Source: Chiloscyllium plagiosum
Lineage: Eukaryota
Length of the DNA stretch: 64,000 nt
Assembly: GCF_004010195.1 (NCBI RefSeq)
Contig: NC_057756.1
Location: 4,634,504 to 4,698,503 of the forward strand
Direction of reading: 5' to 3'
Shown: positions 1 through 64,000 of the stretch, piece by piece
Layout of the letters: the number at the start of each line of letters is the position of its first letter
Position numbering within the stretch: the stretch's first letter is position 1
Program-made: the position numbers and the translations under genes
Notes under the pieces: generated by a model
What the model was told of the DNA's origin: nothing
Database searches by the model: none
The model's input: only the letters and a program-made list of their open reading frames with translations

Positions 1-160
1 ATCTCTCCACGCTTCAGGCTCACTGCCTTTATTCCTGATGAAGGGCTTTTGCCCGAAACGTCGATTTCGAAGCTCCTTGGATGCTGCCTGAACTGCTGTG
101 CTCTTCCAGCACCACTAATCCAGAATCTGGTTTCCAGCATCTGCAGTCATTGTTTTTACC
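1..160 (+). mobile_element. Penelope-derived short element (family 1) with hammerhead motif
   Basis: Shares ...ggatgctgcctga...ccagcatctgcagtc with copies at about 2395-2595, 4285-4565, 31085-31340 and 60705-60890; contains CTGATGA...GAAAC. Confidence 0.7.
31..66 (+). ncRNA. Minimal type I hammerhead ribozyme motif
   Basis: CUGAUGA (35-41), A, stem II GGGC-UUUU-GCCC, GAAA (55-58), palindromic stem III ACGU, cleavage triplet GUC (after 62). Confidence 0.7.
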
Positions 161-303
161 TTGTAACTTCATGTAGCTACAGTACCGCTGCGCTCCTTAT
201 ATGTTTCAAGTCCGTTTTCTTTGTTGTAAAGGGGGACCCTGCCTTATCCTATTCAAATGTAAGCTGTGCTTTGCGACTGTATCATTATAGTTGAATTATG
301 GCG

Positions 304-309
304 TTTATT
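304..309 (-). terminator. Candidate polyadenylation signal of the GPCR
   Basis: AATAAA on minus strand about 230 nt downstream of the stop codon. Confidence 0.35.
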
Positions 310-539
310 TCTGGACTTGCATTACATCAAACGTGCAAACTTCACCAAAGGGATTGCTTACAATCATAAAACAGAAATGGAACGATGTCTCATTGGTTCA
401 TTCAAAACTCACTTGCTGTTGGAATGTGATATTGGGTGAGCAAGTTCTATTAGATAATGTTTCCCCCAAACGATTTCCTTTCAAAGTAACCAGAAATCAA
501 CTAGTGCATTAATTACTGAAACACTTTTCGTTGATGACA

Positions 540-1441
540 TTATGTTTGAAATGTAGTTTTACAAATTAACAGAGGTGTTAACAATTTTTTAAACTCTTCT
601 CTGAATCTACGTTGAGTTGTAGCATAAATGCATGTGTTGGTACAGCAGCTCAAAAGCAGTAGCATATATCCAACTTCTTGCACTATAAAGATTGGATCAT
701 CATAGCCTGAATAATAATAAGTATTCGAGATTCGATAGTACAGAAAATGGACAGTGAACGTCATCCATAACATAATAAAGCTTCCAGATATTGTGAAAAG
801 TAGAACAATTGATTTTTTGCGGTTTTGTCTTTCTAAATCGTTGTGCCTTGCTGGATTATTATTGTGACAGAGAGCTTGGCGGGATTTATTTGCAACAACA
901 ATACATCTTACTGTCAGTCCATTTAATAGCAGAATCAGAACGAATGGGAGGAATGGAGTTGTGACACAATTAAATGCTGAATATATAATCCACAATGTCG
1001 CACTGTAGAAATTAGACTTCGTGTGGCAGTACCAGGGCACCCCACTTATTACATAGAGTGGCTCAAATTTAAAGTACCAGGGAATATTTTGCAAATAGCA
1101 TAGAAAAAATATTGTCCACACCACAATGGTTGCAATTTTCCTTGTACAGTATTTCCGTTTAAACTTCTGGAAACAGATAGTCACAAAGCGATCAAAAGTG
1201 AAAGAGACAGTCAACCAAACAGAAAAGTCCCTGGATGCATAAGTTAAGGCAATTTTGAGACTGCATATTGGAGTCAATGACATAAAGCTACTTGAGAAGT
1301 AAATATTAATAATTCTATTTAGTATCACTCCAGTAATTATAACAAGTAGATCCGCCACTGCCATGCCGATAAGATAATAAGTGATGCATTTTGAGAGGCC
1401 ACACTTGCCTCGTGACAGGATGACAATCCCCACAACGTTAG
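540..1441 (-). CDS. GPR139/GPR142-like orphan class A GPCR, coding exon 2 (end of TM1 to stop)
   Basis: Acceptor ttttttcag-like (cttttt-cag, AG at 1443-1442), phase 1, reads (A)NVVGIVILSRGKCGLS... to TAA at 540. Hydrophobic segments through TM7 with MAVADLL (TM2), FTFDRF (DRY variant), Cys in TM3 (PICSL) and ECL2 (WYCH), PFLPF (TM5), NTCIY (NPxxY variant). Confidence 0.93.
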
Positions 1442-2394
1442 CTGAAAAAGAATTATTGCATAAAAGTGATCATACTCAAATATTCTGTGTAAAATCTGGT
1501 ACTATCTATGTGATACCTAACTAAGGTAACTAACAATAGTATGCTTCTCTTGAATCAGATCAATGTAGACCAACTACACATGAACATATACTGGAGTATT
1601 AATAGAGAGTTAAACGCTTGAAAGCCAAGTGTTGGTCATAAAACTGTGAACGTGACATTGTGTTAAAAAGACTATAAAATCCGTAAAGGGCATAAAAAAG
1701 GTATTCTTAATTTTTTAATGCAGAAGTGATTTGTGGCACTTGCAGTGAAAATTGTTAACACTAACATAAATGCATTTCATGTGTATGGCAGCATTTTCTT
1801 CCAGATCTCACTTTACAAATATGATCTTGAAGTTTAGGAAAGAGTTATTTCAATCATATCTCATTTAGAATCATCATTGACTGTTTTTTGTACGACTTTT
1901 GTACCCATACATGAGGAATGGAGTTTCTCCCGTGGTTGTGCATTTTGCCAAAGTTACATACCATGATTAACGTGCCACATAAAATTACTCCATTCAATGG
2001 CAGTGGGATTTAACAAACTTTGAGATGAATAGGTTTATGTGCGTCGCATATTACTTGAAAAACCACCTGATAAATATTAATGGTTTGAATGGTGTATTTC
2101 AGTAAACTTGTCGCAGCAGAAATGTACAGAAAAATTTTAAACTATTATTTACGCAACCAGGGTTTCAAACTTGAAGGAGAATGCTGATAGGCTTGACTAT
2201 TTTCATTGGAAAGGACAACAATGTTGAAGAACACATACGAGTTGCAAAATTCCTGGTATGCCAGTAAAAATAGAAAGAAAGTTTCCAATTGCTTTGTAAT
2301 TAAAAAATATAAACATACATAGATGTAAAACATACATCGATGTAAAGTAATTTGTAACAGTTGATTTATGTTTTTTTTCACTCAGTTGGTGATG

Positions 2395-2595
2395 ACACAG
2401 TATAAAAGTGTCAAGATTAGAATGGAGCTGGAAAAGCACTGCAGGTCAGGCAGCATCCAAAAAGAAGGAAAGTCGACATTGGCTTTTGACCAAAACATCG
2501 ATTTTCCTGCTCCTTGAATGCTGCCTGACCTGCTGTGCTTTTTCCAACACCGCTCTAATCTTGACTCGAATCTCCAGCATCTGCAGTACCCACTT
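2395..2595. mobile_element. Fold-back Penelope-derived short element (family 1) in the GPCR intron
   Basis: gctggaaaagcactgcaggtcaggcagcatcc is followed by its imperfect reverse complement gaatgctgcctgacctgctgtgctttttccaac. Confidence 0.6.
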
Positions 2596-2820
2596 CGTAC
2601 TACGGTATGAAATTGTGTTAGGTTCAAAACTTCAACAGGCTAACTTGATTCTAACTACTTTCAATAAATGACATGACTTTGTCACAGTTAATAGATTTGT
2701 CAGCACTACTAAATAAGTAAAAGTTTTAGAAGTACAAATAAGCAGATGTTCGACCAATGATTTGCTGTAAAATATGAACTCATTTCTTTACATATTTAAC
2801 AACTGATTGTAACGACTTAC

Positions 2821-2890
2821 CAGGTATACCCAACGCTGCAATTATTGGATAGTAAATAGCATATAACAATCCGTTTGCTGGTTCATGCAT
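2821..2890 (-). CDS. GPR139/GPR142-like GPCR, coding exon 1 (MHEPANGLLYAIYYPIIAALGIP)
   Basis: ATG at 2890, 70 nt, consensus donor CTG|GTAAGT at 2820, phase 1. Joins exon 2 to give YYPIIAALGIPANVVGIVILS, comparable to GPR139 TM1 ([21 protein letters not shown]). Spliced CDS 972 nt = 323 aa. Confidence 0.9.
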
Positions 2891-2957
2891 ATTATATCGG
2901 AAGCGTTGCTCCCTGTTGTATCATGAAGTAAGCGAGGGAGAGGTACAGATTGCGGCC

Positions 2958-3023
2958 AATATATACAAAAGCAGCAACACCGGAGGCTATGTTGCATTCA
3001 GTGGCAAAATGATGCTGACGTCA
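2958..3023 (-). promoter_or_regulatory. Putative GPCR proximal promoter: TATA-like box and full palindromic CRE
   Basis: TATATATT on minus strand at 2965-2958 (about 70 bp upstream of ATG); TGACGTCA at 3016-3023. Confidence 0.5.
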
Positions 3024-3675
3024 TTTCTGAAAACTGAGTAAACAATACAATGTGAACACAGACAATGGCATGTTCTCATTCATTCTGATAGTATAGATGA
3101 CTTAGTGAATAAATTGACAGTTATAAGATTACAGCTGCTCAAAGGAAATTTAATGCATTGGGCGCACATTTTAGGCAATTTCCGACATTACATGTGTGAC
3201 AGCACCTCCAGTGACAAAAGTCTAGACATGTTACTTCTGACTATTTGCTCAACAATTCTGGTTTGCAGACATCTTCTCTCATGTCGTTTACCTCAGAGAA
3301 TCACAATGCCCTGTTGGTGTGGTCAATGATTGAAACGCCTACAAATACTTGTTAAGTACTCTTGCATGGATTTTTGCTTTGTGATCTACAAATGCAATTT
3401 GATAACAATTCCTGACTTCTCAAAAACATTATTGTATCACGGAGAAGGACAGAAGATCAAACAATAAAAATGCAGTGACGCTATGCACAAAATGGTCGGG
3501 CTTACTTGTAGTTTGGAGGATTGTAACATGTTTTAAATAGCAAAGGACGAGCAAAAATAAAGGAAATTAGGAATTCAGAAAGCAGTGCATATAAGAGAAT
3601 GCACATCAATTTATAAATCAGATATCAAAAGTTCTTTCTGCAAACATACCGATGCAAAAATAATTAAAGATAGTA

Positions 3676-4012
3676 TGGTGATTCAGTGGTTAGTATCGTT
3701 GCTTCATTCTGCCAGAGACACATCTTCAATTACAGACTGCCGACTGTTTATGTGGAGTTTCCAAATTCTCACCATGTCTTATGGGTTTACTCAGGGTGCT
3801 GCAGTTTCCTCCTACAGTCTAAAGATGTGCAGGCTAGGTGAATTGGCCAGACTAAGATTGGCCATAGTGTTCAAGGATGTGTAGGTTAGGTGCATCAGTC
3901 AAGGAAAATGCAGAGTAATAGGGTTGGGGAATGGGGCTGGGTGGTTCACTCTTAAAAGTGTCGGTGTGGACATGTTGGCTAAATGGCCTGTTTCCACACT
4001 GTATGCATTCTA
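3676..4012 (+). mobile_element. HE1-type SINE, diverged
   Basis: Colinear with the young copies at 33202 and 53326 (cagtggttag...ggtgaattggcca...ggcctgtttccacactgta). Confidence 0.8.
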
Positions 4013-4284
4013 TGTTGAAATTAGCTAATGCTAGACTGCTCTTGTGTGGATTGGTTGGCAATGGGGAAAAATGACCCACGTAATCTGCGGCATTGTTTTA
4101 ATAGTTTCCACAATTCAAAGGTAGGAAAGGATCCGAAACTTATTCCATTTGGCCAAGATCACTATTCTTCATTTTACCACGATAGCTAAATGACAGCTTA
4201 AAGAAGTTTCAATGAAGTTTGATTACAATTATTGCACTAAGGGAGGAACCTGTTAGGTCATGAAGATGGTGCTGAGCTGTAAAA

Positions 4285-4565
4285 CCTGTCTTACCTGCCA
4301 ATCTTCGTTCCCCACTATCCGCACCACCCTCCTCTCTGACCTATCCCCACTCCCAACCACCTATTGTACTCTTTGCTACCTTCTACTCAGCACCACACCC
4401 TCCCATTTATCTCTCCACCCTGGAGGCTCTCTGCCTTCATTCCTGATGAAGAGCTTTTGCCGGAAATTTTCCTGCTCCTTGGATGCTGCCTGACATGCTG
4501 TGCTTTTCCAGCACCACCCTAATCCGACTCTGATTTCGAGCATCAGCAGTCCTCACTTTTGCCTT
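4285..4565 (+). mobile_element. Penelope-derived short element (family 1), degenerate hammerhead at 4443-4466
   Basis: C/T-rich body, then tcctgatgaagagcttttgccggaaa and the shared 3' segment. Confidence 0.6.
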
Positions 4566-4609
4566 ACATCCAGACTCAGTCTAATGTTGTCAGAATAGAT
4601 AATTCAAGA

Positions 4610-4655
4610 AATATAATATAATATAATATAATATAATATAATATAATATAATAAT
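4610..4655. repeat. (ATATA)n pentanucleotide microsatellite
   Basis: Direct reading of tandem ATATA/TATAA units. Confidence 0.9.
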
Positions 4656-4669
4656 AAAAAGAACATGCT

Positions 4670-4990
4670 TGGAGTATGTAGAAAAGACCTTTCTCCGTTT
4701 AGTGGGAGGATCAATGACCAGGGACCTAGCATCATCATGGTAAGGGGCAGAAAGTTCATAGGGGACTCGTGGAAATTTCTTTATACCCACTGGATATTGG
4801 CATTCTGGAAGTCATTGCCTCTAAGTGCGGTAGGGGTAGAAACAGTCATAACATTTAAGTACATTTCTATGTACACTTGTGATGCCAACACATACAGTGT
4901 CTTTAGCCAATGGCTGCAAAATTAAATTGGAATAATTGCGTGACTTTGTTTTGGTCAGCACTGAGAAATAGGACAAAGGACGTTTTTACA
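4670..4990 (+). mobile_element. CR1 LINE 3' fragment, old
   Basis: Resembles the 3' ORF2 end/UTR of the other CR1 copies (RKFIGDSWKFLYTH ~ RFRGDxRxNFFTQ). Confidence 0.55.
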
Positions 4991-5355
4991 GAAGAAATTC
5001 CGAGAATATGCATGCAAGTGTATGATTAATTATAGATATGGGCAATGGACAAAAAGAAAAGGGTGCTTTTACATCATTAGAGTTTTAAAAGCTGTGTTAC
5101 CAGTGATGCTTATAACTGAATTTATAATCTGTCATCTTCCCTCATTATTATTCCCTGACAACTGCTGTCTGATAACAATTCCTGTGCTGTGTCTTGGAAC
5201 AGTTACAGCATCCAACTTGGAAAATAATGACCATACCTCCGAGAGTTGGATCTGTTCACATAATAACTGAAGGTATATTTACTTCAAAATGTCATCCAAA
5301 TAATTATGCAACTATTTATTAGATAAGTATTAACTGGAAAGAATTATGCATGTAG

Positions 5356-6089
5356 GTTTGCTCACTGATCTGGAAGGTTCATTTCCAAACATTTCATCAC
5401 CCTCCTAGGTAACATCTTCAGTGGGCCTCTGGGCGCAGCACTGCTGAGTATTCCTGCTTTCTAATATTATATGTTTGAGTTTCTTTGGGTAGGTGATGTC
5501 ATTTTCTGTGGTGATGTCATTTCCTGTCATTTTTCTCAGGGGGCAGTAGATGGGGTCTAACTCGATGTGTTTGATAATAGAGTTCTGGTTGGAATGCCAT
5601 GCTTCTAGGAATTATCATGTGTGGCTCTTTTTCGCTTGTCCTAGGATGAATGCATCGTCCCAGTCGAAGTGGTGTCCTTCCTTATGTGTATGTAACGATA
5701 CTAGTGAGAGAGGACCATGTCGTTTAGTGGCTATTTGATGTTCATTTATCCTGGTGGATCGTTTGCTCCCTACTTGTCCAATGTACTGTTTGTTTCAGTT
5801 CTTGCATGGTATTTTGTGAATGACATTAGTACTGCTTGTTCTCTGTATGGGGTCTTTCAAGTACATTAGCTGCTGTTTTAGTGCGTTGGTGGGTTTGTGG
5901 GCTAGGCAGAGCAGAGGAAGATCACCTATATTGTATTCAAAACCAATAGGTACCCAATGAATACAGGCCGCCGATTACTCAGCAACAAACCCAAAGAAGC
6001 AAACAAAAGATCTCCAGAAACCCTAACCACTCTCCCCTACATTCCCTAAATGACTGCCAGACTACTCAGACCCCTTAGCATCATGGTAA
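5356..6089 (-). mobile_element. Penelope-like retroelement fragment with GIY-YIG endonuclease, 5' part inverted
   Basis: Minus strand from about 5830: TNVIHKIPCKN*NKQYIGQVGSKRSTRINEHQIATKRH (GIY-YIG). Plus strand 5905-6089 encodes the ORF region just upstream (...MTARLLRPLSIMV). Hammerhead-like CUGAAGA...GAAAUGUU at 5421-5388. Confidence 0.85.
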
Positions 6090-6189
6090 ATTTCCAAAGA
6101 ATAATGGTGAATAATTTGAAAGTGATAGTGTTCTGCTTTTTCTAACACTCTTTTCCTTTTTGACAGAAATGGACTTCAACGATGTTATT

Positions 6190-6445
6190 TAAGGATCTTT
6201 GGTGAATTTCCGGAGTGAATCTTATTGATTGTATACTCTGCAGCTCCTGCACACTGGCAGGAAAGGGGGTTTTCGCTTGTGAATGTTTTACCAATTAAGC
6301 AGGTTGTCTTTAACTGAGTGCTATCTAGGTCTTTTAGTCTTTTTGGAGTTGTACTCATGCAACGAATTGAGAAGTATTCCATCAAAGTGGACTGGCTTTT
6401 GGGAGTCAGGAAATATGTGAATCACCGCAGTATTCCTAGCATCTG
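6190..6445 (-). mobile_element. CR1/L2-group LINE 3' ORF2 fragment
   Basis: MEYFSIRCMSTTPKRLKDLDSTQLKTTCLIG resembles the post-RT LEYxxxxW...LDxIQ region. Confidence 0.55.
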
Positions 6446-8496
6446 GCATGCATTTGTGGTTCAAATTGTGTTTCTGATCGATAGCAAATTAGAGAGATTG
6501 AATCATAGTAAAACTATTAAATGTTGAAGTATGGCTGTAAACGGTGACAGACTTTAATTTATCGCAAATGCCTTTGGCATCTGATGAAGTTAAATTTGCC
6601 AACGCAGTAATCGGATTGAGTAGCTAGTAGAGTTATAAATGGCGACCTTCACATTAATACATGTTATGGACATCGTCTTCAACAAAGATCTGATACCACA
6701 CCTTCAAATTACTTTGAGCTATTTAAGGTGGAACGTGCAGAAGCTCGTTTGCTTCCTCTACAGTTGTAATTAGGGCAGGATTTCCTCATTATAACCGCTT
6801 GACGCTTTCTTTTCTTCATTGCACTGGATCCAAGAATAGTTTCTCACTTCTTTGTCATGATTGTTAAGTGCTGCTTACAGTAAAGACATTTTGAAGCTTA
6901 CAAATACCATCAAAGCAGCCAGAAATAGAACATAGTCTTGAGGCACACTGCTCAGAAAATGGCCCGTTGTAGTCAATAGATAAAATGCCAAGCACAACGT
7001 TTAACAGAGAATTGTGTTTAATAAAAAAAAGCTTTAAATGAATGGCCTAGCAGGATAGACAAGCAAACCTTTAAATAATCTTAGTTTCACGGAAAAAAAA
7101 GGAAGGCTTCTTGTGTAACATGTTTTATTTCAAGTAGAATTCGGAAGATATTGATCTTGCTCCAGCTAGGGTTTTCCCAGTAAGTGCATAACCTAGTAAA
7201 CTGCTTGGCTTCATCAATGACGTGGTTCTAAATATCATCATCGGTATTTACCTTCTGGCCAACTACAATTCGATTGCTACAATATGCAGTATGAAGATCA
7301 TCTTATTTCATGCACCAAGAGACATTTCTACCTGTTTGAAAGTAGAATTTACATAGATAACCTCGGTGTCATTTGATGCGTGAACCTGGAAATGAAATAC
7401 TGTACAAAAAAAAGGGAACCTCTGTAATGCTGAAAACAGCTCTGTTCTGACTGTTTTCAAACATCCTCTGGTATTTTTAATTTGAATCTCACGGTGTAGC
7501 AGTTAGGAATGAGACAGGTGTCTCAAATACATGGTGGAGATAAAGGGCAGAATACGGAAGGCTAATGGGAGGCATGAGGGAAGGATTGCAGGCTTTGTTA
7601 AAAAAAAGTAAAATGTTTTTAAAACATGTCAAAGGCTAAAGATTCATGAAGATTAGAGTGAGGCCAATAAGGAACAAACAGGGTAAGCAATTCATTGAAA
7701 TAAAGGCTGTGGCAAGTATTAATGAATACCTTGCTTTATGTAATCAGAAAATGCGAGAGTGCCATCACCCATCTCTGGGGAACATCACTTTCAACTTGCC
7801 TTCACTCCATTTACTGTACACCTACCCTGCTTCGTTGCTCACAGTAAACATTTAATCCCTGCTCTCATGAACCCATAAAAGCAAAACATTTCTAATTTGC
7901 AAATCAACCTACCTCTATTTTTTAAAATAGAGATGACAATACTTGATTGATTTTCAGAACCATCATTGCCCACAGGCATCTGAATATTTGCCAGAACTGC
8001 AAGTGTTTCATAGAACAGTGTTTTTTTTAATCAATTTATTTTCAAGACTTGTACCTTTCCCTTAAGCTTCGAAAATACTCACTCATTTCGAACTGAAACA
8101 ATAATGCATAAATGCTCAACAAGTTATTTTACAGCATGAACAAGGCTGACATACAGCTGGTAACGCACAAAATTCACTGTTTTCTGTTTCCAGTAAACAA
8201 AAGAAGGGCAAATCAAATTTAAGTTGTATATGTCAGCTCAATTATGAGCAACATGTTGGAGTTGGACGTGTCGATGATTTCCAGTGACATACGCTGAGCA
8301 ATAATGTACTCACACAGATGAATTTGATATCAGCCAGAGCCGATTACTTTCTGGTCTCTGTCACACTTTCAAAGAAATATGAGCACCTTAACTGTTAATC
8401 AAAACTGATAGAAATTTGCATGCAAATGACTAGTCATTACAAATCACAGAAAAAAAAGTAATTTAAAAAATGAAGACAGCTCTGGTTGTTGGGAAT

Positions 8497-8825
8497 GATG
8501 TGGAGGTGCCAGTGTTGGACTGGGGTGAACCAGGTTAAAAATTACACAACATCAGGTTATTGTCGAACAGGTTGGTTTGGAAGTACTCGCTTTGGGAGCA
8601 CTCCTCCTTCATCAGTTAGCTAAAGGGGAAGAACACAGAATTTATACCAAAGATCATAGTGCCATACAACTGATGCGATGCATTGAACACAATATATTGC
8701 TATTAAGTCTTTCATATTTTAGAATGGGTTGCAGGTTTCGATTCATTAATATGCAAACCCCAATAACTTCTTACAAATCACATTCCCGAGGTAGCTTCAA
8801 GATTCATAAAAAAGTTGACATCTCT
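8497..8825 (-). mobile_element. Penelope-derived element (family 2), diverged; degenerate hammerhead about 8586-8615
   Basis: gttggactgggg...ttaaaaattacacaacatcagg...ctccttcatcag matches copies at 29429, 36835, 41666 and 61906. Confidence 0.7.
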
Positions 8826-9249
8826 GCTTTTGTTTCTGATTTCCTGCAATTCTTTCATTTTGTTTTATTCAGCTTTCAGCTGATGCCACAGGCAATTTCC
8901 AACCATTAAAAAAAATTCAAATATGCTTAATTGGTGATTAGCAGCTTTCCCAGTTCTTTTTTTCTCCCCCAGCACTATCACAGCATCAGTTGCCAACATT
9001 TGGCAAAAATAGAATTGACATTCAATGGAAACATTGTGGATTAAAGAGATGCGAAGAGCATGAAAATCTGGACTTTTAACACATCCAAGACAAAGCAACA
9101 AACAAAATTTGCATTTCATGAATCAACCTCCAATCACCACGAATCCACTCAGGAAATAATATGTAACATCTCTGAAAGGTCCAATGGATAATCTGCAACT
9201 AAGGCGTTCATTCCACTAGGCAATAAAATAATAAAATACGACTGCAAAA

Positions 9250-10270
9250 AGTGAATATTGAAAAGTTTGCAATGGCTGTGGACCTTGTCATCATTCTGGC
9301 AATAACACTGAAGAAATATGCACCAGATCATGCCGCACCACTAATGAAACTGTACTAGAATTACTGCAATTCTAGCACACATCAATATTGGAGAGAGTTT
9401 CCCAGGCATGACCTGTATATGAAACCCATGAAAGATCCAACAGTGCCAGCTGCAACCCATATCATCGGGAAATTGATGGATTTTGTCATGAACTGAATAA
9501 GCAAGCAGCATTTTATTAACAAAATTCTGGTCACTGATGTTCTGATTGGGTTCTATGACGGTCATTGAATTCCTTGGCCTACTACAGCTTTTCGTCCGTA
9601 TTGGAGAAAAGAATTTTATTTTGGAGGTGAACTCAGATTTGTCCGACTGTGCCGTCAAGGACACTTACCGTCAAAGGTGAGACTCAGTGGGCTCACAGAA
9701 AGCTTACTGCAGTCTGGAATCGTAGCTGATGCAACAAGCGACTACTGTAATTGATGAAGGTATGTCATCTCAGCTCCAGTACACTTCTACTATAATTCAT
9801 CAGTGCCTTATCCAAGTCTCAGACATCTTCAATAGCTTCCTCAATAATCGTCTTGAACGAGCTTGATGAAAGTAAATATTTCTGTTAACGTTGCACAATG
9901 TTTCCCCTAAGTCAGAAGTGGACAATACTTAGGTTCTGACTAACAAGTGGCAATTAGCAATTGCCTCACAAAGAACGCGATAATGGTCATCCCCAAGCAC
10001 GAAGAATTGAATGCCTTTTGGTATTCAACAACAGCACACTCGCTGAATTACCCAATTCCATAATTCTGCGGATTATTGATGACTAGCCTAATAAATGCTG
10101 TGGTTTCAGGAGTTTGTTTGAGTCATGTACTAAAGTAGTAACTAATTTATATTCTGACGATACAAGGCTGTTCACCTGTTACCAGGCAAAGACCAGAGGC
10201 GTGTGGTATACTGCCTACTCGCCGAGATTTTGCAGCTGCATCGACACTCAATGAACTTGGACTGACTAAA
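9250..10270 (+). mobile_element. Highly decayed CR1/L2-group LINE RT region
   Basis: Patchy translation ILAITLKKYAPDHAAPL...KQHFINKILVTDVLIGF, typical of the pre-RT/RT1-2 region; many stops. Confidence 0.6.
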
Positions 10271-10539
10271 CGTAGTGGAAGAGAAATAGGGTCATGACTA
10301 AAAGTATGCATGATGCATCTTAAAATAGATGACAATGGCATAAACGATGAAGCAATGGAGGAGCAAGAAATTACTGTCCAATGTTTTCTTTTAAAAATAT
10401 TCTCATTTCGAATTTTTTATATAAATCCCTGGTATTTATGCATAATTTTTAATATATCAATATTATTATCCGTTCACAATTCTCCATTTTACTGTAAAAT
10501 TAAATTATATATAATGCACTTGGAAGCTACTGACAATAT

Positions 10540-12385
10540 CCGACAGGATAAACATGAATTCAGAAAGAGGAAATCCAACTTGACAAACCGGATGGAATAA
10601 TTTAAGGATGTAACTAGTACATGGGATAAGCAGTAACCAATTAATATGATTACTTGGACTTTCAGGAAGCTGTCGATAAGACACGTGTAAAACATAACCA
10701 TGCGAAATTAAAATGCATGGAATTGGAAGCTGTGTTCTTGAAGCGGATCGAGATTTGTTTGGCAAGCAGGAAATAAAGAGTTGGGCTAAATGGGCCTTTT
10801 CTCCGAATGACAGGCATAGACTACATACGGGCCACAGGGTACAGTGTTTGGCTCTCAGCTACTCACAACCTACAATTACGATTTAGATATATAAACTAAA
10901 TATCACGATTCCAAGTGGGTGGGTAGTATATTGTGAAGAAGATGCAGAGCACCTTCAATGCGATTTGGGCAAGTTAGGTCAGTGGGAAAATGCATGGTAG
11001 ATGGAATATAACGTGGGGAAATTGAAGACTTTCCATTTCGTTCACAATGCAGTCAGGGACATTATTAATACATTTGTAAAGGAGAAGATGAAACATGGAC
11101 ATCCATGTCAAGTGGGCGTTGAATGGAAGCATGAGATGCAGAAGGCGGATGAGAGGGCATATAGTAATGTTGGCCTTCATGGCAAACTGATTTGTGTGAA
11201 GAATCAGACAAACCTTTTTCATCTCTACGGGCTTTGGGAAGACAATGTCTAGAGTGTTGTGTGTAGTTTTGGTCTCTGTATGTGAGAAAGAATATGCTGA
11301 CTATTGGAAACTTCAATGAACGCTGTTATGGACCAGGTCAGATTCCTTCAAAATATTTTAGGAAGTTAGACCAGATCCGAGTTTTTTCTTACTTTAAAGG
11401 GAGATAAAGAATGAATATTCTCGGTGTGATGCAACTTGGTCAAACCACTCGGCTTTAAGCAAAACAGAATTTATTTAAACACAAGAGTTGGAACACGAAT
11501 AAAAGAAAGTTGAATTTAGAATAACATAACTATTGGAAAACATATCTAACTGGATACAGCAACTTAACTACGCTACCGTTCCAATCCAGTAACATCCCAT
11601 AAATACATTTTTTGCCAAAAGATAAATTGACCACAGGTTCCGAAAAGCAGGAGGCAATAACATCTAAAGAAATATCAGAAAGAAAGTCCATCAAGAAACA
11701 ATAACTGAAGTTGCAAGCTTCCTTGATCCCAGCATCTTGTGACTGCTTCGGTTAAACCAATTTCTGGAAGAAACATGAACTGGGAAAACATTTTCTCACT
11801 GCCTGCTGTAACTAAACCTAAACTAGAAAGACCTGAACCAGGAGAACTGCCACTACACTGCCATTGTAAAACTAGTCTCTTATTAAATCCTTCGACACCT
11901 CTGCCTTTACGACCTCTCTTAATAAAAAGCCCAAGGGCAAATTAACATTTTAAAAGTGATATTATCGTCACTAGTTTTACCAGAATGATATTGGGGACTG
12001 CGCATTGTAGGAAATACGAAAAGTTCGAATTCTATTACATGGCAAAGGCAGGATGGATGTAGTCGTTGGCCTGGAGTCCATAACAAGATGTCAGAGTCTA
12101 CAGATAAATAGCTAACATATTAGGACAAAGCTCAGATGAAATTTAGAATTGCTTCATGAAGAAAGCGGGTGTTTGTGAAATTCCCTGCTATATGAAACTG
12201 TTCAGGCAAAAGCAGCGATTTGTTTTTCAATACAGTTGCTCAGACTAAAGTGATCAACAAATATGGGGCGATATAGGGTACAGAAGTTGATCATAAGCTG
12301 CGATCACATTAAATGATGAAACAGTATCAAAGGGACGAATACCTTATCCCCGTCCCGATATTCAATGTTTGTACATTTCTATTCT
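10540..12385 (+). mobile_element. CR1 LINE (RT to 3' UTR), decayed, interrupted by an LTR
   Basis: YLDFQEA, W*MEYNVGK and ECCV*FWS remnants; sequence resumes (tttaccagaatgata) after the insertion at 11324-11972. Confidence 0.75.
11324..11972 (-). mobile_element. Solo LTR (Gypsy family) nested in CR1
   Basis: Begins TGTTATGGACCAGG and ends ...ATCGTCACT; homologous to 50780-51124, which flanks a gag remnant. Confidence 0.65.
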
Positions 12386-13019
12386 TGTCCATTTTGTTTA
12401 ATAATGGTCCAAAGAGCAGCATGAGCAATCATGAGATTGTAAATCGGAGAGCCATTCGTAATATTTAGAAATACACAGGTAGGAATGAAAATGTTGAATC
12501 TTCTGCTTGAGTAGTTCCTATACTGAGGTTTTCCACATCAGTAACTCGCGAACACCTTTCATTTTCATAACAAGACTAGTGTGGAGAAAGTGACAATGCA
12601 TGCCAATGTTCGAATTCATCAAAATAAGCACACACAAACTTAATTCATGTTTCAATGACCTCCTTAAAAAAAATCTACAGATGAAAAGAAACAGATTGTA
12701 ACAGAGAATGGTGTCCTGTTCTTCACTTTCTAAATGTAATAACTCTGCCTTTCTCAGTGTCTTGATGTTTCATCATTGCATATAATTTTGCAGCACATTA
12801 GGCTGACAAAATTCTGAAAAAAATCACGTTTATCACTGATCGCAATAGATCAGTAAGAAGACATTGTGTAAAATGTTCTCAAATTGCTCCAAATATATTA
12901 AACATTGCTTTATGTTTGGAAATTGCACTTCCCTGTTAAAACAGGTGATTGCAACTGTATTATTGAGCACTCGATCCCACTTATAATCAAAGAGGCTGTT
13001 CAGCATCTCATAAAAACTG

Positions 13020-13125
13020 GAAGAACTCTGGACGCTGTAAGTCAGAAACAAAAATAGAAGTTGCTGGAAAACTCAGGCGGCCTGTCAGCATCTGTGAAGA
13101 GAAATCAAAGCTAATGTTTCGGTTC
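13020..13125 (-). mobile_element. Penelope-derived short fragment (family 3)
   Basis: gttgctggaaaactcagg...cagcatctgtgaagagaaatcaaag is the reverse complement of the segment at about 58980-59045. Confidence 0.6.
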
Positions 13126-13915
13126 TGGGGGAACATGTTCAAGCTTGCATCGATGCCAGTCTCACGCAATTAAAGATATGTCACACCTGTATTGTCTCAT
13201 AGTTTCTGATTGGCAACTCTTCTGACGGTTATACCCTCCGAGAACATCAGTGCCTGAAATCGTTAGTAAAACTTTGTAATGCTGCATCTTTTTTTCAATA
13301 AGCAGTGCCTTGAATCATTATGGAAATCTCTGCTATTTTCAGGAATTTAATGTTGTGCTTACTGTTGTGTAATTCTGTTATCCTTACTATTTGAAATGAA
13401 TATGAGAGCAAAGCCATTCAGACGCATTTGAGTTATGAATGCAATAGTGAAACTAAGATATTTGCACACATGAAACACATTTGAATATCTGTACATTCAC
13501 AACGCAGGTAGCATTTCCACTCTCATATCCATGTGAGTACACCAGCACAACATAAACGTCAGAACACATGCAAACTACAGCGCAAGTTTCATGGTGGTCC
13601 ACCAATCACCCTTGGACATATCAGACTTCCTACTAATTAATGTTGTGGTCTTATCATCAATTATATCCTTTATTTGTTTATATAGCAGCGTTCATGCACA
13701 TCTCGACAGTAATTAATTGAAATTCCAAGATTTCTTCAAGGTTTTGTTGGTGTGAATTTAGCATTTATAGCAAAACAGTTTTTACACCATTTCTATTAGA
13801 CATTTCTGTACTGATTAATAGTATACTGGGTGTTTCCCATATTTAGTGACAAGATCTGGAACCGTCTTCGGGCTACCAGTTCTTGGCAATGCTGTTCTCA
13901 GAGCTCTTCCGTATC

Positions 13916-14782
13916 TGTCATATCCCTCAATCAATATTTTATATATGTATTTACCCGATATCCCATAAGACTGGGATAGTTAAATCACTACAGATACAAA
14001 TTAGTACCAATACAAAGTGACATAACTTCGTTAAGGAACAAGCAACAATAAGATTCGAACACAAGCAATAACATTCCATTTCTGCCCAATCCGCTTCATT
14101 GTTACAATACATCCCAACTTCTGTTGAAACTTTCCTTGGGTTTACAAAGCCGTTGTTCTCTTTCCCTCGAACTCCAGACAGTCAGTCAGACTTTACCTTT
14201 GCCGCGATGGTCTCTTGTTCTTTATCTCCAGAAGAGCCAAGATATTGATTCGTAGGTAAGCCCTGCTTTTGTAACATTTTGGATCGCTTTCCAGGACTTC
14301 CTATGTTTCTGCCAGTCAGGGAAATTCACTTAAAGTTTCAAAGCATTGCAAGTTTTTCGGATGTCTTGTCAAAGTTTACTTCTTTGTGTACGGAACCTGG
14401 GTAACTTTTTTTCTTGTTTCTTTGTTTAAAAAAATGCATTCCTCCTTGTTTTGATTGATACATTGTTGGGGATATGACTGTCCAAGGTAACTGTTGACGA
14501 GTTGTATTTAATGCCATTATAGAATGTTTACTCTGTTTGTACTGTGTAGAGTCTCTGTGTTTACAATTGGCAGAGCGTTACTTGACCAATCTTCTTAAAA
14601 TGAGAGCTCAGATCTCTCATGTTGCATGCCAAAGCAAACAGAACAAAATTATCTCGAGTTGTCAACTGAAGCAAGTTCTTGCTTCATTTAGTGGAAGGGC
14701 GAGATGGCTAAGTGAATACACCTTCAGAACCTCTCATGACATAAAGGAGAATGAAATCAATCAATCTGCCATCGCCATGACA
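13916..14782. mobile_element. Possible solo LTR
   Basis: Terminal TGTCAT...ATGACA inverted hexamers; no target-site duplication seen. Confidence 0.3.
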
Positions 14783-15039
14783 CTCCTGATTAAACAATAT
14801 TTGTTGTGAAATTAATCTCTCTGTGATCACAAGCAATCTCCATATGACGGTAAAATTTATTTCGTAAAGGAGGAAGTATCTGTGGACTTGCATGTTTAAA
14901 CTGCAAACTGCGTGAAACGCTGCCCATTATTAATTTGTTGAAGCATGCCAACATTACATCGTAATTCCAGTGCTACAAATCTGTAATCGATATTGCATGA
15001 GAAATTTGATCGGAAAAAACTTGTTTGAAACCTATTATT

Positions 15040-15094
15040 ATGGCAGGAAGATTCATGAATTTGATTGGTCTATTGTACCTGGCTCTCTTTACAC
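15040..15094 (+). pseudogene. Gene A leader exon (MAGRFMNLIGLLYLALFT)
   Basis: Kozak attATGG, hydrophobic core, donor CAC|GTAAGA in phase 1. Joined to 16944 it gives ...LFTRYFPAAFG|DAVVNAS, a plausible signal-peptidase site. Confidence 0.5.
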
Positions 15095-15469
15095 GTAAGA
15101 ATATGTTCTCAAAAGCAAATAATTAATTTGATATCTTTGTTACTTGTAATTCCAACATGGACAAAATGGTATCTATAACTGTGTTATTCACTAAATGCAA
15201 TGGTAAGCATATTATTGGTATACGAATATTCCAACATAAAAACTGTATTGTCCTTTCTTGATTTTTGTAATTTAAAAAAATTAAACTCGTGCTTAATAGT
15301 AATGACCAAATTCAGAATTTATGTTGGCATCTGGGAAAATTACGGCAGAAAGTAAATTTGAATTATTCATACACAATGCTGGACATGTATAATATTTCGG
15401 GCGGCATACAATTTGGACAAGAGGACGAAACTAATGCTTCAGATTGACATCATTTTACAATTGGAATGA

Positions 15470-16505
15470 TGGTAGAAGGCACAGGGTAACAGCGGAAGAA
15501 TGTTGTCAGATTCGAGGCCGATGACTTGTGAAGTGCCTCAGGGATTAGTGCAGGGATTGATGTATGTTATTGACTTCAAATATTTGTGCAAGAATTTTAA
15601 AGGCATGGTTGGTAAGTTTGCAGATGATGCAAAAATAGGAGATCTTGTGGACAGTGAGGAAGGTTATCCAAAATTACAGTTGGACATTGATCAATTTGGG
15701 AAGTGGGCCTTGATTTGGCAAATAGAGTTTAATATTGATAAGTCTGATGTATTGCATTGTGGAGAATCAAATCAAGATGGGTCTTCCATAGTAGGTTGTA
15801 CGGCATTAAGGAGTGTAATGGAAGAGAGGAACCTGAGATTAGGTTCACGGTTCTCTGAAAGTTAAGTCATAGGAAGACAGAGCAATGAAGAAGGCTTTTA
15901 TCACAATGGCTTTCATAAATCAGGGCATTGAGTAAAGAAGTTGAGAATTTATGTTGCAGTTGTACAGAACGTTGGTGAGGTCGCACTTGGAGTATTGTGT
16001 TCAGTTTTGGTCACCTTGCTTTTGGAAGGATGTTAATAAACTAGAAAGAGTGCAGAATAAATTTAAAAGGATTCTGTGTTGATTCGAAAAGTTTCGACAA
16101 GCAAGAACTTCTTTAGAGCATAGGAGACTGACTAGCGACCTTATAGAAGTGTTCAAGGTCACGAAAGGCATGGATAGTTTGAATGCATTCCATCTTTTTC
16201 TCAGTTTCGGGGAATCAAAGAAAAGAAGAGATCAGTTTAAGGTTAGGGGGGAAAGAATAAAGGGGAACCTGTGGGGCAACGTTTTTACACATACAGTGAT
16301 ACAATCAGCTGACAGTAGAAGTGATTGAGGCAAGTACATTAACAACAGTTAAAAGGCATTTGAATATATTACATGGATAGGAATGGTTTTGAAGAATATG
16401 GGCCAAGTGCAGGGAAATGTGGTTAGCGTTGATGTACATTTTGGTCAACATGGACCCGTTTGGGTCAAAGGGTGTGTCTCTGTGCTGTAGGATTCTGTGA
16501 CTTTA
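15470..16505 (+). mobile_element. CR1 LINE 3' part
   Basis: VPQGLVQG...KFADDAKIG...WQIEFN (RT domains 4-7), then EYCVQFWSP and 3' UTR. Confidence 0.92.
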
Positions 16506-16943
16506 TGCATACTAAAAAGTAAGAGCTGTTCCACATGTCATGTAAAGGAAAAGCAGTGAGAAAGGGAAAATGAAGTTAAGAAAAAAAGTGTATTTCTGCA
16601 ATTGTTTGAAAAGACCATGGGATTGAACAATGAACGGTTCCACGATTTGCAAGACAAATGTGGATTCCCGTAACAGCATTGAGAACAATAAGACCCAAAT
16701 GCCTTCGTTATTTTCGTCAAATTTATCTAAATTAAAAAGGGAATTATGTAAGACAAAAGATTGGGGATTCTTGAGATGCATTTCATTGCAAATGACCACA
16801 ATTTCAATCGAAGTAAATGAGAGCGGCTGAAAACTTGGTTAAACAAAAAAAATGGTAATACTAGACCATTAAAATATGTGCAGTTATGTTCGTTAAAATC
16901 TAACGTTTCATACCGTAGGATTAAAGAAAGATATCTTTATCAG

Positions 16944-17130
16944 GATATTTTCCGGCTGCCTTTGGTGACGCAGTGGTTAACGCTAGTCACATTTGTTTAT
17001 ACCAATTTCCGTTTTTTCATTGTTCGCGATTCTTTCAGGAAGGTGCAACGTGAAATTGCAACTTCCCTAGCTCTTGTGGTTTAGTGGAAACAGATGGCTC
17101 ACTGATTACAAATACATTCACATCTTTCCA
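16944..17130 (+). pseudogene. Gene A: decayed, truncated CD2/CEACAM-type IgV exon remnant
   Basis: Acceptor ctttatcag, phase 1. Pieces in shifting frames: DAVVNAS / FFIVRDS / EGAT*N / ALVV*WK / TDYKYIHIFPS, in V-domain strand order; needs several frameshifts. Confidence 0.33.
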
Positions 17131-17789
17131 TCAACGCAAACACGATTTCCCTGCACTTGGCCCATATCATTCTAAATATCTCCTACACCCATTCAAGTAA
17201 TTAGCACAAAGATTGATTTTGTCTAACTTTGAGCAAATTGCTGACCATGTGAACCTGGCACTGCAGATTGGGTTCCATCTGGCAAGGATTTTACATTAAG
17301 TTCATGTGATTTGTTTTTCAAGAGATGGTGTCTCGTATTAATCAACACGTGTCGTCAGCTTTGGCCTCAGTAATTATGGGCCTCTCCGCCATCTTAGGCA
17401 AAGACAGCACATTTTAACAGTTGCTTGATTTGTTCTCCTTCTCCACACACATTATAACATTTGTACATAGTCAAGAGTTACTTATTTCACATTTTATACA
17501 AGGAAAGAGGTCGATTGGTGGTTCATGATCATCAGGTGCCAATTAGCGTTCTGACAAACGTAATCACGTGTGAGTTTACTGGAATACAAAGTAAACTTTT
17601 CCACCATCAATTTTATTTAGTACTGCTTTTTGCAAATTTAATTACATTTCATTAATTATTGGGAAATTTTAATATTTCCATTGATTTGATCTCTCTTCTT
17701 ATCTCTCCTGTTATTTGTTTTGTCTATTAAATGTGCATTTTGTCTGTTGAATGAAGTAAGCAACATTAACAATTTTCTTTGAGGCTCAG

Positions 17790-18024
17790 AACGAACAAGT
17801 CGCATGTCCCTAATAGAACTGAAAGAATTGCATTGCTTACCCATAATAGGTAATGTTTGATATTTTGCACGTTTCTCCACGCAATGGAACTGAGTATCAG
17901 CTGTCCCGTACAACAGGCAGCGACTCACTTGCGAGTCAATCCGAGATAAATTTCTTCGTCTGTGTGATTCGATATTTATCCTCCATTCTGATTGTTACAG
18001 AAGACGCATACTGCATTGTTTTGT
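17790..18024 (+). pseudogene. Gene A: decayed IgC2 exon remnant
   Basis: EQVACP / IELKELHCL..GNV*YF / NGTEYQLS / FFVCVI / TEDAYCIVL in C2 strand order. Ends TTG T|ataagc, resembling a donor with GT>AT. Confidence 0.35.
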
Positions 18025-18344
18025 ATAAGCAAATTTGTTGTGTGTCTTATGTCAATTTACTTCTGGACGCAGAGCAAAAATCATTAATTACCTGTGGGTA
18101 AATCCAAGGATAATGAAACAATTGCACACTTCCTTTTGAAATGAATGCAATGGTGGGGCTAATGAATTAACTATTGTCATGCCTTTTCATTTCATTTTAA
18201 CTTTCAACTGGAGGGTATGCATCATTAGCATACAATTCCTCCAAATCTGCAAATTTCATTATGTTGGAAACTTTTCATCGTCGGGGTCACCCATTCTACA
18301 ATCACCTAAAATAGACCACATAATCTAATACTGTGATATAGTGG

Positions 18345-20962
18345 TTATTGCAGAGACTTGGATATCACAGGGGCAGGAATTATTCAAGGGTTTAGATGTT
18401 TCAAATGAAATTGGAGGGAGAGGCAAAAGAGATGGAGGAGAGGCATTGCTAATCGGATAGCTTCACCGCTGTAGAGAGGCAGGGGTCCAAGAGGATTTGT
18501 CTGCAGAGTCAATATGGGTGGAAGTCAGAAGCAGGAAAGGAGCAGTCACTTTATTTAGAGTTTTCTACAGGCACGCCCAATGGCAACAGAGGCATGGAGG
18601 AGCAGATCTTGGAACATTGCATAAGTAACAAGGTTGTTGTCATTCGTGACTTTAACTTCCTTCGCATTGATTGAAAACTACTTCGTTCAAATAGTTTGGA
18701 AGGAGCAGCGTTTCTCAGGTGTGTTCATGAAGGGTTCCTCAATCAATATGTTATTCGGCCGACTAGAGAGGAGGCCATACTTGATTTTGTGCTTGGCAAC
18801 GAACGATGCCAGGTGTCAGACCTCTCGGTTGGAGAGCATTTCAGTGATAATGATCACAAATCCCTGACCTTTATTATAGTCATGGAGAGGGATAGGAGTA
18901 CAGCTGATGGTATGAGAAAGTAGATAATAGGAGGAGAGGGAATTAAGATGCCGTTAGACAGGAACTGTGGCACCGAAATTGGGAACCAATGCTCTTAGGG
19001 AAATGCACAGCAGAAATGTGGAGCTTGTTTTAGAAGCATTGTGGATCGTGCTGGATAGGTTTGTCACACTGAGGAAAAGAAAGGATGTTAGGTTGAAAGA
19101 ACCTTGGGTGACAGGCGATGTGGGACATCTAGTCAAGAGGAAGAAGGAAGCTTACTCAAGGTTGTGGAGGCAATAATCACACAGACCTTTAGAGGGTGAC
19201 AAGGTAGTCAGGAATCAATTGAAGAATGCACTTTGGACAGCTCGAAGGGGGCGTGAAAAGATTTTAACTGACAAGAATAAGGAACAGGAGTCAGAGGAGG
19301 TAGGGGAGGTCCTTAACGAATACTTTGCTTAAATATTCACTACTGAGAGGCACATTGAAATTTCTGAGGACAGCGTGAAACAGACTCGAGTATGTTGATA
19401 TTAAGAAGGAGGATGTACAGAAAATTGTGAAAAACGTGACGATATGTAAATCCATTGGACCAGCCCGGATATACCCTTGTTCACTACAGGAGCGAGGGGA
19501 GAGATTGCTACATTTTTGGAGACGATCAGTGCGTCCTCAGTGTCCATTGGAGTCGAGCCAGATGATTAGAGGGTGACAGAGGTTATTCCCTTGTTCAAGA
19601 AAAGGAATAGAGATAATCCTTAAAATTACAGGCCAGTCAGTCATATGTCTGTGCGAGGCAAAGTTTGGAGAGGTCTCTGAGACACAACATTTATAATCAC
19701 CTCGAAAACCATAGTTAGATTAGAGATAGTCACCATGGCTTTGTGAGGGGCAGATCATGCCTTACAAACCTGATTGAGTTCTTTGAGGATGTTACAAAAT
19801 GTGGCAAAACACGTTCATATCCAGTAGACGTGGATTTTGTGGATTTTAGCATGGCATTTGATAAGGTTCCCCATAGTAGGCTTATCCAGGAAGTAAGGCG
19901 GTATGGGATACAGGTAAATCTAGCTGTCTGGATACAGAATTGACTTTCCCACAGAATACATAGGATGGTGATAGATAGAAGGTATTCAGCCAGGAGCTTG
20001 GTGACCAGTAATGCTCTGAACGGATCGATTCTGGGACCTTGGTTCTTTTTGATTTTTATAAATGACTTGAATGAGACAGTGGAAGATGGGATAGGTTTGC
20101 CGATGACATGAAAGTTTCTGGTATTGTGGGTAGTAAGGAGGGCTGTTGTAGAATGGGACATACCAACAGAATGCAGAAATGGGCTGATAAGTGGCAGACG
20201 GAATTCAACCTCGAAAAGGTGTGAAGTGATTCGGTTTAAAAGGTCGAAATTCAATGCAGAATACCGAGTTAAAGGCAAGATTTTTGGCAGTGTGGAGGAA
20301 CAGAGGGGGCTTGGGGTCCATGTCCATAGTTCCCTCAAAGTTTCCACTCAAGATGATAGGGTTGTTAGAAGGCATACGGTGTGCTGGCTTTCATTAGCAG
20401 GTGTATTAAATTCAAGAGCTGTAAGGTTATGCTGCAGCTCTGTAGAGTCCTGGTTAGACCACACTTGAATATTGTGTTCAGTTCTGGTCGCTTCATTATT
20501 GGAAAGATGTGAACGCTTTCGAGAGTGTGCAGAGTAAATTTAGCAGTGTGATGTCCGGACTGGAGGGCATGTCTGATGAAGAAAGGTTGAGGATGTTAGG
20601 GCTTTTATATTTGGAGTGAAGAAGGGGTGACTTGATAGAGTTGTGCAAGATGATGAGAGACATCGATAGAATGGGTAGCCAGAGTCTTTTTTATCCATGG
20701 TGGAAATGTCTAGGGAGCATACCTTTTAGGTAATTGGAGTAAGGTGTACGACAGATATCAGAAATAGGTTCTTTACACAGAGAATGGTGGATACATGGAA
20801 TGCACTGCCACCAGTGGCAGTTGAGTCAGATTAGGACATTTAAACGATGCTTGTCCAGACACATAGAAGATGGTACCATGCAAGTTATGGAGGTTAGTCT
20901 GAGTAGATAAAAGATGGCACAACATCAAGAGCTGAAGGGCCTGTACTGTTCTATGTTTAATA
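18345..20962 (+). mobile_element. CR1/HER1 LINE ORF2 (AP endonuclease, RT, 3' UTR), disrupted
   Basis: FLNQYVIRPTREEAILDFVLGNE...DNDHKSL (endonuclease); GRSCLTNLIEFFE...DFSMAFDKVPH (RT); multiple stops and frameshifts. Confidence 0.95.
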
Positions 20963-20966
20963 TAGA

Positions 20967-21220
20967 CAGGCGACTGACTGTGTGGAGTTTGCACATTCTC
21001 CCCGTGTCTGCGTGGGTTTCCTCCGGGTGCTCCGGTTTCCTCCCACAGTCCAAAGATGTGCAGGTCAGGTGAATTGGCCATGCTAAATTGTCCGTAGTAT
21101 TAGGTAAGGGGTAGATGTAGGGGTATGGGTGGGTTGTGCTTCGGCGGGGCGGTGTGGACTTGTTGGGCCGAAGGGCCTGTTTCCACACTTTAAGTAATCT
21201 AATCTAATCTAATCTAATCT
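20967..21220 (+). mobile_element. HE1-type SINE, 5'-truncated, young
   Basis: Near-identical to 53397-53643; (TAATC)n tail. Confidence 0.92.
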
Positions 21221-21475
21221 TTAATCGGCACAGAGAACTGGCCAATACACCAGGATTCACTATAAATCTCTCTAAAGTAGCATTTATGGATGAATGGGAT
21301 ATCATTTATAAATGTGCAGCAGGGCATCATTATTTTAATCTATTGTGCTTTTTGGATAGTTTGAATGTACTTGCGCTTGCACCATTGATGTCAAGTTTAA
21401 TTTCAAATCAGTGATACTCAGATTGGGAATGATAACTGTCCCACATTACATTGCATGTATTGGATTTTTTGAAAG

Positions 21476-21649
21476 ATCCACCATACGTCAAATCATATTA
21501 ATCAGCATTGATTCAAAATCTGTTGACATTAATACTGTTGATTATATCCATCTTCTCCATCTATTTCATCTTCATTTTGCGTGGTTGCTGTCAGTGCATC
21601 TCTGATTCCAGACATTGCAGAAACCTAATGAAGTCACTCTTCATCTTGT
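21476..21649 (+). pseudogene. Gene A: stalk plus first transmembrane exon with in-frame TAA
   Basis: Acceptor tttttgaaag, phase 1: xPPYVKSY*SALIQNLLTLILLIISIFSIYFIFILRGCCQC... TAA at 21499-21501. Candidate phase-1 donors after 21580 (C|GTGGTT) or 21649 (T|GTACGT). Confidence 0.45.
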
Positions 21650-21710
21650 GTACGTGCTGTCAGTGCATCTATGATTCCAGACATTGTAGAAACCTACTTA
21701 AGTCACTCTT
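21569..21710. repeat. 69-bp tandem duplication (about 2 units)
   Basis: tgctgtcagtgcatct(c/a)tgattccagacattg(c/t)agaaaccta starts at 21586 and at 21655. Confidence 0.9.
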
Positions 21711-21849
21711 TTGTCATTCTTCTGACATTGTCATTAATAACAGTATATTCTTCCATATTCTCACTTTCGAATATATCTCTGAAATTCTCTAAAACATTTG
21801 CCCAGATGTGAGCAGCTCCACGCTATCCAAGAAATGAAAGAACATCTTT

Positions 21850-23200
21850 TTTGGAATTGTTCTCATAAATCTTGTCTGTGCTTTCTATAATGTATTCACA
21901 TTCTTGTTATTTTTTGCTGCCAAAATTGAGCAAAGTATTGCAACTGAGGCTGATGAAAAGATCAATAAGTGTCACAACGAGGCTCTTCTTTATTTTTGGA
22001 CTTTAGACTTTCATTTGCAAAGGCTAGCATTGTGTATCAAAGATTATAATCAATCTTAAATACTTCTGTTACGCTTGGCAATTTATGTTCATATGACCTC
22101 TGAGCTTCATGAATATTTCGTTTCTTCATTTCTCTTTACTTGTGCCTTCTTACAAAACCAATGAGAAATCACTTATCTGCGCTAAATTCAAGAACGTATT
22201 TCAAAAAACTGCCAACATCTCTTCGAGTATAATTCTACTCTTATAACTCTACTAAATATGCTCCTGTCTGCAAAAACAATTAACATTTTACATCGTCTTT
22301 GTTCCATGATCAATCAAGTTTAAGTCATCTGAAGTACAACACTGTGAAATACCGATCCTTCTTGACTTCTGCATAAATTCCAATAGTCCGGAAAAACTGG
22401 AATCTTTCCCAACCATCTCTGTATTAGAGGGTTAACGTTTGCTGACAAGAATGTTATGTAGTACTTTATTGAACACATTTTGAAAATCCACATTATGGTC
22501 ATTTGCTGCACACCAGTTTTGAAATCCAAGTTAGTATGACAAAGCATGCGTCTTCTCATCTGGAAAGGAGGATGCTGATCGTACGTTAACGGTCTTTCCT
22601 CTACTTGCTGGACCAACGTTCTCTCCAGATCTTCTTACATTCCACTGTCATGTGCTTGAAGGATGTACATGTCAACGCTTAAACTACTTGGTGACACTGA
22701 TTACTTAAAAACCGACACCTGGAGTGTGATCCATAAATGAAGCTTCTGTCTCTCAGGCAGCGTTACTTCCGATTGGAAGAAAATAATATCTTTGATGCTC
22801 TGTACAAGATCAAACTCATCATTCCAGGAAATCAATTATCCTCTCGTCCAGATCAACTCGTGACCACGTTTATCAGAAACTATCAGTCTAAAGCAGGAGG
22901 ATTTTTTCCAGGATGACCAATGGGCATTCCTTTATTTGTAAGAAAGGGTAAATAATCCGTGTGTCTTTGCCAATCTGGCCCATTCTTCTGTGTTCAGTGT
23001 CTTTTAAACCTTGTTTGTAAGTCATCAAACCTGATTTTAAAACATACAATCCATTTTAGAACAAGTTTCATAGAATTTGTTGCAATGTCTATCTTTCCAA
23101 CCCTGAAGAGTTCTCCAAATATGCACTACTTGTTGAACGAGTCAGTATCGTGAATTAACTGGAAATGTTTTTAATATTTACCAATTGCATTCAGTTACAT
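21850..23200 (-). mobile_element. Very old CR1 LINE
   Basis: Minus-strand remnants QPQLQYFAQFW (about 21950) and VDFQNVFNKVLH (about 22490); boundaries approximate. Confidence 0.6.
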
Positions 23201-23676
23201 TGGCTCCTGGTGCTCAATTCATTTTGCATCTTTTACATTCTAAATCTTTACGCTATGTTATGACTCCCTATTGACGTTTCTGACCCCATTTATTCCTTGG
23301 CAGACAACGTTATGCTCAATGAAGGCATCGTATTATATTAAATATGGTTATTATCGACTGTGTCTTTTGATGCATTTCCAATTACATCCCAAAACATCAG
23401 GAAAAATATTCTGGCTCTGTTCTTTTAAGTACTCTTTTCACGACCCGACTTTGAGGAAATTGCTTTCGTTTTGCGAATTTGAGATTGTGCTTGTTTTCAA
23501 TAACGTTACTATAAAGAACTGGGTCATGTCATTCTCTACTAAATTAAATGTTTAATTTAATTTTTTTTGGCCATACAGTAAGGAAATGTAATTAGTATTT
23601 TATTTGATGTTTTTTTTTCAACTCGGCATTTCATTTGTGCCTGATTGAGATTTAATAAGTTTCTGTCACTTTACAG

Positions 23677-23772
23677 GTGTAGGGAGTTATATCGAAATAG
23701 CTTTTGCTTCGCTTGCATTATTGTTCCTTCTGTGTGTCCTGATAGTTTGCACGTGGATTGGATGTGAGAAGG
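23677..23772 (+). CDS. Gene A: intact 96-nt transmembrane exon (xVGSYIEIAFASLALLFLLCVLIVCTWIGCEK-G)
   Basis: Strong acceptor ttctgtcactttacag, perfect donor AGG|GTAAGT, symmetric phase 1-1, open, about 20-aa hydrophobic helix. Confidence 0.75.
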
Positions 23773-24149
23773 GTAAGTTTCTAACTTACATAATTTTATT
23801 CATTAACAATACTGTGAAATATATATTTTCGAGATGTACTGTCAAAATAGATATTATATTTGTACAGCCATAAGAATAGGCAATGAATGATTGGATATCT
23901 GGAGTTAAGAATATTCAATCAGAAACGAAGTAATGTATAACTCGCTATGCTTGTTTGATTCATAACATTTGTGCTGTCATTTGATGGACTGGATGAAAGA
24001 AGGAGAGAAAGAATATGCTTTTCCAAGTTGACATACAATTAGTGGAATGTCAGAAAGATTGCTAATGGGTGCCCACGGTACTGGAAATCTAAAACAATTA
24101 CTTAAGGGAAAACAGAGAACGTAAATCATCAAAAATTATAGAATGAACG

Positions 24150-24900
24150 CAATGGAAAGGCAAGAGATGAGTAGGACACTAAGACTCTCCAAAGAGACAA
24201 AGGCAAACAAGATCAAATGAATGGACGTGATAACAGATTGAGAATAAAATGTCGAAGTGTTTAGTTATTCACTTTGGTGGTTAGAATGGAAATGGAGAAT
24301 ACATTTACGTCGTGAATTTATTTTGTTTTAATTTTCAGGGCAACCTAAGTCTCTGTATACATGCCTGAACAAGGAATTAGCATGCAGATCAGGTACCAAA
24401 TTACGAAGGCAAATGTGTTTTTGCATGTTTTTGTCAACGTAAAAATTGCAGAGGACTTGATAAAATTACATAGAGCTTCTCTGAGGTTGCTGTTGGAAAG
24501 TTCTGTGAACCCCTAGTTTCCGTATGTAAGGCCATGTAAGATATTAATAGTGGTTCAACAAATTTTCAAGACATTGTCTCCGAAAGAGAGAGAGATAAAA
24601 GTCTGATTAATTTAGTCACTATATTCATTCGATGTTAAAAGGGGATCACTTTGAATATATAATTTTTTGAAGGGCTTGAAAACGCAGACACAAGGAAACA
24701 GCAACAAAAATAATCACATTTGCTTTTTAGTTGGGCACACAGTGAGCAGAGATTCATTTAATAAAACGGATGTGAATATTTGAAAGTCTACATCACAGAT
24801 GATTATGAAGCTCTATTGATGAATCTAATTAAGATTCAGATGACTTCTTTTTAATCCCTCAGACAATAAACAATATTAAGAGAATGTGTGAAAATCGAAG
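24150..24900 (+). mobile_element. Old CR1 LINE fragment
   Basis: Degenerate similarity to the CR1 3' ORF2 (tattcactttggt..., ttttcaagac...); boundaries approximate. Confidence 0.5.
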
Positions 24901-25279
24901 TCAGGCGTAAGCATGTCAATGGCTGCAGCAGTAGCAATAAAAGTGTTGTGTATTCCAAACCATAATTCATATTTACTAATATTCTCTCCGTTGTATTTGC
25001 TCTTTGTTTTAATGCAATTTATTATTACTGATGAGTTTGAAAAAATGTATTTATACATTTATTGCTCTTATTATTACTATTAAGACTATTATTATCATCA
25101 TTATTCTATTTATATTCCAATCCATAATTAGCTTCTGAGGTATCAAGTTTTATTGTTGTTAAACCTACTATGAGATTTATTTTCTAAAAGAAATAAATAC
25201 GCTAATCTAAACAATAACAACAAAAGAAAAGCATCGACGTGTAGAAAGGTCATTGTGAATCCTAAACTTTGTATTCCAG

Positions 25280-25293
25280 GTTCCACTCATTGA
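25280..25293 (+). CDS. Gene A: candidate next/terminal exon (GSTH*)
   Basis: Acceptor ctttgtattccag, phase 1, compatible with the 23772 donor; TGA at 25291-25293. Confidence 0.35.
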
Positions 25294-25386
25294 CTGACTC
25301 TGAAATCCGAATCTGCAGTAGAGAATTCATGTCTGAGAATCATTGTCCTCTGCAACTAGTTCATTCCTCCTAGAACAGAGTTACGC

Positions 25387-25745
25387 TGGGCGATGTTGTG
25401 GCTCTATAGTTAGCACTGGTACCTCACAACGACAGGAACCCAGGTTTGATACCATCCTTGGGTCGCTGTTTGTGTGGCAGTTGCACATTTTCCCATGTCT
25501 GTTTGGATTTCCTCTGGAGGGTTCTTGTTTCCCCCGACAATTCAAAGATGTATTGATGAGGTAGACTGGTCATGTGAAATTGCCCATAGTGTCTGGGGAT
25601 ATGCATGTTAGGTTGATTGGCCGTGTGAAATGTAAGTTTACAGAGATAAAGTAGCAGGGTGGGTCTGCGTGGGATACTCTTTCGAGGCTTAGTGTGGGTT
25701 TCAAGTGCGGAATCTCCTGATTCCACCCTCTAGGGATTCTATGAT
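25387..25745 (+). mobile_element. HE1-type SINE, diverged
   Basis: Colinear with young HE1 copies. Confidence 0.75.
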
Positions 25746-26025
25746 TGATGATAACTGCAAAGTAGAGCTGAAAATACATTTTCAGCTCTGATCTCCATCA
25801 TCTGCAGTCCTCACGTTCTCCTAGATAACTACAATGTAGTAAAACGTAAATGGCTACTTTGAAGATGGAGGTTTTTTGCTCATATTGTGTCGAGATAGCT
25901 GACATTTGGTTGATTTTTTAAAACTTTCTGTTGAAGGAATTTGTTACAGGGAATACAATCCCAAAATACTGTATGTGCCGAAATGGCACATGACAAGGAG
26001 ACAAAATGCATCTCAGCCAGAGGTA

Positions 26026-26990
26026 CACAGGGGAACCTTGATAATCCGAACGAAATAGGTGGGCACTACTTCGTTTGGATAATCGATTATTCAGTTAATC
26101 GATTAAATGCCTTTCCTCTGGGGCTCGGAGGTTTTATAGTTTGTTCCCCGTTTAGGAGGCTGCAGCAACACACAGTGCATGAGACCTCGCCCCTGTCCAA
26201 CACCGCTCCACCAACCCCAAACCCCGTCCAACACCACCCATCCCCAAACTCAATCCAACACCGCCCTGTCCCCAATTCCCATCCACCAGCCCCCCCGCCT
26301 GGGTCCGCCACCGCCCCGTCCCCAAACACCGTCCAACATCGCCCCCACCCACGTACATGCCCCTGTCCAACACCGCTCCCACCCCTAACCCATGCACACA
26401 GATATCCATCCCGCTCCTCTCCGAGGCAGCTGGACTGTGCACCAACAAGACTGCTGCCGCTGCCTTTGTGGGACAAGTCTCCAATTAGCACACACACACA
26501 GCAACAGCCACGCACACAACCTTTTGCTGCAACTTTTTGACAGGTTCCACGTTAACCCTACACAGGACAATGGTGGAGAGATTATCTGGGGAAGGGCGAT
26601 TTAGGGTACACCCCTCTGCAGAACTCCAGGGAAAGTGTGGGGAGAGACTGAGGGTGGGAGGTCAGTCATTTGGAGACGGTGCTTGTTTAATCACTGTAAA
26701 GAAAAGACGTGATCACTGTTGGAAACGCATCTTTGATGCAATGTTTTTACCGGGACCTCGAGCTCTTCTTCAGAAAGTTGGTATTCTGATATTCAAGGTT
26801 CCCCTGTATCAGCTAGCCAGACGTGGATTGGACAATATCATTTTGTAAATGTTCAATACTGTCTGTGTTTAACTAATAAAAGATTAATAGGACCGCAATT
26901 GCTGTAAACAATTAAATATTATGTTTCTAAAGTATGTGAAAAGCTTTCATGGCTTCGAAGACACCGTGGAAATACTCCTGGAACTGCAGG
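26026..26990. mobile_element. Probable Tigger/pogo-like non-autonomous DNA transposon remnant with C-rich internal repeats
   Basis: Starts after TA with (ca)caggggaaccttgataatccgaac and internal ggataatcgattattc palindromes. ccctgtccaacaccgctcc repeats at about 26191 and 26361. Right end not located. Confidence 0.4.
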
Positions 26991-29428
26991 TTTTGGTAGC
27001 TCAACTACTGTGAGTGAATAAGTCCAAACAGAGAAGACAAGAGGATAGAAAGTAAGTAATCATGATGTAACAACATTTAATATTGAAACTGATTAGTAAG
27101 TAACTTCAGGAAATTCAGGTCATAACGGGAGTGAGTAGCATTGATACAATGACGAAAACTTGATTTAGAAAACGATGTCTGTAAATTCAAGCACAATATA
27201 CTTTAATTGTTATGTGAATGAGAAGGAGAACTAACTACAGACCGATATGCACGCCAAAGATTTAGAAAATGTAGACTTTCAGAAGCTTGTATCTGGCTTT
27301 CTTATGAACAAGTTGACAGCTACATTAATAAGACTTATCGATGCTTCAGAATTGTGAAGTTTGAATTGTATGCACTCTGATTGTTTTGGTATTTAGTTGC
27401 CAAGTCTCTGTGTTCGTGAAATAGGCAATTGGACTAACAGATCATGTCATGATGTGAAGTCACGTGTTGCAATTACACGAATGTATGTTAAATCACTTGA
27501 CTGTGATGAATTCAGCAATAGTTTCTAAACATAGAAAAAAGTTTAATTTTTTTGTGATTTCGTTCTATTTTGATATGAATATACTTCTCAGATTTTATAA
27601 GCTACAAATGTGTTTTGCATGTATTTTCTTTTTTCTGTGCATGACAAAACTTTCCAGCAACAAATTTCTAACAAGTGCTACTAAGGAAAGATACAAAGAT
27701 GTAATTAAAACTTGAATATCTGATTGTATTCAGTCACATTAAGATTGAATACAATCAAACAAGTGGCGTGCTAATATTATTACATAGATTGAGCAATAGA
27801 TTGTCAAACTATATATTTATAACTTCAAATCTGTTTTCTATATGTTATCAGCTTCCAGCTGTCTGACTTCTAAGCTACCTACACAGTACTTGTACTCTCG
27901 AAAGAGCAGAAGGCACAGATCATTCCATGTTAGGTCACTGCCAAACTCTGCCTCGTCAATGCACTTTGCCTCCTACCATAATGAACATCATCTTTTTTCC
28001 ACTTGGATTCCGCATTTGATCAATTGACACGAAACATGAAAGATAATAACATTCCAGTGATGGCTGAATTGTGCTGTGATAACACTGCCTTTATAATGAT
28101 TAAAAAGTACAAACATTGGAAACAGTTTCGTTTTAGTAATTTGCAATTAATCACTCAAATATGCCTTTTCCTTTCTATATTGTAAGTGTTTTACAGCATA
28201 TTGCAAACCTTCACTCTTTGAATCGAAGAAAACCATGTACGATTCCGTAGCTGTGCCAACTTAATTTTGTGTCACATGGCAACACCTCCAAATAAATGGT
28301 TCATAAAACAGTGAGAATAACACAAATTTCTGAATTACAAAACCAGAAAATATTGACAAAGTTTTACAGCTCAATCAGCACATCTAGTAAAGGCTAAATG
28401 GGCATTGCTGGTATTTTGAAATGGACATTCTAATTTATAATATTAAAAACAACATGAAGAATGAATTTAAAAAGTCAAAAGAAAACACTAAGTAAACTGA
28501 TTTGTGAGGAACAACCAGACATATCAACAGCAACAACAGATGAAAGAGTTATTCATTCTAATTATGATATAGAACAAGGAATGATTATTTGCTCCATTTA
28601 TTTTAATGGGAATACGCCCCTAAAAGGTGAGATAAAATGAGATACTTAAAAGGTTAATAAATTTAATGTAGAGAGCAAGGATTTCTTGGAAGTGGACAGA
28701 GCAACGAGATTAAAAAAGAAAGGTTTGTCAGGGGTTGTTAGAAGAATACTTTCAGCCGGTTATATTAGGATTGAATGCCAATGTTGACTGGCTTCTTGCT
28801 TGGAGTGTGTTTGCGGGAGACATATCAAAGAGGAGTGTTCAATCCTGTGAACCGTACCATAAGTGATCTTTGTGCAGGGTTCTATTACCACATATCTGGG
28901 AGAAGCCAGAACCATTTCAAACTTGGCCTTCACGTGGGGTACAGTTGCCCTCTTAATCACAGCTCGGTTCGAGGGTCAATGACACTCCGAGTTCCCCAGA
29001 GGAACACAATATGTTTACACCCTTCACGATACAATAGTTACATGCAACATTGATGTTATTTCTAGCTACATGCCCCTAATCTATAATTATTATCCAGTAA
29101 ACACAGAGTCCATGATGGGCAAGTCCATGGAAAGCCCTAGGTCCTCTGATAATCTTATCATATTTACCAGATACTTCCACCACCTACCTTTGTGATCTTA
29201 GATTGCTTCTGACAGTTTATTTTTCCCTGACATTTGACAGCTGCAATGCCTTATTTGCCAATCACCAAAATATTCGATTTTGTGAAGAAATCTTTCACAC
29301 TCTGTACTAATTTATTAAAGCAGATTATAAAGACTATTAATCACTACCAATTGTTGTAAAGTTCTGAAAAACAACCCGAATGTTAAGTTACTGTGGTACA
29401 GCTGAGAAATTGAGAACAACCATTCCCC

Positions 29429-29562
29429 ATGGCAATCACCTGATGAAGGAGCGTCGCTCTGAAAGCTAGTGTGTTTCCAATTAAACCTGTTGGACTATAA
29501 CCTGGTATTGTGTGATTTTAAACTTTGTACTCCCCAGTCCAACACCAGCATCTCCAAATCAT
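29429..29562 (+). mobile_element. 134-bp Penelope-derived element (family 2) with 11-bp flanking direct repeat
   Basis: AACCATTCCCC at 29418-29428 and 29563-29573. Confidence 0.85.
29437..29471 (+). ncRNA. Minimal type I hammerhead ribozyme motif
   Basis: Stem I CAC/GUG, CUGAUGA 29440-29446, stem II GGAGC-GUC-GCUCU, GAAA 29461-29464, palindromic AGCU, cleavage triplet CUA. Confidence 0.75.
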
Positions 29563-30309
29563 AACCATTCCCCCACTTCAGCTTGAGCTGAAGTCCCTTT
29601 GACTTGCAACTGCAGTTTATGACTCCTGCTATTTACAAGTTGTAAGTGGATTTTAAAATAAAATTTAATTTTCAAATGAATCGTTACTATTTCCACTCTA
29701 AACATTTCCCATTATTAATGGGAAAGTCCCTTAAACAAAACTTGTTTAGATCCCACAAACAACTAGGGGATAAGCACATATTCTGTCTGTAGTTTGTAAT
29801 CTGTCTTTGTTATCCTTCTCTGGATCTTTGGATGTAAGAATTTGCTCAAAAGAACCACACCGTCACTGAAGTTTCAAATGCTTATCTCTCCCCATCGATG
29901 CATTTCTTTACATAACCTTCCTACTCCCGCCCTCCTGTGGCAGTGGTTTCATCGGAATTGAGTTTACAAAATTTGTTCATGTTTTCTTCCCTAATCATGC
30001 AGTTGGCCGGTTTATTACCTTGAAATATTTGATCGAGTAATGCAACTAACCTTTTCACACTGATTTATTATTTGGGTTTATAATTCTACAATTACCCAAA
30101 GAGTTCCAAATACTATAGAATCAGGTCTTTCCTCTTTTCCTTCTACTTTTTACCGGGACTGACCAAACCATGCCTTGCAAAAATGCCCCTCATTAGAATG
30201 CTTATACACTTAGAACTGCCAGTTGACACAAGCCTCATTAGTTTCCATAGTTATTCTTGTTACAGAGAATCTCATCATAACCAACATAGCTATATGTAGG
30301 CTACCAGTC

Positions 30310-31862
30310 TGTGAACATCAAAATGTTCGGTTCGAGAGGAATGCGGCATAGGGTCACCTTCCCCGATGGCTCCGGACGCACCTATGCCCACTGGCACCAC
30401 CGCAGACATCAGATCAGTCTTCCTGGCGTCAACACAATTAAAGCAACTCTCTCAATGCGCACTGGGCAGACTATCTGGTGGAAGTATTCACCGATATGTT
30501 CAAACACTCCCTCCAACAACTCAACATCCCCACCTGCTTCAAGAAGACCATCATCATCCCTATACCTAAGAAGCACATTCAACATACCTTCATGACTACC
30601 GGTCAGAGGCTCTGACCTCCATAATCGTGAAGTGCTGTGAGAGGCTGGTCATGGTCCAAATACACTTTAGTCTCTCAGCTTGCCTCGATTCCCGACAAAT
30701 TTTCTACCAAAATAGCGGATCCACAGCAAACGCTCTCACTCTGCACTCATCTCTGGAACATATAGACGGCAAAAATAATTATGTTAGACTGTTGCTCATC
30801 GACTACAGCGCTGCCATCAATACCATTACCCTCTCCAGACTGATCTCAAAACTCCAAGACGTGAGTCTTGGCTCTGCTCTCTGCAATTACATCTTCTGCT
30901 TTCTGACCACAGATGTCAATCCGTGAAGATAAACAAATGCACATCTTCCACGATAACACACAACACTGGTACCCCCAAAGTTGCATCCTGAGCGCTCCAC
31001 TGTACTCCATGTACACCCACGACTTCGTTGCCAAATCCAAATGAACGCCGCCTACAAGTTTGCTGATTATACCACCATCATAATATTCCTTCCAACCTAT
31101 CCAGTCCACCCTGCACTCCGACCTATCACAATCACCTCCTACCTGCATCCATCTATCATCTTCTTAGCTATCTTTTCCCTCACACCAACCCCCTCCTATT
31201 TATCTCTCAGCTCCCTTGTCACCCTTTCCCCAAATCCGTCGGCTCTCCTGTTCCTCCGATGTTGCCTGACCTGCTGCGCTTTTCCAGCGCCACTCTTCTT
31301 AACCCTGATCTCCAGCAACTGCAGTCCTCACTTTCTTCTAGTGGATATCTAACAATGACAAATCAGGATACAGAACGGAGATAGAGGTCTTGGTGACGTG
31401 GTGCAATGAGAGCAACCTATCTCTCAATATCTGCAAAATCAAAAAAACTGACTTAAGAAAGAAAAGAGGAGAGCATTCCCCATCTACATCAACGGTGCTG
31501 AGGTTGAGAAGGTAGAGAGCGTCAAGTTCCGAGAAGTGATGATAACCAATGACCTCTCCTGACTTCCAGCGAAGATGTGACTTTCAAGATGGCATAATAA
31601 CGCCTCTTCGTTCTGTGGTGGCTCAGGAAATTTACTGTGTCCAAAAGGACTCTCACTAACATATGCAGAAGCACCATTGAGAACATACTGCCCGGGTGCA
31701 TAATGGTCTGGTATGGCATCCATACTGCCCAAGAACGGAAAAAGCTGTGGAAGGTTTTGTGCACCACTCACACAAACATGGAAGCCAGCCTTACATCCCT
31801 GGAGCCCATTTAGATGGTTCGTTGCCATAGAAAGGCTGCCAAAATCATCAAAGACCCATCAT
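30310..31862 (+). mobile_element. Rex1/Babar-like LINE RT, disrupted, with nested Penelope-derived insertion at about 31085-31340
   Basis: KCCERLVM...LHSSLEHID..YVRLLLIDYSAAINTI and KFADYTT (FADD box); continuation INGAEVEKVESVKF. Confidence 0.88.
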
Positions 31863-31959
31863 AATGTTTGCATGCATTATGGTTTGGGACTGTGCTCTGT
31901 GTGTGTGTCCGAGAGAAAGAGAAGAGAGACAGCGAAAGAAACAGACAAAAGGAAAGAAA

Positions 31960-32020
31960 ATGGAAAGAGCGATTCCGAAGCTTCTGCAACTTCTATTTTC
32001 ATTTTTCCTATTTGGCTCTG
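31960..32020 (+). pseudogene. Gene B leader exon (MERAIPKLLQLLFSFFLFGS)
   Basis: Kozak aaaATGG, signal-peptide-like, phase 1 end with weak donor CTG|GTTACA. Confidence 0.45.
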
Positions 32021-32613
32021 GTTACATCGTATCTCTTGGAATTCGTCTTATGCTGTCTGGGATAGGATGTAAAATAGTGAAAAAGGGGAAAATGGATGTC
32101 TGGCTGTAAACACAGAGTGGAAGTCCAGTCTGCAGCATACATGGAGATCTAAAAGGATTATTTTTAACTTATAACCATGCGATTGTCTTCTCTTTTTATT
32201 TTGCCAAACATTATCTCCAACTTTTGGTTCATCAAATCATTTCTGCTTTATCATTTCTCACGTTTGGTTATCATTTTCTGCGTCATTTGCTGCAGTTTTG
32301 TTTTTTTTTCCAGCGCTGTCCATTTGTGTTGGTTATCTTTGAATCTACCTTTGAAATCTTGTTTTTGAATTAGTTCACAATTTCTCTAAAAAAACAAGTC
32401 AAGTTGCTGTGATATTGGTGAGTATTTTATTTCTCCACATTCCTCCCACAAAAGTTTAAATCTTGAAATATTGTTCAACATTTATACTTGATCCATGTGT
32501 TTGTGATCTGTGATCCCATTGTCTTATTGGCATACACCCCTGGGAAATAAAGAAAATAACTTGTAGTGACGTATAATGGCCAGCTGAGTCCAAGTGGTTT
32601 AATTTATTTACAG

Positions 32614-32951
32614 TACAGAGAAGTAATGTTTAACGAATAAAAGAAACTTGGTGTGATTACCCACTTCAGCAGCTATATGGATAAAAATGACACTTAGAAG
32701 AACCTTTGTTGCACAGCCTAAAAGGTTCTGTTTTATCATTGTCTCACTGCCAACCTGCTTCGGAGAACAAAAAGAGTCCGCTGTGTGATAATAAGTATTG
32801 CTTACGAACACACTTGCGTACATCCTGTGAAGCCTTTTGCCTTGAAGACCAGCATCCGAAAAAAAGGAAAGTGATATTGGTACTGTGTGTGTGGAGCTTG
32901 ATGACTCGTTGGCACGAGGCATTGTCAAGGTTTGTTTAAACATCGCACAAA
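32614..32951 (+). pseudogene. Gene B: decayed CD300/pIgR-like IgV exon
   Basis: Acceptor atttatttacag; 338 nt. In shifting frames: KLGVITHFSSY...KNLCC / RFCFIIVS / RV-PLCDNK / KESDIG-WYCVCGA / IVKVCLNIAQ, following the CD300/pIgR order CxY..KYWC..CxIIVS..RVSxxDN..DxGWYWCG; many stops. Confidence 0.45.
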
Positions 32952-33201
32952 GTAGTTCAACTCCGAATGTTGAGGCACTGCCCTGAGAGTGGATATCACG
33001 TTTTTTTTTTATTTCGTTGTATCAAAATTAAGACATTCTGACCGATCTTGCAGAATATATTTTCAGATTTTCGTTAACAGTTTCCCTTTCCAATGAATAG
33101 GTTTAAATTCATTCAATCATTCCTTGTGGAAATTCATGTCAATTATCCGATATGAGTTCAACTTGCTTCTACAATCTATCTCTGACTGGCCCGAAATCAG
33201 T

Positions 33202-33525
33202 GGGCGGCACGGTGGCACAGTGGTTAGCACTGCTGCCTCACAGCGCCAGAGACCCGGGTTCAATTCCCGCCTCAGGCGACTCTCTGTGTGGAGTTTGCAC
33301 ATTCTCCCCGTGTCTGCGTGGGTTTCCTCCGGGTGCTCCGGTTTCCTCCCACAGTCCAAACCTGTGCAGGTCAGGTGAATTGGCCATGCTAAATTGCCCG
33401 TAGTGTTAGGTGCAGAGATAAATGTAGGGGAATGGGTCTGGGTGGGTGCGCTTCGGCGGGTCGGTGTGGACTTGTTGGGCCGAAGGGCCTGTTTCCACAA
33501 TGTAAGTAATCTAATCTAATCTAAT
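33202..33525 (+). mobile_element. HE1-type SINE, full length, young
   Basis: tRNA-derived head with A box TGGCACAGTGG and B box GGTTCAATTCC, conserved core, (TAATC)n tail. Confidence 0.95.
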
Positions 33526-36204
33526 TATTACACAACTGAATATATGTTCTGAATGGTATACAGATAAATCAGAATTCGACGCTTCATGAGACAAATCCAC
33601 TTAGGATATGGACGTTTCAAAAATCATAATTAGTTTTGCTCACAGTTACACCTGCGTCAATTTTATGAGGATGTAACATGGGTGAACCTACTTCTGCTGT
33701 GTTGCTGTTGGTCGTGACCGGAAATCCTGCAAAATTCCTTATTCCATTCATTAATGGCACATTGAAATGTCCTGCTTTTGAGCTGCTGGTTTTGGACGCC
33801 CTGGTTTGAAACTTTTCTGAGATTCTGCATTCTGCCATGTCACATTATCCACAGACAGGTCATAAATTTAATGCAGCATGCACTGACCTTTTGAAAATGT
33901 TGTTAATTTGCAATATTAATTCTGAGCCACGAGCACTTGAGGTTCTATTGTGTCATTCACCATGCAGTTGAAATTCAATGTGGAAACACAGTTAATTTTG
34001 ACAGTGGTCAGTACACAATCAGCCTCCATCCCCCCATACCGTCCTCAAATAGCTGTAGTATTTGACTGCACTGGGGCAATTTAACAGAATATGGTTGCTC
34101 CACCACCAGTGATCACAGGAAAGCCATGTATAAGAATAAGTGTTCACAATAAAAAGGTGTATTTGACCATCAGTTTAATGTTACAGCCTGAAAAAGCAAC
34201 ACCTTTCCCAGCATGTAGATATCACAGTTAGCATGTCTTTGCATATGCAACTGCGCATTCCTACCCGAATCTCTGTTTACCAATAGTTTGCACTGCACAC
34301 CAATCCTTAGCCACATGTTGTTCTAAAATCCTGTATCTGCTCCTGCATATTTTGTTCCCCAGTACTTATAATACAATGGCGTCATTATTTTATATGGGGG
34401 AATAATATATTTCAAAGATTAAAGCATTTCAATATTCTCACCTTATTCAGCAACAGCAATCGCAAACAAAAATAAAATAAAACTATTACAAGTTTCATTT
34501 CACTTTCGGAGCAAAAACAAATGACTTGCATGTCCACACCAATATTTCAGTTAATGAATAATTGATGCACTCAACTGTTGTCTATTATAACGGGCTTTGG
34601 GGGTTATCATGCCTGATATTAATACAGTCTGTTATGCAAAATATTGCATTCCTTGTTTTTAATGTCCTCATTTTCCTCGAATTTTTTTAATCCAAATTGC
34701 AGCTCTTGAGCATCTGTTACATCAACCAAGCCAACTCCAGTTGTGCATAATGTGGCATGCGAGGATCATATGGAATATTCTGTACAGGGTGCAATTGCAA
34801 CATCTCTGTTGAGACAGAATATCTCAATGAATGCCTTCAACATCCACTTTCAGCATGAAAGAGTTTATTGTTTTACAGCGGAGGGGAGATAGCCTCTGCC
34901 AAGCCAGTATCTTCTCAACTAAAAAAAAAACATGTTTTATATATTTGCTTTTAGTCGGCCTTGTCTATTACAGGCCAATCGTATCTTTTGATTATATGTA
35001 CAACCAATCAAGTTACTCATGTGATTTCATGATGTTTTCCAGACACCCCTTGGGTCTAAATGTTTTTCCAACCACGTCCTAGGATTAGCTGCTGCATCAT
35101 TTGAACAATACATCTCTAGTGATAGGAAGCTGCAGGGCTACTTCTGTCTGGCTTGCACTAAAATCCACAGAAATCTTGTTAAATTCCTTCATTCATTACA
35201 ATATCTTAAAATTCCATTTTAATACATGGCATATGGGCTGCAATTACCTGGGAGTCTTAACTGATGTGGGTCAGGCTCTTCCTTTCTATCCAACAATCAA
35301 TACCGGTCTTTCGGGGGGTTCTATCAGTTTTCCTCAAAAGATTACCTTATAAAACTGTCACTACACAGGCAGCAGTTCCACAGGGTCGGTTGCATATATT
35401 TCACACGACCCTATGTTTGGTTTTTTTTCACCTACTTACTTTGGATAGGTTCCTACTCTGACATTATATGATTACTTTAGCTTGGAGTTTAACTCAAAAC
35501 ACTAGTTTAAATTCTATGATGAACTATAGAAGGTGCTGCTCCACGTAGAAAAGCATCTTCTCAGTCATTTTATGTCAACTGAGAAACACTTTCAGCCATT
35601 TCATAGTGCTTGAGATATGACCAGCCCTAACACCAACTCCAAGACCAAGCAAACAAGTGAAGTTCATTTTCAAAGGCCTACCATCTGCTACAGCATCATC
35701 ATTATCAAATAACGATGGCATTATTTCTATGTTCTGGCCCAGTCAGAGAACTGCATAGCAGGGACATCAACCATGGTTGCAGAGGTTAATCTTTGTCCGT
35801 CTGTAACTGTCTCTGCAAAACATATTTTTTTTTCAAAAGTAGCAGTTACTCACACAAACGTGGAAGAATTGGTACCAGTAATCCAGATCTCTTGCTCTTA
35901 TTAAACTCAACTGCGTTATAATAGAAGTTTTTAATGATATATGTGCACAACATATTGTCGCCACTGTGTTTTGGAGAAATGAAGAGACATGTTATGAGGT
36001 GGCATGCATGGCATCATTAGCAGCCTTAAGATATGCGTAGCTAGAGCACTGGGGATATTTCACAAGTCCTCAGTGGCTCTTTTGAATCGGCCAGACATAT
36101 AAAAGATCCAAGCGCTTGTCGCCTTCACAGTCACCAAGATAGGATAGTCCCAACTCATGAGGTTGCTGCTTCCATTGCAGCGTTTGGCATAATTAAGTGA
36201 TGGG

Positions 36205-36420
36205 ACATAGAACATAGAAGATAGAACATTACAACGCAGTACAGTTCCTTCAGTTCCCCTGCACCCATCTGTCAAACCAATCTGAAGCGCATCTCAGCTA
36301 TGCTATTGCATTATCGTCCATATATTTATCCAACGCCCATTTTCATACCGTTAATATTGGCGAGTCACTATTGCTGCAGTCAGGGCATTACACGCCCTTA
36401 CCACGCTGTGAGAAAAGAAT
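36205..36420 (-). mobile_element. CR1 3' tail fragment
   Basis: catagaacatagaa...cagtacag is the reverse complement of the CR1 3' end seen at about 55040-55078. Confidence 0.65.
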
Positions 36421-36886
36421 TGTCAACCTGCACGGATATAAGCCTACCACATCTATAGGCAATGAAGTCGAGAATGATGGACTCGATTTGCTTGCAAATC
36501 CTGAGGGGATTTTTTGGTTCAACTTCTTGGAATTTGATCCGATTTCCCTCTTTTCCTGGGCTTCCTGACAAATCTATTGCACTTTCGTTTCTCAGTGCCT
36601 TGCACATGACACCAACAAAACCACTCAATGTGCCTGGAATCATAGAGAATATTTCCAATGCAGAAGCAGAAAGGTTTTGCTGCAATTATGTTGGGCCTTG
36701 GTGAGACAACATCTGAAGTATTGCGTTGCTGTTCTTTCTTGTTACCGGAGAATGTTCTCAATATGAAGACAGTCCAACGATGGTTTACAGGGCTGATTCT
36801 TTGATAGCAAAACTAATGTATAACAAGAGTTTGGGTTAAAACTCACACAACACCAGGTTATAGTCCAACAGGTTTAATTGGAAGCA

Positions 36887-36921
36887 CACTAGCTTTCGGA
36901 GCGACGCTCCTTCATCAGGTG
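36887..36921 (-). ncRNA. Minimal type I hammerhead ribozyme motif, fully paired
   Basis: CAC CUGAUGA A GGAGC GUC GCUCC GAAA GCUA GUG. Confidence 0.8.
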
Positions 36922-37222
36922 ATAGTGGTGGGCTCGATCGTAACACAGAATTTATAGCAAATATTTACAGTGTGATGTAACTGAAATTATACATTGAAAA
37001 ATCGATTGTCTGTTAAGCCTTTCATTTGTTAGAATACAGTGATAATTTCACTTCTTTCATGTGTAAATCACAAAACCTTTTTTTTAAAGTTGCATTCTCG
37101 GGTTAGCTGTTAAACAATGGTGATAGCTAGACAATATGTTGAAGGTGTTAGCCCCTGTGTTCTCTGTCTATGCCATGATGTTTAGATTGATTCTAATCTA
37201 AAAAGTGAGATAACAGAGTTTT

Positions 37223-37359
37223 NNNNNNNNNNNNNNNNNNNNNNNNNNNNNNNNNNNNNNNNNNNNNNNNNNNNNNNNNNNNNNNNNNNNNNNNNNNNNN
37301 NNNNNNNNNNNNNNNNNNNNNNNNNNNNNNNNNNNNNNNNNNNNNNNNNNNNNNNNNNN
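37223..37359. other. Assembly gap (137 N)
   Basis: Run of N. Confidence 1.
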
Positions 37360-37489
37360 ATATCTGTGTGTGTGTGTGTGTAGTGCAATGGTGATCACCT
37401 GTAATGTGACATGAACCCAAGGTCCTGGTTGAGGCCCTCCCTATGGGTACCAAACTTAGTTATCAGTTTGGGTGGTTTGTAAATTTGTT

Positions 37490-37860
37490 CATTTGAGCTT
37501 AGGGGAACGGGGATGGTCTCATAGACATTAAGAAAATTCTAATATTATTAGACAGGGTAAGCATAGTAAGGATGTTCCCGATGACAAGGGAATGCGGAAG
37601 TAGGGGTGACAGTGTCAGGATACAGGGTCGATCATTTCAGACTGCAATGAGGAGAAATTTGCTCTCTTACACAGCTGTGAGCCTGTGGAATTTTCTGCAA
37701 ACGAACGTGGTGGAGGCTAAATCACCGAATGCTGTGAAAAACGGGCTAGATAAAAAGCTGGTTGAAATTGGGTAGCAGGTAATGATGAGCTATCATAATC
37801 ACGAATAAGCAATAGGTTAAAAAGGTTTGCATAGCCCATTCCTGTTCCTCTTTTCTGTTC
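37490..37860 (+). mobile_element. CR1 3' fragment
   Basis: MFPMTRECGSRGDSVRIQGRSFQTAMRRNLLSYTAVSLWNFL matches the CR1 ORF2 C-terminus. Confidence 0.8.
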
Positions 37861-38759
37861 CCCTGCCAACAACAAACCTCTGTGGTAAAGATAAGGAACA
37901 AATTATTAATTGGCCTTTATTAATGAGACATTGGCATCATTCACAAGTTATGACATAACATCACTCTATACAAAGGAACTTTGAAGAATAACACTAGGAT
38001 AAGTTGTTTTTTTTTAAATTATTCATTCATTGGATGATGGTGCCACTGGTAAGGCTAGCATTTATTGCCCACCGTTAGTTGCCAGAGGATTTATAAGAGA
38101 CAACCATATTGCTACGTGCCTGGAGTCACATGTCGATCAGACCAGATGAGGATGATAGATTTTCTTCCCTAAAGGATACTGGTTAACGAGATGAGTTTTT
38201 CCAACATTGGTTTCATGGTCATCATCGTTCTCTCAGTTCGAACCCAGGTCCTCAGAACATTAGCTAAGTGTCTGCATTAACAGGCCATCGCCAACTCATC
38301 GAATGACTGTACGTGAAAATTTCACAACTATCATTTTTATGACAAAAGCTCTGACAATGAGGTCGGGAAAGAGAATAGGACACGATATATCATGTACGAG
38401 GACAGAGCCTTTCTCTCCATATTCCTGAATCATTTGCAGATTGCATCATGATATGTGAGGGTCTTTTAGAGTATACTCAAAAATTAAGTTGATAATGAGA
38501 GACGTCTGTGCCTCTCTGCCAATGATGTCCTTCATATCTTTGTGCTTTGTTTGAAACATTTACCATTTTAAAATTTGTCTCAGATTGCCTCTGCCTTACA
38601 GACATGCTTATCTTCAAACTGCAATGAACCATGATATGGGCACAATTTCTTGTGAACAAATTCATCCAAAATGATGAACTGCTTGATGTGTGCATGCATG
38701 ATGATACGAATTGAAACTACTTCAACCGTATTCAAGATCATTGGGTTTGTCTCTTGATT

Positions 38760-39790
38760 TGACTCCAGTCTCTTACAAATGCAGTAATTGCTTTTTACCA
38801 TGGGGAAATACCACACCGCTTTCTCCCACGTTGTGTGTCGCTGGAGCAGCCTTCAGTTCATTTGTCGCACTTAAGACTTGAAGGATCATCGCAGGCAACA
38901 CGCGTTGCACTGGGTGTTGTACCCCCAACTCAGATTTGTCATTGCCTCAACACACCTTGAATCTCCATGTCCCTTTTGAAACTGGCATTGACTGTACATC
39001 TCACCACTACTGACTCCCACAATTCAAAGATGTGCAGGTCAGGTGAATTAGTCATGTTGAATTGTCCATAGTGTTAAGTGCATTAGTAAGAGTGAAGAGG
39101 GTCTGGGTGGGTTACTCTTTGGAGAATCGGTGTGGATTGTTGAGCTGAAGGGCCTGTTTCCACAATGTAGGGAATCTAATCTAATCTACTAGCAAACTGC
39201 AACAAGCTCCCCACGACCAATTTAGTTTCATACTAGCGCTTTAAATTTACCACTTACCACGCTAGCCATGAGACCAACCTCTGACGTTTCCTCAAACTCA
39301 TCATCGAGATGCACACCTCATCGACACCACAGTGGTAATGAATGTGTAAACTGTCAATCCCTCTCGCAATAATCCATGACCGCTCTTGTATTGTCACTGA
39401 GACGGTCTTGCCAAACCTAGTGTGCAGAATTTTCCCCTTCACCATCCATGTCCTTCAATACCTCAAGGCTGAATGTAGTAGTTTTACAAACATCCTTAAA
39501 CAGCACTTCCCATATCTACAACCATTTCCGCAGAAAAGGCAAAAGACAACAAAATCATGACAATGCAACCACCTGCAGGTTGTCCTGCAAACAGTTCACC
39601 ATCTTGATTTTGAAAACATATCGTGTCTCCTTCACTTCCACGGAGTCTAAATGATGTTTTTCTTCCCTGCTGGAATTGGGCTCTAACTACAGGATATAGA
39701 GCGGAATGGTAAAAGAACCCAATTCACCACCACATTCTCAAGGCATCGAGGGATGGTCATTAAATGCTTGTCAAGCCAGCGATGTCCATG
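38760..39790 (+). mobile_element. CR1/L2-group LINE 3' fragments with nested partial HE1 SINE (about 39015-39190)
   Basis: MGKYHTAFS...LKT*RIIA-type remnant similar to the 6190 element; HE1 3' half with TAATC tail inside. Confidence 0.55.
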
Positions 39791-40464
39791 ATTCACATGA
39801 TGGTTACACACCCAGGAATATTTGAAAGTTAGATTTTATCTGACAGGCAGGGGAAAGATATCTTGAAGTTGCGTTAGGCACAGTTAATTTGTAATGAGGG
39901 TGATAAAGGATGATAATTCCACTTTTAGGATTTTCACCGCTCACCAGTGAGACACTCCACTGAACATCGAGACATTGTTTCAAAAAATTGACTTTATGAT
40001 CTCATGGTCGAACATATTTTCCTCAACATGACAAACTACTCGTCCAAGTTTCTACCAGTGATCCACTTCCTTCCAGACCTGGGAAGACTCCACTGTAGAT
40101 TTCTCATGGCAGAAGTACAGTTCATGTGGGGCTGAAAACGTCTCTTGGTTTATATTTTAGCACTTCGTTTGCAATCTCTATATTTTTGTGTAAGATTGAA
40201 CATTCTTCGGGGCTCCCTTTGGTACATTTAGAAAACCCCGCTTCTGCCGTTGAACATTTCATTTTTCGAATGAGTGAAACAGATTCTTCATCAGGTTTTC
40301 AACTATTTGTGTTCTCAGTTTGGAAAGTTGGTTTCAGTCAGATGAGATGGTCATCGAAGACTGGTTAAATCTCACCAACTGTGTTCCCAGTTGGGAAATT
40401 CGTTTCTCACCCTGTTGTTTGACAAATTAGCCAGTTACCAACTGAGGCACATTCAACTGTCAGT

Positions 40465-40536
40465 TCAGTCACTTTCTTCATGTTGAGAATCCTTGGTTTC
40501 ATCGTCAGGCATGTGTTTCATTCTTTTGTGTCCACC
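40465..40536 (-). CDS. Candidate terminal cytoplasmic exon (GGHKRMKHMPDDETKDSQHEESD*)
   Basis: Strong acceptor tttctgttgttctttggtgtcag; phase 0 fits the 50-nt exon 198 nt upstream. The duplicated version at 40925-40878 reads GGHKRMKHRPDDVVH*. Confidence 0.4.
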   Translation of the reverse strand, partial: GGHKRMKHMPDDETKDSQHEESD

Positions 40537-41281
40537 CTGACACCAAAGAACAACAGAAATTATCAAAGATCCTTGAGAATTTACGTGGTTTCAATCATGA
40601 TAGGCTTTAAATTATCAGCTTTATACAGTTGTGCCTTTTGCCTACATTTGGGAATATTTCCATTTTGCTTTGTCTCTTTTTGAATTTTTGGACATTTTAA
40701 TGATTGTGGCAATTGAAAGACCTTTTCTAGTTACCTCATTTCTTCCAAGTCTCCTTCTACCGCTCTTGACTGTTTGGTCACAGTCTATTACACGCCATCA
40801 TATTTCTCAGTAAGGAAAACAATTACCTGTATCTAACTTTGCCCTACGTCCGTGTATTTAATTCGACCCTCCACAACTTAATGTACAACATCGTCAGGCC
40901 TGTGTTTCATTCTCTTGTGTCCACCCTGACACCAAAGAACAACAGAAATTATCAAAGATCCTTGAGAATTTACGTGGTTTCAATCATGATAGGCTTTAAA
41001 TTATCAGCTTTATACAGTTGTGCCTTTTGCCTACATTTGGGAATATTTCCATTTTGCTTTGTCTCTTTTTGAATTTTTGGACATTTTAATGATTGTGTCA
41101 ATTGAAAGAATTTTTCTAGTTACCTCTTTTCTTCCAAGTCTCCTTCTACTGCTCTTGACTGTTTGGTCACAGTCTATTACACGCCATCATATTTCTCAGT
41201 AAGGAAAACAATTACCTGTATCTAACTTTGCCCTACCTCCGTGTATTTAATTCGACCCTCCACAACTTAATGTACAACATC
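40500..41281. repeat. 389-bp tandem duplication (40500-40888, 40889-41277)
   Basis: About 8 substitutions counted between units; CATC at all three junctions (40500, 40889, 41278). Confidence 0.97.
41124..41173 (-). CDS. Candidate 50-nt cytoplasmic exon (xCDQTVKSSRRRLGRKE); second copy at 40735-40784
   Basis: taatag|AC...GAG|GTAACT, phase 1 to 0, open in both duplicates; acceptor weak. Confidence 0.35.
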
Positions 41282-41665
41282 CAAAATTCGTCATGAGGAA
41301 AGATAAATTATCAGTCAAACATGCAAATATAATTTGAACTGAAAACAAGTTTAATAGCAATAATCATTCACACAAGGAACTAATTTGTTCAGCAAGTGGG
41401 TGTTTCATGTCTTTTGAAATTTTGCTTTACAAAATTAAAAGGTACTTGTTCTTCGAGAGATGTAGCAGAATATTGTTGTAAAGATATGAGCAAAAAGAAA
41501 CAAATGTAACGATGTAGGCATTTACAGTGGGAGAGATCATTTGCTTCCAAGAAAAATCAAAGAATTTCTCAGCTTCTACCCAAATTATGGTGAAATGTAA
41601 TATATTAATCAACTACAATGGATCACTATATCTTAAACTTGACAATAAATTGCCAATGCACAGTT

Positions 41666-42946
41666 TAAAAATCACACAACACCAGGTTGTAGTCCAACAG
41701 GTTTAATTGGAGGCACTAGCTTTCTGAGTGCCGCTCCTTCATCAGGTAGGCCAAGTCAGCATTATTTTGTTAAGGAGTGATCCTACCTTCGTCAGGTGAT
41801 TATGATGTATGAGATTGTAAGACACAGAATTTATAGCAAAAGTTTACAGTGTGATGTAACTGAAATTATATATTGAAAAAGACCTGAATTGATTGCTAAT
41901 TCTCTCATCTGTTAGAATGACCATTTTGGTTTCAGTTCTTTCATATGTAAATCGCAAAACGTTTTAAGTTATGTTCTCAAGTGAACTTTAACAATTGGTG
42001 TCTGTCAGCCCAGATAATGTATTGAAGGTGTTAGCAACCCTGTGTGATCCTGTCTGTGCCGCAAAATTTAGACTGATTCTAATAATAAAAAAATCAATTT
42101 ACAGTATCTTACATGAATTCATGCAGTTTTTGAGCGAAATAAATTGTAAATCTGCGAGTACAAATTCACCCTACAAACTTATATGTGTATATGTGCATGT
42201 GGCTGTGTATGTGTGTGGGGGGTGTGAGTGTCTGTGAGACAGTGGGTGCATGTGTGTGAGTGTGAGTATAAATCGGTATATGTCATGTGTGCGTGTGTTT
42301 GTGTTTGTGTGTGTGAGAGTCTGTGTGAGACAGTGTGTGAGAGACAGTGTGTGTGAGAGTGTGTGTGAGAGAGAGAAAGGTTAGATTAGAATCAGGCTAA
42401 ACATTGTGGCACAGACAGTATCACACAGGGGAGCTCACGCCTTCAATACATTATCTAGGCTGGCAGACACCAATTGTTGAAGTTCACTTGAGAATGTAAC
42501 TTTGAAAAAATGTTTTGTGATTTACATATGAAAGAACTGTAAACAACATGGTCATTCTAACAGATGAACTTAACAATCCAGGTCTTTTCAATATATAATT
42601 TCTTCAATACATTATCTAGGCTGGCAGACACCAATTGCTGAAGTTCACTTGAGAATGTAACTTTGAAAAAATGTTTTGCGATTTACATATGAAAGAACTG
42701 TAAACAACATGGTCATTCTAACAGATGAACTTAACAATCCAGGTCTTTTCAATATATAATTTCAGTTACATCACACTGTAAACTTTTGCTATAAGTTCTG
42801 TATCTTACAATCTTATACTCCACGACACTTGATGAAGGAGTGGCGCTCCAAAAGCTAGGGCTTCCAATTAATCCTATTGGACTATAACCTGGCGTTGTAT
42901 GATTTTTAACTTTGTACACCTCAGTCCAACACAGGCATCTCTAAAT
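41666..42946. mobile_element. 1.3-kb fold-back Penelope-derived element (family 2) with inverted arms and 11-bp flanking direct repeat
   Basis: Arms about 41666-42090 and 42385-42910 are reverse complements around a TG/GA-rich spacer. AATGCACAGTT at 41655-41665 and 42947-42957. Internal 161-bp tandem duplication (42441/42602). Degenerate hammerheads in both arms. Confidence 0.9.
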
Positions 42947-43976
42947 AATGCACAGTTAGTACATCTTGCTAAACGTTTGGTTCTAATTATGTTTCCACAA
43001 TAATAGTCTATGTTTTATTGTTGGCATTGCAGAAATACACCGAAAAGGCAAACAATTTCTGGCAAAGAAGGCAGTGTTCATTCTCATTAAACATGTGCTG
43101 CATTTTAAAAATCTATACTCTCATAGCGTGGGGTAGAAATTCCAATCAATCCTGACCACTGACATGAAAGCATTTATATTGATATAAATGAAACAAAGTT
43201 GACATTGAACATAACATTTGGATCTTTTTGTAATGAACAAATAATGGAAACTCGCAAATACACATCGCTGCCATCATATGATGAGTGATAACTTAGCAAA
43301 TAGCGGGTGAAGAAGATAATACTGACTACCTTGTGGCAAAGGCCAAGCTGATGTTACGAATAGGCGTTAGAAATTGAAATTAACAATCATTACTGTTGCA
43401 AAGTATAACCCAATTGTGTTGAACACCAGATGAGAATGTCACGCAACATGCGACTTGCGTTGCACTTTGGATGGAAAAGTCTTCCTATAGATCATGTAGG
43501 ATTGCAGCAATGCTTCAGAGCACTTCCTAATTTAATTTGAATCTTCTGGGTTCTTGGTTGTGCCGAGAGATGATACGGGGCCATAATTTCTGCTTGTGAA
43601 TTCCGTGCAGTACAATTCATATTCAAGAGCAGAAACATGAACAAGACATCAATAGGCGCATTCTTTTATCTCCCCACTGACAACACAATTTAATGTGACT
43701 GCTCCAGATGTTTCGAACTGTCAACGACAAGCATTTAATTATTATTCAGTGTCAGCCAAATTTCGATTAACATGATGTTGAATAATCTCCAGGAGATGCC
43801 TATTGCATAGGAAATATACGTGTTTATTTCAAACTTCTCCATTTCGATTAGATTCGCATTCTACCTGCAAAAGAAATGGAAGACTGACTAAGGTCTAAGA
43901 GAATCACGGCAGTTATATTACATTGCAAATTTTCAGAATGCAGCCTTTCTAATATTGAGATCAAACACTCACTTAC

Positions 43977-44095
43977 CAGCACAAAGGCTATTTTCTCAGT
44001 ATTCCTTTTTACGTGCAAGAAAATTTTGATTAACGTCGCCCACGCAAGTGTAATTGCTGCGAAAATTAGTGGGGACGTATAGGACATACTATTTT
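43977..44095 (-). CDS. Orphan transmembrane-like exon (NSMSYTSPLIFAAITLAWATLIKIFLHVKRNTEKIAFVL)
   Basis: Perfect donor CTG|GTAAGT; 19-aa hydrophobic run followed by HVKR. Acceptor uncertain (GAG at 44096 or TAG at 44089). Confidence 0.4.
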
Positions 44096-44175
44096 CTCAA
44101 AATAATTGTTGTACCATGTCACAAATCCTTATGCCTGGCCACGATAATGAACGGAGGAACAACAGGTCATTTGTT

Positions 44176-44515
44176 GGGAGCAATACGGTGGCTCAGCGAT
44201 TAGCAATACTGCCTCGCAGCACCAGGGATACGGATTCAACTTCAGCCCTGGACAACTGCCTGATTGGAGTTTGCACAGTTTCCCTGTGTCTGCGTCAGTT
44301 TCCCCCGGGTGCTCCGGTTTCCTCCCACACTCCAAAGACGTGTCAGATAGGTGAAATCTCCATTCTAAATTGTCCATAGCATTCAGGGATGTGTAGGCTC
44401 GCTGCATTAGTCATGGGAAATGCAGGGGAACGCGTATGGGTGGGATACTCTTCGGACGTTCAGTGTGGACTTGTCCAGACCAAATGACCTGTTTCGACAC
44501 TGTACAGATTCTATC
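44176..44515 (+). mobile_element. HE1-type SINE, diverged
   Basis: Colinear with young HE1 copies. Confidence 0.85.
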
Positions 44516-46786
44516 ATAATTATTGACTCACGGAAAAAGCGTGATTTTACTCACTTGCCTTGCATTTATTTCCAAACAATAATTGCCATGAAGAAGTTGG
44601 TTCTGAGCGTAGTATTGAACCTTTCCACTCAATTTATGGCTGTTACGGTGGGATTAATGGAATTTTAACAATGCAGCAACGACTGAATAATACTATAATA
44701 CGAGGTGAGGCCCATATGTGTTTTAGAGGTGAACACTTTCGGTACTGTTCCTATGAATCTGCTGCGCTCATACTTCCATGTGCAAGACGTATGAAATTAG
44801 AAATGAAGTGGCTAAAGAATCCTGGTCAGTTGCTGCAATATGTGCTGTCAATTGCACTTAAAGCAATGTATTCTGTTCCTCTCTTCATCCTGACAACGTG
44901 TGTAACCCCACATTTCCCCATAGTTAATTCAATTGTCAATTTTTAACCCATTTGTTTAAATGTTTTTTTTTCATCTTCGCCCATGAAATCCCTATTACTT
45001 TCATTCATTCACAAACTCGGTTGTTGAATATTGTGTAGTCGCTTTCCTCATCCAGGTCATTAATAGAAAACATAAATAATTGTGACACATCTCTGTCCTT
45101 GTGGACATCATGAGTTACTGATTGCCACTCTGAAAATGGTTAACTTATCAAACGTGCGCTCTGGTATTAAATTGTCATTTTTGTATCCATGTCAGTATGC
45201 TTATTCCAACACCATGGGCTTTTATCTTGTTAAGTGGCCCAATATATGCTTCCTTATCGAACGCCTTTTGAAAATTAAAGCACACTACATCAATTACTTT
45301 CCAGTTGTCTATTCTGCTCCGTACCATCACAACTCATTCTAGTAAATTTGTCAGGGGCATTATCCCCTTCACAAAACTTTGCTCACTCGGTTTGATTGCA
45401 TTATGTACATCTAAATGCTTTCCTGTAACATCCATTATTATATGCTTTAAAATTTTGCCTGAATACATTTTAAGCTCGCCGACATTTGGTTACTGGTTTG
45501 GAGGCCCCTTCCATTTATCAAAATGTACAAATTTGTTAGTAGGGACAACGGAGATAGTTGCAGGACATAAAACCATTTTAATCTTCTATTCAATTCAATA
45601 CCATGACGACTGGACGCATTTTATCTGAAGTTCGTCTCCTCTGTAGCTCTCTCTCTAATGTCTTTGTCTCTGTTGAAGAACACCAATAACGTTACGACTC
45701 TTGCTTTCCCCAGGCTAGTGACTGCACCATTTTTTGTCTTCAACTCTGTTCAAAAGGTAGCAATTTTATTGTTTAAACTGCCCCAGCTATTTCGATTCTC
45801 TGACGTGGAAGAAAACATTATCTTGTGACATAAACTGTGGACTTCATATGCTTTATGGCAAGCCTTGCTTACTTGTTTGCTATTTGTTCTGGCCCAGTAG
45901 CTCGAGGGTTTGTAGTTAAAACTAAATTCTAAGCAATTTCATAGCTATGTTAATTTATTTTCCAAGGTTGTTGAGAACTGGTGACAAACAGAGTTGGCTT
46001 TGTGGACTACCACTTGACTTCTTTTAATTTTATATTTTTGTACAATAAAAACAAAATCGACTCATCAAAGTTTGTTGGATGCTCTTGAAACTGTGACTTT
46101 ATTATTAATTTATCAGAATTGAAAAATATGGCTGAGAGGGACATCTTTAAATTTCAGTTTTCACTGAGTGGAGTCGTCCTGTGAAATGCTTGGAAATGGT
46201 TATATAGATTCTGAGAAGGTAAGCGTATAATGTGGATTCAGTTACCTCATGTTGAGCAGTTTCTGTAACTGTGAGAGGAGAAGTGTCAAGATAAAACCAT
46301 GAAAATGGAACCTCAGGCTAAGTACATTTAAGCATAGATGTATCAGTCTTTCCCAAAGAGGTATCGGCGTGTTGTCTGAAAAGTAACTTACATCTTACTG
46401 AGGAGTTAATTTTGGATGCGAGTGGCATTTTGGGAATAGTAACTGTGCTTTGAGTTAAATGAAACAGCTGTGTTGTTAGTTTTCAATACATAGACTTTCT
46501 TTTTGGATCTGTGTATTCAAGCTGTCATTGTGTGCTTAAAGATAACTTAGAATCATTCTAAATAAGATTTTATGCAGACCATAAGACGATAAGATATATA
46601 TGTACATTTAAGCCATTCGGCCCATCGAATCTGCTCCACCTTTCAATCATGGCTGATACGTTTCTCCATTCCATTCTCTTACGTTTTTCCCATAACAACG
46701 GATACATTTGACAATCAATGTCCTCAGCCAGGATTCTGTCTGGTATCCAATTTGTTTGAGTAATAACATCAGGGCTGTTCATTAGA

Positions 46787-48900
46787 ACATACACCATACA
46801 ACTGTACAGCACGGTACAGACACTTCAGCCCTTGATGTTGTGCCAGCCTTTTATCCTTCTAATATCAGACTAAACAATATGCCCTTCAGTGTACTATCTT
46901 CCATGTGCCTATCCATAACGTATCTGTCACTTCTACCAATGCCAGAAGTGCATTTTGTGCACCCACCACTCTCTGTGTAAAGAACCTACCCGTGACATCT
47001 CTCTTAAAACTTTCTCCAATCACCTTAAAGTTATGTTCACTCTTAACAGACTGTTCTGCCATGGGAAAAAGATATCTGGCTATGCACTTTATATATGGCT
47101 CGCAACATCTTGCACACGTCCATCAAGTCACCTCTCATCCTTCTTCTCTCCAATGACAAAAGCCGACTCCCTCAAACTTTCTTCATAAGGCATGCCCTCC
47201 AGCCCAAGCAGCACCCTAGCAAATACCCTCTGCAAACTGCCTAAAGCTTCCACGTCTTTCCTTTAATGTGGCAAACATAACTGAACAAAATATTCCGAGT
47301 TTGGTCGAACCAGGGCTTGATAGAGCTGTAGCATAATCTCGTAGCTCTTAAACTCAATATTCCTGCTAACGAAAACCAACATACCATACATCTTCCTAAC
47401 AATCTGATCAACTTGGGTGGCGCCTTTGAGGGATTTATGGACATAGACCCCAAGATCACTTTGTTTCTCTACACTGACAAGAGTCCTGCCTTTAACCCTG
47501 TATTCTGCATTCAAGCTTCACACTTTTCCAAGTTGAACTCCATCTGTCACTTATCAGCCCAATTCTGCATCATGTCGATGTCCTGTTTCAACCTACACTA
47601 TCCACAACTCCACCAACCTTCGTGCAATCAGTAAACGTCCTTACCAATCCTTCCATTTTCTCATTCAATCATTACGAAGTTCAGAGATCCCAGAACAGAT
47701 CCCCGAATAACACCACTGGTCACCAAGCTCCGGCTGAATACTTTCCATCTACCAGCACCCTCTGTCTTTTAGGGGCCAGCTTATTCTGTATTGAGACAAC
47801 CATATTTCCCTGTACCTCATGTCACCTTACTTTCTGAATGAGCCTGCCATGGGAACTTTATTAAACGCCTTGCTAAAATCCACATGCACCACATCCACGG
47901 CTCTCCCTTTATCAATGTGATTTGTCACATCTTCAAGGAATTTAGTAAGGTTTGTTAGGTATGACCTGCCCCTCATAACGCCATGCTGACTATCTCTAAT
48001 CAAAGTTTGGTTTTCCATGTAATCATAAATCCTGTGACTCAGAATCCTATCCAATACTTTGCCCACCACTAACACAAGACTGACTGCTCCCTTACTACCA
48101 CGAATATCCCTATGCCTTTTCTTGAACAGGTAACATTTGTCACCCTCCAATTATCTGGCACTAATCCGGTGAAAAGTGAGGATGCAAACATCATCGCCAA
48201 AGGCCCAGTAAAACTTTCTTTTCTTCCTGTAGTCTCCTATGTTTTCTCAAGTTTGGCCCAAGGGATTTATCTATCCTTACTTTTTTCAAATTTTTCAGCA
48301 CATCCGACTTCTAACACAAGCTGCCCTAGCCCTTGTTCACTCTGTCTTCAGAAAGGTCAAGTTCCCTGTCAGTCGTGAATACTGAAGCAAACGATTAATT
48401 AAGGACCTCTGCTACATTCTCCAACTCAAGGCACAAATTCCCTCCACTATCCCTGAGCGACACTACCCTCACTCTCGCCATCTTCTTGTTCCTCACATAA
48501 GTGTAGAACGCCTTCGAGTAGCTTTTTTTTCTTAATCTTAAACGCAAAAACGTTTTCATGCCCCCTTCTAGCTTCAGTTACTTCCTAGCTACCTTGTAGC
48601 CATCTAAAGGTCTGTCTGATCATTGTCTCCACAACCTTAAGTAAGCTTCCTTCTCCCTCTTGACTAGATATTTCACATTCCTTGTCACCCAAGATTCTTT
48701 AAACTTATCATCCCTTCCTTCTCTCAGTGGGAATGCCTCTCCAGCATTATCTGCAAGTGCTTCCTAAACAACCTCCATATGTCGTGCATTTACCTGAGAA
48801 CGTCTGTTTCCAAATTTGACACCTCAGTTCCTGCCTAATAGCATTGTAATTCCCCCTCCCCAATTAACTATTTTCCCATACCTTTGCTCCCTCTCCATGA
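46787..48900 (-). mobile_element. CR1/HER1 LINE ORF2 (RT to 3' UTR), disrupted
   Basis: LIRDSQHGVMRGRSYLTNL...VDFSKAFNKVP; MLQLYQALVRPNSEYFVQL. Confidence 0.93.
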
Positions 48901-49409
48901 GTATCATCATTACAACCTCAATATTCATTCTATTCATTTTGAATATGCTAGTATATTTTTCTTTAAGGTTGATTCTTTATTCACTAAAGAATAGTGAGTA
49001 TAGTACCTAAGTGGTGCTTATTTTTCATTAATAAGAGAAGCCTTCCTTCTCGGGAAATGTATCTATATTTAGGTAAGTACACCAAAACTATGCATAGTAT
49101 TCTCCCAGGTTCAGTTTTACCAATGCTTTTTATGATGTTTGCAAAGTTTCACAATTCATACGTTAGATTTCTCTTGAAATGAAAATTAACATTCCGTTTG
49201 ACTTCTTGATATGTTTTTCCTGATCTTGTATAATAAAATATTGTGTTTCCTGAAAAACACACCAAATTCATTCTGCTTCAAACTGTTTCCGAACTGAGAG
49301 ATGGTTCCTATAATGAGAACTGAGAATATTACGTTGCTACCATCTATAGTTCAGAAGATAATTAAGACAGAATGAAAAATTAGAAGCAAGGTATTGCACA
49401 TGCTGATGT

Positions 49410-49750
49410 AAAAGAGAACATAAAATACTGGAAAAACACAGGAGGTCAACCAGTATCTGTGGGTAGAGAACACTGTGAAAAAGAAGGACCAGGACCATTT
49501 AAATAGTAAGTGCTTCTGGAACAAAAAAGCAAGTGCAGTGTTAGTGGTATTAAGAGATGATAGAAATGAAGAGTACATGTTAAGTAGTCATTTATCAAAA
49601 AAGAATCATTCAACTCTGTTGAGACCAAACCCATAGAAGGAAGAAAATTAACTATGGGGTAACCAAAATGAAGGATATAGGTTTTTTTTCTGAAGCTGTT
49701 GACTTAACATTGAGTCATGAAGACTGTAATAGTTCTGAAAGAGGTTGATG
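49410..49750 (-). mobile_element. Penelope-derived fragment (family 3), old
   Basis: Degenerate reverse-complement similarity to 58650-59045. Confidence 0.4.
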
Positions 49751-49789
49751 CGATTAATGCAGGCAGCATTTTCCAATGTGAGATGTATG

Positions 49790-51124
49790 GTTTTGAACCA
49801 ATATGACTGTCTTTCACTCAAAATATCATAAAAATATTGTAGGGTCCCCTGCTTGGATTCCTGAAATATTGTCTGGAGCCTTCTGGTGCAAGCTCTTATG
49901 CACTTAAGTTGGCTTTCTTCACCTCCTCATATGCCTCAGGTACCTTTTCTTATCGTGATGCAACTACCTCACTAGCTCTACCTCCAAGCTTTGTTTGGAT
50001 CAACAAAACCCACATGGTCACTGGCCACTCTGTTTGTTTAGCCACTTCTGAAATGAGGTGAAAAAGAATTCTACATCCCTCTCATTAAATTTAGGCAATA
50101 CATGCATATATTTAAACTAATTCTCACCAGGCCTTTGGATATCGTGGGTTTGCTCATCCTCACTCTCTTCCTCACTCAGCTGAACTTCAGCAATCACCGC
50201 CATCCTTTTAAGCTGACTCTCCTAAGTTCCAATTTCTGAAGTTCAAATTCCCTCTATTTCTTCCTTTCCTCTCTCTCCTTCTCTCTCTCTCTTCTATTCT
50301 ATTTTTATCTTCTGTCTCACTCTACACCTCTTTGTCATCTTGTTCTGTTGAAGGGATTCGTTCTTTTTCTCTTCCCGCGGCTTTTAATTGTAATTGAAAA
50401 TCGTAAATTTCCTTTACTCTTTCCTTGTCTTTGTCCCTAACCCAAGCTGCTTCATGCTTAATTGAATTTTTGCCATCTATAAGGATTCCAATGGCATTTC
50501 AAGCAAACTTAAATGATAAGCTGTCGCTATAATTATCTCTCCTTTCCTCACAGAACAAGGCAGCTCCAATTCCAGCAATGTAGCCTTATTCACCTTTTGT
50601 AAAACCCCAAATTCACCTCTTCCACACCCAGAAAACTCCTTGTGATTGAAAGAACCATTACTATCCCAAACAATAACCAAAATATACGCCCTGAACAAAA
50701 GACACTAACAACTATCACTCGATGCCTTCGACTGCAGAAACCTTAATCCCAAATCGGAATTACTTTTTAAAATCCAATCTGCTATCGACCAGGCCAGATC
50801 CCCTCAAAACATTTCAATAAGGAAGCCCAAGCCCTATCTTTTCTAATTGCTTTGTGTAGGTGTTGTGTGGATATTCCAGGATTGGTGCAGCTCGTCAAAG
50901 GCCCTCGATTTTAAACAAAATAGAACTTATTTGCAGAGTACTGAATGAAACACGAAATAAAGAGGTCAGATTAGAGAATAACTTAACCTACCCGAAAACA
51001 CAACAGATAATCCCAATGTAATCATGTTTTTCCAAATGCTTGCATCAGTCTACATTCCACCCCTTTGTAAAATTATGCACAGGTTCTTTACAGGACCGAA
51101 GTCAGAGAGATTCGGTATGTAACA
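49790..51124 (-). mobile_element. Gypsy LTR retrotransposon remnant (partial LTR 50780-51124 plus gag N-terminus)
   Basis: GVLQKVNKATLLELELPCSVRKGEII..AYHLSLLEMPLESL followed by an E/R/K-rich coiled-coil tract; LTR homologous to 11324-11972. Confidence 0.7.
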
Positions 51125-51634
51125 CCAAACTAGATGTGTAAAATCAGCTGTACAAGAATTAAGAATGCTCTAAATTCTATCAAAATTTGAGACAATTAAT
51201 TTATAATATAGCAGCTGTTGCATTACTATGCACATGACGTAACAGGAAGCCACGAGTTGAAAAAAAGTGGTGGCACGAACAGGAAGACAGAAGGTTGACT
51301 TGAAAAAAATGGCATTTAATTAAATAGTGTTTTCACCCAAAAAAAAAATGTTCCAAAGCCAAAGCAAAACATTCAGTTCCAATCTATTGTTGAGAAGTGG
51401 TTCATGTGCGATTAAGTGAAGGAGATTTTGAGATGTTTTCCATAATACTCCCAATCATACATTTCATATAGCTATCCTAACCTTTTTGGCAGGTCAGAAC
51501 GGGAACTTTAAAGTCTTGGTTGATCGTTTCAAAATATCATATATGTGCAGTTTGATGGAAATTGAGAGCTTTAAACAGAACACTTATTGTTTTCATCGAT
51601 CAAACTAATTTTTAGCATTGTATCTTCACTCTAC

Positions 51635-51700
51635 CTGGAGCAACTGAAAGTGTTTGGTGCAGAGCAGAGTTTCTTCTATAATTTATCACTGTCGTATATT
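51635..51700 (-). CDS. Candidate cytoplasmic exon of the minus-strand Ig receptor (EYTTVINYRRNSALHQTLSVAP)
   Basis: taccacatag|AA...CCAG|GTAGAG, 66 nt, symmetric phase 1-1, open. Confidence 0.4.
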
Positions 51701-52298
51701 CTATGTGGTAATAGTATTTAAGGAGTACATTTCATTTTATGCATAGCACGTAAAACCACAAGGAGAGTCACATATGGCCAGATCATAAATGATAATGCCA
51801 GGTAAATATCATAATATATGGAATTTTGAGTGCTCCTAGGGTCATTGAGCAAATGTCTATTTCCATATTCACGTTTATTAATGAACACTGGGTTTTCACT
51901 TTTCAAAGTGCAGTCTGCTTTATTGTCGTTGAATGCATAATTCAAACGCATTGATACCCAGTATAAGGTTTAGTGTGCCGTCCTTCCATGTAAAGGAACC
52001 TACATGTGGTAAGAGAGTAGTCACTCGTACTTGCAAACAGAAAAAATCTATATCCTGGGTCTTTTTCAACTTAACATAATAGACAGACGTGAATTGTTGC
52101 AACAACCAAATACAATCAGACTGCATCGTTTTTTTTTCCCTAAAAGCACTTAACTATTAGTCTTTCCCTATACCATATCAAAGTTGCCTCAAATCCAATT
52201 GCACTGATGTACATTATTTCCTCAGACAGCCGAAAAGATTTTGTCACTTTATTTCCCTTCTTGAGAAAGTCCTCTTGAGTGCAATTCAGATAGAAAAA

Positions 52299-52458
<160 letters not shown>

Positions 52459-53325
52459 CTGTTTATCTGTATATGGCTTTAAAACAAAAGCTGTCACATT
52501 GGTGTCACATTGGTGCAGATCAGCGAAGTTGAACGTAACAGAATCAATTGAATATCACGGACAACAAGAAAATTGCAGAAGATATTATAGATCCTTACAA
52601 TAGGTGTATTTAATGATAATCTTCATACCAATACGCAGTGGCAACTAAAACTTTGGAATTCCAAAATGCATTACATGCCAGTTGAATGGTGTTTTGGTGA
52701 TGAATTTGCTTTTGAAAAATATTCAAAGTAAGTTAGTAAGTTTGATATTAGGGACTCTAAAAAAGAGCAATTAAAATCAACCGATTTTATCGTTGCATTA
52801 AGCTTGATATTGAAGCTGAGCCAGTCAATTGAGCCAAGCAATTGATCAAATTGCTTGTGACCAAATACATATTTAGCTATTGAAATGAAATGTAAAACGC
52901 CGAGGATATCTAATAAACAATCGATTCCAAGCAAACTTTGGTTTATATTCGAGGGAATTATATTGAATATTTACTTGCTGTCTATCATGTGCTTTCCGAA
53001 TTCGGCCAGCAGATGTCATTCTTGGAACCAATCTATTAAAATTCATACACACAGATTGAACAAAAACACTTTCTGAGCTGACAGAACAAAGCCTTCTCTT
53101 GTTAAGTTTTATTTATTTTCTCGTATGGTTATTAAATACTAACGGAGCAATAAAGCCACAGAAACATTAATCTTTCAGGACAATCTTGTGATACTTTGTA
53201 GCAACATGCAACAATGCTATAATAATGATTCATGTTGCGTATGGATTTCATTCATGACACCATTAATATTTCTAGCCAAAAAGGTCATATAAGTTATTGA
53301 AACAGATACAACTTCTGTCAGTTGT

Positions 53326-53643
53326 GGGCGGCACGGTGGCACAGTGGTTAGCACTGCTGCCTCACAGCGCCAGAGACCCGGGTTCAATACCCGTCTCAGG
53401 CGACTGACTGTGTGGAGTTTGCACGTTCTCCCCGTGTCTGCGTGGGTTTCCTCCGGGTGCTCCGGTTTCCTCCCACAGTCCAAAGATGTGCAGGGTCAGG
53501 TGAATTGGCCATACTAAATTGCCCGCAGTGTTAGGTAAGGGGTAAATGTAAGGGTATGGGTGGGTTTCGCTTCGGCGGGTCGGTGTGGACTTGTTGGGCC
53601 GAAGGGCCTGTTTCCACACTGTAAGTAATCTAATCTAATCTAA
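53326..53643 (+). mobile_element. HE1-type SINE, full length, young
   Basis: A and B boxes, near-identity to the 33202 copy, (TAATC)n tail. Confidence 0.95.
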
Positions 53644-53873
53644 GCTTAACTCATTATACTTACAGTGCAAACAGGAAAAAGAAATTGTTCATTTTCTCTT
53701 AACTTCTGTGAAGCGGTGACCAAGATTCCATCTAATCCTGTCAGTTCATTATTCAACCCCACTCATGCATCATATTTTCATTGCAGATTTTTCTCCTCTA
53801 CCAATCCGTCTGATTGCAAATACCCATTCATAACGTTGACGATGAGAAAACCTTATTTCCATGCTGTATATAC

Positions 53874-53940
53874 CAGTGAGTCCATTCATTTTCACGACCA
53901 CATAGTCTTCAAATTCCACAGAAATGTTATCTCATGATTT
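53874..53940 (-). pseudogene. Candidate cytoplasmic exon with in-frame TGA (KS*DNISVEFEDYVVVKMNGLT)
   Basis: Acceptor ttccttgataccag, donor CTG|GTATAT, phase 0 to 1 in the tyrosine-containing frame. Confidence 0.33.
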
Positions 53941-54036
53941 CTGGTATCAAGGAATACTGAATTCATGGTGCCATATTTCCAAGTTAATTACCACATACAA
54001 CAAATGGACAAACGTTCAACGAGGCTACACCCTACA

Positions 54037-55078
54037 ACGAGGCAGGTCGTGCCTCACAAACCTTGTTGAATTCTTTGAGAAGGTGCCTAAGGAATTGGAC
54101 GAGGGTAAAGCGGTAGATGTGGTGTATTTGAATTTTAGTAAGGCGTTTGATAAGGTTCCCCATGGTAGGCTCCTGCAAAAAATACGGACGTATGGCATTG
54201 AGGGTGAGTTGGAGGTTTGGATTAGGAATTGGCTGGCTGGAAGAAGAGGGTAGTAGTTGATGGTAAAGGTTCATCTTGGAGTGCAGTTACTAGCGGTGTT
54301 CCGCAAGGATCTGTTTTGGGACCATTGCTGTTTGTCATTTTTATAAATGACCTGGAGGAGATGGCTAAAAGGTTGGGTCAACAAGTTTGCGGATGATACG
54401 AAAATCGGTGGAGTTGTTGACAGTGAGGAAGGATGTGTCAGGTTACAGCGGGATATAGATAAGCTGCAGAGCTGGGCAGAAAGGTGGCAAATGGAGTTCA
54501 ACGTAGGTAAGTGTGAGGTGCTTCACTTTGGTAAGAGTAACAAAAAGATGGGGTACTGGGCTAATGGTCGATTACTTGGTAGTGTGGATGAGCAGAGGGA
54601 TCTTGGTGTCCATGTACACAGATCTCTGAAAGTTGCCACCCAGGTAAATAGTGCGGTGAAGAAGGCATATGGCGTACTGGCTTTTATTTGTAGAGGAATT
54701 GAATTCTGGAGTCCTGAGGTCATGTTGCAGTTGTATAAGACTCTGGTGCGGATGCATCTGGAGTATTGTGTGCAGTTTTGGTCGCCATACCATAGGAAGG
54801 ATGTGGAGGCACTGGAACGGGTGCAGAGGAGGTTTACCAGGATTGGTAGGTATAGGACAGATGTTAGGGGTAGATTCTTTACTCAGCGAGTCGTGAGTTC
54901 ATTGAATGTCCTGCCAGTAGCAGTGGTGGACTCTCCCTCTTTATGGGCATTTAAACGGGCATTGGATAGGCATGTGGAAGATAGTGGGCTAGTGTAGGTT
55001 AGGTGGGCTTGGATCGGCGCAACATCGAGGGCCAAAGGGCCTGTACTGCGCTGTATTTTTCTATGTTTCTATGTTTCT
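54037..55078 (+). mobile_element. CR1/HER1 LINE, 5'-truncated, young, with internal deletion
   Basis: [43 protein letters not shown]; tail ttctatgtttctatgtttcta. Confidence 0.97.
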
Positions 55079-55625
55079 AAACCCTCTGTTGAAGAGTAAA
55101 TCATCTACCTTGATAGGATGTTATCATTTGAAATCAAGTAGTGATTGTTAAATTATTGCTTACATATCGACGTTAGTCGGGTTATAATTGAAAAATATTC
55201 CAGCAGCAAATTTTGAACAAGTTTTCATTTAGGACAGGAAATCGGCTCAGCCAACATCAAATAATTTGGATGTCAGTTTACCTTAAATAAATAGCACACT
55301 AATATTATCCACACCTCTTCAAGTGAGCTAAATTGTCTAATTATGAACAAATAAGATGATTTAAAATGTACACAATGATGCAAGCGTTCATTGATTTTTT
55401 TTTTACAAATTGTAATCTGAAACGTCCATATTCAATCTTATCAGATTGTTGATAGGGTGTAAATTAGACAGATATCTATGATGCTGTGAAACCACAAATA
55501 TAGTTATATCATGCTGAAAGAGATATTGGTTACTGCCATTGCACAGCCAGTTTTACTCTAAACATATTACTGCTATGCATGACCAACCAGTACTAATAAA
55601 AAGAATATTATCACTTACCTTTCTT

Positions 55626-55747
55626 CTAGAGGGCGACACATTTTTTTTTGATAATGAGAATGACTGTTCCCAACACTGCTATACAAGAAACCACGGCGAT
55701 TATTGTAAACACGTTGTACGAGATCCGACATTCCAAACTGTCTTCAC
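55626..55747 (-). CDS. CD2/SLAM/CEACAM-type Ig receptor, exon 4: stalk, TM and short tail (GEDSLECRISYNVFTIIAVVSCIAVLGTVILIIKKKCVAL*)
   Basis: Acceptor gtcatatag, phase 1; 21-aa TM then KKK; TAG at 55628-55626; exon runs on to donor AAG|GTAAGT after 55619. Confidence 0.88.
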
Positions 55748-56672
55748 CTATATGACAATCAGAATCAATAGTCAAACAGAAGCAATATGTTTTCTCAATA
55801 TTAAATACATTCAAGAAGCACTGTTGACCAATGTTAACGGTCAATAATTATGATGCATTTCAAACAATTTTATGTCTCGACTGAGCCAAACACTAAGAGA
55901 AAATACCGCTTGTGTCTCTCCTTTAACTGAAATACAATTGGTCATCTCCTCAGGCTTTGATTAAGATTAAGAATTTCCAAATTCAGAATAATTTTTTTTT
56001 CGTTATTCAAATAGTTTAATTTCAAAAGTCAAATCCGATCTATTTGAAATGGTCTATTAATTTGTTACCAACCTTGGATCCGGTCTCATACGAAAGCAAA
56101 TTGCTCCAAACTCATACCTATCATAATTGTACCTTCAGTAAAAAAGAATTCTGTTGAAAAATCAATTGTCTATCATTCTCTCTACAAAAGCACAAGCGAA
56201 ACAAATTATTTTTAAAATCAACATGTTATTTTCTGTTCTCTTAACTTCACTTAATTCTCCGAAACTTGTTATTGTTGGCAAGGTCGGCCTCTACCAGACT
56301 TCCAAAGATATTATGAGCAAATGTTAGTGTTTCTTCTAGGCCATGAGTATTTTCGTGTTACAATTCGGCCATTTTGCTGCATGAGTGCATTTTCTGGCCG
56401 GTACTGGATACTCGCACCATCTTCTGCTGAAGAAACCCTTACCTCCGTCAGCTGAGGCCTACAAAAATCTAAAAGTATTATCTGTGTTAGTTTTAATATG
56501 TGAGGTCCACGTGCCAAATGTTTTAGATACTGCAAATTTTAATTCTATGTTCTGAGCGTTCTTTTTAAGATGCTTCATGTAAAAAGCATTACATATTGCG
56601 TTCCATGCATAAAGTATCATTCTTCTGCCACAAATTCAACAAGGTACCTCACAAACATTAGTTAATACTTAC

Positions 56673-56939
56673 CCACTAGTGTCCGTGAAGTTTCTCTTTG
56701 GTTGATGCTGTTTCGAACTGTGCATTTGTAAGTTCCACAGTCCACGTTGGTAAAGTTTTGAATGTATAAGCTACTATTGTCTTTTGTTAATATAAACCTA
56801 AGGTTTGATGGCAGCTCTTGGTTGTTCTTCTGCCAGGAATACTGAGGAAATGTCCCTTCACTAATTTTACAAAACAGCACCAGGGCATGTTCAGTCAAGT
56901 CATCTTGGTAAATGGCAATTTTAGGAGAAGACACTGGAA
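56673..56939 (-). CDS. Ig receptor exon 3: IgC2 domain
   Basis: ttattttgcag|...G|GTAAGT, 267 nt, phase 1-1. VPVSSPKI..LVLFC..GTFPQYSWQKN..DNSSLYI..DCGTYKCTVRNSIN. Confidence 0.95.
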
Positions 56940-58489
56940 CTGCAAAATAAAAACAATTCATCTTTCAATCACTTAGCTTTCTCCTCGATTGTAAGCCGAG
57001 TATTTATCAATGATATTTTTTCAGTAGCAGATAACAAAGTGGACATTCCCTTATTTCACTTTAGTTAGCAGAGATATATTGTACAACACTTGTAAAAACG
57101 AGTCAATGCTTAAATATTTATTACATTTCAAAATACAAATTCAAGATTAAGAACAACCAAGGTTGTTGTTAACAATTATATCATGAGTGGAACAAAAGCA
57201 ATCGGTGGATGTTTCTGCTCACGAATTTGCATGTGCGCTCTGGATCAATCCAATGATTCGTTTAACCAAATTTAATGAATGAAAAAAGTTATAATTCCTC
57301 GACTTAGAGCCAGGGCAGTGCTAAATATCCAGTGGCAACCTTTTTTTTTGAGTGGTGTGGTGACATGACAGGCAAATTTGGTGCAGCCGAGTTTCAGTCA
57401 CCTTCTGACACTTTTTGGCAAATGTCGTTGCACCTCTGAGCAATTTGAACACTGGGGCAATATTACGTTTGTGCATCAAACTTTTATATTTTATGGTTTA
57501 TTGGAGCAATTGAAGTCTCCATTCAAGTTATGAGCGGAGAATATGGTAACACTGCAAATAAGCACCAAAACTTGCAGTTGCCGTTCCTGGTTATCCTTCA
57601 AGTGACATTTCCAAACTTCCACTAAAAAAATAATGAAATATGTTCATGCAAGTGTTTGCAAATTATTTCAAAACGTGTTTATTCTCAGATGTCAATCAAC
57701 ATTCTAGGAATATTTACTTAGGCTTGACGGCCTGTGGTTTGCAATGAATGACAGAAGCACATAACAGTTAGGGGACAGAAAAAGTGTATTGACTCCTCAA
57801 TAACACATGAACGCATAAAGCTTTATAGCATCGTGCTCACGTTTTTTTTTAAATATAATCCTGCATTTTTTTTGCTTGTTGTCGTCAGAATTTATACTTC
57901 ACTGCCTCAAATTCATTGCCGTCAGCCTTCTTTCAATCACTACTCCTCGTGTATATGTCTATTTCTTCCACTCAGTTTTCCTACTTTTACAAATCGTTTT
58001 ATAACTGTGCTATATAGTTCGCAATCTGTTTAAAAATGGGATTGTTTAACCGAATCCATCCTGTTCAGATCCTTATTGATTGAAATACTTTGTCAAATTT
58101 CCTTTTAACCTTCAATTCTTCAAGAGAAACAGTTCAAACTGCTCTGAATATTCTTCACAGATGAACTGTCTCATTCCTTTTCTTTCCTGTATTCATTTCT
58201 GTCCTGTATTCACACCTTTCCCACAATGTGCACTCCCCCCCCCCCCCCCCCCCACCAGCACAGTGCACAATACTGAAACTGAAACTTAAATAACATCGTT
58301 TGTATGCCCGTGACCATCTGACTGTTTTTATTCGACATAGTCCTATTTATAAAGCCAAAAATACAGATCACTCATCTCGATCTTTCCTGTGATTTATAAT
58401 AAATATCCAGATCTATCCAACGCTAGATGTAATTTGCAACACTGATTTTATTTAATGCCATTTCTCCACGCTCTTTTTACCGAATTGCA

Positions 58490-59047
58490 ACACTGAGAAA
58501 AACAGACCATGAGCTAGCAGTTGCCTGCATCTTTAATGTATCACCCTGTTCCCTGGCCAACATCTCTGTCTCAGGCTTGCTGCAGTCCTCCAGCAAAGCT
58601 CAGCGCTTGCTGGAAGAACAACATCTCATTTCCTCTGGGGGACCCTCTAGCCCTCTGGACTCAATATTGAGTTCAATAATTTTAGCGTCTGAAATCCCTG
58701 AAGTCCTGGCCCCCTATCACATACACCAAGCCTTGTTATCACATAGATTGCGATTACACACTACCCATTGTTCGCGACTAGCAGTCTCCATTAAAAGCTA
58801 TTCAGCCTCCCAGCCAGAGCATTGTCGACTCCGTTGACTGTCCAACTGTTCTTCCCTCTCTTTGGTGTCTATCCATTCCGATCCTTACACCACCCCCAAC
58901 AATATTTTCTGCACGTTACTCTAAATTATCCTTGCTATCATTAATTCTGAGGAATGGTCACAGGACCTTAAATATTAACTTTGATTTCTCTTCACAGATG
59001 CTGCCAGACCTGCTGAGTTTTTCCAGCAGCACTTTTTTGTTTCTGAA
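58490..59047 (+). mobile_element. Penelope 3' end (family 3) in intron 2 of the Ig receptor
   Basis: AVACIFN..PCSLANISVSGLLQSSSKAQRLLEEQHLI (GIY-YIG C-terminal part); degenerate hammerhead-like CTGAGGA near 58947. Confidence 0.75.
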
Positions 59048-59429
59048 ACACCGAATTTCTTTGCATTGAACATCATCTGCCAGCTCACCACCCACAACTA
59101 AAATATATCAGGCTTCTTCCCATTTCACAGTTGCCATAGACTTGCATCATCCGTAAGTTATGAAGTTGTCAACTTTGCAGGAACAACACTAAGGTTGCGT
59201 GCTTAACTGTGGATGTGGCAGGAATAAAACAAAGACATTATGTGCGAGCTGAAATTGAATCTCTGCAGAAACATGAGATGGTCCTACAAATCATTGGTAT
59301 TGTTAACATGCATGATGCTAACAGGTTCTGTACTTTCATATCCATGAGTTTGAGAATTGATTTCGGAACTCTTGAAAATTATCAGAAGTATCACCTTCCA
59401 TTTCGTCAAAAGAACATATAATTACTTAC

Positions 59430-59741
59430 CAGAAATAGCTAAATAGACAGATTGAAGTTTTGTGAGGCCATCAACTGCTACTGTGGTTACTTGATAGAAG
59501 CCAATGTCCTCGACTTGTAGATTTAAAAGTTTTAGGGAGCAATCAGGGAAGCATTCCACACGGTCTTTATGTCTCCCGAATTTTTTGCAAGGACCATTCT
59601 TTGAGCAGGTTATGAATCTTTGCTTGTCCTTATCCCAGGTGATTTTCGTTACTATTCCTTCTTGCTGAATCGTTAATAAAACTGACTTACCCCGGATTCC
59701 AGTCACGTTGGTTTCTCTTGCTCTTAATGTAAGTTGATCTG
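59430..59741 (-). CDS. Ig receptor exon 2: N-terminal IgV domain lacking the canonical B-F disulfide
   Basis: ttttactgcag|...G|GTAAGT, 312 nt, phase 1-1. NVTGIRGKSVLL..ITWDK..RVECFPDCSLKLLNLQVEDIGFYQV..VYLAIS. Confidence 0.95.
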
Positions 59742-60704
59742 CTGCAGTAAAATAAAACGCGATGATTTAGCATCTCCCACTTCAATTGCTCCACGTTTTC
59801 CAAAGTTAGTTTGACTTACGTCCCACTTTCACTCCCTAATTTTTTTTGAACTTTCTGCGTCCCTTTCTCTGTTATGGACACTTATGAATAATTAATTCCT
59901 GATCAAAACTTTTTTTTTGTTTTTGATTGTTCATTCTTCTATGTCAACAGCGTTATTTTCTCTATTATTAGACTTCTTTGCAACGTTTGGGGGCTGTTTA
60001 ATGTAATGCGGAGTTAATGTTCACTCAGCTCGATTTTCCCATAGAATTTCGTAAATCTTCCACTCCAATTTTTTTCACACCTTTTATGCATTCTCGCCCA
60101 GAATGAGCCAGGCTATTGTGTGTTCAATTACAAAAGACAACAAATCATATTATTCATGCCACCACTCCGCCTGCAACATTGAGCATGTTCTTTTCATATT
60201 TTATATTGTTATTCCAAACCTTTGGCCATGATTGTTCCAAATTTCACGACGAGTACAGTTGCATAATGCACAACTAATCACAAAACAGTAAGCTTACTAT
60301 TTCAAGAGGTACTCATTTGGGTCTCGAAAAAAATGGAACTGAATCAGTAGATCAGTCATGAGAGAATTGTATAGCTCGCATCAGAGATTGGTTGAGTGGC
60401 ACAAATCTCTAATTTTCTATATTCCACCTCCTGTGTTACAGGAACCATTCACAAAATTGCAAACGAAATCTGAAATAACTACAAAAATTAGACAGACATC
60501 CGAATCACATACGGTAACTTCGCAAAATATCATCTTTGAAGTATTAAACTTTGAAGTAATATGATTCAACGTTTTTTTTAGATTTCTTTTTCTTTCAAAC
60601 AGTGCATTACCAATCTGTGTACTTGAATACACGAAAATACAAAGCATTTTCTTTTTATCGCAAAGGTTTTGTGCTCTTCATTTTGTTATGAATTCTCCCA
60701 GAAG

Positions 60705-60890
60705 AAAGTGAGGACTGCAGATGGTGCAGCTCGGAGTCGAAAAGTGTGGTACTGGAAAAGCACAGCCCCTCAGACAGTATCCAAGGAGCAGGAGGGTCGA
60801 CGTTTCGAGCTCATGCTGGAAATGTTGACTCGCCTGCTCCTCGGATGCTGCATGACCGGCTGTGCTTTTACAGCACCATACTTTTCGACT
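60705..60890. mobile_element. Fold-back Penelope-derived short element (family 1)
   Basis: agtcgaaaagtgtggtactggaaaagcacagc is mirrored by gctgtgcttttacagcaccatacttttcgact. Confidence 0.7.
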
Positions 60891-61255
60891 ACGTATTCTC
60901 CTGTCAGTGGATGTTTTTATGTCATTCATTTAGTCAACGAAAACTTTGACGATAACTCTCCATTTTTCCCTCCATTCTTGCACAGTTTCGTTTATTATAC
61001 ACTTCATATAACTGAATGTCTTTATCACTTTCTCTTATGGTTCAACTACTTCGCCCCTGCATCAATGCATGCATTTATATTTTCGTATCCGCTGCTCAGA
61101 TGTGAGGCACTATTATTTAGTAACCAGCGAATTAACGATTAGGAAAGTTGAACGAACTTTAAGGCTTATTTTCTATTTTCAATTTCTCTCATGAAACCAA
61201 GAATGATATATTTGTAAATGCTTCAAAGCCTTCTATGCTATTGTAACAGATATAG

Positions 61256-61312
61256 TGGTGGCACGATGGCTCAGTGGTTAGCACTGCTGCCTTATGGCCC
61301 CAGGTTCGATTC
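61256..61312 (+). mobile_element. HE1 SINE tRNA-like head fragment
   Basis: tggctcagtggttagcactgctgcc...ggttcgattcc. Confidence 0.7.
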
Positions 61313-61905
61313 CTACTAAATGGTTGTTTCTGGAAAACAATACCTCGAAATTGGCATGGTAATATTTAGTGCCAAATAATGAAGCAATTAAATTTTGGAG
61401 ATCAATCTTGTGTAATATCCAAAGTGAACTTCGCAAAGCTGTCCATGCTCACTCAAATACATATTAGCGAACATCGTTTTAAGATGCAGAATTAGCGGTT
61501 AGCCTTTGCTTCTACACATTGCATTAATTTTATGCTTTACAAAACCTTTCTGTTCCAACTCGTGAAAACTTGTTTCCAGTCAGATTTGCATATGGCTCGC
61601 ATTGTGGTAGAACATGTGCCACTGAGTACAGCTAAACGGTCTTTGAGCGGTCACTTGACACTGGCCGGATGCAATTATGACGTTCTTTGTGCTGTGATAC
61701 ATTACGTTTATCATGGTTTTGGGTCAAGGTAATAAAAAAATCCTGCATAATGGATTTGTCTTTACTCTCTGATCTGATCTGTTTTTTGAGGCAAGCACTC
61801 ATGCAAACATGGTTTCTATATAGAGCAGCTGAGGTAATCGGAGCAGTTTTCCTTCATTATGCACTTGTGAGACAGATTTTTTTTTAAAATACGAACATTT
61901 TCTGA

Positions 61906-62107
61906 TTTGGAGATGCCGGTGTTGGACTGGGGTATACAAAGTTAAAAATCACACAACTCCAGGTTATAGTCCAACAGGTTTAATTTGAAGCACACTAGCT
62001 TTCCGAGCATCGCTCCTTCATCAGGTGATAGCTGATGAGGACGCTCCGAAAGCTAGTGTGCTTCCAATTAAATCTGTTGGACTATGACCTGGTGTTGTGT
62101 GATTTTT
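61906..62107. mobile_element. About 200-bp fold-back element (family 2) with two opposite-strand hammerhead cores
   Basis: AACATTTTCTGA at 61894-61905 and 62108-62119; minus core 61993-62027, plus core 62032-62055. Confidence 0.88.
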
Positions 62108-62541
62108 AACATTTTCTGAAATTAACTATGTCACGTGCTTTCTACTTTTCATCCGTATTGAGACAAACCTCTGGAGCATTAAGCTTTGGCCTGTAAATTC
62201 TGTGTCAAAAGTGCAGTGACGACTACTGACCACTCAATCATATCATACAAATGATCGTTTCTAGTTTTCTGTTTGCGATTCTGTTTTTTTAATTGCGCCA
62301 GAAACAATGGTAAAAATTGAAACGATCACATATTCCCACCAACCTTAACTTTGTTGCTACAAAACCAGTCAAATGTCAAACACCTAGCCATCAACTCTCA
62401 GAACTGAAAGTTAAATATTGTTATCCCATGTTTCCGAGGTTCATTGATGCCCAGTAATCATACCAATTGAACTTTTTTGGTGAATATTGACTTGTGTTTC
62501 AACTTCTATTTACCAATCATGGATTGAATTATAGGTCTTAC

Positions 62542-62605
62542 CCCTGAGGACAAGTTGACACAGAAGTATCTTGAAAAGCGGAGTCATTTTTCTGGACAAC
62601 ATCAT
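62542..62605 (-). CDS. Ig receptor exon 1: signal peptide (MMLSRKMTPLFKILLCQLVLR)
   Basis: 64 nt, donor GGG|GTAAGA, phase 1; joins exon 2 as ...LVLRA-DQLTL. Four exons total 765 nt = 254 aa plus stop. Confidence 0.78.
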
Positions 62606-62714
62606 ACACACACTCCCGATGCAAAAACGTGAATACAACATGAACGCTCAATAGCTTGTGTCTTTCGCTTAGCAGACCAGTGCTAATTCTAGTGAGAATT
62701 GATATCAGCAGCAG

Positions 62715-62772
62715 CTTCCGTCAAATACATTGCCATGGTAACCTGCAACCACAAACCAGCAAGTTTCCGGAT
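62715..62772 (-). promoter_or_regulatory. ETS / RFX X-box / RUNX / ETS motif cluster upstream of the Ig receptor
   Basis: CGGAAG (62720-62715), ATTGCCATGGTAAC (62729-62742), AACCACA (62747-62753), CCGGAAAC (62770-62763). Confidence 0.6.
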
Positions 62773-64000
62773 GAGCATTTGATACCATTGTCGTTGCAGT
62801 TAAGTTGGCATTCCTTTTCTCAGAATTAAGTATCTGGAATTTGTATTTAACTATATAGCTAAAAAACTATGGTTTGTTTTCCATTTGTAAAAGTAGCAAA
62901 AAAATCTAATCACTGATCACCAATTGAAGGAAATGAAGTATTATTTCACATGGTAAGAAAAATGACACTGACACCAGGGAGCAGAAAAATAATTTGGTTA
63001 GTTTCAAAAAATAAATTAAAAAGTATCTTTGAACATGGTCAGTTTGGTCAACTGGTGCAGCTGTAGAGATATATACGATAGAGGAAATGGATTGCATCAA
63101 GCTGTAAACCGAATACTGCAGAAATTATTAAAAAAGCACCTATCATTTGAGATTAAGATGTCATGCTTGTAGCCGAACACATGATTCTTTATTGCTAGAA
63201 ATTTGGGGCTCATAAATAAAATCAACGACCTTTTCAGGAAGGGCATTCGAGGTAAGGACAGATTCATGCAAGATTTATCTGAATTAAATATCGTTTGCTT
63301 ACATTTTGTGCGCAAGGGCAGACAACAAGGCAGTGCAAATCTTTAGTTTAAATCAGACAGTGAAGGAGAGCTGAGAGTAACATTTCATTATTAAAATGCT
63401 GCTGAGTCGGTGTTAGAAGATTGTAGTTCAACACATTGCCAAAATAAAGGAAAGGGAGGAAGAGGGGGCATTGCCAGAGAGTTATTTTAATATATTTAAA
63501 ACTGTTACTGGAGACCTAGAATCGGTAAGTGGACCAAGAATCATTGCTTGGTCCTGAGCTGTTATTAAGCTTTAATTTGTCTTAAATCTATGAGGGAATA
63601 AATCGTGTCCCTATTAACTGTATTATGAAGTGAAGGCGTGTATGCTACCTTTCAGAGGGGGTGAAAGTTGTTTTGCACTGTGAGCTTACAAGCACCTGTT
63701 ATATGTCAGCTACCTGTCTCAGAGTGTACTGGACAGCTGAAAATATGCAACATTTGGCTGCGCAACAGATACCTTAGGTTAGGTTGCTATTTTGTCAGCA
63801 ATTGGAATTTAATCAATCAGTTTAAATTATGCCCCAGGATAGTAAAACCCAATCCAGTTTGAATTTGTTATTTTGCCAACGTCAAACCAATGAGAGGATC
63901 CGATATTTGGGGTAAAACGACTCATACATACTCGAAGTTAGATAGAGAGTAAACTGCCATCTGGAGAGAGACTGTCATTCAAAAGACTCTCTATCAAAGG

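Follow-up and report, generated by a model that had tools for sequence, protein, structure and literature searches.

An intact single-copy V–C2 receptor gene of sharks and rays with four extra cysteines in a V domain lacking the canonical disulfide

A four-exon gene shared by sharks and rays

The window analysed here, a stretch of 64,000 nucleotides of the Chiloscyllium plagiosum genome, carries on its minus strand a four-exon gene for a protein with a leader peptide, one V-type and one C2/I-type immunoglobulin domain, and a transmembrane helix (Table 1). Re-splicing bore out the four exons and phase-1 splice sites of a preliminary description: all introns are AG/GTAAG and phase 1. The ectodomain is free of lesions, as had been claimed, with its three exons and all splice sites intact, and exon 4, which also encodes basic stop-transfer residues, retains its GTAAG donor. 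In Pfam searches exon 2 matched V-set (31.4 bits; cut-off 26) and exon 3 matched I-set/Ig_3. Exon 2 encodes the invariant Trp, Arg and Asp, and its acceptor is a NAGNAG (59741/59738). The spliced product contains cysteines at residues 16, 67, 73, 85, 89, 149, 193, 198, 221, 236 and 251, of which the conserved transmembrane Cys236 is new to this account, and the three reported sequons fall at NVT33, NSS180 and NFT187. The 254-residue protein is identical to the automatically named database model XP_043539270 (label CXADR). That model begins 12 codons farther upstream, at the in-frame ATG 62641; orthologue starts fall near the second ATG and do not support the upstream one.

Table 1 Features of the gene and its downstream remnants (positions in the window)
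Feature	Position	Length	Strand	Remarks
Exon 1, leader peptide	62605-62542	64 nt	minus	ATG at 62605
Exon 2, V-type Ig domain without B-F cysteines	59741-59430	312 nt	minus	
Exon 2 Cys codons	59607, 59589, 59553, 59541		minus	
Exon 3, C2/I-type Ig domain	56939-56673	267 nt	minus	canonical Cys pair plus extra Cys
Exon 3 extra Cys codon	56739			five residues ahead of F-strand Cys
Exon 4, stalk and transmembrane helix	55747-55619	129 nt	minus	stalk Cys (codon 55730); conserved Cys in helix
9-A run and in-exon TAG, exon 4	run 55641-55649; TAG 55628-55626		minus	TAG ends the 254-residue product
Candidate remnant, middle tail exon	43977..44056	80 nt	minus	AG...GTAAGT; weak support
Dead remnant, ancestral last tail exon	43721..43864		minus	acceptor intact; three in-frame stops

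The V exon has one match in this genome, which makes this a single-copy gene, and no tandem copy was found within about 860 kb scanned around it. Full-length orthologues are present in another shark (Heptranchias) and in two rays (Pristis and Hemitrygon), with a partial model in Carcharodon (great white); two trees supported the orthologue clade at 99/99 and 100/99. Word-index protein searches returned only 2, 2 and 5 proteins, and the orthologues that they missed were recovered by a full scan. The orthologues carry assorted names (LSAMP-like, IGSF10-like, CEACAM1-like, HEPACAM-like and uncharacterized); the CXADR label is an automatic best hit. The matches included no clear one-to-one orthologue that has been characterised, and our literature search turned up general papers on CEACAM evolution but nothing on this gene. 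It belongs to an undescribed orthologue group surviving in sharks and rays, in place of the shark-specific family proposed earlier: there is one gene per genome, rays are included, and no paralogue among the other V exons checked has the V cysteines.

Four additional cysteines in the V domain

As previously noted, the V domain has no cysteine at its B- and F-strand positions, and four others lie in the C'-C'' region and at the D-E turn. Confident AF2 models (pLDDT 91 for the V domain, 82 for the full protein) confirmed this placement, with Cys67 on the C' strand, Cys73 immediately ahead of C'', Cys85 at the end of the D strand and Cys89 preceding E. All three full-length orthologues keep the four cysteines; the Heptranchias count was taken from the alignment, and crude regex counts for Heptranchias and C37_23.72 were artefactual. 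More broadly, nine of nine checked ectodomain and transmembrane positions are cysteine in Heptranchias, Pristis and Hemitrygon. Because all nine are kept at a V-domain identity of 36–59% across the full-length orthologues, the pattern is not due to chance. When paralogues were checked for the V cysteines, none of the 12 other V exons of this genome shared them.

The extra C2 cysteine and the stalk cysteine, reported as part of the same unusual pattern, are both present but neither is unusual or shark-specific: when the other C2 exons of this genome were compared, 12 of 21 also encoded the extra C2 cysteine, the C2/stalk pair is also found in sturgeon and bichir, and Cys193 and Cys221 co-occur in all eight full-length relatives aligned. 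By sequence comparison, only the four V-domain cysteines set the gene apart.

These four cysteines are likely to form two disulfides that brace the open edge of the V domain. Cys67–Cys73 would close the C'-C'' hairpin and Cys85–Cys89 would close the D-E turn, and the two bonds would compensate for the absent B-F bond. Across orthologues the Cys67–Cys73 loop is 4 to 6 residues long, a variation to be expected if the bond closes a hairpin. Cys193 would bond to the stalk Cys221, fastening the C2 domain to the membrane-proximal stalk; this pair would be an old family trait, doing what a second C2 disulfide does in SLAM proteins. The SLAM pair uses an A'-strand cysteine, whereas the candidate second pair here combines a pre-F-strand cysteine with a stalk cysteine from the transmembrane exon, and four conserved C2 cysteines, as in SLAM and CD2, are reached only by counting the latter.

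It is possible, though on the unlikely side, that the cysteines pair otherwise. Bonds from C' to D or E and from C'' to D would cross the sandwich and tie both sheets; a bond from the stalk or transmembrane cysteine to another chain would give a covalent dimer. In the AF2 model the four V cysteines are gathered along a single open edge of the sandwich, which leaves room for cross-pairing, and a C'-D bond is known in CD28/CTLA-4. The partial Carcharodon model keeps Cys67, Cys85 and Cys89 and is missing Cys73 (three of four), which leaves an odd cysteine over, and the transmembrane cysteine is conserved in eight of eight full-length relatives. However, the spacings (i,i+5 to i+7 and i,i+4) suit local hairpin closure, both new pairs arise together on a single branch, and the co-occurrence of the C2 and stalk cysteines results in an even extracellular count of eight. 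A homodimer prediction for residues 35-226 scored 0.00, without a verdict either way.

Relationship to known receptor families

Sequence and structure searches supported the CD2/SLAM/CEACAM-type architecture proposed for the protein. The top structural matches were CD2 (Z 16.1, rmsd 4.1, 161 aligned) and NTB-A (Z 15.8), and these searches did not separate CD2, NTB-A/SLAM, CD48, TIGIT, CEACAM and nectins. Trees, whose deep nodes are unstarred, grouped the gene with HEPACAM/SLAM-like single-V-C2 proteins. Its closest relatives (30–34% identity) are V-C2 receptors labelled HEPACAM-like from sharks, sturgeon, bichir and coelacanth (P0087, P0107, P0124, P0127 and P0129), including a gene on contig C36 of this genome, the nearest paralogue, and a cluster on C37; a clade of the orthologues with six C37 genes had a p-AU of 0.12. 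These receptors share the extra C2 cysteine, the stalk and transmembrane cysteines and a two-tyrosine tail, but all four V cysteines are missing from them; we found no described function for them in the literature.

Like SLAM, CD2, CD58 and CD48, the protein combines a V domain without the canonical disulfide with one C2 domain and a transmembrane segment; unlike them, it has the four extra V cysteines. PMC12084948 describes, for the SLAM family, a V domain without the canonical disulfide, a C2 domain with four available cysteines and the short-tailed SLAMF8/9, and presents SLAMF2/8/9 as likewise without an ITSM. The ITSM motif (TxYxxV/I) was found in none of six relatives' tails and in none of the tails predicted here, and the relatives also lack a proline-rich CD2-type tail. 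CXADR shares the V, C2 and transmembrane architecture, but the present gene has neither the canonical V disulfide nor a long tail. One-to-one orthology to HEPACAM, HEPACAM2 or CXADR was rejected, given the absence of a CXADR-type V disulfide and the presence, apart from this clade, of separate genes on C35 and C5, which we take from their motifs to be HEPACAM-like and HEPACAM2-like.

The locus raises a further alternative, that the gene is a highly diverged CEACAM, with an N and one A-type domain, that departed from the LIPE-side cluster. Located at 0.23, 0.39 and 0.55 Mb from it are, respectively, a CEACAM-like A-B exon pair, a CEACAM5-like gene and LIPE, with XRCC1 on the same contig at 4.6 Mb; LIPE and XRCC1 are CEACAM-locus markers (PMC3628338). 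TMEM145, another gene sought for CEACAM synteny, was not found on the gene's contig. Of the genes sought to place it relative to the SLAM and CD2 cluster regions, nicastrin maps to an unplaced contig and PEX19 was not found. The best PDB sequence matches (CEACAM15 N, E 6e-4, and also CEA/CEACAM1) and the best-scoring named Atlas clusters are CEACAM, and the long/short tail logic discussed below is comparable. As in CEACAM1 and the shark CEACAM5-like gene, a Cys-less domain with an Arg-Asp salt bridge is encoded in the LIPE chromosome region (for the CEACAM N domain, see PMC4079198); Arg60 and Asp78 of the V exon are invariant in 14 of 14 rows, non-CEACAM rows included. By contrast, a clade of orthologues and CEACAM rows was weakly rejected (p-AU 0.040 with 29 rows; 0.029 with 27, two long rows dropped), the score of multi-domain CEA is inflated because of its repeats, and structure searches tie CEACAM with CD2, NTB-A, CD48 and TIGIT. 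The closest paralogue sits on C36, at least four unrelated genes (7TM, cobalamin-binding, claudin-like and GPR15) intervene before the CEACAM genes, and the gene differs from CEACAM in lacking A-B domain repeats, in lying outside the CEACAM cluster and in its extra cysteines. We therefore regard CEACAM descent as unlikely.

A shortened C terminus and a dead tail exon

The stop in exon 4 sits 7 nt before the intact donor, behind the 9-A run. Run X4, from another sample of the same species, has one extra base in the A run, and run X13, from a related species, has a 2-nt loss and one substitution there; the two yield one identical open frame up to a phase-2 donor, within which they are one whole codon and one synonymous base apart. 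The V and C2 exons of X4 are intact, with three substitutions, none at a cysteine. Because these data read a shifted open frame past the 9-A run, the C terminus is uncertain: splicing does yield the 254 residues first described, but judging from these reads their C terminus is probably not the usual product. The predicted tail is short in every reading tested (7–30 residues: 7 in the reference, 10 or 30 in the X4 frame). A run with one A fewer, restoring a phase-1 tail, was dropped, as the other data show the +1 frame.

Relatives carry tyrosine-bearing tails (Heptranchias X1, Pristis, Mustelus, sturgeon and bichir). A remnant of the corresponding last exon, missed in the preliminary description, lies 11.8 kb downstream. 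It spans 47 codons without gaps, its stop position matches that of Heptranchias, and 56 of 88 fixed bases are identical; its score was 56.2 (best of 100 shuffles, 33.2). Both motif tyrosines are lost, and the last tail exon is dead in this genome. PolyA-like hexamers occur at 43694, 43536 and 43019. For the candidate middle exon, 21 of 1000 shuffles scored at least as high as its match to Heptranchias tail DNA when the search interval was 300 nt; a search across the whole 11.7 kb gave nothing above shuffles (59 of 60 scored equally high), and at the protein level the candidate does not resemble the relatives. In rays, the short tail of the stingray matches the last exon of the sawfish once the frame is shifted (13 of 17 codons, versus 4–6 at six other offsets), and one stingray isoform lacks the transmembrane exon.

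We suggest that two tyrosines in the tail would have conveyed the signal in the ancestor, and that skipping a frame-shifting middle exon would produce a short tail, as in CEACAM1-L/S, where the 53-bp exon 7 shifts the frame and sets tail length (PMC11646291). With short tails only remaining in this lineage, the role of the protein would resemble that of CD58, SLAMF8/9 or CEACAM1-S. The predicted X4-frame tail could carry an ITIM-like hexamer, which would make the protein a signalling receptor and counts against a short-tailed adhesion role. We also considered, as a long shot, that an elasmobranch receptor rebuilt both of its ends. Its disulfide-free V domain would have acquired a brace of four cysteines. 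In this shark lineage the ancestral last exon, with its two tyrosines, would have become part of the 3' UTR, and a one-base frameshift in the transmembrane exon would have brought in the ITIM-like motif SNYTCV, read in a different frame of the former middle exon; the outcome would be a novel inhibitory tail of 30 residues that would escape nonsense-mediated decay.

Decay of the gene in this lineage, tail first and with the exon 4 stop as a true null allele, would accord with that reference stop (87 nt ahead of the last junction if downstream exons are spliced), with the three stops in the last tail exon and with two single-cell RNA runs that gave repeat reads only, or none, over 55150-59800 and no reads on exons, though only 2% and 6% of reads were sampled, but it is very improbable given that all splice sites and the three ectodomain exons are intact, that the second sample and the related species have one common open frame, and that X13 differs less in the V-exon region (17/768 bases) than in a mostly intronic piece (113/about 2300).

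Interpretation

The reading that we favour, at a probability of roughly 0.6, is that sharks and rays share an intact single-copy gene encoding a type I membrane glycoprotein in which one V domain is combined with one C2 domain. On this reading the additional conserved cysteines of the V domain, four in number, likely brace its open edge through two disulfides, and the tyrosine-bearing tail exon has been lost in this genome. Given that loss, the protein likely works mainly as a short-tailed adhesion or ligand partner. Its V domain would bind a same-size partner on an opposing cell through the GFCC'C'' face, like CD2, SLAM and CEACAM proteins.

A wider set of shark V-C2 receptors (the C37 cluster and genes on C36, C8 and C29) is mislabelled in databases and could help to clarify the divergence of the CD2/SLAM, HEPACAM and CEACAM families. 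The history of the tail offers a modest example of a receptor that lost a signalling motif and has perhaps acquired one again. The two V-domain disulfides, if they form, would be a natural way of stabilising a disulfide-free V domain. The mechanism is not new: extra cysteines on Cys-less V domains have been seen repeatedly, and a CEACAM N domain from a frog is one example.

A conserved receptor marked by four V-domain cysteines

Splicing the window DNA reproduced the four exons, canonical phase-1 introns and three sequons of the preliminary description, and placed its cysteines at residues 67, 73, 85, 89, 149, 193, 198 and 221 of the spliced protein; the V domain lacks the B and F cysteines, as had been proposed. 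The 254-residue product is identical to XP_043539270 ('coxsackievirus and adenovirus receptor-like [Chiloscyllium plagiosum]'), except that the database protein starts 12 codons earlier. A NAGNAG tandem acceptor (window 59738-59741) determines whether the alanine at the probable site of signal-peptide cleavage is included.

The V exon has a single match in the C. plagiosum genome, itself, and family profiles revealed no sister gene, either within the window or in the 800 kb fetched around it; CEACAM-type exons were the only matches at greater distance. Scanning all 1.84 billion representatives, together with word-index protein searches, located orthologues in Heptranchias, Pristis (sawfish) and Hemitrygon (stingray), with V-domain identities of 61/103, 47/102 and 37/103, respectively, and a partial model only in Carcharodon. 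All nine cysteine positions checked are cysteine in the three full-length orthologues, and the partial model has three of the four V cysteines. The Hemitrygon isoform X2 (P0024) skips the transmembrane (TM) exon and is predicted to be secreted, with its extra C2 cysteine lacking a stalk partner.

A CxxxC-S-L motif occurs in 8 of 79 V-like domains matched by profile, all eight from the receptor gene or its orthologues, and the V-cysteine motif is absent from the 12 other V exons of the genome (one exon partial). The extra C2 cysteine, also proposed as unusual, proved common: it is present in 12 of the 21 further C2 exons retrieved from the genome, in a coelacanth fragment and, together with the stalk and TM cysteines, in Mustelus, sturgeons and bichirs. 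The suggestion of a shark-specific family is not supported: the gene also occurs in rays, and the C2 and stalk cysteines are more widely distributed. Judged by the sequences compared, the four V cysteines are the sole markers of this shark–ray group. Among Cys-less V domains, frog CEACAM-like ones included, database proteins P0128, P0138 and P0026 show other arrangements of extra cysteines near C', C'' and D.

The accessible portions of PMC3628338, PMC4079198, PMC5112662, PMC13278318, PMC11646291, PMC12084948 and the CXCL17 preprint do not mention the receptor gene and cover cartilaginous-fish CEACAMs only in general; a literature search, with most subscription papers outside its scope, found no account of it. 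The receptor is real, conserved and previously undescribed, and its architecture itself is well known.

Features of the receptor gene and its surroundings (bare coordinates, window positions; C47, contig carrying the window; L numbers, fetched stretches)
Feature	Location	Strand	Basis or remark
Receptor exon 1	62605-62542	-	splicing of window DNA
Receptor exon 2, V domain	59741-59430	-	splicing; Pfam V-set
Receptor exon 3, C2 domain	56939-56673	-	splicing; Pfam I-set/C2-like
Receptor exon 4	55747-55619	-	splicing of window DNA
Candidate middle tail exon, 80 nt	44056-43977	-	
Ancestral last tail exon remnant	43864-43721	-	acceptor intact, 47 ungapped codons, stop position shared
SPRY gene	C47 4.577 Mb		
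7TM gene, intronless 7tm_1 ORF	C47 4.635 Mb, window 543-1469	-	
Receptor gene	C47 4.690-4.697 Mb		
7TM gene, intronless 7tm_1 ORF	C47 4.730 Mb, L031:1880-2845	+	
Cobalamin-binding protein gene, exons, eukaryotic type	C47 4.77-4.78 Mb		L035-L036
Claudin-like gene	C47 4.82-4.84 Mb		L039-L041
GPR15	C47 4.89 Mb		L047
CEACAM-like A-B exons	C47 4.92 Mb		
CEACAM5-like gene	C47 5.09-5.13 Mb		
LIPE	C47 5.24-5.26 Mb		
XRCC1	C47 9.33 Mb		

Predicted structure and function

AlphaFold2 returned a two-domain ectodomain with a TM helix (pLDDT 82; V domain, 91), in which Cys67 lies in the C' strand, Cys73 directly precedes C'', Cys85 ends strand D and Cys89 precedes E, matching the earlier placement. In this model the positions are compatible with two hairpin staples, and the variation in the Cys67–Cys73 loop (4–6 residues across orthologues) is compatible with a closed loop; cross-pairing is possible, because all four modelled cysteines lie on one edge. 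Fold searches tied among CD2, NTB-A, CD48, CD58, TIGIT, nectins and CEACAMs.

The protein most likely serves as an adhesion-type receptor of two domains, in which the V domain would bind a like-sized partner on another cell. Two new disulfides would brace this domain, and the putative C2–stalk bond would be older. The ancestral receptor probably signalled through tail tyrosines, and that of C. plagiosum may have been reduced to a short-tailed form. CD58 is a comparable short-tailed form. We also liken it to CEACAM1-S and, from the available part of PMC12084948, to SLAMF8/9.

Loss of the ancestral last tail exon

Tails of about 90–200 residues with tyrosines are found in Heptranchias X1, Pristis, Mustelus, sturgeon and bichir. 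The last-exon remnant in C. plagiosum is identical at 56 of 88 fixed bases (score 56.2 versus 33.2 for the best of 100 shuffles), is interrupted by three in-frame stops and no longer encodes the motif tyrosines; compared as protein only, the match is less strong, reached by 3/100 and 4/300 shuffles.

The reference splice yields the 254-residue protein first described, but its closing stop, which follows a nine-A run, probably reflects a homopolymer error or a rare allele, because two sequencing runs share one open frame. Relative to the reference, the A run is one base longer in X4 (another sample under the same species label; one contig), and X13 (a related species; one contig) has a 2-nt loss and one substitution. 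Both enter the same phase-2 frame, open to the donor; the two sequences are separated there by one whole codon and one synonymous base. Read-through in this frame, or splicing to 43864, is predicted to give a 10-residue tail. If the candidate middle exon were spliced in, with X4 exon 4 joined to reference exons, the tail would be 30 residues long and contain an ITIM-like SNYTCV, its stop falling 19 nt upstream of the last junction. That exon is weakly supported: its match was reached by 21 of 1,000 shuffles in a restricted window, a search of the whole interval gave no support for a middle tail exon, and an ITIM-like motif arises in 76 of 1,570 random open stretches.

Read in a shifted frame, the sawfish last exon matches the stingray short tail at 13 of 17 codons, which suggests that long and short forms arise through skipping of a frame-shifting exon, resembling exon 7 skipping in CEACAM1 (accessible text of PMC11646291).

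Immediately downstream of exon 4 lies a broken reverse transcriptase fragment (window 53906-54994), which we take from its motifs to be LINE-type; window 37223-37359 is a run of 137 N.

Family placement and genomic neighbourhood

Sequence matches favoured CEACAMs. Trees of V plus C2 domains (29 rows, repeated with 27 after removing two long rows) supported the orthologue clade at 99/99 and 100/99, with a Mustelus protein and its counterpart on contig C36 as sister (93/89, 93/87). In both trees, whose rows lack named mammalian sequences of CD2 or SLAM, the clade falls among single-V-C2 HEPACAM/SLAM-like rows. Grouping with CEACAMs was weakly rejected (p-AU 0.040 with 29 rows, 0.029 with 27). 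The receptor would act in the manner of the CD2/SLAM and CEACAM families, short of established membership in either.

The closest paralogue (C36 37.393-37.401 Mb; L126, L127) has its leader exon twice, 181 nt apart, an apparent frame shift near the V exon end and no TM exon match; it may be broken or misassembled. On contig C37 (23.07-32.75 Mb; L109, L112-L114, L117, L119-L121, L125), at least nine C2 exons are clustered; of these, six have a Cys-less V exon no more than 10 kb away and seven show the extra C2 cysteine. Together they may represent a shark cluster of SLAM/CD2-like genes.

LIPE and XRCC1 mark the fish CEACAM locus (accessible text of PMC3628338), and in catshark CEACAM5-like adjoins lipeb (available part of bioRxiv 10.64898/2026.03.04.709523). 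A further C2 exon with the extra cysteine lies at C47 10.52 Mb (L108); the 10 kb upstream of it yielded no V exon. The two 7tm_1 ORFs, of similar type, lie one on each side of the receptor gene. Between the receptor gene and the CEACAM5-like/LIPE block are GPR15 and the claudin-like gene, which resembles CLDND1; the human counterparts of both are on a chromosome other than that of CEACAM.
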